Source: Octopus vulgaris
Taxonomy: Eukaryota
Reading direction: 5' to 3'
NCBI GenBank assembly: GCA_951406725.2
Contig: OX597822.1
Coordinates: 113,088,001-113,152,000, forward strand
Length of the DNA stretch: 64,000 nucleotides
The notes under the pieces are model-generated. The model had not been told where the DNA came from and searched no databases. It worked only from the letters and a program-made list of their open reading frames with translations. The stretch's first letter is position 1, and every line of letters begins with the position of its first letter. Shown here piece after piece: positions 1 through 64,000 of this stretch. Made by a program: the position numbers and the translations under genes.

Positions 1-1200
1 CGAAGCAGGACCTCTATTACAGAAATTCGAACCCGCCATCTAATATACGAGACGGAGCGCAGATCACGAACCTGGACTCGCGCCAGGCCCTTGCTGTGAA
101 GGTGGTAGAAAGTAATGTATTTCGTGGCGTAGATAATGCAAGGGAATACCACAGCACTGCATACCTTTATCTTTCTGCTGCAGGTAATGTCATGGCGGCT
201 GCATAGAATCTTCCCGAGAGAGCCAAAAGCTTCTCTAGCAGACTGTATTCGCCTCTCAACTTTAAGATCACAAGAGTTAGTGCAAGTCACTGAGCTGCCG
301 CGATATGTAAAGGCTACGGTGTACTTTGTAGGCTCTCTGTGTTGTATCACAAGCTTGTGTTCTCTCGATCTATAAGAAAGGCTTGGTGAGGGCAGGTAAA
401 ACAGCTCAGTCTTCGAAGTGCAAACCTTGAGACCAAACATGTCTACTGCCCAAAGAAACCGTTCCACAATGTCTTGTATGTCCTCAGTGTTGCTGGCCAT
501 GAGTGCTGAGTCATCTACGTAGAGCAGCTCCCTAACACAGAGGAGATGGTACCAAGACGGGTCGAGTTGAAAAGTTTCCCGTCTGTTCTTGGGTGTATGA
601 AAACTCCCTGGTGCAGATTGACCCTCATGGTGTCAAGAACAGCGGCTAGGTAAAGAGAAGAGTGCAGGGACATACACGCACCTCTGCATCCCGCCATGGT
701 TTAATACAAACGTTTCACCAAATTCTCCACCAATGATACTAGTCCTTTCATTCCTGTGTGGAAGGACATCCACAAGTCTTTGGCTCCTCCAAAGAGTTTC
801 TCGGCCTACCATGTCATATGCCAAGGAAAAGTCCACAAACACCACCAAGCGGGATTGGTGTAGCTCCGCTATTTTCTCCTATAGTTGTCATAGTGAGAAT
901 ATCATGTCAGTAGTTGATCTCCCTGGCATAGACACACATTGACTCTCTGGTAAGACTTGCTCTGAGATATTTTTTAGCCGATTGCGAACGATTTTCACGA
1001 ACACCTTGCCAGCAATGGCGAACAGAAAAATGCAACCGTGGTTCCCACATTCTACTCGATCCCTCCGCTTTTGTAAACTGTGACTATCACAGCGTCCTTG
1101 AGATCTTGAGGTACACACTCATTAGAAAGACAAGCTCATTGCAGAGTTTTTGTTCACTTTTCTTGAGCATGTCTGAGGAATACCATCGACGAGTGGTACT
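1..1200 (-). mobile_element. Decayed RTE-clade LINE, reverse-transcriptase region (pseudogenised)
   Basis: Frameshifted minus-strand peptides 'IAGKVFVKIVRNRL..LPESQC..PGRSTTDMIFSL', 'VFVDFSLAYDMVGRETLW' and 'RTDGKLFN' match RTE/BovB-type RT motifs. Confidence 0.8.
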
Positions 1201-1224
1201 TTGCAACTTACAGTGGCTTCAAGA

Positions 1225-1424
1225 ACACTCATCGTTGGCAATTTCTTTCCTCCATCTTCCCTTTCTTGGATCTTTCCTTTTCCTATGTTTCTGACGAAGA
1301 GCTCCGCTCGAAACGTTAAATCCTCCTTCTTTCTTTCTTTTCCTGAGCGTCCAATAACACTATACTTGTTCCACGTACTCGCGTTGTTGTGTTTTCTCTT
1401 TGTGTTTTCATGTTTGGATTAACT
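1225..1424 (+). mobile_element. PLE terminal-repeat (pLTR) fragment, family P1
   Basis: Contains a minimal hammerhead, ends directly in a (TATG)n tract, and has a homologous copy on the minus strand at ~54721-54930. Confidence 0.65.
1288..1320 (+). ncRNA. Minimal type I hammerhead ribozyme motif
   Basis: UUU-CUGACGA-A-GAGC(UCC)GCUC-GAAAC-GUU-AAA: intact core, helix II, short helix I; helix III is loopless (AACGUU palindrome, dimer type). Confidence 0.65.
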
Positions 1425-1584
1425 ATGTATGTATGTATGTATGTATGTATGTATGTATGTATGTATGTATGTATGTTTTATGTATGTATGTATGTATGTA
1501 TGTACGTACTAACGTATGTATGTATGCATATCATACATAATAGTTTTATATAGGTGTGCCTATGTCGCATGTGTGCGTGTGTGT

Positions 1585-2797
1585 CTGTTGCTGAATCGGC
1601 AAGTTCAGGGGATGTAAACAAACCAACAGCACTTGTCAAGCTGTGCTGGCTTAGCACAACAGACAAAAACACACACACACAGACACACATACATATATAT
1701 ATATATATGTATGTATGTATATTTATATATATACATACCTATTTGTATACACACGCACATACATATATACATACAGGCATGCATACATACGTACGTACAT
1801 ACATACATACATACATACATACATGCATACATACATAATACATAAACATACATACATGCAGGCATACATACATACATACGTACATACATACATACATACA
1901 TACATACATACATACATACATAAATACATACATACATACATACATACATACATACATACATACATACATACATACATACATACATACATACATACATACA
2001 TACATGCATACATGCATACATACATACATGCATACATACATACATACATACATACATACATACATACATACATACATACATACATACATACATACATACA
2101 TACATACATACATACATGCATACATACATGCATACATACATACATACATACATACATACATACATACATACATACATACATACATACATACATACATACA
2201 TACATACATACATACATACATACATACATACATACATACATACATACATACATACATACATACATACATACATACATACATACATACATACATACATACA
2301 TACATACATACATACATACATACATACATACATACATACATACATACATACATACATACATACATACATACATACATACATACATACATACATACATACA
2401 TACATACATACATACATACATACATACATACATGCATACATGCATACATACATACATGCATACATACATACATACATGCATACATACATACATACATACA
2501 TACATACATACATGCATACATACATACATACATGCATACATACATACATACATGCATACATGCATACATACATACATGCATACATACATACATACATACA
2601 TACATACATACATGCATACATACATACATACATACGATGAACATCTTTCAATTTCCGGCTACTAAATCCACTCACAAGGCTTGGTCTACCCGACCATTGT
2701 GGAAGATATTTGCCCATGGTGCTGCGCAATGGGACTGAACCCAAGACGGCATCGTCTGGAAGCAAGCTCCTTAACCATAGACCCACGCCCACGCCTG
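1585..2797 (-). mobile_element. SINE family B copy split by a ~950-bp internal microsatellite expansion
   Basis: Head (2635-2797) and 3' part (1585-1680) both match the full copy at 46487-46905. Confidence 0.7.
1780..2635. repeat. (CATA)n microsatellite with CATG variants
   Basis: Direct inspection. Confidence 0.98.
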
Positions 2798-3036
2798 TAT
2801 GATAAAATATTAAGAAATTGTTCTACACATATATATTTATCTATGCATTCACATTTCTAGAAGGAGTTGTCGTACCAACTCGAAGTCGTTTATAATATGC
2901 CTGTGAATCATGGAATGTCTCTTCTTTCAATGATTACGAAAATATATAATGGCGAGTTAAATTATTGAAATGTGTTAAATTTACCCGGTTAACAGAATCC
3001 AGTTTATTGTGAAAAGCGATGATGCTTTTTGTGTCA

Positions 3037-3432
<396 letters not shown>

Positions 3433-3860
3433 GACTGAGAAGAGAGAGAGAGAGAAACAGAAAGAGAGGAAGAGTGCGCCTGTGTCAGGCAAAAGTATTA
3501 AAGAGACCGGAATGCGTATCTTTTCCTGTGGTAAAGAAGCACCGCACAGCAAACGCCTAGATTCAACTGTTAAAGAGGCCTTGGGTATATAAGTCTGTTG
3601 TTATTTTCAACGTAGTTTACATATTATAATAGAGCCGGGACAAGGAAAGGATCAAATGGTCCCACTCGTCGACCTAAGTAGATTTTGTTCAAGGGAAATA
3701 TTAAAACATTTCTGTGGAAGCTGGAATAATAGATATTTTTATAGTAAAAGAGGCTGACTAAAAAACGTTGTTGAATTGGTAAAAAGATGTGCATTATAGA
3801 AGTATAAACTTGTTATATACATACGAGCATACACACATACATACAGGAATGTGTGTGTGC

Positions 3861-3897
<37 letters not shown>

Positions 3898-3898
<1 letters not shown>

Positions 3899-4250
3899 GC
3901 TTCCGGGTTCAGTCCCACTGCGTGGTACCTTGGGCAAGTGTCTTCTACTATGGCCTCGGGCCGACCAAAGCCCTGTGAGTGGATTTGGTAGACGGAAACT
4001 GAAAGAAGCCCGTCGTATATATGTATATATATATATATATATATATGAGTGTGTGTGTGTGTCTGTGTTTGTCCCCCTATGCTGGTGTGTTTATGTCCCC
4101 GTTACTTAGCGGTTCGGCAAAAGAGACCGATAGAATAAGTACAGGGCTTACAAAAAGAATATGTTCCGGGATCGAGTTGCTCGATTAAAGGCGGTGCTCC
4201 AGCATGGCCGCAGTCAAATGACTGAAACAAGTAAAAGAGAGAGTAAAAAA
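3898..4250 (+). mobile_element. SINE family B, 5'-truncated
   Basis: 'ccgggttcagtcccactgcgtgg...ggcggtgctccagcatggccgcagtcaaatgactgaaacaagtaaaagag' matches the other copies. Confidence 0.85.
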
Positions 4251-4253
4251 AGA

Positions 4254-4330
<77 letters not shown>

Positions 4331-4334
<4 letters not shown>

Positions 4335-7300
4335 GGTATGTAGAAAAATACAACATGGACAAGAACGTATAACTCTTAGAAGACGACACAATAAACACGG
4401 ACAGGACATTCGAAACCCTCAGTCTTCAGTCAAGAACCGGATCATCGTAGTAATTTCGGCTGATTAATCTTGAGATTACTAGATCACGGCCAGCCCTCCA
4501 AGAAAAACAAGCAACGAGCATTAGAAAAACTAAGCTGGAAGCGTAGATTTCCTGGAAGAAGGATCGAATGCATACGAACACCAGGACAGCAAAAGGGACA
4601 GATATAAAAAAACAAAAAACAATAATGGAATACAGAAACATGAAATACAGAAGCATTAACGGTGAAAACAACGGTGTCTTACGACTGATAACAAGCAAAC
4701 AAATTTTTTCTCTGGCGCAATGGAAAAAGCCTTTATAGTGGCGGACGAAAACAGCGATGTTAACAGAACGAGGGTCAGAGGCTGAAAGGCAGATTTCGGC
4801 CAACAGTCACGTGACAGAGAAGAGGGAAAAGAAAAGAAAGAGAAGCAAAGGAAGAGAGAGAGAGAGGAGGGACAAACGCAACAAAGAGAGAGAAGAGAGA
4901 GAAAGAAGGAATCAGAGAGGAGAAGGGATGGGTGTCGAAGAATGACCTGTGAGTGCAGAGCGAGACAAAGAAATAGGAGGGTAGTGGAAGACTAGACCAA
5001 AGAATCAGAGGAAAGAGAAGAGAAAAAGAGGATGAGTAGAGAGAAAAGAGAGAGAGGGGGACAGATCAAGTAAAAATGAGAGAGAGAGAGAGACAAACAG
5101 AGAGTCGTACCAATTATTAAGAATATGTGCTCACATAAATGTTAAGGGGGGTACGGGGCGCCTGGAATATATGTTAAGGTATGTAGAAAAATACAACATG
5201 GACAAGAACGTATAACTCTTAGAAGACGACACAATAAACACGGACAGGACATTCGAAACCCTCAGTCTTCAGTCAAGAACCGGATCATCGTAGTAATTTC
5301 GGCTGATTAATCTTGAGATTACTAGATCACGGCCAGCCCTCCAAGAAAAACAAGCAACGAGCATTAGAAAAACTAAGCTGGAAGCGTAGATTTCCTGGAA
5401 GAAGGATCGAATGCATACGAACACCAGGACAGCAAAAGGGACAGATATAAAAAAACAAAAAACAATAATGGAATACAGAAACATGAAATACAGAAGCATT
5501 AACGGTGAAAACAACGGTGTCTTACGACTGATAACAAGCAAACAAATTTTTTCTCTGGCGCAATGGAAAAAGCCTTTATAGTGGCGGACGAAAACAGCGA
5601 TGTTAACAGAACGAGGGTCAGAGGCTGAAAGGCAGATTTCGGCCAACAGTCACGTGACAGAGAAGAGGGAAAAGAAAAGAAAGAGAAGCAAAGGAAGAGA
5701 GAGAGAGAGGAGGGACAAACGCAACAAAGAGAGAGAAGAGAGAGAAAGAAGGAATCAGAGAGGAGAAGGGATGGGTGTCGAAGAATGACCTGTGAGTGCA
5801 GAGCGAGACAAAGAAATAGGAGGGTAGTGGAAGACTAGACCAAAGAATCAGAGGAAAGAGAAGAGAAAAAGAGGATGAGTAGAGAGAAAAGAGAGAGAGG
5901 GGGACAGATCAAGTAAAAATGAGAGAGAGAGAGAGACAAACAGAGAGTCGTACCAATTATTAAGAATATGTGCTCACATAAATGTTAAGGGGGGTACGGG
6001 GCGCCTGGAATATATGTTAAGGTATGTAGAAAAATACAACATGGACAAGAACGTATAACTCTTAGAAGACGACACAATAAACACGGACAGGACATTCGAA
6101 ACCCTCAGTCTTCAGTCAAGAACCGGATCATCGTAGTAATTTCGGCTGATTAATCTTGAGATTACTAGATCACGGCCAGCCCTCCAAGAAAAACAAGCAA
6201 CGAGCATTAGAAAAACTAAGCTGGAAGCGTAGATTTCCTGGAAGAAGGATCGAATGCATACGAACACCAGGACAGCAAAAGGGACAGATATAAAAAAACA
6301 AAAAACAATAATGGAATACAGAAACATGAAATACAGAAGCATTAACGGTGAAAACAACGGTGTCTTACGACTGATAACAAGCAAACAAATTTTTTCTCTG
6401 GCGCAATGGAAAAAGCCTTTATAGTGGCGGACGAAAACAGCGATGTTAACAGAACGAGGGTCAGAGGCTGAAAGGCAGATTTCGGCCAACAGTCACGTGA
6501 CAGAGAAGAGGGAAAAGAAAAGAAAGAGAAGCAAAGGAAGAGAGAGAGAGAGGAGGGACAAACGCAACAAAGAGAGAGAAGAGAGAGAAAGAAGGAATCA
6601 GAGAGGAGAAGGGATGGGTGTCGAAGAATGACCTGTGAGTGCAGAGCGAGACAAAGAAATAGGAGGGTAGTGGAAGACTAGACCAAAGAATCAGAGGAAA
6701 GAGAAGAGAAAAAGAGGATGAGTAGAGAGAAAAGAGAGAGAGGGGGACAGATCAAGTAAAAATGAGAGAGAGAGAGAGACAAACAGAGAGTCGTACCAAT
6801 TATTAAGAATATGTGCTCACATAAATGTTAAGGGGGGTACGGGGCGCCTGGAATATATGTTAAGGTATGTAGAAAAATACAACATGGACAAGAACGTATA
6901 ACTCTTAGAAGACGACACAATAAACACGGACAGGACATTCGAAACCCTCAGTCTTCAGTCAAGAACCGGATCATCGTAGTAATTTCGGCTGATTAATCTT
7001 GAGATTACTAGATCACGGCCAGCCCTCCAAGAAAAACAAGCAACGAGCATTAGAAAAACTAAGCTGGAAGCGTAGATTTCCTGGAAGAAGGATCGAATGC
7101 ATACGAACACCAGGACAGCAAAAGGGACAGATATAAAAAAACAAAAAACAATAATGGAATACAGAAACATGAAATACAGAAGCATTAACGGTGAAAACAA
7201 CGGTGTCTTACGACTGATAACAAGCAAACAAATTTTTTCTCTGGCGCAATGGAAAAAGCCTTTATAGTGGCGGACGAAAACAGCGATGTTAACAGAACGA

Positions 7301-7990
7301 GGGTCAGAGGCTGAAAGGCAGATTTCGGCCAACAGTCACGTGACAGAGAAGAGGGAAAAGAAAAGAAAGAGAAGCAAAGGAAGAGAGAGAGAGAGGAGGG
7401 ACAAACGCAACAAAGAGAGAGAAGAGAGAGAAAGAAGGAATCAGAGAGGAGAAGGGATGGGTGTCGAAGAATGACCTGTGAGTGCAGAGCGAGACAAAGA
7501 AATAGGAGGGTAGTGGAAGACTAGACCAAAGAATCAGAGGAAAGAGAAGAGAAAAAGAGGATGAGTAGAGAGAAAAGAGAGAGAGGGGGACAGATCAAGT
7601 AAAAATGAGAGAGAGAGAGAGACAAACAGAGAGTCGTACCAATTATTAAGAATATGTGCTCACATAAATGTTAAGGGGGGTACGGGGCGCCTGGAATATA
7701 TGTTAAGGTATGTAGAAAAATACAACATGGACAAGAACGTATAACTCTTAGAAGACGACACAATAAACACGGACAGGACATTCGAAACCCTCAGTCTTCA
7801 GTCAAGAACCGGATCATCGTAGTAATTTCGGCTGATTAATCTTGAGATTACTAGATCACGGCCAGCCCTCCAAGAAAAACAAGCAACGAGCATTAGAAAA
7901 ACTAAGCTGGAAGCGTAGATTTCCTGGAAGAAGGATCGAATGCATACGAACACCAGGACAGCAAAAGGGACAGATATAAAAAAACAAAAA
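4331..7990. repeat. Tandem array of an 843-bp unit (4 full copies plus a 288-bp partial), flanked by (TA)n
   Basis: 'ttaaggtatgtag' recurs at 4331, 5174, 6017, 6860 and 7703; identical ORF-track peptides repeat every 843 bp. Confidence 0.97.
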
Positions 7991-8023
<33 letters not shown>

Positions 8024-8211
8024 TGTATGTATATATAAACATTCTATAATTATATACATAATTATAATGGAGGGTCGGCGCCCAATTGCCTCGCCGACCC
8101 CTTATTATAATTATGTATATAACCATAGAATATTTTGTATAATTTACCTAAAATGGTTTTTTTAACGTACTGACTACTTAGTAAAATTATTATTATTAAT
8201 AATCTTACCCA

Positions 8212-8600
8212 TATATTATATAAAATCTGTTCTGTCTGTCTGTGTGTGTGTGTGTTTTCTAGGATCTCGGGCATCCTCCATCCGATTGCGCTCAAATTTG
8301 ATATGTAGAGACCGACGGTATAAGGGCGTGTATAAGTCTTTAAAAAATTACAAAAATCAATTCCAGTTGAGAATGCGATCGATAAAGCCGTGGGAACGTG
8401 CACTTGTACGCGCAAGTACATAAAAAAAAGTCTATCTTTATTTCTTCTTTTGCTGGTGTCTCAAATTTAGGTTAAATCAGTGTTTCTCAAAGGGGAGGCC
8501 TATGGGACGGTCGGACAAGTTGTTTTGAGAAAATTTGGTTTGAATGTTTGACAACTCAGCACCGTCCATTGGACGTTTTGCTCGTATGAAATGTGTGTGT
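8212..8600 (+). mobile_element. Probable 5' part of a non-autonomous Helitron
   Basis: 'tatataaaatctgttctgtctgtctgtg...ccgattgcgctcaaattt' resembles the start of the Helitron at 63144; no 3' hairpin/CTAG seen. Confidence 0.45.
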
Positions 8601-8797
8601 GTGTGTGAATGTATTTATGTATGTATATATGTATTAAGTGTTTGAAGTGGTGTATAAATATTGTATATTGATAAAAAAGGAGGCAGTCAGAATTTTGGAT
8701 TATCCTTTATTAGAGCTTACGTTCGTTTACCAATTCGTCAAGACAATTTTCATTTTGTCTTGTCGAGTTCGTAAACGAACGAAAGCACTAAGGAAGG

Positions 8798-8843
<46 letters not shown>

Positions 8844-8924
8844 CTATGTATATATACATATACGCACAGAGGAGAGAGGTAAGGTGTTCAGGTAGAGAAA
8901 AAAACCAGGAGAGACAAAATATGT

Positions 8925-9134
8925 CACTTGTTTCAGTAAATGGATTGTGGCCATGCTGGTTCACCACTTGACGCATGAAGGATTTTTAACCGAGAAAATT
9001 GACCGCAGTACGTACCTTAAAGCATAGGACTTATTTCGTTCACTTTTGCAAATCGCTACGTTACGAGGCCGTAAACAGACCAACAGCTGTTGTCAAGCAG
9101 TATTGGAGGACAAACACTATCTCACACATATGGG

Positions 9135-9204
<70 letters not shown>

Positions 9205-9570
9205 CACCCATCCATCCATCCATCCATACATACATACATACATACACACAAAAATATCCTGTTGTTGATGGAACCTAGATCTAAGGAAAGAGCTTTGGAT
9301 CTAGGTTAGAAACCGGTTCTTTACTGGCAAAAAATCTTAAAATAAACTGAATAATGAAATACATATATACATATATACATACATACATATATACATACAT
9401 ACTCGACGGGCTTCTTTCAGTTTTCGTCTGCCAAATCCACTCATGAGGATCTGGTCAACTCAGGGCTATTGTAGAAGTGTAGAAAACTCTTGACCAAGGC
9501 GCCGCGCAGTGAAACTGAACCCGGAACCGCGTGGTGAGCAAACTTCTTAACACACACTCACGCCTGCACC
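8925..9570 (-). mobile_element. Diverged SINE family B copy with internal microsatellites and an insertion
   Basis: 'cacttgtttcagt..tggccatgctgg' and 'cgacgggcttctttcagtttt...ccaaatccactca...gaacccggaacc'. Confidence 0.7.
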
Positions 9571-9621
9571 AACATGCCAATAATAGATGTATGCATGTAT
9601 GTATGTATGTATGTATGTATG

Positions 9622-9657
<36 letters not shown>

Positions 9658-9769
9658 TGTATGTATGCTTGTATGCATGTATGTATATATGTATGTATGT
9701 ATGCACGCATGTAAGTACACACAGACACATACATACATACATACATACATACATACATACATACATACA

Positions 9770-9805
<36 letters not shown>

Positions 9806-9854
9806 TATGTATAGTGAGAGAGTGACAGTATGCGTGTGACAGAGAGAGTGTGTG

Positions 9855-10050
9855 TGTGTCTATGTTTGTCCTCCCATCATCACTTGACAACCGATGCTGG
9901 TGCTTACGTCCCCGTAACTTAACAGTAGAATAAGTTCTCGGCTTACAAAGAATAGGTCCTGGAGTCGATTTCTTCGACTATGAAGCTCTTAAAGGCGGTG
10001 TTCCAGCATGACCGCAATCAAATGATCGAAACGAGTAAAAGAATAAAAGA
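9855..10050 (+). mobile_element. SINE family B, 3' half
   Basis: 'ttgacaaccgatgctggtg...aaaggcggtgttccagcatgaccgca'. Confidence 0.75.
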
Positions 10051-10063
10051 ATACACACACTTA

Positions 10064-10114
<51 letters not shown>

Positions 10115-10117
<3 letters not shown>

Positions 10118-10980
10118 TGTCACCATTTTATATTTTGGATTTCGTGCGTGCGCATTCTTTGTTTTTGATTTTGTAGACTACACAGTATAAGTAGGGTCAT
10201 TTGGGCACCGTCCTTGAGAAGAACAGCACCATGATGCAATTCACTTTGCCAGAAATTTGGAAAGGACATGCTGTACAACTTGGCATTCGCGCCGGAAGCT
10301 CCAAAACGAACATTTCAAACTATTTGGGTGTCAATCTGAGCAATCTGAGGACATGTACCGAGAGTGATAACAATCAAACATCCAGTCAACATCATGATGT
10401 TTGGAGCGATCACTTGTGGTTCCGACGTTATGCCTCCGTTCATCTTCCCAAACGGCCTCACACTCAACACGGAGGCCTGCATTAAGTGCCCGGAGGAGGT
10501 AGTGCTGCCCTGGGTCGAGAGGGTGCTGGACAACTCAATGTCTGGCAACAGGACTCTGTACCTTGCCACACAAGCAGAAGAACCAGTCATGACTGTCAGA
10601 TAATTTCCGAACCACATCATCCCTAACATCTGGCCACCTAACTCCCCAGACTACAACCCCCTTGGTTATTATGTGTGGGGCGCATTTGACCGAGAGACCA
10701 ACAAATCTCTTTGTAACTCCAAAAATGAATTAAAGGCAAAGATTATGGCAGCATTCACCAACTTAAAGAAGGAAACTGTCCAGAAGAGTTGCAGGAGATT
10801 CCAAAGTCGTCTGGACACCGTGGTTGAAGTCAATAGCGATTTTATTGAATAAATTTACTCTTTAGTATTTCAAGATATTTTAAAGTAATTTTGGTAAAAA
10901 TAATCTGTTAAAATGAGTTGTGAGAGTTATTTTCATTTTTGCGTAATTTAGACGACAGTTTATTCACCGCATCCTCTATA
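10115..10980 (+). mobile_element. Decayed Tc1/mariner-superfamily transposon (maT/DD37D-like)
   Basis: Peptides 'KHPVNIMMFGAITC..PPFIFP' and 'WPPNSPDYNPLGYYVWG'; right TIR 'ttattcaccgcatcctcta'; second copy at 27733-28623. Confidence 0.85.
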
Positions 10981-11797
10981 TGTTACTCACCCCTAGGTAA
11001 ACTTGTACAGTAATAACACAAGTTGCACCAGTAGTAATAGCACTGTTTTAGGTGCAGAAGCAGAACTTCATCGTGGGTCTCAATATTGTAAATATTTAGA
11101 AGTTGTTGGAGATGAGAAGAGGAAGGCAGGGTTTTGCTATGTTGAATATGTAGGTTCGCCAAGAGATATCTTCGGTAAGGCATTTAATAGCCTGTTGTTC
11201 GTGTTTAAGGAGGTGGGCAGGGTGATGATAATGTTTTCTTGATATGAGCATTATTGTTGTTGTTTGTATTGCTCATGTTACTGTTAAAGGGGACCGGATT
11301 TGCATAACTCGTTTGTAGGATGTCTCCAAGGTCTCTGTTTCTGAAGTTCAAACCGATTTGGCAGAAGTTTCTATTGCATATGAGTGATACAAGTAGGGAG
11401 AAAACCGGATCTAGGGAACACAAGAGTTGATAGAGCGTGAATCAGAGAGAGGGGGAGAAAGAGAGAGAGGGAGAGGGAGGGGAGGGGGAGGGGGAGAGAG
11501 AGAGGCAGAAAGAGCGCTTTATTAGCATAAGAAATGATCGATCGTTCGTTCTGATAGGAAGCCACCGATCCAAAAGAAGAGAGACAGATATAGTTTATAA
11601 GTAGACAGTATTGTCGGAAGATTCCGACATGTTAGGCACAAATAAAAGACTTGATGTTGAAGGCAGCAAAAATGCTTTCACCAAAAATCTCGAGAGTGAG
11701 ATTTCACTGGAGAAAGACAGCAGAATAGATAATCAACAAGTTGAAGAGTTTTGTATGTCTTCGGTCAGAACCACAGAAGACATTTAAACAGATCCAA

Positions 11798-12052
11798 TCA
11801 TCATCATCATCATTGTTCGACCGTGGTCGAGACAATGGAATTTACCATGCTACGCCAGACTTCACGGTCCATCATGGCATTACGGAGGTCCTGTTGCTGG
11901 ATGCCTGTATCCCTGGAGATTACATCAGGGTAGGAGAGTGTGCGCCGTCTGGTATTGCGAGTAGATGGCTTCCAGAGGAGAAGGGTAGAAATTACTTCTT
12001 TTTCAGCTCTACAACAATGTCCAGCAAACTGGACTCTCCTACCTTTCACAAG
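11798..12052 (-). mobile_element. 5'-truncated RTE-type LINE 3' end with (TGA)n tail
   Basis: ORF end 'QFAGHCCR..LLLWKP..AMMDREVWR..EQ*' followed by (tga)n; 'agatccaa' on both flanks is a candidate TSD. Confidence 0.8.
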
Positions 12053-12481
12053 ATCCAAACTTGAAGGTCACAATGGCTACACCACGAATATAAATGAAAC
12101 TCTGTGTTCATGCAGTTTCTACAATGTAGATGCAACAATCTATGAAGAAGTTGCCTCTATAAACTCTCGCCTAGTAGAAAACTATACAGTAACCCCTCGC
12201 CATATCGCGGTTTCCCTATTTAAGCTTACGTCGATTCCTCCGTTATACTTAGCAGAGTCGTTTTGGAAGTAAAACTAAACACTCTTTGTGTCTCATTTCT
12301 ATTTGTTATCAGATCTGATCAATCAGTCAATAGATTCCCCAAAGAGCTTCATCGATGACGTCTCCTGATCTACTTTACTTCATTCACAAACTTGTTTCTC
12401 TGCCTTTTTCTTTCTGTTTATTATTTATCCGTATTTGGAAAATGTAAGCGAGTGTATGAGTCGTTCTAAATAAATTGATTG

Positions 12482-12864
12482 TGGAGGCGCAATGGCCCAG
12501 TGGTTAGGGCAGCGGATTCGCGGTCATAGGATCGCGGTTTCGATTCCCAGACCGGGCGTTGTGAGTGTTTATTGAGCGAAAACACCTAAAGTGTCCACGA
12601 GGCTCCGGCAGGGGTGGGGTGATCCCTGCTGTACTCTTTCACCACAACTTTCTCTCACTCTTACTTCCTGTTTCTGTTGTACCTGTATTTCAAAAGGGCC
12701 CGCCTTGTCACTCTCTGTGTCACGCTGAATATCCCCGAGAACTACGTTAAGGGCACACGTGTCTGTGGAGTGCTCAGCCACTTACACGTTAATTTCACGA
12801 GCAGGCTGTTCCGTTGATCGGATCAACTGGAACCCTCGTCATCGTAACCGACGGAGTGCTTCCA
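12482..12864 (+). mobile_element. tRNA-derived SINE family A, full length
   Basis: A box 'tggcccagtgg', B box 'ggtttcgattcc'; TSD ctaaata(a/g)attgatt. Confidence 0.92.
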
Positions 12865-13816
12865 TACTAAATAGATTGATTACTTTTTGTATGTTTTGGG
12901 GGTTGCCTGGTCTATGCCTCTATTTGCGAGTTTGTCTGTACCTTGTGTTTGCTGTTTACTTAGATGTTCAGTGATTTTGAACTTTTAACATTTCGATTAT
13001 TGTTTCAGCAAAAATTTCTATCCTTTCTACGTATATGAAATTCTCATATATATATAACAAACACACCCGCGCATGAACAAAGAAACAATCACACACAAAC
13101 ACGCTCATAAGCTAATATTTTATAATGGTAGGGAATTTATGATTGGGGCCAGGTAGTGATGGTGGTGGAATATTTGCTACTTCATTCATATTTCTGTTGC
13201 GTTCATTCCCTGTTTCAAATATGCATATCGCATACTTTATTAAGCGGATATGTGGCTGAATTTTACCACATAGCTATTTATGAAACCTTCCTCTTTCCCA
13301 TTTGCACTGATCTAGGTACTGACCTAGGTTTCTTTTTTCTTTAGAGTTATGCCTTCCATGCATTTCCCATATTATTCTTCATTTCTAATTTTACAATCTG
13401 TTTTTGAATTCCTCTACCACATTATACAGTTATTATTTCCACAGGGAGTCTTTTCAAAAGGGTATACCTTTCTTATCTCTTATCTAATAAATCTCTTTGA
13501 CGTTTCAGCTACTTCGATTTTATGTTTCCTTTATCTCAGTTTATAACTATTCTGAATTCATTAACAAGCTCACCTGGATTCTTATAGGAATTTTGTGTTT
13601 GTTATTTCTTGAATTTATCTCAACTATTTTCTTAATCGTTATTTCTAATTCATTCGATGACTTCCTCGAACTCATAACCTACCCTATAATGATTTCTAAC
13701 TATTTTTTGGCCCCGTTCTTTATTGTGGCCCTTTCTTCCTTTTTCTTTAGTTATATATACACGCCTACCACCACTATATATGAACATATCTATCTATCAA
13801 TGCGTATATGTGTATG

Positions 13817-13868
<52 letters not shown>

Positions 13869-13871
<3 letters not shown>

Positions 13872-14163
13872 TATTTTATAGAAGGAGCTTCTACAGGACT
13901 AGAACTGTTTCATTCCGATGAAATCTTCAGGAAGCTGGCTCCTAAATACCAACCTAGCCAAAAACGTCCCCCACCACCACCCCATTAAATCTGCCTAAAT
14001 GTATATATACCAGAACTTATTTTGATAGCCAGCTTCCTGAAGATTTCATCGGAATGAAACAGTTCTAGTCCTGTAGAAGCTCCTTCTATAAAATAAATTA
14101 CTTTACTCTGCTATGTATTGAGTACCTTATTTACTGTGGTTAAACCCGACTCAACCCGGGTCC

Positions 14164-14168
<5 letters not shown>
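13869..14168. mobile_element. Fold-back PLE-like element, family P2 (inverted termini plus a one-sided tail) in (TA)n
   Basis: 13870-13940 is the reverse complement of ~14028-14097; contains a CTGAAGA..GAAAC motif; same family as 36114-37998. Confidence 0.7.
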
Positions 14169-14210
<42 letters not shown>

Positions 14211-14216
<6 letters not shown>

Positions 14217-14586
14217 AAATGGAAAGATGAATTATCTTGTTACGGATTATTCAAAAGTTTAACCGATACCTGGGTAGCAAAAATCACAGCAGAAAAAACA
14301 CGGTTGGAGTTATGCCCATAGGGTGTTGCAACCGTGCGTTGGCGCGGATAATTGAAGTTTAATATAATTAGTGAATGGAAGAAATGGAGCTGAACGAAGA
14401 TTCTACAGAATTCCTTTTGTTACATTCTACACATGTTTCAAAGGCCACAAATTTCCAAATTCTGATTGAATAAGGATACCATATTGCAGCTTTCTCTTCA
14501 GGAAAATCCAGGAATTACGATGTCCAAACAAAACAAAGGCGCAGCAAGCAACCCGAACAAGAACGCTCCCTAGGAGCCCATTCACT

Positions 14587-14590
<4 letters not shown>
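14211..14590 (-). mobile_element. PLE pLTR fragment, family P3, between (TA)n tracts
   Basis: Contains the hammerhead at 14425-14504; terminus shared with 53935-54075. Confidence 0.65.
14425..14504 (-). ncRNA. Type I hammerhead ribozyme with extended helix II
   Basis: UUC-CUGAAGA-G-AAAG-CUGCAA...UUGUGG-C-CUUU-GAAA-C(AUGU)G-UA-GAA. Confidence 0.7.
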
Positions 14591-14637
<47 letters not shown>

Positions 14638-14661
14638 TATCTACATACGTACATACATGCT

Positions 14662-14693
<32 letters not shown>

Positions 14694-15217
14694 TACATAC
14701 ATGCGTGCATACATACATACATACATACATACATACATACATACATACATACATACATACATACACTGGTGGATAAACAGATACACAGAGAGGCAGAATG
14801 CTAATCTGAGAAAATTTCAACAAGTTTGCTGAGCTACAGATTCGCAAACATTTAAAGCAGGGTTGCGATATAAAAAATGTCCATTTATAAAAAATATTTC
14901 TTCATTATGTGTCTTAAAAATATAGTTGCTCTGTGTGTGTTTTTCTTTCTTTTAATGTTCGTCCAGAATCCGAGGAAACTGGTCTATGCCGGCCAAATTG
15001 GTCAATATATAGAGTTGAAAGAACTGCTAAATTTATTTGCTGTGAGCGGAGTTAAATATAAACGTATATCGTCTGATATATATATATATATGATATATAT
15101 GATATGCAAAGGAATGGACAAGTAACAGTGCTTGTATGATTGGATGAGAAGCAATAGACTCGAAGTGAACAAAGGTACAATAAAAGAAAATATTAAGCAA
15201 GAGCTTATATGTATGCA

Positions 15218-15256
<39 letters not shown>

Positions 15257-15289
15257 CCATATATCGCCATATATATATATATCGCCAGA

Positions 15290-15497
15290 TCGCCATGATG
15301 ATTCGCTAGCTTCTGCACGCATTTTTTCTCTCCTTGTTTCTCTCCGTGTTTCTTTTCTGTGTATCTTTATGTTGAAGAGCGTAGGCTCGAAACGTAGAAG
15401 ACTTGTTTTATTTATATTCCTGAGCGCCATACTAATACAATTGTTTGTTTATATTCCACCTGCCTTCGTCTTTTGTTTATTTTCATAAAGCTTCCCG

Positions 15498-15500
<3 letters not shown>
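15290..15500 (+). mobile_element. PLE pLTR fragment, family P4, with a degenerate hammerhead (15364-15401)
   Basis: 'gaagagcgtaggctcgaaacgta'; homologous to 55995-56200; followed by (TA)n. Confidence 0.6.
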
Positions 15501-15548
<48 letters not shown>

Positions 15549-15725
15549 GGCTTAGTAAAATAAATTACTTTGCCGCATACTGAACTCATTAGAAATAGCA
15601 GCTAAAAAACTTTTTTAAAACTATTTCTAATACTTAAAGAAAACCTCTCTCATATAGTGTTTGCTCAACTCAACTCACGAAAGTTTGGGGGTAAAGACAT
15701 CAAAAAATCAAATGCAAAGGTTATT

Positions 15726-15777
15726 TGAGAACGTACGTTTCAAGATTAGTCAACACGACACTTCTATCATCAGCTCA
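15726..15777 (-). ncRNA. Type I hammerhead ribozyme (copy 1 of P5)
   Basis: Reverse complement reads UGAG-CUGAUGA-U-AGA..GUC(GUGUU)GAC..UCU-U-GAAA-C(GUAC)G-UU-CUCA. Confidence 0.8.
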
Positions 15778-16284
15778 GAAACTCCTTGGTTTGGATTTGA
15801 AAACACTGAAAGTGAGAGCATACCCTTTCGGCTTCTCATCGCTTTCGAAGATCTGCTCGTAACTAACAGTACCAACAAACTCAAATATGCAAGCGAAGAA
15901 TTTCTGTTCTCCCCTTTCCACCAGCGTGGGTTAAAATCAGCAAACACTATGCTTATTTCGGTAAAATCCGAAGCATTAATTAGAGGGAGATTAATTATAA
16001 TTTCAACAATTGAGGGTAAAATTAATTAATTATTAATCAATTTCACCAAGTGTTCAGTATGCAAAGGGACTATTTAAGGCGAATTCAAATTATTACATTA
16101 TATAAAAGGGCTTAGTAAAATAAATTACTTTGCCGCATACTGAACTCATTAGAAATAGCAGCTAAAAAACTTTTTTAAAACTATTTCTAATACTTAAAGA
16201 AAACCTCTCTCATATAGTGTTTGCTCAACTCAACTCACGAAAGTTTGGGGTAAAGACATCAAAAAATCAAATGCAAAGGTTATT

Positions 16285-16336
16285 TGAGAACGTACGTTTC
16301 AAGATTAGTCAACACGACACTTCTATCATCAGCTCA
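16285..16336 (-). ncRNA. Type I hammerhead ribozyme (copy 2 of P5)
   Basis: Same sequence as copy 1. Confidence 0.8.
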
Positions 16337-16956
16337 GAAACTCCTTGGTTTGGATTTGAAAACACTGAAAGTGAGAGCATACCCTTTCGGCTTCTCATCG
16401 CTTTCGAAGATCTGCTCGTAACTAACAGTGCCAACAAACTCAAATATGCAAGCGAAGAATTTCTGTTCTCCCCTTTCCACCAGCGTGGGTTAAAATCAGC
16501 GTGGGTTGAGCAAACACTATATGAGAGAGGTTTTCTTTAAGTATTAGAAATAGTTTTAAAAAAGTTTTTTAGCTGCTATTTCTAATGAGTTCAGTATGCG
16601 GCAAAGTAATTTATTTTACTAAGCCCTTTTATATAATGTAATAATTTGAATTCGCCTTAAATGGTCCCTTTGCATACTGAACACTTGGTGAAATTGATTA
16701 ATAATTAATTAATTTTACCCTCAATTGCTGAAATTATAATCAATCTCCCTCTAATTAATGCTTCGGATTTTACCGAAATAAGCATAGTGTTTGCTGATTT
16801 TAACCCACGCTGGTGGAAAGGGGAGAACAGAAATTCTTCGCTTGCATATTTGAGTTTGTTGGCACTGTTAGTTACGAGCAGATCTTCGAAAGCGATGAGA
16901 AGCCGAAAGGGTATGCTCTCACTTTCAGTGTTTTCAAATCCAAACCAAGGAGTTTC

Positions 16957-17008
16957 TGAGCTGATGATAGAAGTGTCGTGTTGACTAATCTTGAAACGTA
17001 CGTTCTCA
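16957..17008 (+). ncRNA. Type I hammerhead ribozyme (copy 3 of P5, inverted arm)
   Basis: tgag-ctgatga-tagaagtgtcgtgttgactaatctt-gaaa-c-gtac-g-tt-ctca. Confidence 0.8.
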
Positions 17009-17289
17009 AATAACCTTTGCATTTGATTTTTTGATGTCTTTACCCCCAAACTTTCGTGAGTTGAGTTGAGCAAACACTATATGAGAGAGGTTTTCTTTAA
17101 GTATTAGAAATAGTTTTAAAAAGTTTTTTAGCTGCTATTTCTAATGAGTTCAGTATGCGGCAAAGTAATTTATTTTACTAAGCCCTTTTATATAATGTAA
17201 TAATTTGAATTCGCCTTAAATGGTCCCTTTGCATACTGAACACTTGGTGAAATTGATTAATAATTAATTAATTTTACCCTCAATTGTTG

Positions 17290-17336
<47 letters not shown>

Positions 17337-17614
17337 AACAGCCACAAAAAGTGTTAGAGTTGAGACTACTGGATAAAGTGCAATAGTGCGGAAGTTGAAG
17401 AACAAGGAAGATAGACATGTACGATACATCAAACATGCAAAAATAGAGATTCAGTTATGATTATGGCTTGATGTATTGTACCAATCTACCATCCAGTACA
17501 CAACCTTCCTTACCACTATGTTTTAACCAGTCACCTATATATGTTTATGTGCAAACATGCATTTCTTTCTTTCTTTATCTCCTCTCTCTCTCTCTCTCTC
17601 TCTCCTTGAACATA

Positions 17615-17706
<92 letters not shown>

Positions 17707-17711
17707 ATATA

Positions 17712-19941
17712 TTGGGTTGGCAAGAAAGTAATTTCGTGTTTTCTGTGTGAAATAAAGTCATTGTTTTTCATACAAAGAATGAACTTTGATCAATTATGTA
17801 TTTTCCATTTTGTTTGATGACCTTTGGCCATCTTTCTGGCAACTTCATGATTCCGCGCTCATAGAACTTCTGGTCCTTATCAACCCAACCAAAGACTGAA
17901 GAAAGCACGATTTCAAGTCATCATCATTGTTGAAAGTTTTAGCATTCAAGGAATTTTGCAAACTTCAAAATAAATGGTAATCTGATGGTTCCAGATCAGG
18001 GTTATACGATGGATGTGGCATCACTTCCCAACCCAAGCTCCAATCATTTTTTATGAGTTAGCAAAGTCGTGTGTGGTCTAGCGTTGTCATGGTGGAACAC
18101 AGTTCCTTTACGATTTGCCAATTCTGACCGTTTTTCTTTGACTGCTTCCTCCAGTTTCATTACTTGTCGACAGTAAACATCTGAATTGATCGTTTGGTTC
18201 CTTAGAAGCAGATCAAAAGACACAACACCTTTGTAATCCCACTAAATTGACAGCATGACCTTTTTCTTTATGCAATTCAGTTTTCGATGTGGTTTGTGAA
18301 GGTTTATTACGCTTGGATCATGATCGTTTTCACTTGATGTTATTGTAGACCAAAGGTTCTCAACCCATTTTGGCCAAAAAAACCCTTTTGACCTTTGGAG
18401 TCACAAATGTCCCACCATCCCTAGAAAATATTTTTATTTTTCAATATACTACATATTTTGATATCAGCAGATAATGATTAAAAAATCTAAAGGACGTCGT
18501 TTTACATATGCGCTTGTACGCAGTCGGGAGAACAGATGCACAAATTAAAATGCAAAAAAAAAAAATAAAACGAAATATTGAATTAACAGTTTGATAATTG
18601 CGTTTATTTACACCACGCGACACTTATGAGATCAACATATTGTCTATCGAAAGAATGCTCTTCGGTACAAGTAAATACCGATGAAATCCTTTCAGACCTT
18701 TCCGATTTCCCTTATCAAAACAGCTAGAACTTGTACTACAATCTGACATATATGTTATTGTCACACATACACAAATACATACCTATCAGCCACTTAGAAA
18801 AGCCAGTTTGATCCAAAATTCTAACCACCATTCTTTATATATTTGAACACACACACACAAACACACACACATTCAGCTTTTCGCTTTTATTCTTTACTTT
18901 TTCTCTTTTAATTGTCTGTCACTATTCATCTGTTTTTAGTTTTAGTTTTTGTTTTTGTTTTGGGGGTTTCCCTTTAGTGACACCAGTTACACGTGGTACC
19001 AGAAATTTTCTTGGTGTCGTCAAAGTCGAATAAGTGTTTTTTTTTAAGTTGTGAAAATTTTAAACAAAAAGGCATGGTTTTTTTAAACTGTCGCAGATAT
19101 GTGAAAATATGGCTACTACTCGTTAATTTCAAATTAATCTTACCAAAGACGACAGCCTTCCAGCGCCCCTCTAACATCCTCAAGTCTCTTAACGCCCCTC
19201 TAATGCCACTTTGCTCCAACCCCACCCTTGCGCTCCAAATGCCCCTCGGGGGCCATATGGTTCCCGTTGAGAACCTTTGTTGTAGACAATCCATTTTTGA
19301 TCACCAATGATGATTCGTTTAAAAAAGGTCGATTTCATTGCGTTTGAGATGCATATCGCAAATATTGATTCGTTGTGTTAAGTGAATCTCTTTCAATTTA
19401 TGTGGAACCCAAATATCGAACCCAAATATCGAGCTTCTTAACGAGTCCAAGACATTTTAACTGATTTTCAATTGTTGCGTGTGATACATTTAACTTCTCG
19501 GCAATCTCTCACACGGTTATATGACAATCAGATTCAATTATGGCTTTGATTCGGTCATCACCAACTTCAGTAGGTCCACGAGAACGTTAGTCCTCTTGGA
19601 GTGAAAAATCTCCAGAATGGAATATTTTGAACCATTTCTCCCATGTGCGTTTTGTTAAGCAATCAAGATCATAAGCTTTACATATCTTTGTGAGCCTCAG
19701 CACCTTTCTTGCCATTGCAGGAATAAAAAATCAAAATATGGCAAAAATATTCGTTTTGAACTCCATGTTAAAATTGACACTGAACTAACAGCTGTAAACA
19801 AAATTACGCGCAATTTGCATCTAAAGTAAGCTAAAAGTAACGGCTATCAAATGTCAAAAGGAAAAAATCATAACATTGACAAAAGTCATTCACAAAAATC
19901 ATAACTCTGTGTAAACCAAAATTACTTTCTTGCTAAGCCAA
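17712..19941 (-). mobile_element. Decayed mariner transposon interrupted by a hAT-type insertion
   Basis: TIRs 'ttgggttggcaagaaagtaattt' and 'aaattactttcttgctaagccaa' with TA flanks; minus-strand 'PHPSYNPDLEPSDYHLF' matches the mariner YSPDLAP motif. Confidence 0.9.
18351..19279. mobile_element. Non-autonomous hAT (Charlie-like) element nested in the mariner
   Basis: TIRs caaaggttctcaac / gttgagaacctttg; perfect 8-bp TSD TTGTAGAC at 18343-18350 and 19280-19287. Confidence 0.9.
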
Positions 19942-20526
19942 TATATATATATATATATAAACACACACACACACATAAAAAATTCTGTCAAAGTCAGTGT
20001 ATATGAAAACTAATACCTTTCTAGTATTGTTCACTCCTTATTCTCTTGATGAAGACGATGTGTGTATGCATAATTTTATATACACGTTACCCCAAGAAAC
20101 TTACCCAGGGAAAACTATACAGAATTATATCTTAGTGAATGCACTTCAATTTGCTTATTCGGTTTAGAGTCTTATTTATTCATATATTATGCCTCCAGAA
20201 AATGAATTATTTTTCTGTTTCATTGAGCTCTTTTCTAAACTCTTGCACGAAGACGTTTTCCTGAATTTAACTATAACTGTATAAATGTTTCATTCCGGAG
20301 GTTGGTCACTTACAACTTATAGAATTTTGACAATTTTGACAATTCAAGTTACAGAATGTTGACAGGTGATATGTCAATTATCTCTCATTTCCAATTATTT
20401 TCAATAGATTTCAGCAGCTTTAAAAGTTGTGACAACGCCGGCGTATAGATGAAAATGGTAATATTCTTATACTGATCATACTGATCACTCTATCATTTTA
20501 TGTTAAATGCAAGGTGTGTACATGTA

Positions 20527-20593
<67 letters not shown>

Positions 20594-20594
<1 letters not shown>

Positions 20595-21485
20595 GGCGAC
20601 GGCCTGGCAGAGTCGTTAGCATGCCGGGAGAAATGCTTAGCGGGCATTTTACCCGTCTTTACGTTCTAAGTTCAACTGCCACCGAGGCCGACTTTACCTT
20701 TTATCCTTTCGAGGTCGATAAAATAAATACCAGTTGAACACTGGTGTCGATCTAATCGGTTTATACCCTCCCTAGAATTTGCTTGCCTTGTGCCAGCATT
20801 TGAAACTGTTACTATTACTATTACTTGAAATTTCGCAATTAGTTTCGAGCGATTGCCATCTTCAGGCGAGAACTGATACAATCTGGTTTGGTTTTCGTTT
20901 ATTGATTGACTGTTGCGTTTGTGTTTTTTCATTGGCTATTTTCTGTGTCCTAGCGTTTACTAATATGGTTTTCTTGTTATTTTTAGCCATGAACTATAGT
21001 TTACTATTGTATCGTTTACAGTCGGGTTCACCACGAAGTTGAATACTAATTATCATTGTCGGAGACATATGGTGGCCTTTGACAGGAAGTGTATTGTCCT
21101 CTCTTGTAACAATATATCAACACTATAATGAATCATCATCATCATTATTATTATCATTATTAGGTTTTTTCGTTGACATAAATAAGCACATCTAGCAAAC
21201 CCCATACATATTCCACAGTTATTCTGTAAACTATTACACGGTCAGAAATTTATAGAAAACCATGCAATATAGAATTTCTTTCGGTATAAATGTGTTGGAT
21301 TCATTTTGGTCTACATTTTCTTATATAAATTCAAATTATTGTAGACCTCGACAAAATTCATAACTGAACGTGATCGCTACTACAATAATATGAACCATAG
21401 TTCATATTGCCAGTAACCTTTCATATCTCAACATATTTCTATATTATCTTGTATACTATAAATTTCTAGTTTTATATTCTTCTTT
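20594..21485 (+). repeat. ~900-bp duplicated segment, copy 1 (SINE-C head, hammerhead-like PLE piece, unique AT-rich DNA)
   Basis: Colinear with 33911-34830 throughout, with scattered substitutions. Confidence 0.9.
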
Positions 21486-22552
21486 GTAATTTATGATATT
21501 TAAAAAATTGGTTTCACATTATTTAATGCCAATGGAAAAGTCATGACTCTAATAACATTCTATTTGTCATCTACAAAACTAAAGCTTTAATTTCATCAAA
21601 GAAGTTAGTAAGTTCAACGTTGCTAGTTAAATATATTACTAATTATTTCCTGATACGATGATCCAGCTTGATCTTAACGCGATGGATGAAAGGAACTAAA
21701 AATCTAAAACACCTAAAGTTGGTCATAAGAGTATATTTTCTTATATTTTAGGCCCTTCAGTTCAGATAGTTTCAGGAGAATCTTTGATGGATATGATAAT
21801 TTAAAACCAGTGGTAATTCTTTGAAACAACCCCTGATATGTTATCAACATGCAGGTAAATATATTGTTATGTTTTGTAATTTAGATTTTTATGTTTGTTT
21901 TGGCTCGAGTGTATTTCGCTGTCCATTAGCGAAAAAACAAGTGAAATTGCATTAGGTTTTTATGTAAATGCTACAATTCTCATGAGAGGCGGTTGTTTCT
22001 CTTCGAAGCATATCCGCCACTGATCGTAGTCGTTTGCCTCCAACAAATGTATGCAGCTGAATCTACATATATCCAGCAATGAGAAAATCACATGTACAAC
22101 TATACGCTCATGTTGCAAAATATAGAAAAGCCAGATGGACTGACTTTCCCATTTTTTTCGACTCTCGCTGGTATCGTCATTTATAAATCTTTACTTCTGT
22201 AATATGGCAACATGTCATATGATCAGTTTGCTAGCGTTCTCTGATGATCTCTACGACTTAACACCTGGTTATCGCATATGGAATAGAATCAGAGAAAGCA
22301 AGTGATTTCCTCATTTAAGAAAAAAAAAAAAAACTCGTGGGTAGAAATAAAATTAAATAATAAAGTTTTATAACACATTTAATATTTCTTTTTTATGTAT
22401 TATAAGGAATTCGAAACGACTTATAATAAGTGCATTTTATCAGCAGGTATTCAAAGATCTTAGAAATGATGGGGTCATCTGTCGTTTACAAAAATTTCAA
22501 AAACTAAATCAAACAGATGCACATATATACGATTATGAAATACATAAGAACA

Positions 22553-22607
<55 letters not shown>

Positions 22608-22988
22608 CTTCCCTTGTATATATATGTGTATATGTGTATGTATGCTTTGCATGTTATGTAAGTATGCATGCATGTATGTATGTGTGTGTATGAATGTGTG
22701 TATATAGATATGTGTGTATGCATGCATGTATACAAGCACTCGCATTAGGAAAAACAATATACTTCTCACGGCTTCATAAATGCTTGTACACTATACGCTT
22801 GTGTATATGTTTGTGTATGTATGCATACGTGTATAACTGTATGCCCAGGATATGGAACATGAAACAGTAAGGAATCGTCAATATGGAATTGATATCATTG
22901 GATACATGTATATACATTCACACGTATATATAATTGCTTGTATGTATATGCGTGTATGTAACGGTGCGTGAATGGGCGGATACATACA

Positions 22989-23053
<65 letters not shown>

Positions 23054-23158
23054 ACATACATACATACATATATGGATGGGTATATGTATATATATATATA
23101 TACATATATACCATATATATATACATATGTGTGTATGTACGCCTGTATGTATGTGTGT

Positions 23159-23194
<36 letters not shown>

Positions 23195-23533
23195 GTGTAC
23201 ACTCACGCATAAATATACTCACATATAGTAAGAGAAGTTACATAGACCACTACGGATTAAATATTGAAATATGTGTGCAATAAAGTTTGTCTACGCATAG
23301 TCTTAGGCATATGTGAACACGCGAACAAATAGGTATGGGTATATGATGTATACGTACATATATATAAATATCTATAATATGCATGAATATATATATATAT
23401 ATATGCATGTTATGTATATGAACAGATATATATATATATAAATATCGATCGTTTGTAGAAAACGTAAATCCGAAAAAAACACACGCTAAGATGTAGAGTA
23501 GTATATATTTAAAATGAGGACGGCCAGTTTATG

Positions 23534-23592
23534 GGATTACCTCAGATTTCCCGTCCATTAAGGGTTTTGCTTTATGGCGTATCGTCAGACCC
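23534..23592 (-). ncRNA. Type I hammerhead ribozyme in the left pLTR
   Basis: GGGU-CUGACGA-UA-CG-CCAU..AUGG-A-CG-G-GAAA-U(CUGAG)G-UA-AUCC. Confidence 0.65.
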
Positions 23593-24238
23593 AAAAAACC
23601 CGTTGGCCCATAAAAACTTTGCGTCAAACTCTAAATGCCGCATGATCAATTCGGCCAAATCCGTGATCGATCTGGCGAGCAAGCACATATTGAGAGATAT
23701 CAATAACGACATAAGGAGGGCCACCAACCTTTCTCTCTGGTGCAACATCAACGAAGTGACCGCATGGTTTAACACCAACAAAGGAAGAGGCAGAGCAAGG
23801 TTCGCCCAGTTTGATATACTCGACTTCTACCCGTCTGTATCAAAAGGACAACTGGCCAAGGCGCTTTCTTTCGCTAGGGACTTTACTAACATTAGCGACA
23901 GAGATCTAGAAGTTATTATGCATGCCAGAAAGACAGTGCTGTTCAACAAAGGTTCGGCATGGGTCAAGCAATCCAACCACACGGGCTCCTTTGATGTCGC
24001 GGATGGTACAGCCTCGATACCCTTAGAAAAAGTTCCCCCTCTGTCTTCTTTGACCTCTACAGAGATGACACTCAACGGGGTGCAAGCGAGCATACATTAG
24101 ACAGGCTTAGAAAATATCTAATAAGCCCGCTTGCCTCCATGGGACTGAAAATCACCATAGAGACCAACCTCACAACCGCGTAGTAGGCAGGCATTTCCCC
24201 CTCCATATTTTTAAGTGGTCATGGGCCAACAGATTTTT

Positions 24239-24299
24239 GGGATTTGACGACACGCCATAAAGCTAAACCCGTTATGGACGGGAAACCTAAGGTAATCCC
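24239..24299 (+). ncRNA. Type I hammerhead motif in the right pLTR (C3->U core change)
   Basis: GGGAU-UUGACGA-..CCAUAA..UUAUGG..-GAAA-CC(UAA)GG-UA-AUCCC. Confidence 0.6.
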
Positions 24300-24354
24300 A
24301 TAAACTAGCCCACCCCATTTTTAAAGATGCAAGGCTCCATCTTTAGAACGTAGT

Positions 24355-27065
24355 TAATACAGACAAATTCACATTTGGAACTTGAGAAAAGTCTTGCATA
24401 TTTTAACAGTTCCACTTACAGATTGGACTTGTAATGTACGAATCAGCTGGTCAATTTCTCTTTCTGAAAATCCCAGTTTATCCAGAATCTCCTTTAATCA
24501 TTTACTAACAAAACTTAGTTCTCCAATTATTATTGATATGAATATGAATTCATAGTCTGGATATAGAAGCTGGAGGTTTCGAAGCAGTTGTCCATAGATA
24601 TCCTCTTTTTCCTTGATTTTCAAAGAGATATTTATATCTGCAGGGCAGCTAACCTCTGTAGTAGTACATACATTTGCCCCTCTGTCCCAAACAACAATAT
24701 CTGTCCTGTTATGCTTACATTTGACAGACGTTTTGATGGGAATATTCCACCAGTATTCCTTGAGTTGGTGTTTATGAATGTATTCCATAACAGGGGTATT
24801 TAATAAGTTTATTTCAGGACAGTCTTTTTTGTGGATGGCATTGTAAATTGTTTTAACAACAACATTGTGCCGCATACGGAGGTAGTACCGTGACGACATT
24901 ATAGGACAGCTGCTAATCACATGCGTAATGTCTTCCACAGAAACAAGATATAGTGTACACCTGCGGTTGCACCTTGTGGTTACAAGAGCGTCACTGTCTC
25001 TCTTGTTCACCAGGTACCTTGTGGCACTCACCTGTTCTTGGATTGCAAATGCATGGCCTTCAAAGTGTGATGTGATATAGTGATCTTGTGTCCAAGAGAG
25101 GCTGCGCTTCGTGTCACTTCTACTGTCTTCTTCAAGCCTCCGGGCAACATACCCATGCATGTCAAAATCACTGTTTCTGTGGAAGTTCCCAGTTGTCAGA
25201 ATTTTGTGGGTTTTGATATCTATGGAGTGGATTTCCTCTCCAGACCAATCAAGTATCCCAAATGTTGGAATCAGCTCTGGTACAGCAAATGCATTGTGGG
25301 ATATTGTATTGTTATAAGAGTTCCGACTGCCATACTTTCCTAAGTCTGGTGTAATATTCTAGGGTCACTCTATCGTTATTCACAGTCCCTTCATATGATA
25401 CATTTTCGTCTGTGCCTAGGTACTTGTAACATTCTTTGTGTGGAATGAGGGAGATAGAGAGACCGTTGATGTACAGGTTTTGGGTTTGGGGACTGACTCA
25501 CCTCGTTCTATTACAAAATATGAACATTTCTTTTGGCCAAATTCCATACCTATATCAGCTGAAAATGTTGTTATTAATTTCAGTTGTTTTTTGACATTGT
25601 TAACACTTTTAGCATAAGTCTTCAGGTCGTCTACAAGGAAATTATGGGTTACATTGATATTTCTAGCTGTTGAAGATCCTAGCATGTGGCCTATTTGTTT
25701 TCTGTAGGAACGATAATGGATTCTGTGTCAAAATGAAAAGGAGTACAGAAATACTATCCCCCTAGGATTATTCCCTTTGTAATGTCCTATATTATTAGAA
25801 ACAATAATTCTCTTCTCAGCTGTAAGGGTAAGAATAGTTGTCCATGTCTTGTGAGTCTCTCTGTGGCAGCAATGTTAGCACTTCAACAGCCATGAGTCGA
25901 ATGCCTTCCTATAGTCAAGCCATAATGTCACAAGGTTTCTGCGTTGTTTTCTTACGTCAGACAGTACAGTTTTGTTTATTAAAAGTTGTTCGGCAAATCC
26001 TTTTTCCTTCTTTCTACCAGCCTGTTCACCAGTCACAATGTTGTTCGACTCACAATGGTCCTGGGGGAATTGGTTGAGGCAACTTATGTACAGTCTGTAC
26101 ATAATGTTTAGGCAAGCAATGAACCTGTAGTTTCCTGTCACCTCGGTGATTTCATTTTTGGCAACAAGATTTGTCCTTGCTGTAGCAAGCCAATTTAGTA
26201 TATCAGTCTAACATTCCATAGTCTTTTTGAACATACATATCAATTGGTTTCTATAAAAGTTCACCTTCTTGTACCAATACCCAACTGTTAGGTCCCTTCC
26301 AGGTGCCTTCCCATTCTGCAGTTTGCCTACTGCTGTAGCGAAGGTTTCTGCATCAATTTTGTATGTTTTACAGTTAGTGTTGGTACAGTATTCTCTCTCA
26401 ATTGTATTTAACCATGATGCATTCTCTTCGTTCCAAATTTTTGACCAGAATGGTTGTAGATCTTCTCGGGAGGGAGCTTTCTGAATGGTAATATTTTCCT
26501 TCCTCGTTTCTCTGTATAATGTTCATGGGTTGGAAGCAAACTTACGATTGATACTGGCTCGCTCAAAAATTCGCATGCGACAGCGGAGTTTCTCGCTCAT
26601 CGTCCTGAGTTTTAAAGTGATTAGCTTTCCCTCAAGAGCTCAGTGTGAAGAGTTACCATAAAGTTTTATTAATTTTTTCTGAGGTAGAGTTGGTGAGGTA
26701 TAAAGTCATTTTTCTCCTTACATTTTATTGCTGTAGTTAATCATCCAATATGGCGGCGCATGTTGTTGATGTTTTCTTCAAGTTTTGTTTTCCATCTAGG
26801 TTTCTTTTTCCGTTTAGTAATTTCGTTACTTTGTTCGCCGTAGATTTCTCCTAGGTGTTCTTTAAGAGTAATAGCGGCTGTGTATATAAGAGTATAACTA
26901 TTCCAGTAATTAGCATCACGTGATTCCATGTGCTCTCCAGCAACATCGTTGATAACCTTAGACGTTAGATCGGTCGGATTTTTTTTCTCACTCGTGTTGG
27001 GAATAGTCTGTTGCTCAAAGATAGTTTCGAATAAGTAGCAACATTTTTTTGCGAATTGTAATTTT
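24355..27065 (-). mobile_element. Decayed non-LTR retrotransposon with restriction-like endonuclease (R4/Dong-like)
   Basis: RT 'NYRFIACLNIMYRL', 'LWLDYRKAFDS', 'THNFLVDDLKTYA'; CCHC 'CTLY..VEDITHVISSC', 'RHN'; RLE 'KHNRTDIVVWD..EVSCP..KEDIY'. Confidence 0.88.
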
Positions 27066-27104
27066 AAAATGTTGTATGTATGTATGTATGTGCATATATA
27101 TACA

Positions 27105-27157
<53 letters not shown>

Positions 27158-27177
27158 CTACATATATATATATATAT

Positions 27178-27244
<67 letters not shown>
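27065..27244. repeat. (TA)n-rich microsatellite
   Basis: Direct inspection. Confidence 0.95.
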
Positions 27245-27246
<2 letters not shown>

Positions 27247-27671
27247 CACTATGGATTGGGTCACCTTCTCTGTGATGCTATTAAGACTTTTTTTAAAATT
27301 CTGTGATAAGACTGTACATCATCTTTAAAGAACTTTAATGAACTTTTGAAATCTGTTTATGTTACTTAATTATCTACATTACTTCATGAGTATAGCCTCA
27401 ACCACTAGGATGTCTAGAGAACTCACATGTATTTTAGCTGATGAGTACGGGACACGTTTATATGCTGTAATTTTTGCAACTTTTAATAAAACCTGTCCTT
27501 GTATGAAACGATTGTACTAAAAACCTATCCATTCTTGTTGCTTCATTCTCGCTTATAATCACCCCACATTACTGTATTGTTAAATCAGTATAGTTTTTTT
27601 TGGTGCATCTAAGTTAGGTACCATATTCAAGTAAATTCATTTAAATTAACTTGAATCTTTATTGCTTTTTG
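27245..27671 (+). mobile_element. PLE pLTR fragment, family P7, between (TA)n tracts
   Basis: Contains an intact hammerhead; flanked on both sides by TA repeats. Confidence 0.6.
27432..27522 (+). ncRNA. Type I hammerhead ribozyme with long helix II
   Basis: UUUUAG-CUGAUGA-G-UAC-GGGACA...UGUCCUU-GUA-U-GAAA-C(GAUU)G-UA-CUAAAA; helix I is 6 bp. Confidence 0.82.
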
Positions 27672-27732
27672 TATATATATATATATATATATATATACAG
27701 AGAGAGACAGACAGACAGACAGAGACAGAGAA

Positions 27733-28623
27733 AGGGTGCGATGAATAAACTGCCGTCTATATTACCAAAAGTAAAAATAACACTTACATCTCATTTTAAC
27801 ATCTCATTTAACATTTTAACAGCTTAACTGATTTCTCATTTTAAAAACTACATAAAAATATTTTTTTAAACCTAAAGAGTAAATTTATTCAATAAAACCG
27901 CCATTGATATCAACCACGGTCTCCAGATGACTTCAGAATCTCCCGCAACTCTTCTGGATGTCTCCTTGTTTAAGTTGGTGAATGCTGCCATAATCCTTGC
28001 CTTGAATTCATCCTTGGTCTTACAAAGAGTTTTGTTGGTCTCTCGCTCGACTGCGCCCTACACATATAATCAAGGGCGTTGCAGTCTGAGGAGTTAGGTG
28101 GCCAGACGCTAGAGGAGATGTGGTCGTAGAAATTATCTGACAACCATGACTAGATTCTCCTGCTTGCGTGGCACAGTGTAGAGTCCTGTTGCCAGACACA
28201 GGGTCTTCCAGCAGCCACCCTCTTGACCCAGGACAGCACTACCTCCTCCAGCCACTTGATGTAGACCTCCGTGTTGAGTGTGAGGCTATGTGAAAAGATG
28301 AATGGGGGTATAACATCGCCATCACAAGTGATCGCTCCAAACACCATGATGTTGACTGGATGTTTGATTGTTATCACTCTCGGTACATATACTCAGATTG
28401 CTCAGATTGACATCCAAATACTCTGAAATGTTCGTATTGGAGCTTCCGGCGCGAATGCCGAGCAGTACAATATGTCGTTTCCAAATTTCTGGCAGAGTGA
28501 ATTGTGTCATGTTGTTGTTTTTCTCACAGACGGTGCCCAACTGACCCTATTATACTGTGTAATCCACAAAATCAGAAACAATATCGTCATAAAATGGTGG
28601 CAATTTACCCATCGTACCGTGTA
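27733..28623 (-). mobile_element. Second decayed maT/DD37D-like transposon copy
   Basis: 'KHPVNIMVFGAITCDGDV..WQQDSTLCH'; TIRs 'agggtgcgatgaataaactgcc' and 'ggcaatttacccatcgtaccgtgta'. Confidence 0.85.
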
Positions 28624-28629
28624 CATAGG

Positions 28630-28695
<66 letters not shown>

Positions 28696-28707
28696 ATTAT
28701 AAATATG

Positions 28708-28743
<36 letters not shown>

Positions 28744-29859
28744 TTCCCACACACACATACACACACATACACATAAATACATATATTCATACATATATAC
28801 ATACCTACATACATATAGTACAGTTTAGCATATAACGAATACATCTACAGGTTTTAGCCTGCATTACAAGTGACAGATAAATGTAAGCATTCTGGAAGAT
28901 CTCTGATTTCTGGATGTTTCCTTCCTTCGACAGTTCTTGTAAGCCCTCCTTGAAAACTATAAAGATCTTGGTATTATCTTTGTACATCAGCGGTAAAAAA
29001 TATCTTTGTGGTCATGGAAGTGAAATGAAGCTTATTACATTCATTCCTATGTTGGGACTTCATCAGTAACCGAGAACTCTCTTTAACTGTTCAATGACAT
29101 TGCTTATAAACTCATTATTGTCAATAGTTGAGGTAAATCGTATACTCCGATTTGCATATATAACGCATTATTGTTTGTGGCGATCATTAACATATCGATT
29201 GTTGAACTTATCCTTGTAAAAATACATTTATATTCTACATATATCCACTATGTCCTTTGTCAACCAATGTTTTGATAGGTTCATGTCTCACCATCTATAT
29301 AAAAACACACATAGTAATACATATATACTCGTTTGTATGCAAACATAAATACACACACGTACGCACACACACAGACGCACATGTACGCACACGCACACAT
29401 AGACATGTACACATATTTTGTGTTCAATGATGATAAATTTTTTTATATCTGTACAACATCACAGAGTTAATGCTGTGGGGAGGCAGTAAGCTCACTGAAA
29501 ACGAGTTTACAATGCAGGTTCTATTTCCGCTCGATCAATTTCAGTTCGTTTAGTTTTTGCATCAACAATTTTTCGGTTGTAGTGAGCAGTCGTGATAGGA
29601 TTGGTCTACATTAGGCAAAATTACCATTGACAACTCTGCAGGAAACCTTCAACAGGGAAATTTACGAGACAGTTTCCTTTTTTTATATATCTTTTTACCT
29701 ATTTCCTTTCTTGAAGTAAAGTCATGCAGGGGTACGCCATCAAATATTTCAGCCGATATTACCAAGACCATATTTATTTTAGATGGGTGGTTATTTTTAT
29801 TGATTCCATTTGTCGCATGGCTAGGTTACCTTGTCGAAACAACACAGATAACCAGTAAT

Positions 29860-30125
29860 GGTAGCGAGTTGGTAGACGGCTTAGCGTCTCGATTAGAAAG
29901 CTTTGTGATATTTCATTAAGTTCTCTGCGCTACAAGTTCAAATTCTATTTAAGTCAGTTCTGTCTTTCATCATTTCAGTGTTTATGAATAAATTACCACC
30001 AGTTCAGGTCGGTGGGTTGGCTGGATTATTAGAGCGCCGTAGAAGATGCGATGGCGCCATTTGTTCCGGTTTTCTACGTTCTGACGCCAACCATTGCGCC
30101 AGGTTTTGTCGGTCGTTGACTTTCA
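29860..30125 (+). mobile_element. Two highly diverged SINE-C-like heads
   Basis: 'agcgagttggtagacggcttagc..aagttcaaatt..ctttcatc' and 'ggttggctggattattagagcgccg..tacgttctga'. Confidence 0.45.
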
Positions 30126-30232
30126 ATTGGAGAGAAATTTTTCCAGCGGCAGATCCACGAATTACACACACACATAGACATGTGTATATATATATGAGTG
30201 TCCATATGTATGTACACATGTATGTATGTGTA

Positions 30233-30746
<514 letters not shown>

Positions 30747-30756
30747 ATATATATAT

Positions 30757-30801
<45 letters not shown>

Positions 30802-30899
30802 AGACACACCCAGCGTCCTAGGGCGATTGAAGGACAAGAGATGTTACAGTATGACTGAAAGCTTGGCAGGGAGTGGCAGAGCAGTAGCAAAATATCTTT

Positions 30900-32780
30900 A
30901 TGTAATACAACACAGACATTTAAATGGATAGGATTTTTCTAAGTATGTGCGCAGCACATACAATCTTTTGGACAATCTTTTGGACAATCTTTTGGACAAT
31001 CTTTTGAATTTCTTTGAGATGGTTCTCCTGAGATCTTATCCAGATGTTTCTGACACTCCATTTTTATCATACCCAGGGCACCTACAATAGCGGGAACAGA
31101 TACCACTTCTGTATTTCGATTTCCATGTCCTTTATATTCACTTAATTTGTCAAATTCCTTTACAGATATATTTTTATCAATGGGAACACTTACATCTATT
31201 ACGCTACAAATATTTTCTTCTCTGTCTTTAATTATTATGACTGGTCGATTAGTCTGGATCGTTCTGTCGGCGTTAACTGGAAAATCCCAGAGAATAGTAA
31301 CATTTTTACCTTCAGCGGCTCAGGATGATGTTCATACAGTAAGCAGGAGTGCTGATTGTGCAGCGTTTACATATTTTCCAATGTAAATACTGTCCTACCC
31401 TATCGTAGCGATTTTTGCATTCGTTTGGTATTAGCACAAGATATCCCAAAACCAGATGGTCTAATGTTTCGTCAAATGTGTCGCAGAATCTGCATTTAGA
31501 GTCAGAACCGTTTTGAAGAACGTCAGTCTGGTAGTTTTTGGTAAGCATATTTCGATCTCGTGCCACCAATATGAAATTTTCAGTCTCTGCTTCAGTCCTG
31601 AACTCAGCCACTGATGGGTTGCTGCTTGGTCTACATTAGCATTTTGACTTCGAACTATACACTGTCTATGCAGAGGCTTCTGGCTCCACCGCTCCTCAAT
31701 TTATTCCCGCCCGTTCTTTTTTGCCGTCTGCTTAATCCGTTTTGCTTATTTTGTGGCAGTGGCTTCAGGTTCTACACCTAATTCAGGGTTAATGCCAAGT
31801 TCCGTTGCGAATTTGCAAGCTTCCTTGACAATAGAGTGCGATTTTTGCTGCATTGATGTCAGCACACAAGTCACAGCATCAAGTCACCTGTATAAGATAA
31901 GTACCTGTTCATTGCTATTGTGAAGGTCTTATAGCACAGTTCTACCTGCATCATTTCTCTTCCCCCATTACTTCTTGGTAGGTACAGACGATCAACATCT
32001 GCTTTTGGTTGGAGCATGTTCTTAGATGTTAGTAGTTTTCTTGTCTTCCTGTCCAGACGTTGGAGTTCTGTGAGATTCCAGTTAATGATGTTAAAACTGT
32101 ATTGGACACTTCGAAGTGCCAGGGTGTTAATGGCTTTGATGCGATTTTTAAAGTTGAGTTCAGTATTTAGTAAGAGTCCTATTCTCCTGTAATACTGCTT
32201 TCTTATTTTTCCTTCATAGTAGCATGTTGTATACCATCTCCTTCGTTAATCCCCAGGTATTTATCACTCTGTTCTTCGCTATTCTGTCTTCAGCTTTCTC
32301 GTTGGGATGCACTGCCCGTACATTGGGTTCTGTTACCTACTTGTGTCCTAATTTGCCTAAATTCAGTGTCAGTTAACCTTTTATTCTTAATGATGTCTCT
32401 ACGTACATTACTTAATTTATTTGCATCTATATATCTGCGTCATTTGTTCCCTACTAAGTTTCTCCATGAAATGTATGTTTGTACAATGAGGTAATTGTTT
32501 GGGCTTAGCTCTGGGCTGTATAGAAAGCTTTCAACACATCTCTATAATCCTCTCTAGTCCATTTTATGCGTTTTCCCTCAGGTGGTGTTTTTGGTGGCGT
32601 CACTACAGATCCAAGGTTAGGCTTATCTTGGTTCTAGTTACCTAGTAGATCGTTTTTTTCTTTCTTGAGAGTTTGTTTCAGCAGCATATTTTTCGTTCCC
32701 CACTCTGGTCCCCCACTGGGTAACGCGGTCTTTGGTGCCCTGGGCGATGACAGATCCGGCATGAATTTTGACTTGTCATT
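30900..32780 (-). mobile_element. Internally deleted R4/Dong-like LINE (second family)
   Basis: 'ETENFILVARD..TKNY..SKCRFCDTFDETLDHLV..RYDRVGQYLHWKIC'; an N-terminal-like region at ~32300-32760 is joined to the RT thumb, so most of the RT is missing. Confidence 0.8.
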
Positions 32781-32866
32781 AAAGGATTGACGGAGACAAT
32801 ACGAGACGGGTCTTTTTGACATGACACCGCTTCCTTGTTCCTCGAATGGATATATATATCATATCG

Positions 32867-33251
32867 TGGAGGCGCAATGGCCCAGTGGTTAGGGCAGCGG
32901 ACTCGCTGTCATAGGATCGCGGTTTCGATTCCCAGACCGGGCGTTGTGAGTGTTTATTGAGCAAAAACACCTAAAAGCTCCATGAGGCTCCGGCAGGGGA
33001 TGGTGGTGATCCCTGCTGCACTCTTTCACCACAACTTTCTCTCACTCTTACTTCCTGTTTCTGTTGTACCTGTATTTCAAAGGGCCGGCCTTGTCACTCT
33101 CTGTGTCACGCTGAATATCCCCGAGAACTACGTTAAGAGTACACGTGTCTGTGGAGTGCTCAGCCACTTACACGTTAATTTCACGAGCAGGCTGTTCCGT
33201 TGATTCGGATCAACTGGAACCCTCGTCGTCGTAACCGACGGAGTGCTTCCA
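32867..33251 (+). mobile_element. SINE family A, full length
   Basis: Near-identical to 12482-12864. Confidence 0.92.
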
Positions 33252-33910
33252 CCACTTCTTTTATTTATTCGCTTGTGGGAAGACGCTTTGTTTTTCTTTA
33301 TTCCGGCATCGCTCGTGACCCTCTTTTTCTTTTATTTTCTGTGTGTGTACGTGTGTGTAGTGTAAGCATTATTTATGCTGCTTATAAATATTAACATGTG
33401 CACAAGGATGCACGGACAGTTGCATGTATAGGGAATTATTCAATTTACGTACTTACTGTGTGCTTGGTGTTTTTCCAGGGTTCCTGGTGCTGGTTTCGAC
33501 CTCTCTTATATGTAGCATTGAGATATCGTGGATTTAAGAAAGACACTACACTTTATATAACAAAAATCTTTCCGATCTTTAGATCCTTTGCCTTAACTGA
33601 ACTTTTCCCACGGTAGTTGTATTGCAAAGTTTTCCTTCCATCGCACCGATGTTATTGGATTAAGTTTGTTTTGTGGAGAGAGCTTCGTAGCGTACGTCCA
33701 AGTTGTTATTTAGACCAGCGCTATTATTCTGTTATTTCTTCTTCTTCTCCTCCTCCTTTTTCTTCTTCTTCTTCTTCTTCTTCTTCTTCTTCTTCTTCTT
33801 CTTCTTCCATTATTATTATCATCATCATCATCATCATCATCATTATCACCATCATCATCACCATCATGATCATCATTATCATTATTGTTATTATCATCAT
33901 CATCATCATT

Positions 33911-34451
33911 AGACGGCGAGATGAAAGTCTCATTAGCACACCGGGCAAAATTCTCAGCGGACATTTCATCTGTCTTTACGTTCTAAGTTCAACTGCCGCC
34001 GAGGCCGACTTTGCCTTTTATACTTTCGAGGTCCACAAATAAACACTAGTTGAACACTAGTGTCGATCTAATCGGTTTATGCCCTCGCTAGAATTTGTTT
34101 GCCTTGTTTCAACATTTGAAACTATTACTATTATTATTACTTGAAATTTCACAATTAGAGTTTCGAGCGACTGCCATCTTCAGGCGAGAACTGATACGAT
34201 TTGGTTTGGATTTTCGTTTATTGATTGACTGTTGCTTTTGTGCTTTTTCATTGGCTATGTTCTGTGTCCTAGCGTTTACTAATATGGTTCTCTTGTTATT
34301 TTTAGCCATGAAGTATAACTTACTATTGTATCTTTTATAGTCGGGTTCACAAACGAAATTGAATACTAACTATCATTGTCGGAGACATATGGTAACCTTT
34401 GACAGGAAGTGTATTGTCCTCTCTTGTAACAATATATCAACACTATAATGA

Positions 34452-34506
<55 letters not shown>

Positions 34507-34830
34507 GGTTTTCTCATAGACATAAATAAGCACATCTAGCAACCTCCTATAAAGATTCTACTGTTATTCTGTAGACTATAGCATGGTCGGAAGTTTATAA
34601 AAAACTATACAATATAGAATTTCTTTCGGTATAAATGTGTTGGGATTCATTTTGGTCTAGATTTTCTTATATAACTTCAAACTATTGTGAACCTCGACAA
34701 AATTCATAACTGAACGTGATCACTACTCCAAGAATATGAACCATAGTTTACATTGACAGTTGCTTTTCATATTTCAAAATATTTCTATATTATCTTGTAT
34801 ACTATAAATTTCTAGTTGTATACTCTTCTC
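33911..34830 (+). repeat. ~900-bp duplicated segment, copy 2
   Basis: Colinear with 20594-21485. Confidence 0.9.
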
Positions 34831-34990
34831 TACTATACAAAGTTTGCATCATCCTCTTCCGTTGATATCGGACTAGCGCTGCTGTATGATCCTATTCAAT
34901 TTCGTATGGAGTTCCTTCATCCTTAAGGTGTCACACAAGAGGGAGGATCTAAGGGCGATAACCCATCCCGTTCAAGGCTCAAAATGTATT

Positions 34991-35311
34991 GTGGAGGCGC
35001 AATGGCCCAATGGTTAGGGCAGTAGACTCGCGGTCGTAGGATCGCGGTTTCAATTCCCAGACCGGGCGTTGTGATTGTTTATTGAGCGAAAACACCTAAA
35101 AGCTTCACGATGTTCTGGCAGGGGGTGGTGGTGATCCCTGCTGTACTCTTTCGCCACAACTTTCTCTCACTCTTTCTTCTGTTGGCATGCTCGCTTAGCG
35201 GGCAGGCCAGCAGGGTGGCGTCATTCGAAGGCTAAAACAATGCGAAGCGCATTGCGACCAGCGATGTGTAGCAACATCTGATAGCCTGGTCGGTCACGGT
35301 GATCACGGTGA
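34991..35311 (+). mobile_element. SINE family A head with an alternative 3' tail
   Basis: First ~185 bp match family A, then unrelated sequence ending in 'tcacggtgatcacggtga'. Confidence 0.85.
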
Positions 35312-35320
35312 TATATATAT

Positions 35321-35440
35321 TTGACCGATAGAATAAGTACTGGGCTTACAAAGAATAAGTCCCGGGGTCGATTTGCTCGACTAAAGGTGGCGCTCAAGCA
35401 TGGCCGCAGTCAAATGACTGAAACAAGTAAAAGAGAAAAA
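35321..35440 (+). mobile_element. SINE family B, 3' fragment
   Basis: 'gaccgatagaataagtactgggcttacaaagaataagtcccgggg...gaaacaagtaaaagag'. Confidence 0.85.
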
Positions 35441-35659
35441 AAGAGAGAGAGAGATTATTCTTTGATTTACAAATTAACTCACGAAGAGAGGTTATATACC
35501 CGCAGCCATTGGTGTCTGACGAGATCTCTATAAAGCTAAGCGCTTTATGAATGCGAAACCTTTGGACACTCTATGACCGGACATGTATTTAACTTCAAGT
35601 AAATACTTTACTGCTCCAACTAGAAGAGTGAGCTTCTTTTTCGGATATGTGATCCACTA

Positions 35660-38039
<2,380 letters not shown>

Positions 38040-38340
38040 ATTCCTAACTATACAAAAGCATTTAGAATCCCAATGGCTTTATACGTGTGTATATACGTGC
38101 AGAGAAACGTAAAAACACACACAAGGATGAGATAAGCATACTGTATATGAATTATAACTGCTCCCCCCCACTTCATATATACATGCATGTGTACAGAAAT
38201 ACAGAGGGAGAGAGAGTTATAACAGGTAGATAGATAGATATGAACATAATCTTTGTATATCTATATGTAAATGTACATATATATACATACACGTACATAT
38301 ACATATAAATCCATACATATATACACATATACGTATATTC

Positions 38341-38404
<64 letters not shown>

Positions 38405-38583
38405 ATATATTTGCACAAACATGCGCTAAACCATTAACAGTATCTTCATATATATGTATAAATAAATGCATACATAAATACAGACATATACATATGTGCA
38501 TCCGTTTCCCTCTTATCCTTTCTGTCCCTCTCTCTTCTTTCTCTTTTCCACTCTATCTGAACACATACTCATACACAATACAG

Positions 38584-38626
<43 letters not shown>

Positions 38627-40298
38627 GATGTGTAGGCATACCTATATATAGAGACATATATACACACACCCACCCACTTTCACATACACACACACACACA
38701 CACAAACACGTTAGCTGTTTGTGTGAATGCCTACAGCGTATGGTTCTTTAGCTGACTCTTTTGATCGTTCTAGCTGTAAGTAAATGTGAAAACCGCAAGT
38801 TAGATCAGATTTTTCTGGTGAGATATTTATATTCGAGGTTCACAGAAATTAAACAAAAAAAATAAAATAAACACTTTTGCTATTAAAACACAAAATGCTT
38901 GCAATGATATACATATGGGATAGTTGTTGGTTTATCACGGTGTATATTTACTAAATGATTACACAAATCTTTACCGTCTTATACCACTCCTATGTAACTA
39001 GCCATGCCTTCTGGTCAATTATAAACGTATCTCCGTTAAAATTCTGAAAGAAATCACACTATTGTGCAAGACACACTGGCCTCCGGTAAAACCATTATTT
39101 GTAGTCTATTTCTTTCTTCCAGTTTCATTTTTTTCTGTAGAATCACTATATACTTCGTTAATAATAATATACCCAAGTTTTAACTTTTACACATCAAATG
39201 TTCAATGGATAAATATCTTCAAAAGTGTCTCACCCAATGATATTAGTTGTAAGCGCTGATATCAAAGTGTCCTGAAATTGCTGGGTTGACCGCTGTCTTT
39301 TGCTCTGCTTCATATATATTCCTAATGTGTGTCAAATAAATCCTTGCCTTCATAATATATTTTCTCTTAGCGAAGAAAGAAGACACTTGAGACCCGACAA
39401 AATTACACCATATCTCCTTTCTCCCAACATCTCAAATATTATGCAAAAGATAACAAACAGGAAATTCGTGTCTTGCATTTCTACATCCTTGACGCCGCCC
39501 AAACAGCCGAATTAGCTCAGGTTTTGAATATATTTCTTAGTGTTTCGCAATTCTTTTCAGACAAAATATTGATTTCTTCCTTAATCAAGAGGCTCTAAAC
39601 TTATCGGCGTACAAAACAGGATGCTGAAACACTCAAGCATTTCCCAAGGACATCATCAGTGGAATGATCACCGGAAGCTAATGTCATGCGATGCGACACA
39701 CAAACATGGTTTTGCTAAATATTCGTATCTTATAATCCTTTTTAAATATTTATGGATAAAATAGCAGTTGTGATGTTCATGCCATTCCTAACAGCTTTAA
39801 CAGACCAAATGAAGTAACCTGGTTTCAAATGAAAATCAAAGGCAGCAAGATTTCGGCTCGACTGGTGCTACCATTTTGCAAAGTTCGAGAAATGAAAACT
39901 TGTGGTTACGTAAGAAAAGAAATAGGAATACATGATTTCATGCATCTCCCAGAATTTTATGTTTGTTAAGTGGTAAAATTTCTTATATATTTATAAAAAG
40001 TTTACAATATATATTTTGTGTCAAGTGTATCGTTGGCATTTAAAAATGAATACTAAAAGTTAATAGATTAAATTAAATTAAATCATTAACGAAAGAAAAG
40101 GTCTGAAGCAATTCCGCAGAAAGACGTGGGGACGAACATATACTTTTTATAATATTCACTATTAATGGTTCACCATGGTTCTCGGTTCATTGTTTGAATA
40201 TTGATAAAAGAAATATTAGGAACGTAATGAGGCAAATTAATGAGGATTTGTGTCTCTCCTTCCATAAACGAGATTTAACTTTTGTGAAAAAGAAAATA

Positions 40299-41064
40299 TT
40301 CTTTTCTACTCTAGGCACAAGACCCGAAATTTTGGTGGAGGGGCCAGTCGATTAGATCGACCCCAGTATGCAACTGTTACTTAATCTATCGATCCTGAAA
40401 GGATTAAAGGCAAAGTCGACCTCGGCGGAATTTGAACTCAGAACGTAACGGCAGACGAAATACCTATTTCTCTACTACCCACAAAGGGCTAAACACTGAG
40501 AGAACAAACAAGGACAGACACACGGATTAAGTCGATTACATCGACCCCAGTGCGTAACTAGTACTTAATTTATCGACCCCGAGAGGATGAAAGGCAAAGT
40601 CGACCTCGGCGGAATTTGAACCCAGAACGTAACGGCAGACGAAATACCTATTTCTTTACTACCCACAAGGGGTTAAACACAGAGAGAACAAACAAGGACA
40701 GACACACGGATTAAGTCGATTACATCGACCCCAGTGCGTAACTAGTACTTAATTTATCGACCCCGAGAGGATGAAAGGCAAAGTCGACCTCGGCGGAATT
40801 TGAACCCAGAACGTAACGGCAGACGAAATACCTATTTCTTTACTACCCACAAGGGGCTAAACACAGAGAGAACAAACAAGGACAGACACACGGATTAAGT
40901 CGATTATATTGACCCCAGTGCGTAACTGGTACTTAATTTATCGACCCCGAGAGGATGAAAAGCAAAGTCGACCTCGGCGGAATTTGAACTCAGAACATAA
41001 CGGCAGACGAAATACGGCAACGAATTTCGCCCGGCGTGCTAACGTTTCTGCCAGCTCGCCGCCT
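40299..41064 (-). mobile_element. SINE family C (Meta-domain-like) with a tandem 184-bp internal unit
   Basis: 'gaac(g/a)taacggcagacgaaatac' recurs at 40441, 40625, 40809 and 40993; head 'aaggcggcgagctggcagaa'; core 'gcctttcatcct(c/t)tcggggtcgataaa'. Confidence 0.9.
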
Positions 41065-41703
41065 TGGAAAATTGAAAATATTAAATACGTGAGGAATTTT
41101 ATAAAATGCAACAATATGCCATCCTGTAAGTTGGCACGATCATTAGACCGTTGGAGAAAAGGCTTTATAGCCTTGCCCTCGATATTATTTTGTATGTTCT
41201 AATGACGTTGGGGGTTGTCTTTGTTTATCGTTTCCCTTTCTGGGATCGATAAAATAAAGTACTAGTCAAGTGCTGGGTCAACTCAACTGATTTTTTCTTC
41301 CCACCTCAAAATTTTAGTTTCGTGGCTATGTCAGAAATCTTATTTTGAGACGAGATAAATATATTTTAGGGAGAAATTGTGATAACTTAATTGTTCATAA
41401 AGTCAACAGCGGCATAAGAGGAGCGAGTTAAACTTAAATTTGGAACTGAAATTGCTAAGAGCCTACAAATTCTGTTTTATAAAATAGAATTTACATCACC
41501 TTTCTTTTTAATTGAGATTATTTATTAATACGGTCATTTAATTTAACACGAATGAGAAGAAATATGCTCGTGAAAGTATAGAAGTTGTACACCTCAAAAG
41601 GAAAATAAATGTATTTTTACACAAATTTAACTTTATAAAACAAGTGACTACTTTATCGCGTGACTATTCTATCCTTTATAAGTTTTAGTCATTTTCCTTT
41701 CAG

Positions 41704-42079
41704 TTCGGCGAACAAACAGAAAGCCTAAGTTTGCTATTTCGAAATTACTGAGCAAGAAGCAGGTAAAACTACTTTATTACATTCATTCATGAAGCTTGTT
41801 CTAAAAATAGCAAGACTTTGATTTTTGCCTGTGTTGTCTGTTACAGCAATTGAGGAGAGATGGAGAAATAATGATGAATGTTTTCGAGAAATCAAAGTAA
41901 CTCGAGGAATATAATACTGCTAGAAGCTGATGTTGGGGATGTCCTAAACCAATTACTGTCGTCAAAATATAGGATGAAACTTGCTATCAAAACGTAAAAT
42001 GAGAAAATAACGGAAATGAAAGCCCAATTGCGAAATCGCTTATCTTGGTCGTCTGCGAGCAAAGCAGAGATATTAAATG
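41704..42079 (+). pseudogene. Candidate decayed exon pair (41704-41762, 41847-42079)
   Basis: Good acceptors 'ttttcctttcag' and 'tgtctgttacag', donors 'cag|gtaaaa' and 'g|gtaaac'; the best spliced frame contains stops and a frameshift. Confidence 0.25.
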
Positions 42080-43082
42080 GTAAACTGTTAGCCTGAAACA
42101 AACTTCTAGGAATTGCCTGTGTAAATAAGAAACTGGTTTCTTTCGTAACTGAAACTGACTCACCAAAATTAAACTTTGATGTGCCAAGGTAAAATGAAAC
42201 CCTATTTAAAGAATTAAAGAATAGTAATCCTCATTCATGGTTGGAATTCAATGGTGCCTTCTACAATACGACTTTCTAATTGTGTCGGTTCTTAGTGGAC
42301 ACCGATGAAAAGAAATGACATGATGTGATATTCATAGAGTATGAATATAACTATACAATGGAAAAAGGAACAAATTAAATCAACGAAGATGGGTAGCTGG
42401 TGAGGTGACATGTCCTTAAGAAACACTTGAGGTTGGTTTGATACAAAAATAATCCCTTTTCTAGAAGGAAGCTGGGAGTTTAGCTGCGACATCTTTCTGG
42501 AGAATCGAAACCGCTAATCAGCTACAGTACAATAGGATTTGGAGAACATATTTCTCCCACAACAGCTTCATAAATGAAGATTTTTAATTGACCTAGACAT
42601 ATGACAAACAAAAGCAACAAATAAGTTTAGGTTGATGAATGAATTCTCATTTTATACATTCATTATTCCGAAAACCAATGCACTTATAGGAATTTGCTTC
42701 CATAAAATACGGAATTGGCAAGTGAATGAAACAATGTATTCAAGAGGAATTCTCATTGTTTATTTGAAATATATAGCTAAACCGTCAATATCGAAGACCC
42801 ACATATGTCTACCAAGCTGTTAGAGATTCATTCATCGAATAGAACAGTTATTCACTGTTGCAAATATTAAATTTATACCATAGAAAACTTCATTGGTAAA
42901 AGTGAATCGTAGATATGCTCAACCAGGACTGACCTGGGGCTAAACAATAACACAGACAACGCTCCAGAAAATTACCCCAACCGCTTGCTAAAGCAACTTT
43001 CTTTCTCCTCTCTCTCGCCCTCATCCTCACCCTCTTTCTCTCTGTCAAGCACGGTGAACATAAAGCTCACGCATACGGTATC

Positions 43083-43318
43083 AAGGCGGCGAGCTAGCAG
43101 AATCGTTAGCACGTCGGGCGAAATGCTTAGCGGTATTTCGGCTGCCGTTACGTTGTGAGTTCAAATTCCGCCAAGGTCGACTTTGCCTTTCATCCTTTCG
43201 GGGTCGATAAATTAAGTACCAGTTAATCACTGGGGTCGATATAATCGACTTAATACCTACGTCTATCCATGTTTGTCCCCTCTATGTTTAGCCCCTTGTG
43301 TGTAATAAAGAAATAGGT
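43083..43318 (+). mobile_element. SINE family C monomer
   Basis: Head, Meta-like core and 'agccccttgtg..aaatagg' end. Confidence 0.9.
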
Positions 43319-43656
43319 ATCAATAGCCACACTACCATCAAATACTAGGCTACAGTGCACAGCACCAACTACAAGCGCAGAGATATATCAAGGATCATTC
43401 CCCGGTCTATCATGGTTTTATCGCCTCCGCTGGATATGCAGATACAGAAATCGATTGCAGAATATTAAGAGCACAAAATACATCCTTAAGATTCCTCAAT
43501 GTAAACCAGAAGGTGCAATATGGTCCTCAATTAGGTTTTTAAGGGGAAAAAACTAACGATAAGTAAGTTGTATCAAGTCTTTCAGTCGATTCCCTACGTG
43601 TCATTCGTCTGCTCGATCAAATCGAACCTGGCGCTTCACAACAACAATAACAGCAA

Positions 43657-43890
43657 CCTATTTCTTTACTAAACACAAGGGGTTAAACACAGAGAGGACA
43701 AACAAGGACAGACAAACGGATTAAGTCGATTACTACGACCCCAGTGCGTGACTGGTACTCATTTAATCGACCCCGAAAGGATGAAAGACAAAGTCGACCT
43801 CGGCGGAATTTGAACTAAGAACGTAGCGGCAGACGAAATACTGCTAAGCATTTCGCCCGACGCGCTAACGCTTCTGCCAGCTCGCCGCCT
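43657..43890 (-). mobile_element. SINE family C monomer
   Basis: Reverse complement of the family C consensus. Confidence 0.9.
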
Positions 43891-45349
43891 TTTTAACTGC
43901 TATAACCGTAGAGCCCCCACCGCCCACTTATGCAATCTACCACTTCAAGTTGCATTAATTAGTCGCCAACATTCCGCCTATCAGCCAGCATCGACATTGA
44001 GAGGCATCCACCTGTCATCAAATTTCCTGCAAGGTGATTTCAGGAGATCAAAAGATTGTTTGCACGCAGCGTACAACCTGTAAATGGTCTACTCACTCAA
44101 ACTGCAAAGAGGTATACTGATCTCATGTGTTGGGGATACTCATCAGTTTCTCACTATCCTATTACTCTATACTCCTTACTCAAGATACTCTCATAAACAG
44201 TAACTAAAGGCAAAGTTATATTTCCTACTCGATTTTATCCCAATTTTTTCTTGAATAAAAAAATGTACGAAATGTTCACATTTTATTGATTAGTTCAACC
44301 GAGAAGAGGTCGGGCCTGAGTTTCTGCTACGAATACTATGACATAGTATGTTCCTAATACAGTCTCTTACTTCCCTGCTCTCTCTCTCTCTTTTTAACTA
44401 CCTCTTTCTCTCCCCCCTCTCTTTCTCTATCTTTCTCCTCGTCCTTCTCTTCCCTCTATCTATCTTTCGACTTTAACACACACACACACATATATACATA
44501 ACTCACTGCCTCAAATATTAGGCTTCCTTTCCAAATCGTTTGATGTCTCTCTGCAAAATTCATTGTCCCCACAACACACACTTTAGAATACAGCTAATAG
44601 ATATGAAGAAGTGGAGTCGGTACACAATCAACACTTTAGATTGTATCCTAAAAAAAAAGCTACACTTATGATTAGCAAAACCTCACTCATCAACCCATTA
44701 CAACCCTAAGCTTCTAAAGCGCTCCTCTGATGTCTTTCTGTCTTTATTATGATTATTAAAATTATTCCAATTCCTCTCTATTAAGCTGTGTATTCCTAGC
44801 ACTAAGCCCACTTTACAGCCTGATTAGATCCTGTACTAGACATTTGACCAATCCTTCTCTCCCTCCAACACAGTACTGACACCTTGTGTGTTCGCCCTGC
44901 CTACGATTTTTCAATAGACATCAATCTTCAAAACGAACATAAAATAGACCGATCCCATGTAAAGATTATCTATACTGTTACACCTCCTGGTATCAGATTA
45001 TAATTTTATGACACATTCAGTGAGCTTTTAGAAAACGTTCTGGTACAAACCAATAGTAATATTTTTTTGTTTATTTTTATATTAATTTCAGCGCTTGGAG
45101 AATCTATCAAACACTGATTCAGAATCCAAAAACTTAAATTCGCGGCTCCATTAACTCCTAACTTAAATTTTGCAGTTTTAACTTCATCTTAGTCGTCTAC
45201 TGAAAGGAAATAAAACCGTATAAGTACAACCAGCATCTCTGAGCCACCGAGCCAGTTTGTACATGTAGGTTATTCTTGGCAAATTAGACGAAGACGAAAT
45301 TACTAGTTTATTGAAGTGACACAATTTGAAGAGTTAGACGCAATCTTAA

Positions 45350-45691
45350 ATCGATCCGTACTATACCTGTTACTTATTTTATCGATTGCAAGGTGATGAA
45401 AATTAAGTCTACAAAAGTATGGTTTTAATTCAGGATGTAAATGGGCGAAATTTAATACCTATTCCTTTACTACCCACAAGGGGCTAAACACAGAGAGGAC
45501 AAACAAGGACAGACAAACGGATTAAGTCGATAACATCGACCCCAGTGCGTAACTGGTACTTATTTAATCGACCCCGAAAGGATGAAAGGCAAAGTCGACC
45601 TCGGCGGAATTTGAACTCAGAACGTAGCGGCAGACGAAATACCGCTAAGCATTTCGCCCGGCACGTTAACGATTCTGCCAGCTCGCCGCCT
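45350..45691 (-). mobile_element. SINE family C, young monomer adjoining a diverged remnant
   Basis: 45457-45691 is a near-consensus copy; 45350-45455 is diverged. Confidence 0.85.
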
Positions 45692-45934
45692 TTCAATACC
45701 GCTTACAATATCGTTTCTCCTACCCTAATCCATGAACTTTCAGAGCACAAACCAATCCTGCTCCTAATTCTACTGATTGCCAACTATGACACAGTCTCAG
45801 ACATCACATTCACATTTTTTGGCAGTGCAGAAACAGTAAAACCACTCAAATTATGATAATTTATAATGTTAGTAGCTAATGTTGAAAACCTAATGGTTTA
45901 TTTATATTATGACTCATTTAACTAGAGAAATATG

Positions 45935-46170
45935 TATTTATTTCTTTACTGCCCACAAGGGGCTAAACATAGAGGAGACAAACAAGGACAGACAAACGGA
46001 TTAAGTCGATTATATCGACCCCAGTGCGTAACTGGTACTTATTTAATCGACCCCGAAAGGATGAAAGGCAAAGTCGACCTCAGCGGAATTTGAACTCAGA
46101 ACGTAACGATAGACGAAATAGCGCTAAGCATTTCGCCCGGCGCGCTAATGTTTCTGCCAACTCGCCGCCT
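45935..46170 (-). mobile_element. SINE family C monomer
   Basis: Near-consensus copy; 'taactaga(g/c)aaatatg' on both flanks is a candidate TSD. Confidence 0.9.
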
Positions 46171-46486
46171 GTAACTAGACAAATATGATAAAGCAAGTAT
46201 TTCCATAATGATTATACATTGATTCCAGTGAAGCACGTGGTTGTATTGGTTGATGTCAGTTTTCTTTCTATTACAACTATCTGCATGTATATTGGGCGTT
46301 GTCCCCGCACTTATTATGAAACTATAAATGTTGTTACAAGAGAATCAATTGGCATAGTTTCACAGAAACACTTCTATCATTTCAGTTTACCCTCGATAAA
46401 AACGCAGAATCTTCATTAAAAAAAACCCTCCAAATTATCACTATCTAACTCAGGCATCATTTGGAATAAAATTATTCACAAACATA

Positions 46487-46905
46487 GGCGCAGGAGTGGC
46501 TGTGTGGTAAGTAGCTTGCTAACCAACCACATGGTTCCGGGTTCAGTCCCACTGCGTGGCATCTTCGGCAAGTGTCTTCTACTATAGCCCCGGGCCGACC
46601 AATGCCTTGTGAGTGGATTTGGTAGACGGAAACTGAAAGAAGCCCGTCGTATATATGTATATATATATATGTATGTGTGTGTGTTTGTGTGTCTGTGTTT
46701 GTTCCCCTAGCATTGGTTGACAACCGATGCTGGTGTGTTTACGTCCCCGTCACTTAGCAGTTCGGCAAAAAGAGACCGATTGAATAAGTACTGGGCTTAC
46801 AAAAAGAATAAGTCCCGGGGTCGATTTGCTCGACTAAAGGCGGTGCTCCAGCATGGCCGCAGTCAAATGAATGAAACAAGGAAAAGAGTAAAAGAGTAAA
46901 GAGTA
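46487..46905 (+). mobile_element. SINE family B, full length (tRNA-like head, internal microsatellite, (TAAAAGAG)n tail)
   Basis: A box 'tggctgtgtgg', B box 'gggttcagtccc', tandem 'gtaaaagag' tail. Confidence 0.92.
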
Positions 46906-47206
46906 AATTAAAAATCCATTTGAGTTAGCAGTATTCTATTACTAACTATTACTAAAGAGTATTGAGAGACAAAATTCACAAAGTTACCTCTGTTTCGTAA
47001 TTCTAGCTCAGCATCATTGAAAACACTTCCGACTATTACGAATATTTTCTGACTTTAAAACTTAAATCTTAAACTTAAATCAAAGTTTTAAATGGTTTAA
47101 ATTTACTTTTAAATCATCTTATTTCTTACAAAGACATGGATAAATTTGACAAAGTAAGTTATAACTTTAAATGTCATTTTCCTTTTTGCTAAAACTTTAA
47201 CGAAGA

Positions 47207-47380
47207 GTTGTGTATGGGGAGAGTCATTTTCTTTTTGTGCCTTATAATGTAACACACTCACCGGTAAAATTTCCACTTTTTTCTTATTTTATTTTCCTTT
47301 TCTCCTAAAATTTTCGTTGCGTCTTGCAACCTTTTCAATAGTTTTGACACAAAAAGAAAATGGCTCTCCCCAGACACAAC
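47207..47380. mobile_element. Small fold-back element with 33-bp inverted termini and a hammerhead-like relic
   Basis: 'gttgtgtatggggagagtcattttctttttgtg' versus 'cacaaaaagaaaatggctctccccagacacaac'. Confidence 0.6.
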
Positions 47381-48279
47381 AGAATATGCTTCAAAACACG
47401 AACTCATATAAAGAATCTTGCAAACTAAATCCAAAACCGAAATTTAACGAAGAGATTTTAAGCGAAATTAGAATTTTGATTCGATGGGAGTTTACTTTCC
47501 ACTGCAATACTTTCCACTTTTCCCTATGCATAAAAAAATTCTTCTAACAACAATACACGAATACCAATTTCAAGAGCGAGACAGTCAAATATTTTTGATT
47601 ATTCCATGTAGCACGATTTCATTATGGACTCCATTGACCTTTGGGCGTTGAGGGACAATAGTGCAAAACACTGAAATCGACGCTTTAGCGCTTCTGCGAT
47701 CCACCAACAGTTTGTTGTTGACACAGAAGAATGAAATCTATAAATACTCTATTAATTTCTCATTTTCTTATTTCTACCATTTCATAATCTACCGATTAAC
47801 AACAACAATATTTTCAAAGATAACATTGTGTGTCCTGAGACCAGAAACCTCTAGTGTCTGTATACATTACAAAATGCTTACCCTGTAACACACCACCTAC
47901 ATTCAATAAATTCTATTGTAAAACTGTTTTAGGGGCATGTACCTGAAGTGAATGTCAAATAATCACTTTTATTGTATGAAGAATCCACTCCAGTACATTA
48001 TATGTTTTTTTCTCTTTTTTTCTCCTTGTCATCTGTATGTAAATGAGTATGCACGTATATGTTTATAGTGAAAACATTTCAGTTTTTATGCAGACACACA
48101 GGACATACGAAAAACAATCAGACGTGAACACCTCCTGGGTACTTATGACTCTCTCATATGTTATTTTTTTAATCTGAATTCCCATTTGGTTTAAATATAA
48201 ACATTCATTCTCCGTTTACTCCTAGATTAATTCTATAATATTTAATTCTATATTAGTGTAGCCGAGTACATATATACAT

Positions 48280-48283
48280 ATGC

Positions 48284-48316
<33 letters not shown>

Positions 48317-48809
48317 TGTATGTATGTATGTATGTATGTATGTATGTATGTATGTATGTATGTATGTATGTATGTGTGTGTGTGTGTATGTTTGTATGTA
48401 TGTATGTGTGTGTGTATGTATGTATGTATGTATGTATGTATGCATGTATGTATGTATGTATGTATGTATGTATGAATGTATGTATGTATGTATGAATGTA
48501 TGTATGTATGCATGTATGCATGTATGTATGCATGTATGTATGCATGTATGTATGTATGCGTGTGTATGTATGTATGTATGAATGTATGTATGCATGTATG
48601 TATGTATGTATGTATGTATTAATGTATGCATGCATGTATGTATGTATGTATGTATGCATGTATGTATGCGTGTGTATGTATGTATGTATGTATGTATGTA
48701 TGTATGTATGTATGTATGTATGTATGTATGTATGTATGTATGTATGTATGTATGTATGTATGTATGTATGTATGTATATATGTATGTATGTATGTATGTG
48801 TGTATGTAC

Positions 48810-48840
<31 letters not shown>

Positions 48841-49060
48841 TGCATGTATGTATGCGTGTGTATGTATGTATGTATGTATGTATGTATGTATGTATGTATG
48901 TATGTATGTATGCATGTATGTATGTATTAATGTATGTATGCATGTATGTATGCGTGTGTGTATGTATGCATGTATGTATGCGTGTGTGTATGTATGTATG
49001 TATGAATGTATGTATGTATGTATGTATGTATGTATGTGTGTGTGTGTGTGTGTATGTATG
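48280..49060. repeat. (TATG)n microsatellite
   Basis: Direct inspection. Confidence 0.98.
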
Positions 49061-49294
49061 CATTATCATTATATCATTTGCCGCTCACACTATTCCTAAT
49101 CCAAAATGATACGGTGTAGTCAAACATAAATTCACGAATGATAAGAAACAAAAATAAGAATTATATATCATTGTATAATATAGTCTACATTCGTGACAAT
49201 AAATAACATTAAATTAACATTTATACACAGTAATAATATTAATTTATATACAATAAACACACTTAATATTCTGTAGAAATTGTATTTGCAATAG

Positions 49295-49463
49295 ATACGA
49301 GAGAGATATTCCAGTCGATGTCATTGTTTACGCTTTGGCCCAAATTAAAGCAAAAAGTGGAAGAGGGATCTACTGCGACAGCAGAGACAATCAGAAAGCT
49401 GTCCAAACAGACAACGTACATGTGGTTTTGTCGTACCGAAACTTCAATGACGTCACCATCTAA
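49295..49463 (+). CDS. Candidate terminal coding exon of an unidentified gene
   Basis: After 'tgtatttgcaatag', a phase-2 open frame YERDIPVDVIVYALAQIKAKSGRGIYCDSRDNQKAVQTDNVHVVLSYRNFNDVTI*; AATAAA near 49543 and 49568; no homology recognised. Confidence 0.25.
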
Positions 49464-49954
49464 GCGATCTTATCAATGGTTCAATGACTGTCAGCTCTCA
49501 CTTCAAAGCCCATTCAGTACAGTCTTCAAACATTTAGGAGTTAATAAATACTTAACGTTTAGCAGTAAATAAATACACACGAAACAGTTGTACTATTCCT
49601 TTTTCATTTCACAAAAATATGCCATTTTATGAATGAATAGACGCTTCCCTTTACGACGAAATGGCAAATCTCGGCTCGTTTAAAATTCACAAGAGTTACA
49701 CACGTGTTAAACGTGAACTTCCAATTAAATTTTTGATTCTTTTTATGCTGCGAACAAGTTCTCAATTAATTAAGATTTCTTGAAGCGATACAATTGTTGA
49801 CAAACTACAGAAATTACTAGAAGCCATCCAACTCCTTGTATTCGTAGGGAAATTAAGGTTTTAGGAAGTTCATCTCCATGTTTCTATGGATGAATGGATC
49901 AAGTAATGCTTGGTGAAAAATCTTATGATTTCATATTATTCATCTTCATCTTTT

Positions 49955-50352
49955 AATCTTTACTTGTTTCAGTCATTGGACCCCGGCCATGCTGGGGTAC
50001 CACCTTGGAGGGTTTAGTCTAATAAATCAACCCTAGTACTTATCTTTTAAGTCTGGTACTTATTCTATCGGTGTCTTTTACCCAACCGCTAAGTTACGGA
50101 AAAGTAAACGAACTAATTCCGGCATTCAAGTGATAGTGGGGACAAACAAAAATACAAAGTCACACACACACACGCACACGTACGCACACACACACACACA
50201 TACAAACACACACGCACACACACACACACACACATACACACATAATGGGCTTCCACGCAATTTCTGCTTACCGTATTCACTCAAAAGGCTTCGATTGGCC
50301 TGAAACTTGTTTGCAAAGTGAGCTTCTGAACTCCATAGCCATGCCTGCACCA
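49955..50352 (-). mobile_element. Diverged SINE family B copy
   Basis: 'ttacttgtttcagtcattg..ggccatgctgg..tacttattctatcgg..ccgctaagttacgg'. Confidence 0.75.
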
Positions 50353-50870
50353 CGAATACAAATGTGTAGAGAGTATATGTAAAGCATTCATTTTGATACT
50401 ATTTCAACAGCAGGTTGCATTATTTCACTGCATACATGTGGTTTTGTTCTACTGCATCCTTCAAAACTTCCATGCTTCCTGAGATTCGCCAACACTACAC
50501 CTGATTTTCTCCCCTCCATACACACGCAAGCATGTATCTGACTCATACACTGTTCACTTTCCAGACATTTGTTCATTACTGCATATGCTTTATACGCACT
50601 TTTGACAAGTTGTGGTGCACCTGAGCACTGTATACAATCATTTCATTATCATTATATAACCCAATATATTTTATTACAGTCAGTACTCTGGGACATCCTC
50701 TTCATCATTTGTCAACTGAAGATTGCACTGATGTTGACAAGTCGTTACCGTACCACAAACTCATGAGCTGCTGTGTATTACTAATGCTACCAGAGAAGGC
50801 ACAAGTATTTTTTTAACTCACACTGAAAGAGGTTCTTTCCTTTGTTTCCCTTGTAGAACATTATCTTTAT

Positions 50871-51254
50871 TGGAGGCGCAATGGCCCAGTGGTTAGGGCA
50901 GCGGACTCGCGGTCATAGGATCGCGGTTTCGATTCCCAGACCGGGCGTTGTGAGTGTTTATTGAGCGAAAAACACCTAAAGCTCTACGAGGCTCCGACAG
51001 GGGATGGTGGTGGTCCCTGCTGTATTCTTTAACCACAACTTTCTCTCACTCTTACTTCCTGTTTCTGTTGTACCTGAATTTCAAAGGGCCGGCCTTGTCA
51101 CTCTCTGTGTCACGCTGAATATCCCCGAGAACTACGTTAAGGGTACACGTGTCTGTGGGGTGCTCAGCCACTTACACGTTAATTTCACGAGTAGGCTGTT
51201 CCGTTGATTCGAATCAACCGGAACCCTCGTCGTCGTAACCGACGGAGTGCTTCC
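50871..51254 (+). mobile_element. SINE family A, full length
   Basis: Near-identical to 12482-12864; TSD 'cattatctttat(tgg)'. Confidence 0.93.
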
Positions 51255-51322
51255 ATTATCTTTATTGGTTATCGACTGCAAATCACAACTCCAACAGAAT
51301 TATACTGCTTGTCTAGTTGGGG

Positions 51323-51451
51323 TCGGCAGGCGTTCGACCGGCGGCGAACGATCGACTCCGAACTGATACGGACCGCGGGAATCCGACTGTCTAATTAAAA
51401 CAGAGCATCACGTAGCCGGCCGAGCCGCACAGACGCGATGTGATTTCTGCC
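51323..51451 (+). pseudogene. Isolated 28S rRNA fragment
   Basis: 'gaactgatacggaccgcgggaatccgactgtctaattaaaacagagcatc..gacgcgatgtgatttctgcc' matches the conserved eukaryotic LSU segment GGGAATCCGACTGTTTAATTAAAACAAAGCAT..GACGCGATGTGATTTCTGCCC. Confidence 0.85.
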
Positions 51452-51980
51452 TAATCGTTTAAACTGTAATCAGTGACAATATACATTGATTACAATTCAA
51501 TTAATCAAAAACGAAAAACAAAGAGAACACTCTATAATAAACTATTAATTAATTAATCTAGTTTGTCAGCGCATACACTATGAATTAAACGGATGTATTT
51601 AGTTTAATAAATTAGCAGAAACTAATCAACTTTCTGTGAATAGATAATGTGAATGGAAATGTTTTCTCTAATGAAGATCTAACAACATGATAAAGTATCA
51701 AATTTATCCCGATTCGAATTCGTTGAGAGTAAACCGAGTATACGGCACCGATGAGCAGAAAAAAACTGCGAAATATTCATATCTGTCGTTCTCAACTACC
51801 TCTGGGGCAATTGGTTTTACCTGGCTTTGAAGCATACTTTGTGTTTTTAGCACTCTACCTTTTTAAAGGAAATTTCCATGGATGATATTCCGCAGACAAA
51901 AAGCGTTTGACAGAGCACATACTTTAAGCATGTGACATCCGTAATGTTTGCATTATATAGCTGCTTCTAACACTATATAT

Positions 51981-52392
51981 ACTCTTTTACTCTTTCTCTT
52001 GTTTCAGTCATTTGACTGCGGCCATGCTGGAGCACCGCCTTTAGTCGAGCAAATCGACCCCGGGACTTATTCTTTGTAAGCCCAGTACTTATTCTATCGG
52101 TCTCTTTTGCCGAACCGCTAAGTGACGGCGACGTAAACACACCAGCATCAGTTGTCAAGCAATGCTAGGGGGACAAACACAGACACAGAAACATATACAC
52201 ACACACACTTATATATATATACATATATACGACGGGCTTCTTTCAGTTTCCGTCTACCAAATCCACTCACAAGGCATTGGTCGGCCCGGGGCTATAGCAG
52301 AAGATACTTGCCCAAGATGCCACGCAGTGGGACTGAACCCGGAACCATGTGGTTGGTAAGCAAGCTACTTACCACACAGCCACTCTTGCGCC
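51981..52392 (-). mobile_element. SINE family B, full length
   Basis: Near-identical reverse complement of 46487-46905. Confidence 0.92.
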
Positions 52393-52419
52393 ATATATAT
52401 ATCTATATATATATATATA

Positions 52420-53853
52420 TCGTCGGTAAAACATGTATCCGAAAAAGAAGCACACTCTAAGTTGTAGAACAATATATTATATTAAGTTAGATAAGGCTGG
52501 TTTATGGGGTTACTCTGGGTTTCACGCTCATAAAGCGCTTATCTTTACAGCGTATCATCGGATCCCAGCTTCTGCTGTTGTTGATACTATTGCTGTTGAT
52601 GTTGGCGTCATTGGAAGTGGCGATGGTGCTAGTGCCATAACTACTGGTGTTGGTAACGGTGGTGCTGTTGTTGTTATGGTAATCGTCGTTGATGGAGGCG
52701 CTGTCACTGTTGTTATAGATATCATTGGTGATGTCTCTGCTGCTATTTCGTTAGGAATACTTCCATTGTTGTCGGTGATGTTGTTATTATTGTTATCGTT
52801 GGCGATGGTGCTGCCGCCGGTCCTGTTTGTATCTCTGCTGCTGCTACTATTGGTAATGTCATCCCTGCTATTGAAGTGGCCGTTGAAAAAGCTGTTGCTG
52901 TTGCTGCTTGTTTGTTTGTTTGTTGTGCGAAGCGGTGTTCGTCCCAGAGTGGGAGAAGTCCGAAACGTGGTCCTTTGCTATTCGTAAGACCCGCAGAAAA
53001 GAAAGCAGGTCAACCCCCGACACCGAGAGCATCGACGGATGGATTAATACGCATCCAGGCTCAGCGGTTTCGTAGGAAGTCGGGGACAAGAAACAGGAAG
53101 AAAGAGTAAGAGAGAGATGGAGCGAAAGAGTACAACAGGGGTCGCCACCACCCCCTGCCGGAGCCACGTGGAGTTTTAGGTGTTTCCGCTCAATAAACAC
53201 ACACAACGCCCGGTCTGGGAATCGAAACTGCGATCCTCCGACCGCGAGTCCACTGCTGTTGCTGCTGCTATTAGGGTCAGCCAGTACCTCAGCTTCATAG
53301 ATGATTCCCTTGGTTACGCAGTGGCCTCTCACTGGGCATCTCTTGTGGTGCTTGCATGAGCATCCTGCCTCCGCTCGTGGTCTAGCGGTGCTAGCTAGAA
53401 TGCTCTTAATATTGGGGGCACAACTAAAAGAGACCTTAATGTTGTACCTATTGAAAATGCGTCCGTACCTATGTGAACGTGTGGAATGTTTATCTATTAA
53501 CTTAAGGAATATCCAACCTACAGACGTTTTTTTTTACTTTAAGAGAGAAGGGGCAGGGAAACCAAATGATATTTCTGCGACGCTTCCTTCTACGGATGTT
53601 GGGGCCCCGCATGTAAGGGATACGGTCCTTAAATCTACTAGCAGCTACAGCCTCGTTATAGTAGAGGGCTACTGCATCAAAAATCATTTGGCTGGAGGAA
53701 ATGTTTGGGAACTTCTTGCTAACACCCTTCACCAGGTTTTTGAACACAATGGGTGGGCGACAAAAGAGTATGTTAATGTTTGTTAGCCTCTCATTTGGCT
53801 AAGCGCTTTATGGACGTGAAACCCAGGGCAATTCCACAAACCGGCCTTAACTA

Positions 53854-53857
<4 letters not shown>
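52420..53857 (-). mobile_element. Deleted Penelope-like element (P6-related) with inverted termini and a nested SINE-A
   Basis: Minus-strand 'RRKRRRNIIWFPCPFSLKVK' and 'CSCKHHKRCPVRGHCVTKGIIYEAEV' match the PLE RT-thumb/Zn-linker/GIY-YIG start; 52484-52540 is inverted relative to 53797-53857. Confidence 0.8.
52925..53252 (-). mobile_element. SINE family A head with a third type of 3' tail
   Basis: Reverse complement 'gactcgcggtcggaggatcgcagtttcgattcccagaccgggcgttg' followed by a distinct tail ending in (CAAA)n. Confidence 0.85.
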
Positions 53858-53938
<81 letters not shown>

Positions 53939-54070
53939 AAATAGAAAGATGAATTTTCTTGTAACAGATTATTCAAAGGTTTAACCGATACCTGGGTAGC
54001 AAAAATCACAGCGGTAATAAAAGGTATTCTGTACAATCTTCGTTCAACTCCATTTATTCCATTCACTATT

Positions 54071-54174
<104 letters not shown>

Positions 54175-54272
54175 AATGTAATATGTGACAATTATTCGGT
54201 AGCCAAGATAAATTCCTCTATTTACATAATATCGAGGTCTCTTTATTTCTTCTGTTATCTTACCGTTTTTAT

Positions 54273-54330
<58 letters not shown>

Positions 54331-54340
<10 letters not shown>

Positions 54341-54705
54341 TTAGAAACAAAACCACCATTTTGCAAATCAAACAAAGAAAGACTTAATCCAATACATAAA
54401 AAAATTTAATATAAATTAAATAAAATTAAATTCGCCACTACAATTGTTTCGTGTCTCTTCTAAGGACATTCATCAGGTGGATTTCAGATCTTCTATTCAA
54501 TTTTAAGTTATGAAGTGAATTTAATTTTATTTAATCTATATTAATTTTTTTTTTGTATTGGATTAAGTCTTTCTTTGTTTGATTTGCAAAATAGTGGTTT
54601 TGTCTCTAATTAATATTATATAATATTTTACTATAAAATTGGATTCAATCCTAAATCTGATTTTTCCCTGTAAATTTGGATTTATTCCCTAATATTTATT
54701 ATTAT
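54331..54705. mobile_element. Fold-back PLE-like element, family P8
   Basis: Arms ~54331-54433 and ~54516-54620 are inverted; hammerhead lies in the loop; tail 54621-54705 is shared with 62297-62385. Confidence 0.8.
54435..54480 (-). ncRNA. Minimal type I hammerhead ribozyme
   Basis: CCAC-CUGAUGA-A-UGUC(CUUAGAAGA)GACA-C-GAAA-C(AAUU)G-UA-GUGG. Confidence 0.85.
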
Positions 54706-54720
54706 ATATATATATATATA

Positions 54721-54930
54721 AAGTTAATCCAAACAAGAAAACAAAAAGACAACAACGCAAGGATGTGGAACAAATGAAGTATTATTGGATGCTCAGGAAA
54801 GAAGGGAAGAAGGAGGGTTTGACGTTTCGAGCGGAGTTCTTCGTCGGAAACATAGGAGAAAGAAAGATCCCGAGACGGGAGGACAGAGAAAAAAAATTGC
54901 AGGTGGTATTCACGAGGTCACATACCAAAA
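54721..54930 (-). mobile_element. PLE pLTR fragment, family P1 (hammerhead variant CCGACGA at 54818-54850)
   Basis: Reverse complement of 1225-1424; 'ttt-ccgacga-agaactccgctc-gaaac-gtc-aaa'. Confidence 0.7.
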
Positions 54931-54978
54931 AGACGGAAGTGGTAAAAATGGAGGAAAATGTTTTTAAAAACAAGAGAG

Positions 54979-55029
<51 letters not shown>

Positions 55030-55369
55030 GAGAGAGAGAAAAAAAGAGGGAGAGAGAGAGAAAAAAAAAGAGAGAAAAGAGAGAGAGAAAAAAGAGAGAG
55101 AGAGAGAGGTGTTCGGGCTAAATTTGACGATTTTTATGTCTCCTTTTTTCAGGAAGAGCTTTATGTATTGCTGTACAGTCAACGGCATGGGAGTGCATAA
55201 AGATTAAAACTGTTGCGGACGAAAAATTAACTGACATGAAAGACCGAAAGTCACCTAAAGACTGAAAGAGTTATCTACATCACGATATGTAAACAACAAA
55301 CCTCCCACAATAAATAAAAATTAGAAAAAGTAAAAGTAAAATAATCTGGTTTAGCCTCCACACCGATAG

Positions 55370-55945
55370 CTAAATCATTTTTCAAACTACTACACTTCCA
55401 TCCCGACCATAATTACTTCAAACTAATAAAAAAATGCAACGGAAAATTGTTATATTCCACATCCAACAACTTTGAAAAACTGTAGCCAATTCCAACCACC
55501 AAAACCTCTCAAAAAGCGACAACTTAATTTACACACATATTAACAATTGCAATTGTAGAACACTTTTATCCTGTCCTCTTGAAGGAAACTGTCTCACAAG
55601 CAAAACTGTCTATAGCGTAACAGTAACCACCAACATGACATCAAGTGCCATCTACATATATAAAATCTAAAGCATGCTAGTTCAAGACACAGTACAACCA
55701 TCACACGCACACTTTTCTTAACCCAAATTGGAAAATGATACATAACTATTCAAACGTATATGAACACCTAAATTAAAGATACTTCTACTAGCATCAGATA
55801 AAAAATACTTTCACACGCACAACTACACCAAGTTAACAACAAAGCCTGCTAATTGTGGTAGTAATGAATCCTACCATATACTCACATTCAAGAACCAAAT
55901 TCTGAACAGAAACTGAACTAGTCTCTTCATGCAAACACAAAATGT
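55370..55945 (+). mobile_element. Decayed Penelope-like GIY-YIG endonuclease region
   Basis: 'NNCNCRTLLSCPLEGNCLTSKTVYSVTV', 'FKTQYNHH', 'ILNR..ELVSSCKHK', with frameshifts and stops. Confidence 0.75.
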
Positions 55946-55994
55946 TATGTGTGTATGTGTGTGTGCGCGCCCGCGTGTGCACAGGTATGTATTT

Positions 55995-56200
55995 AGTCGC
56001 CATGATAGATCGTTAGCCACTACACACATTTTTTCTCTCCTTGTTTCTCTCCTTGTTTCTTTCTGTGTTCCTTTCTGTAGAAGAGCGTAGGCTCGAAACG
56101 TAAAAGACTTTTTTCTATTCCTGAGCATTATACTAATACATCTGTTTGTTTTGTACACCGCCTGTCTTCGTCTTTTGTTTTTTTCGTAAACTCTCCCTAT
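55995..56200 (+). mobile_element. PLE pLTR fragment, family P4 (hammerhead variant at 56071-56106)
   Basis: cttt-ctgtaga-a-gagc(gtag)gctc-gaaac-gta-aaag; homologous to 15290-15500. Confidence 0.65.
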
Positions 56201-56201
56201 T

Positions 56202-56248
<47 letters not shown>

Positions 56249-56289
56249 ATGTGTGTGTGTGTGTGTATACACATATATACACAAAGATA

Positions 56290-56930
56290 TATCTTTGTTT
56301 TAATGTTTAGTTAAAATAAAAACAATTTTACATTAATCTGAATGGTTACGACTTATTTTTGTGGACCACAAATTTATTATCCTTCAACAAGAATAGTGTT
56401 GACAGTAACTTCGAAATTTCGGTCAACTAAGCAATCATCCGACTGTGATGCATTAAGTTAATCTTGTCTTTATATAGTCTCTGTTGAGTTAAATTTCTTT
56501 TTCTGGGTTTGTGGGATTTGGTTCAATAATATTTAGATTGCATGGTGTGTTGTAATGGAGGATATTTTTTATTGATTAAATTTAGGGTTACTTTTATTCA
56601 GAATTTATTCATGCGTGTAGAACTTTGTAAACAGATGCATATATTTAGATGTGCCATGGGATAGTTTTTTTATAGGTTCACAAAAAGAAGTAATCATATA
56701 GAAGAAATCTATTGGTTAGCGGATGTGTCATTAGTTTTACTTATTTTTGATTTTATTTTGCATTTAATCCTTTGCTTTGGAATACTTTGCTTTGGCAATG
56801 TAAATATATATTTTCTGGACATTTATAAAGAGAAAGTTAGTCTTACAGCTGTTTCTGTGATATTAGGGATATTCCTTCTTCAGAGACGATGTGAGATGGT
56901 TAAGTAGAGGGAAAAAGTTGAGTTTAATAT
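56290..56930 (-). mobile_element. Possible highly decayed PLE 3' end with a hammerhead relic (56403-56445)
   Basis: Reverse complement CAGU-CGGAUGA-...-GAAA-U(UUCGAA)G-UU-ACUG; weak 'ILNK' remnant upstream. Confidence 0.35.
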
Positions 56931-56987
56931 AAGGAGTTATATAAAGAGAGAAACAGACAGAGAGTCAGACAGATAGACAAACCTATA

Positions 56988-57029
<42 letters not shown>

Positions 57030-57046
57030 CCATATATCTATCTATC

Positions 57047-57111
<65 letters not shown>

Positions 57112-57755
57112 CAAAAGATATAGGGGTTTAATAAATCCAGGTAGATATCCGCAAACAATAACTCTCTGCTCGAATGGGCCTTGGTGCCCAAATCCTGAAC
57201 TGAAAGACTTCGCCAGGTGGTGCTATTAAGTTAGACATGGCCTGGGCCAATACTGGCCAAAAACCTTTCTAAGTTATTCTAAGTTATAAGTGTGTCTGTG
57301 TGTGTGTGTGTGTGCTATCGAGGAGAGAGAAAGGGAAGACAGATGGCAAAATTGTGAGTTATGATATTATGACTCGTATTAATATGCGATGGTATAGCAG
57401 GGGCTTGAAATTTATGTGGCTTTAGTCAATGAATAATTAAAGCCATTGTGACCGAGATTCGAAACCGGACCACCGTTTTATTTGCATTTTATGCTTAACA
57501 GTTCTAATTTCGATTATACTTAAGCAACACCTACCAGAAAAAAAAACGAGGAGTGCCTTTCTTCTTTAAATACTTTTACACATATTCCCACCCGTTTTGT
57601 TCCATATAAATGCTTTGTAAACGCGCACACACAAATATATATACATAAGCACATACACACGTATACAACCTAAAATATACATAGAATTCTAAATTGAATA
57701 CTTACATATCTTGAAGTTCCTCAATGTGTGTGTGAACATGTGCGCGTATGAACAG

Positions 57756-57789
<34 letters not shown>

Positions 57790-57801
57790 ATACATATATA
57801 T

Positions 57802-57854
<53 letters not shown>

Positions 57855-57896
57855 CATATATATATGTATATACATATATATATATATGTATATACA

Positions 57897-57932
<36 letters not shown>

Positions 57933-59183
57933 CATACACATATATATACACATATATATATATGAACATGTATGTATATATATATAAACATACACCCACA
58001 TACGCATATATTGAGAGACACAAGGGAGGAGGACAGAGACAGAGAAAGACTATGCACGTGTGTGTTTATACATGAGTCTACGCTTGCTCGTCTGTATGTG
58101 TGAATGTATGTTTGGGTGTAATCGTATCGCTGCAGTTACGTATGTATTTATGTATACGTGGTTTATATATTTTCATATAGTTCTTTCTATGTGTATATTT
58201 ATTTATGTATAGTTTTTGTATGTGTATATATATATATGTGTGTGTGTGTAAATAAGTGAAAAGGGGGCAGACAGCGTTTATTGCAAGGTTGAAATACATT
58301 TTCATTTTTATTATATCAGTTCGGGTCCCAAGGGCCGTCAATTCGTCTTCGTTTTTAATCTTTAACGAAGCGTCAAAGACCCACTGGCGTCCTATTGGTT
58401 TTGATTTGCCCATAGACACCTATGACTTCAACCTAATAGACAAACCACACAACCCGCTCTGCTGCTTCAGAAGACGTTTAATTCCGTTGATGCATCGGTG
58501 TCTCCCCTAATCTTTGATTGTTTTCCATTGAGGGTGAGGCTTCCGCACGCGGCCGGAAGTTTTTATTTATGATGATTTGTCTGTATATTATCTGGCAAAC
58601 ATTATAACCAACGGTCAATTGACTCTCTAACCATCCCTAATGATTGACGTTAGATTATTCTTTTTCAACTTTTCTGCTGGAATTTCTCATACCAAAAGGG
58701 TTCAGAATAAAGCAGTCGTAGCATGAAGCGCCATAAAAGTTTATTACAAATATTCTGGGATTGAGAGGAAACTAAAATTAAACAGTTTACCTTAATCTGG
58801 GTACACTGAAACCATCCCCACTCGAAAAAGAATGACACGTAATTAATTCGAGAATTATTAAATGATTTAGAGTAGAAATAATACTAAGGATGGTGATCCA
58901 AGTGCTGATACAATTAAATACGAGATTAAATTTCATGTAACATTTAATTTCGGTCTTCTAGATAATGAGTTCAAATCCTAACAAGTTTAATTTCGCCATT
59001 TGTCTTTCCATAGTTGATGCTTTAAATACAGGAAATATATTTACTATTAACACAAACTACTTCATCGTCCAACAAACGTTGATCTGTTTCAACCATTGTA
59101 TGAAGATCTGTGTTCCATTTAAAACGGTATTTGATAGAAAGTGGAGTTCATTAATAATCTCTTATCTAATATTACATATGCAT

Positions 59184-59600
59184 AAGGCGGCGAGCTGGCA
59201 GAAACGTTAGCACGCTGGGCGAAATGCGTAGCCGTATTTCGTCTGCCGCTACGTTCTGAGTTTAAATTCCGCCGAGGTCGACTTTGCCTTTCATCCTTTC
59301 GAGGACGATTAAATAAGTACCAGTTACGCACTGGGGTCGATGTAATCGACTTAATCCGTTTGTCTGTCCTTGTTTATCCTCTCTGTATTTAGCCCCTTGT
59401 GGGTTGTAAAGAAATAGGGATTTCGTCTGCCGTTACGTTCTGAGTTCAAATTCCGCCGAGGTCGACTTTGCCTTTCATCTTTTCGGGGCCGATTAAATAA
59501 GTACCAGTTACGCACTGGGGCCGATATAATCAACTTAATCCGTTTGTCTTTCCTTGTTTGTCCACTCTATGTTTAGCCCCCTGTGGGCAATAAATAAATA
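59184..59600 (+). mobile_element. SINE family C with two tandem units
   Basis: Head at 59184; unit restarts at ~59420 'atttcgtctgccg'. Confidence 0.9.
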
Positions 59601-60002
59601 AATATTATATATGCACAGATCCATTTAGTATAAGGGATATGTGTGTAAGTACATATAAATACATACGCGCGTCTTGTACGTGCGTGTTTATATTCATATA
59701 TACGGAAGTATGTTCGTTTGCCAAGTTTGAAGCAGATAAATATAAAGTTACCTCCCTAGCCGTCTCTGTATTCCATTCTTGCCTCTTTAGACTGATTCAA
59801 TGTTTACAAGGCGAAGAAACGAAATGAAGAATATTTTCTTGATTAATCATGACTGAAGGAGGAAAATATATATTTCCAAACAAAATTCGACAGTTGTATC
59901 CAATGAAAAAGTTTGAGGAACAAAAGAATTTGCTCTAGACCATTGTGATGTTATGTTTTGATGCTACGTTTCTTGCACTACTACATCAACTGATGCACAT
60001 AT

Positions 60003-60386
60003 ATTCTTTTGTATTCTAGGCACAAGGCCGGCAATTTTGGGGGAGGGGGCCAGTCGATTAGATCGACACCAGTACACTACTGTTACTTAATTTATCGACC
60101 CCGAAAGGATGAAAGGCAATGTCGACCTCAGCGGAATTTGAACTCAGAACGTAGCGGCAGACGAAATACCTATTTCTTTACTACCCACAAGGGGCTAAAC
60201 ACAGAGAGGACAAACAAGGACAGACAAACAGAACAAGTCGATTACATCGACCCCAGTGGGTAACTGGAGCTCATTTAATCGACCCCGAAAAGATGAAAAG
60301 CAATTCGACCTCGGCGGAATTTGAACTCAGAACGTAGCGGCAGACGAAATACCGCTAAGCTAACGTTTCTGCCAGCTCGCCGCCTT
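60003..60386 (-). mobile_element. SINE family C with two units and terminal tail
   Basis: Same organisation as 40299-41064 with fewer units. Confidence 0.9.
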
Positions 60387-61035
60387 ACTGATGCACATAT
60401 ATTCTCCACATTTCACAAACAGTACATTATATATAGTCTTACCGGACATTATATGTATATTACGATATTTTCACAAACATATAATTCATTATACGAAATG
60501 TAGGGTTAGAATAAGGCCCCCGCATAACACAAATTTTAAAGAATATATATTAGCGACAAAGACAGGATTAATACTGAGAGTTAATATTTATCCCACTTGA
60601 GCGTGGATGCAAAATGCAAAATACACCAAGAAGCCAATGTGAGAGCTTCTCTCATGGCAACGATCACAGTAAAGTTTCTTCTAATAAAACATCCACGTTT
60701 AAGTGGGGATCAAACCTTAAAATGTTATTTCTAACAAATATCATTGATCTTAGAATACATAGTTGGTTATTTATTTGTATCATTTTTTAATTTTTATTTC
60801 TGCTGAAACTTTAATGTTTTATTTCAGGGATGAGAATAAGGGCCGATGACGGAAGTTGGTACTTTGAGGGTTTTGAGGGTTCAGGAAGTTGGTACTTGAG
60901 AAAGAAAAATTTGAGGTTTGAAGGATTACGAAGAGCAAGGCTGGGATCACAGAAAAATTTGTGAAACTTTATGTCGAGAAACCTGAATCTAAACTCGGAT
61001 ATAGGTCTTGATTTTTACGTCACCATATATGTACG

Positions 61036-61113
<78 letters not shown>

Positions 61114-62200
61114 AGTGTGTGTGTCTGTGTGTGTGTGTGTGCGTGTGTGTGTGTGAATGCATATATGTAAACGGATGGATATGATAAAAACTCTAGTCAA
61201 TTTGTGGGGTCGATGGAACAGCTTTTTACCTTTTCCTCAAAATTGTTGGCTTTCTGCCTAAAGTAGAAACCACATATTTCTGTGCGTGTGTGTGTGTGAG
61301 TGTGCGTGTGTGTGCGTGCGTGTGTCTGCGTACCTGCGTGCCGGCGTGCCTGCGTGTGTGTGTTGTCCTAAAACTAGAAATCTTAGGTAGAAAGAGCAAT
61401 GTTTGTAATTATTCAAATTCAGGGAAAATAGGTACCAGATAGCAAGGTTTCCGGATCAGCTATTAATTTATTTGCGGAGTTACTGCGTTTTTGTTTTCTT
61501 ATCTTTTTTTTTTTTTTTTTTCTTCTCTTCTTCGCTGAGGTTGAATCCGAGCCAACTTTGCATTGTTGAGGTAGAATTGTGGATGTAAGCATGTTGATAC
61601 CTGTTGGGAAGTTGTTAGGGAAATTACTGCCCGATATGTTCGATGTAGATAATTGCTGACTGTGTAGGAAAGGAGTAAGTTACGACAAATTATGTACACT
61701 GTTGTGAGTACGGGGAGTCAGAAGCTAGAAAAATTAGCGAAAAGACAGACAGATACGAGTGAATGTTAAAGCACATTGCTAGATAACCATGGCACGGTTG
61801 TTCTTGAATAGCGACACACATCATTAAATGTACCCGCGTTTACAAAGGAAGATATCGCTTCTTTGTACACAATATTCAGAAGAAACATTGTTAATCTTGA
61901 CGTATCAGTGACAATTATTATGGTTAAAAGTACATATTCTGACTGCACAGGTGTATCATGCATTAAATATGTGTCCATACTTGAGCTTACCAATATGTAA
62001 TTTCATATACGTGTGTAAATATAAACACACATGCATAGTCATGGAGGTATAAACATACGCACACATGTTCATGCATATACAACTGTTTATAAACATGTAC
62101 AATCGCACAGACTCATGGACGTTGTAGTCACAGCCGCACACTCTATTGTCTTGTTCCTTAACAAGTTTCAGCTACTGGATAATGATCATACATACATCTA

Positions 62201-62295
<95 letters not shown>

Positions 62296-62509
62296 TAATA
62301 ATAAATATTAGGGAATAAATCCAAACTTACAGGGAAAAATCAGATTTAGGATTGAATCCAATTTTATAGTAAAATATTATATTATATTAAATTAGAGACA
62401 AAACCACTATTAGGCAAATCAAACAATGAAAAACTTAAGCCAATACATATGATTAATTTATATTATTTAAATATATATCAAAATTATTAAAAAAATATAA
62501 TTAATATCA

Positions 62510-62573
62510 CACTACGATCATTTCATGCCTGCTAACATCTTCAAATTTTTGAGTCGCAGTCATTCATCAGGTG
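62510..62573 (-). ncRNA. Type I hammerhead ribozyme (left arm)
   Basis: CAC-CUGAUGA-AUG...CAU-GAAA-U(GAUC)G-UA-GUG. Confidence 0.7.
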
Positions 62574-62627
62574 GTTTAAATATCTAAAATATAATCAATA
62601 TTTTTAAGATATAAATAATATATATAA

Positions 62628-63144
62628 CTAGCAGTATCGCCCGGCGTTGCTCGGGTTTGTAAGGGAAATAACTATATAAGCATTTTTAGAGAGTTACTTC
62701 CCTTATAGATGCCAATTCGGGCTTTCTTAGCCATTTCTGTTTTGGTGTCTTCAAGCCATGAAGTCGTTGTTCTAAAAGAACGCTGGTCTCCTTGACAACG
62801 CATTACGACGTTGATTTCCTTAAACTCCCTTCCCCACAGCTTCACGAGGGAGGGAAGAAGGGGGAGAAGCAAACACAGGTGCAGGTGTTTAAGCGTGGAC
62901 GCCAACTCCGCCGCCATCGACACACGAAAAATTATGCATTAAAATGGAATAAAAAATGATGTTAAATTATTTTTAAAATCGTAGACTCATCGTAGACGCG
63001 CGCTAATAGCCAGACGGGCTCGATATTAATCACGACTATAAGATACCCGAATTTGGTTAAACTGCACCGCAAAATGTGGGAGGAGTTAGGAATCTAAATC
63101 GTAGGAGACAGACACTCACACAACTACAGTTTTATATATATAGA
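62628..63144 (-). mobile_element. Complete non-autonomous Helitron (517 bp)
   Basis: On the minus strand: 5' TCTATATATATAAAA, 3' hairpin CCCGAGCAACGCCGGG ~9 nt before terminal CTAG; inserted between A and T with no TSD; the opposite arm of the fold-back lacks it. Confidence 0.92.
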
Positions 63145-63846
63145 TATAATAATTTTACTTATAATAAACTCTATTATTAAATATGATTATATCGAAATCG
63201 ACTATAATGTAAATATTGTTGTTTATGTAATGATCTAATTATCGTAATTTTCTATGTTATTAGATATTAAATAAATTAGATAAACTTTGATAAAATTAGA
63301 TATGTTTCGACTAAAGATTGGTCTAGGCCATGTCTAATTTAAAAGCATAATTTATATTAGATAATTATTCCAATTCATAATTATATTTATAGTACTTATA
63401 GTATTTGTTTAATACTATATTACTAAGAATTGAATATTTCTATAAGTATTTTACATAAGATTTTGAAAGTCAGTTTAAGTTAGTTTATTTGTATTTTGAA
63501 ATTAGCTAATTCATCTTTAAATATGAAAAATGAAATTTATTAGGTTTTCATTATATACAATTATTTATAGAGATTATTTTAGATCTTGATTACAATATTT
63601 ATATATATTTTCATTGATAATTTATATATATTAGTCATTTTAAATATTTATGTAATTAGATATAGACTAATATTGATATTAGAATATGGGTTTTCTACCT
63701 TATAAATTAAAGTTAATATTTAACATTATAGTCGATTTCGATATAATCATATTTAATAATAGAGTTTATTATAAGTAAATTATTATTTTATATTATATAT
63801 ATTATTTATATCTTAAAAATATTGATTATATTTTAGATATTTAAAT

Positions 63847-63910
63847 CACCTGATGAATGACTGCGACTCAAAAATTTGAAGATGTTAACAGGCATGAAAC
63901 GATCGTAGTG
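63847..63910 (+). ncRNA. Type I hammerhead ribozyme (right arm)
   Basis: CAC-CUGAUGA-AUG...CAU-GAAA-C(GAUC)G-UA-GUG. Confidence 0.78.
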
Positions 63911-64000
63911 TGATATTAATTATATTTTTTTAATAATTTTGTTATATATTTAAATAATATAAATTAATCATATGTATTGGCTTAAGTTTTTCATTGTTTG

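Follow-up and report, generated by a model that had tools for sequence, protein, structure and literature searches.

How does a single locus come to hold the same ribozyme-bearing repeat both head-to-tail and in opposite orientation? The question is raised by positions 15540–17297 of the Octopus vulgaris DNA analyzed here (the window, 64 kb of repeat-dense, microsatellite-rich animal sequence), where a repeat unit of 559 nt is delimited by two predicted minus-strand hammerhead cut sites. An earlier note on this DNA proposed that the unit had been amplified in tandem and then inverted into a palindrome of about 1.75 kb. We consider it probable that the locus is instead a young copy of a high-copy, non-coding hammerhead repeat derived from Penelope-like elements (PLEs), both arms of which were written in one event at a (TA)n microsatellite. 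The features on which the argument draws are as follows:

15499..15544, no strand: (TA)23, probably the left half of the target microsatellite
15540..16500, minus strand: left arm, 1.7 units (unit positions 348–559, 1–559 and 1–190)
15730..16288, minus strand: predicted 559-nt monomer between two cut sites
15773 to 15730, minus strand: copy 2 of the type I hammerhead core, with cleavage predicted 3′ of the U at 15730
15939..15950, plus strand: one arm (unit 339–350) of the unit's 12-nt long-range inverted repeat; its partner, unit 64–75, lies at 16214–16225
16332 to 16289, minus strand: copy 1 of the type I hammerhead core, with cleavage predicted 3′ of the U at 16289
16481..16520, no strand: head-to-head (5′–5′) junction of the arms at the unit's 12-nt inverted repeat
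16502..17297, plus strand: right arm, 1.4 units (unit positions 57–559 and 1–293)
16961 to 17004, plus strand: copy 3 of the type I hammerhead core, with cleavage predicted after 17004
17294..17334, no strand: (TA)20, probably the right half of the target microsatellite

The hammerhead cores read CUGAUGA, 25 nt, GAAAC, GUAC, GUU, where GUAC forms a palindromic loop III and GUU is the predicted cleavage site. The two minus-strand cores lie head-to-tail and 559 nt apart, an arrangement expected of an animal non-LTR retrozyme, and the third lies on the plus strand, just as the earlier note had it. A strict scan for the core together with a palindromic loop III and helix I recovers six motifs in the window as against none in each of 200 shuffles (2-base blocks, microsatellites removed), a number that chance does not explain. 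The description of these hammerheads as intact holds for no more than the core: helix III extends by only 1 bp beyond A15.1–U16.1, helix II starts with a U.U mismatch and N17 is a U. Helix I has 4 bp beside the core, followed by an internal loop after which it resumes. Such an anatomy is of the dimer type, and motifs of this kind are described as cleaving poorly as monomers and better as dimers (PMC4209133, PMC7229834), while in one recent account eight of nine predicted Xenopus dimers did not cleave (bioRxiv 10.64898/2026.07.22.740005). Over the same 116 nt, the constrained hammerhead fold has a predicted energy of −10.4 kcal/mol versus −16.9 kcal/mol for the free fold, a difference of 6.5 kcal/mol, and the 59-nt core alone folds at −6.6 kcal/mol without helix III. 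Rfam returns no match at the gathering threshold over the whole window, and the 59 matches at E ≤ 10 over 13500–17600 are mostly microsatellite noise and include no hammerhead family. Self-cleavage of the hammerheads of the 559-nt unit is a prediction from their motif.

Among the listed variants of the family none falls on the 18 core positions other than N7, an absence short of significance (hand estimate, about 0.2). One variant, at 16325, changes the basal U.U of helix II to G.U; it accounts for about a quarter of the depth in one sequencing run, X4, guessed to be RNA, and for almost none in three others, a contrast between different individuals and few contigs that is to be taken as a lead only. 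A GC-richer stem with two small hairpins (16877–16919 in the right arm), which has no Rfam match, lies about 40 nt upstream of each hammerhead.

The unit has a GC content of 0.32–0.35, and its longest frames, 123–124 aa from stop to stop, run antisense to the ribozyme. A scan of two of these antisense frames gave no Pfam match near a curated cut-off, and we rejected them as genes. The unit is thus non-coding, low in GC and a few hundred nucleotides long, as are the animal non-LTR retrozymes (Cervera & de la Peña 2020, PMC7229834; Li, Clavereau & Pollet 2026, bioRxiv 10.64898/2026.07.22.740005), in which units with one type I hammerhead apiece are likewise arranged head-to-tail. The likeness extends to the ribozymes of the axolotl, HHR_Amex1 sharing the 1-bp helix III with a palindromic tetraloop and HHR_Amex2 the U.U at the base of helix II (PMC7229834). 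With 559 nt the unit exceeds the 150–450 bp given in PMC7229834 and falls within the 51–972 bp given in bioRxiv 10.64898/2026.07.22.740005, where retrozymes are derived from the pLTRs of PLEs. It differs from the published animal retrozymes in that cleavage and circles have been demonstrated for those, whereas for the octopus unit both are predictions. The locus holds no ORF combining RT and GIY-YIG domains as an autonomous PLE would, and tblastn with 14 long RT-family relatives finds matches elsewhere in the window and none at the locus of the 559-nt unit. Taken by its sequence features, the unit is likely a non-autonomous PLE, i.e., an animal non-LTR retrozyme. The earlier note's view of a young retrozyme-like locus is borne out by the tandem type I hammerheads, the low GC, the lack of coding capacity and the few differences between copies.

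The unit belongs to a large family. It is present in 20 of the 24 listed public sequencing runs, from nine studies and under three organism labels; no run is recorded as RNA, run X4 being labeled so by guess, and all that follows concerns contigs only. Four runs were aligned to 16232–16790, which is exactly one unit with the junction of the locus in its middle. Family contigs number 4394, 806 and 10259 in the three runs that are tentatively labeled as DNA or unlabeled, and 172 in the putative RNA run, and are mostly 90–99% alike. The normal continuation of the unit (16498/16787) is found in all four runs, while the share of contigs passing into unlike sequence is 0 in three runs and 0.03 in the putative RNA run. 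Since almost no contigs leave the unit, the family consists of a closed head-to-tail unit, which is dispersed in multiple copies as is typical of animal non-LTR retrozymes. A metagenome scan yielded three loci with a 19-nt pattern alone, which were taken as chance.

Within the octopus locus, the two arms stand head-to-head with their 3′ ends facing outwards (in the ribozyme sense the left arm runs from 16500 to 15540 and the right arm from 16502 to 17297), and they are out of phase with each other. The palindrome of the earlier note is therefore real as an inverted pair but not a perfect one: the main pair (15545–16232 with 16502–17188) has 688 bp and a spacer of 269 nt, and in a second register 16000–16500 pairs with 16793–17293. 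At its outer end the left arm passes into (TA)23, at the TATATA of the unit, and the right arm passes into (TA)20 at a different TATA; alternating-AT runs of at least 4 nt end at only seven of the 559 unit positions, and both arm ends lie at such runs. TATA sites of the unit lie at 73–77, 185–190 and 290–293. The junction falls on the inverted repeat formed by unit 64–75 and 339–350, the sole perfect one with separated arms of at least 12 nt in the circular unit, which also forms a helix in its predicted fold. There the locus carries 11 extra bases (16498–16508) that are largely templated by 16481–16491. Since the arm ends merge into (TA)n, a target-site duplication is unreadable, and an optional tail of 30–40 bp is not apparent at this locus. 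The (TA)23 follows an older repeat (15290–15496), the other copy of which (55997–56197) is likewise followed by (TA)n; this suggests that the microsatellite was probably there before the insertion.

These traits have close counterparts among PLE insertions and pLTR derivatives such as MRC1, in which a partial tandem adjoins an inverted, 5′-truncated copy, and which are biased towards microsatellites that hide the duplicated target site (PMC8557442). The octopus locus has the same partial tandem with an inverted, 5′-truncated, head-to-head copy, between microsatellite tracts at its two ends. Head-to-head is also the polarity described as usual for PLEs (Arkhipova 2013, PMC3846280), and in Schistosoma pairs of hammerheads on opposite strands are reported 100–700 bp apart (Cervera & de la Peña 2014, PMC4209133), as compared to about 630 bp for the opposite-strand pair of the octopus locus. 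The word "inverted" is absent from the main text of PMC7229834. There are also differences: unlike endonuclease-bearing PLE insertions the locus lacks an RT/GIY-YIG ORF, and, unlike in the published PLE insertions, both of its arms exceed one unit and cross hammerhead sites.

The copies within the locus are 98.7–99.5% alike, in agreement with the earlier note's near-identical units. Between the five partial copies there are four substitutions, all of them transitions, and two homopolymer indels; each substitution is private to one copy and none is common to two copies against a third. If the octopus substitution rate of 0.0036 per million years quoted in PMC13282606 applies, and sequencing error is ignored, the locus would be under about one million years old. 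Of the 39 sites that vary in the family and have at least twofold coverage in the locus, 38 are uniform among the copies, and this indicates that both arms derive from one haplotype, or one type of template.

Near-identity of copies would also be expected had a tandem array arisen by unequal exchange and then undergone an inverted duplication through fork switching or break repair, with the hammerhead a mere passenger; local tandem amplification of a solo pLTR has indeed been proposed (bioRxiv 10.64898/2026.07.22.740005). Such an origin at the DNA level appears very unlikely to us. The flanks outside the microsatellites are not mirrored, their common matches of only 10–11 nt being at chance level, and both outer ends stop at TATA/(TA)n. 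Further, the polarity with 3′ ends outwards recurs well beyond the locus. Among 15 of 40 joints in the family contigs, 12 are head-to-head inversions leading from the antisense into the sense half at other breakpoints, and three are strand changes (one of them the normal continuation), with none tail-to-tail; 12 of 15 joints from a second table add seven more head-to-head junctions, several with short inserted letters. At least 19 distinct family junctions thus have the polarity of the locus, one row inside the left half being left out, although each rests on a single contig with 20–29 letters on its short side and a likeness of 88, and is flagged as less reliable. The same polarity is seen in other families of the window (see below). 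A DNA accident explains neither this bias nor the TATA ends, both of which count against it. As to the sequence of amplification in tandem followed by inversion that the earlier note envisaged, the different TATA sites at the arm ends and the unmirrored flanks speak against it, as does the fact that each arm is longer than a fold-back of the other could supply. Together, the arm ends, flanks and arm lengths fit a single two-ended insertion such as PLEs are described to make.

A structure of this sort might also be produced by the assembly or the reads, as a fold-back chimera or as mis-joined repeat copies, and PLE structures are noted to trouble assemblies (PMC8557442). In the four runs no contig piece bridges the exact junction at 16500 among the 32 listed (15,770 further pieces exist), which leans the same way. 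However, the two arms have their own phases, end points and private substitutions, the insertion at the junction is templated, the flanks are distinct, and randomly mis-joined members of the family would not agree at 38 of 39 variable sites. Given the phase difference, the private changes and the distinct flanks, we regard an artifact as highly improbable.

We return to the probable reading, an insertion written from two ends. In such an event a PLE endonuclease, as a borrowed enzyme, would nick both strands of the (TA)n, and each nicked 3′ end would anneal to a UAUA in the element RNA and be extended towards the middle. Each cDNA would run for more than one unit, through hammerhead sites, on an uncleaved multimer or a circle, and the two cDNAs, whose ends share 12 nt of complementarity at the inverted repeat, would join with the 11-nt slipped insertion. 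That the arms exceed one unit and cross hammerhead sites points to an uncut multimer or a circle as the template, and between the two we judge the balance nearly even, tilted slightly to the multimer, which would comprise at least 3.1 units if it was a single RNA. With AT-rich DNA, the purified Anolis PLE protein nicks both strands and extends them; it uses mainly uncleaved RNA, and in vitro it starts at RNA sites that are not homologous to the target (PMC11167929). These data support priming on two strands and count against the microhomology step and against a circular template. Circles have in turn been proposed as templates for copies of more than unit length (PMC4209133).

Alternatively, a single target-primed cDNA could account for the locus if the inverted arm arose at the 12-nt inverted repeat through self-priming, fold-back or a template jump, possibly on an antisense transcript, with the second end attached later by microhomology-mediated repair. 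The position of the junction on the inverted repeat with its slipped 11-nt insertion is as this would have it, and the head-to-head junctions of PLEs have been explained by self-priming on antisense RNA together with microhomology joining (Arkhipova 2013, PMC3846280). Against this, the 1.7-unit left arm and the right arm reaching unit 293 are each too long to have been templated by the other from the nearest site. These lengths rule out a simple fold-back, which copies only the content of the first arm, and at least one further jump to RNA would be needed; hence we deem the single-cDNA route unlikely.

In the twin priming of LINE-1 elements a single RNA is primed by two target 3′ ends, and the resulting cDNAs, which copy non-overlapping parts of one linear poly(A) RNA, join head-to-head by microhomology. 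Unlike those, the octopus cDNAs overlap in unit sequence, and there is no poly(A); the overlap calls for a multimer, a circle or two RNAs. This leaves room for a special form of the two-ended event, twin-primed rolling-circle RT, in which a PLE dimer would prime both strands of a (TA)n cut on two UAUA sites of one ribozyme-made 559-nt circle, with each direction continuing for more than one round and the cDNAs joined at the long-range RNA helix. We entertain it tentatively, as a possibility of about one chance in a few.

The monomer is predicted to fold well (−148.9 kcal/mol, z of −5.1), and the antisense strand has a z of −4.7, so close that the z-score does not single out the sense strand. 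Nor are the helices of the predicted circle fold spared by family variants, 13 of 39 of which break helices as compared to 12.2 ± 2.3 at random (P = 0.71; 39 of the 40 listed variant rows were used, the reference letter of the dropped row being the private allele of the locus).

On the side of RNA output, the 559-nt linear or circular RNA of the earlier note is best taken as a prediction for the family, the tandem copies of which would yield the monomer or circle via dimeric hammerheads. For the present locus the outlook is different. Whichever flank transcription enters from, the antisense arm is read first, and in folds of the whole locus the two strands form 688 and 690 long-range pairs. 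The single hammerhead of the plus strand is fully paired; of the two on the minus strand, one is likewise fully paired and the second does not take the hammerhead form. A read-through RNA, the long dsRNA of the earlier note, is thus predicted by these models to form a hairpin of about 690 bp that buries the ribozymes. With the antisense arm transcribed first and paired to the sense arm, read-through would suppress rather than yield the monomer, and the locus could yield a monomer only from a transcript starting inside it, at most about 170 nt upstream of the first core. Neither an A box nor a B box of Pol III turned up in the locus; two octamer-like CTTTGCAT sites are a weak lead. A bacterial promoter scan of the locus, irrelevant for this host, stays at background level.

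The outward-pointing, two-armed layout is found at four other places in the window (13871–14163, 36119–37997, 54334–54702 and 62290–64000), all belonging to other hammerhead-like families and bounded by (TA)n wherever both ends are in view. Two of these, 13871–14163 and 36119–37997, are head-to-head pairs of a second family bounded by (TA)n, the copies of which have one common, defined 3′ end (14163, 36119) while the other arm ends internally. A third family (54334–54702 and 62290–64000) has type I cores with palindromic loops III (AAUU, GAUC) in inverted arrangement, the latter locus with unrelated sequence between its arms. At 4331–7991 there are 4.3 head-to-tail copies, 100% identical, of an 843-nt unit with (TA)n on both sides; a CUGAAGA...GAAU motif on its minus strand resembles a non-canonical hammerhead core, and the unit folds no better than shuffles. 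The array is likely another very young PLE-type multimer or else an over-expanded assembly. Further solo type I hammerhead-like cores occur at 27438–27516, with a long, well-paired helix II followed by (TA)n, and at 56844–56883, and the older repeat in the left flank (15290–15496) has a minimal hammerhead-like motif at 15372. Tandem copies of an abundant SINE-like repeat with a 184-nt period lie at 40346–41066 and 59184–59606.

The window also has decayed ORFs of a family with an RT and a C-terminal region, at 23591–24174, 53798–53213 and 55354–55734. We take the C-terminal part to be a GIY-YIG-like endonuclease, as read by eye from the motifs. The ORF at 23591–24174 has 2093 relatives at E ≤ 0.001, the long ones of which align to all three places, and RVT_1 is found in two of the 12 long relatives scanned, below the curated cut-off. 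Word-index protein searches for the ORF at 23513 gave no match; Atlas matches were unnamed or weak, with a weak lead towards the endonuclease reading, and cluster look-ups gave no names. The stretch 23508–24325, with an RT-like fragment inside an inverted repeat of about 105 nt that has hammerhead-like half cores, is a truncated PLE-type insertion. The repeat copy at 55997–56197 lies just downstream of such a decayed RT/GIY-YIG-like ORF remnant and is on that account likely a PLE pLTR. Within the 64-kb window none of the ORF remnants adjoins or resembles the 559-nt unit, nor is there a pLTR of an autonomous PLE similar to it.

Both the class of element and its tandem-plus-inverted layout have been published, and the layout recurs in the window; the locus is thus an ordinary one for this genome. 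The family itself is apparently an undescribed retrozyme family in the octopus genome. Our literature searches listed no paper on cephalopod retrozymes, though repeat libraries or supplements may list the family as Penelope or "unknown", and the main text of a 2026 repeat annotation of Octopus vulgaris does not use the word "ribozyme". The value of the locus is that of a clean, young example of a tandem/inverted insertion, and the family supplies many junctions with comparable ends, phases and haplotypes for what has been named an open task, namely how PLEs form such insertions (Craig 2021, PMC8557442). Should the rolling-circle reading be true, the junctions of the family would be a natural data set on the copying of circles versus uncut multimers by PLEs and retrozymes, and the same junctions would inform how the inverted arm arises.
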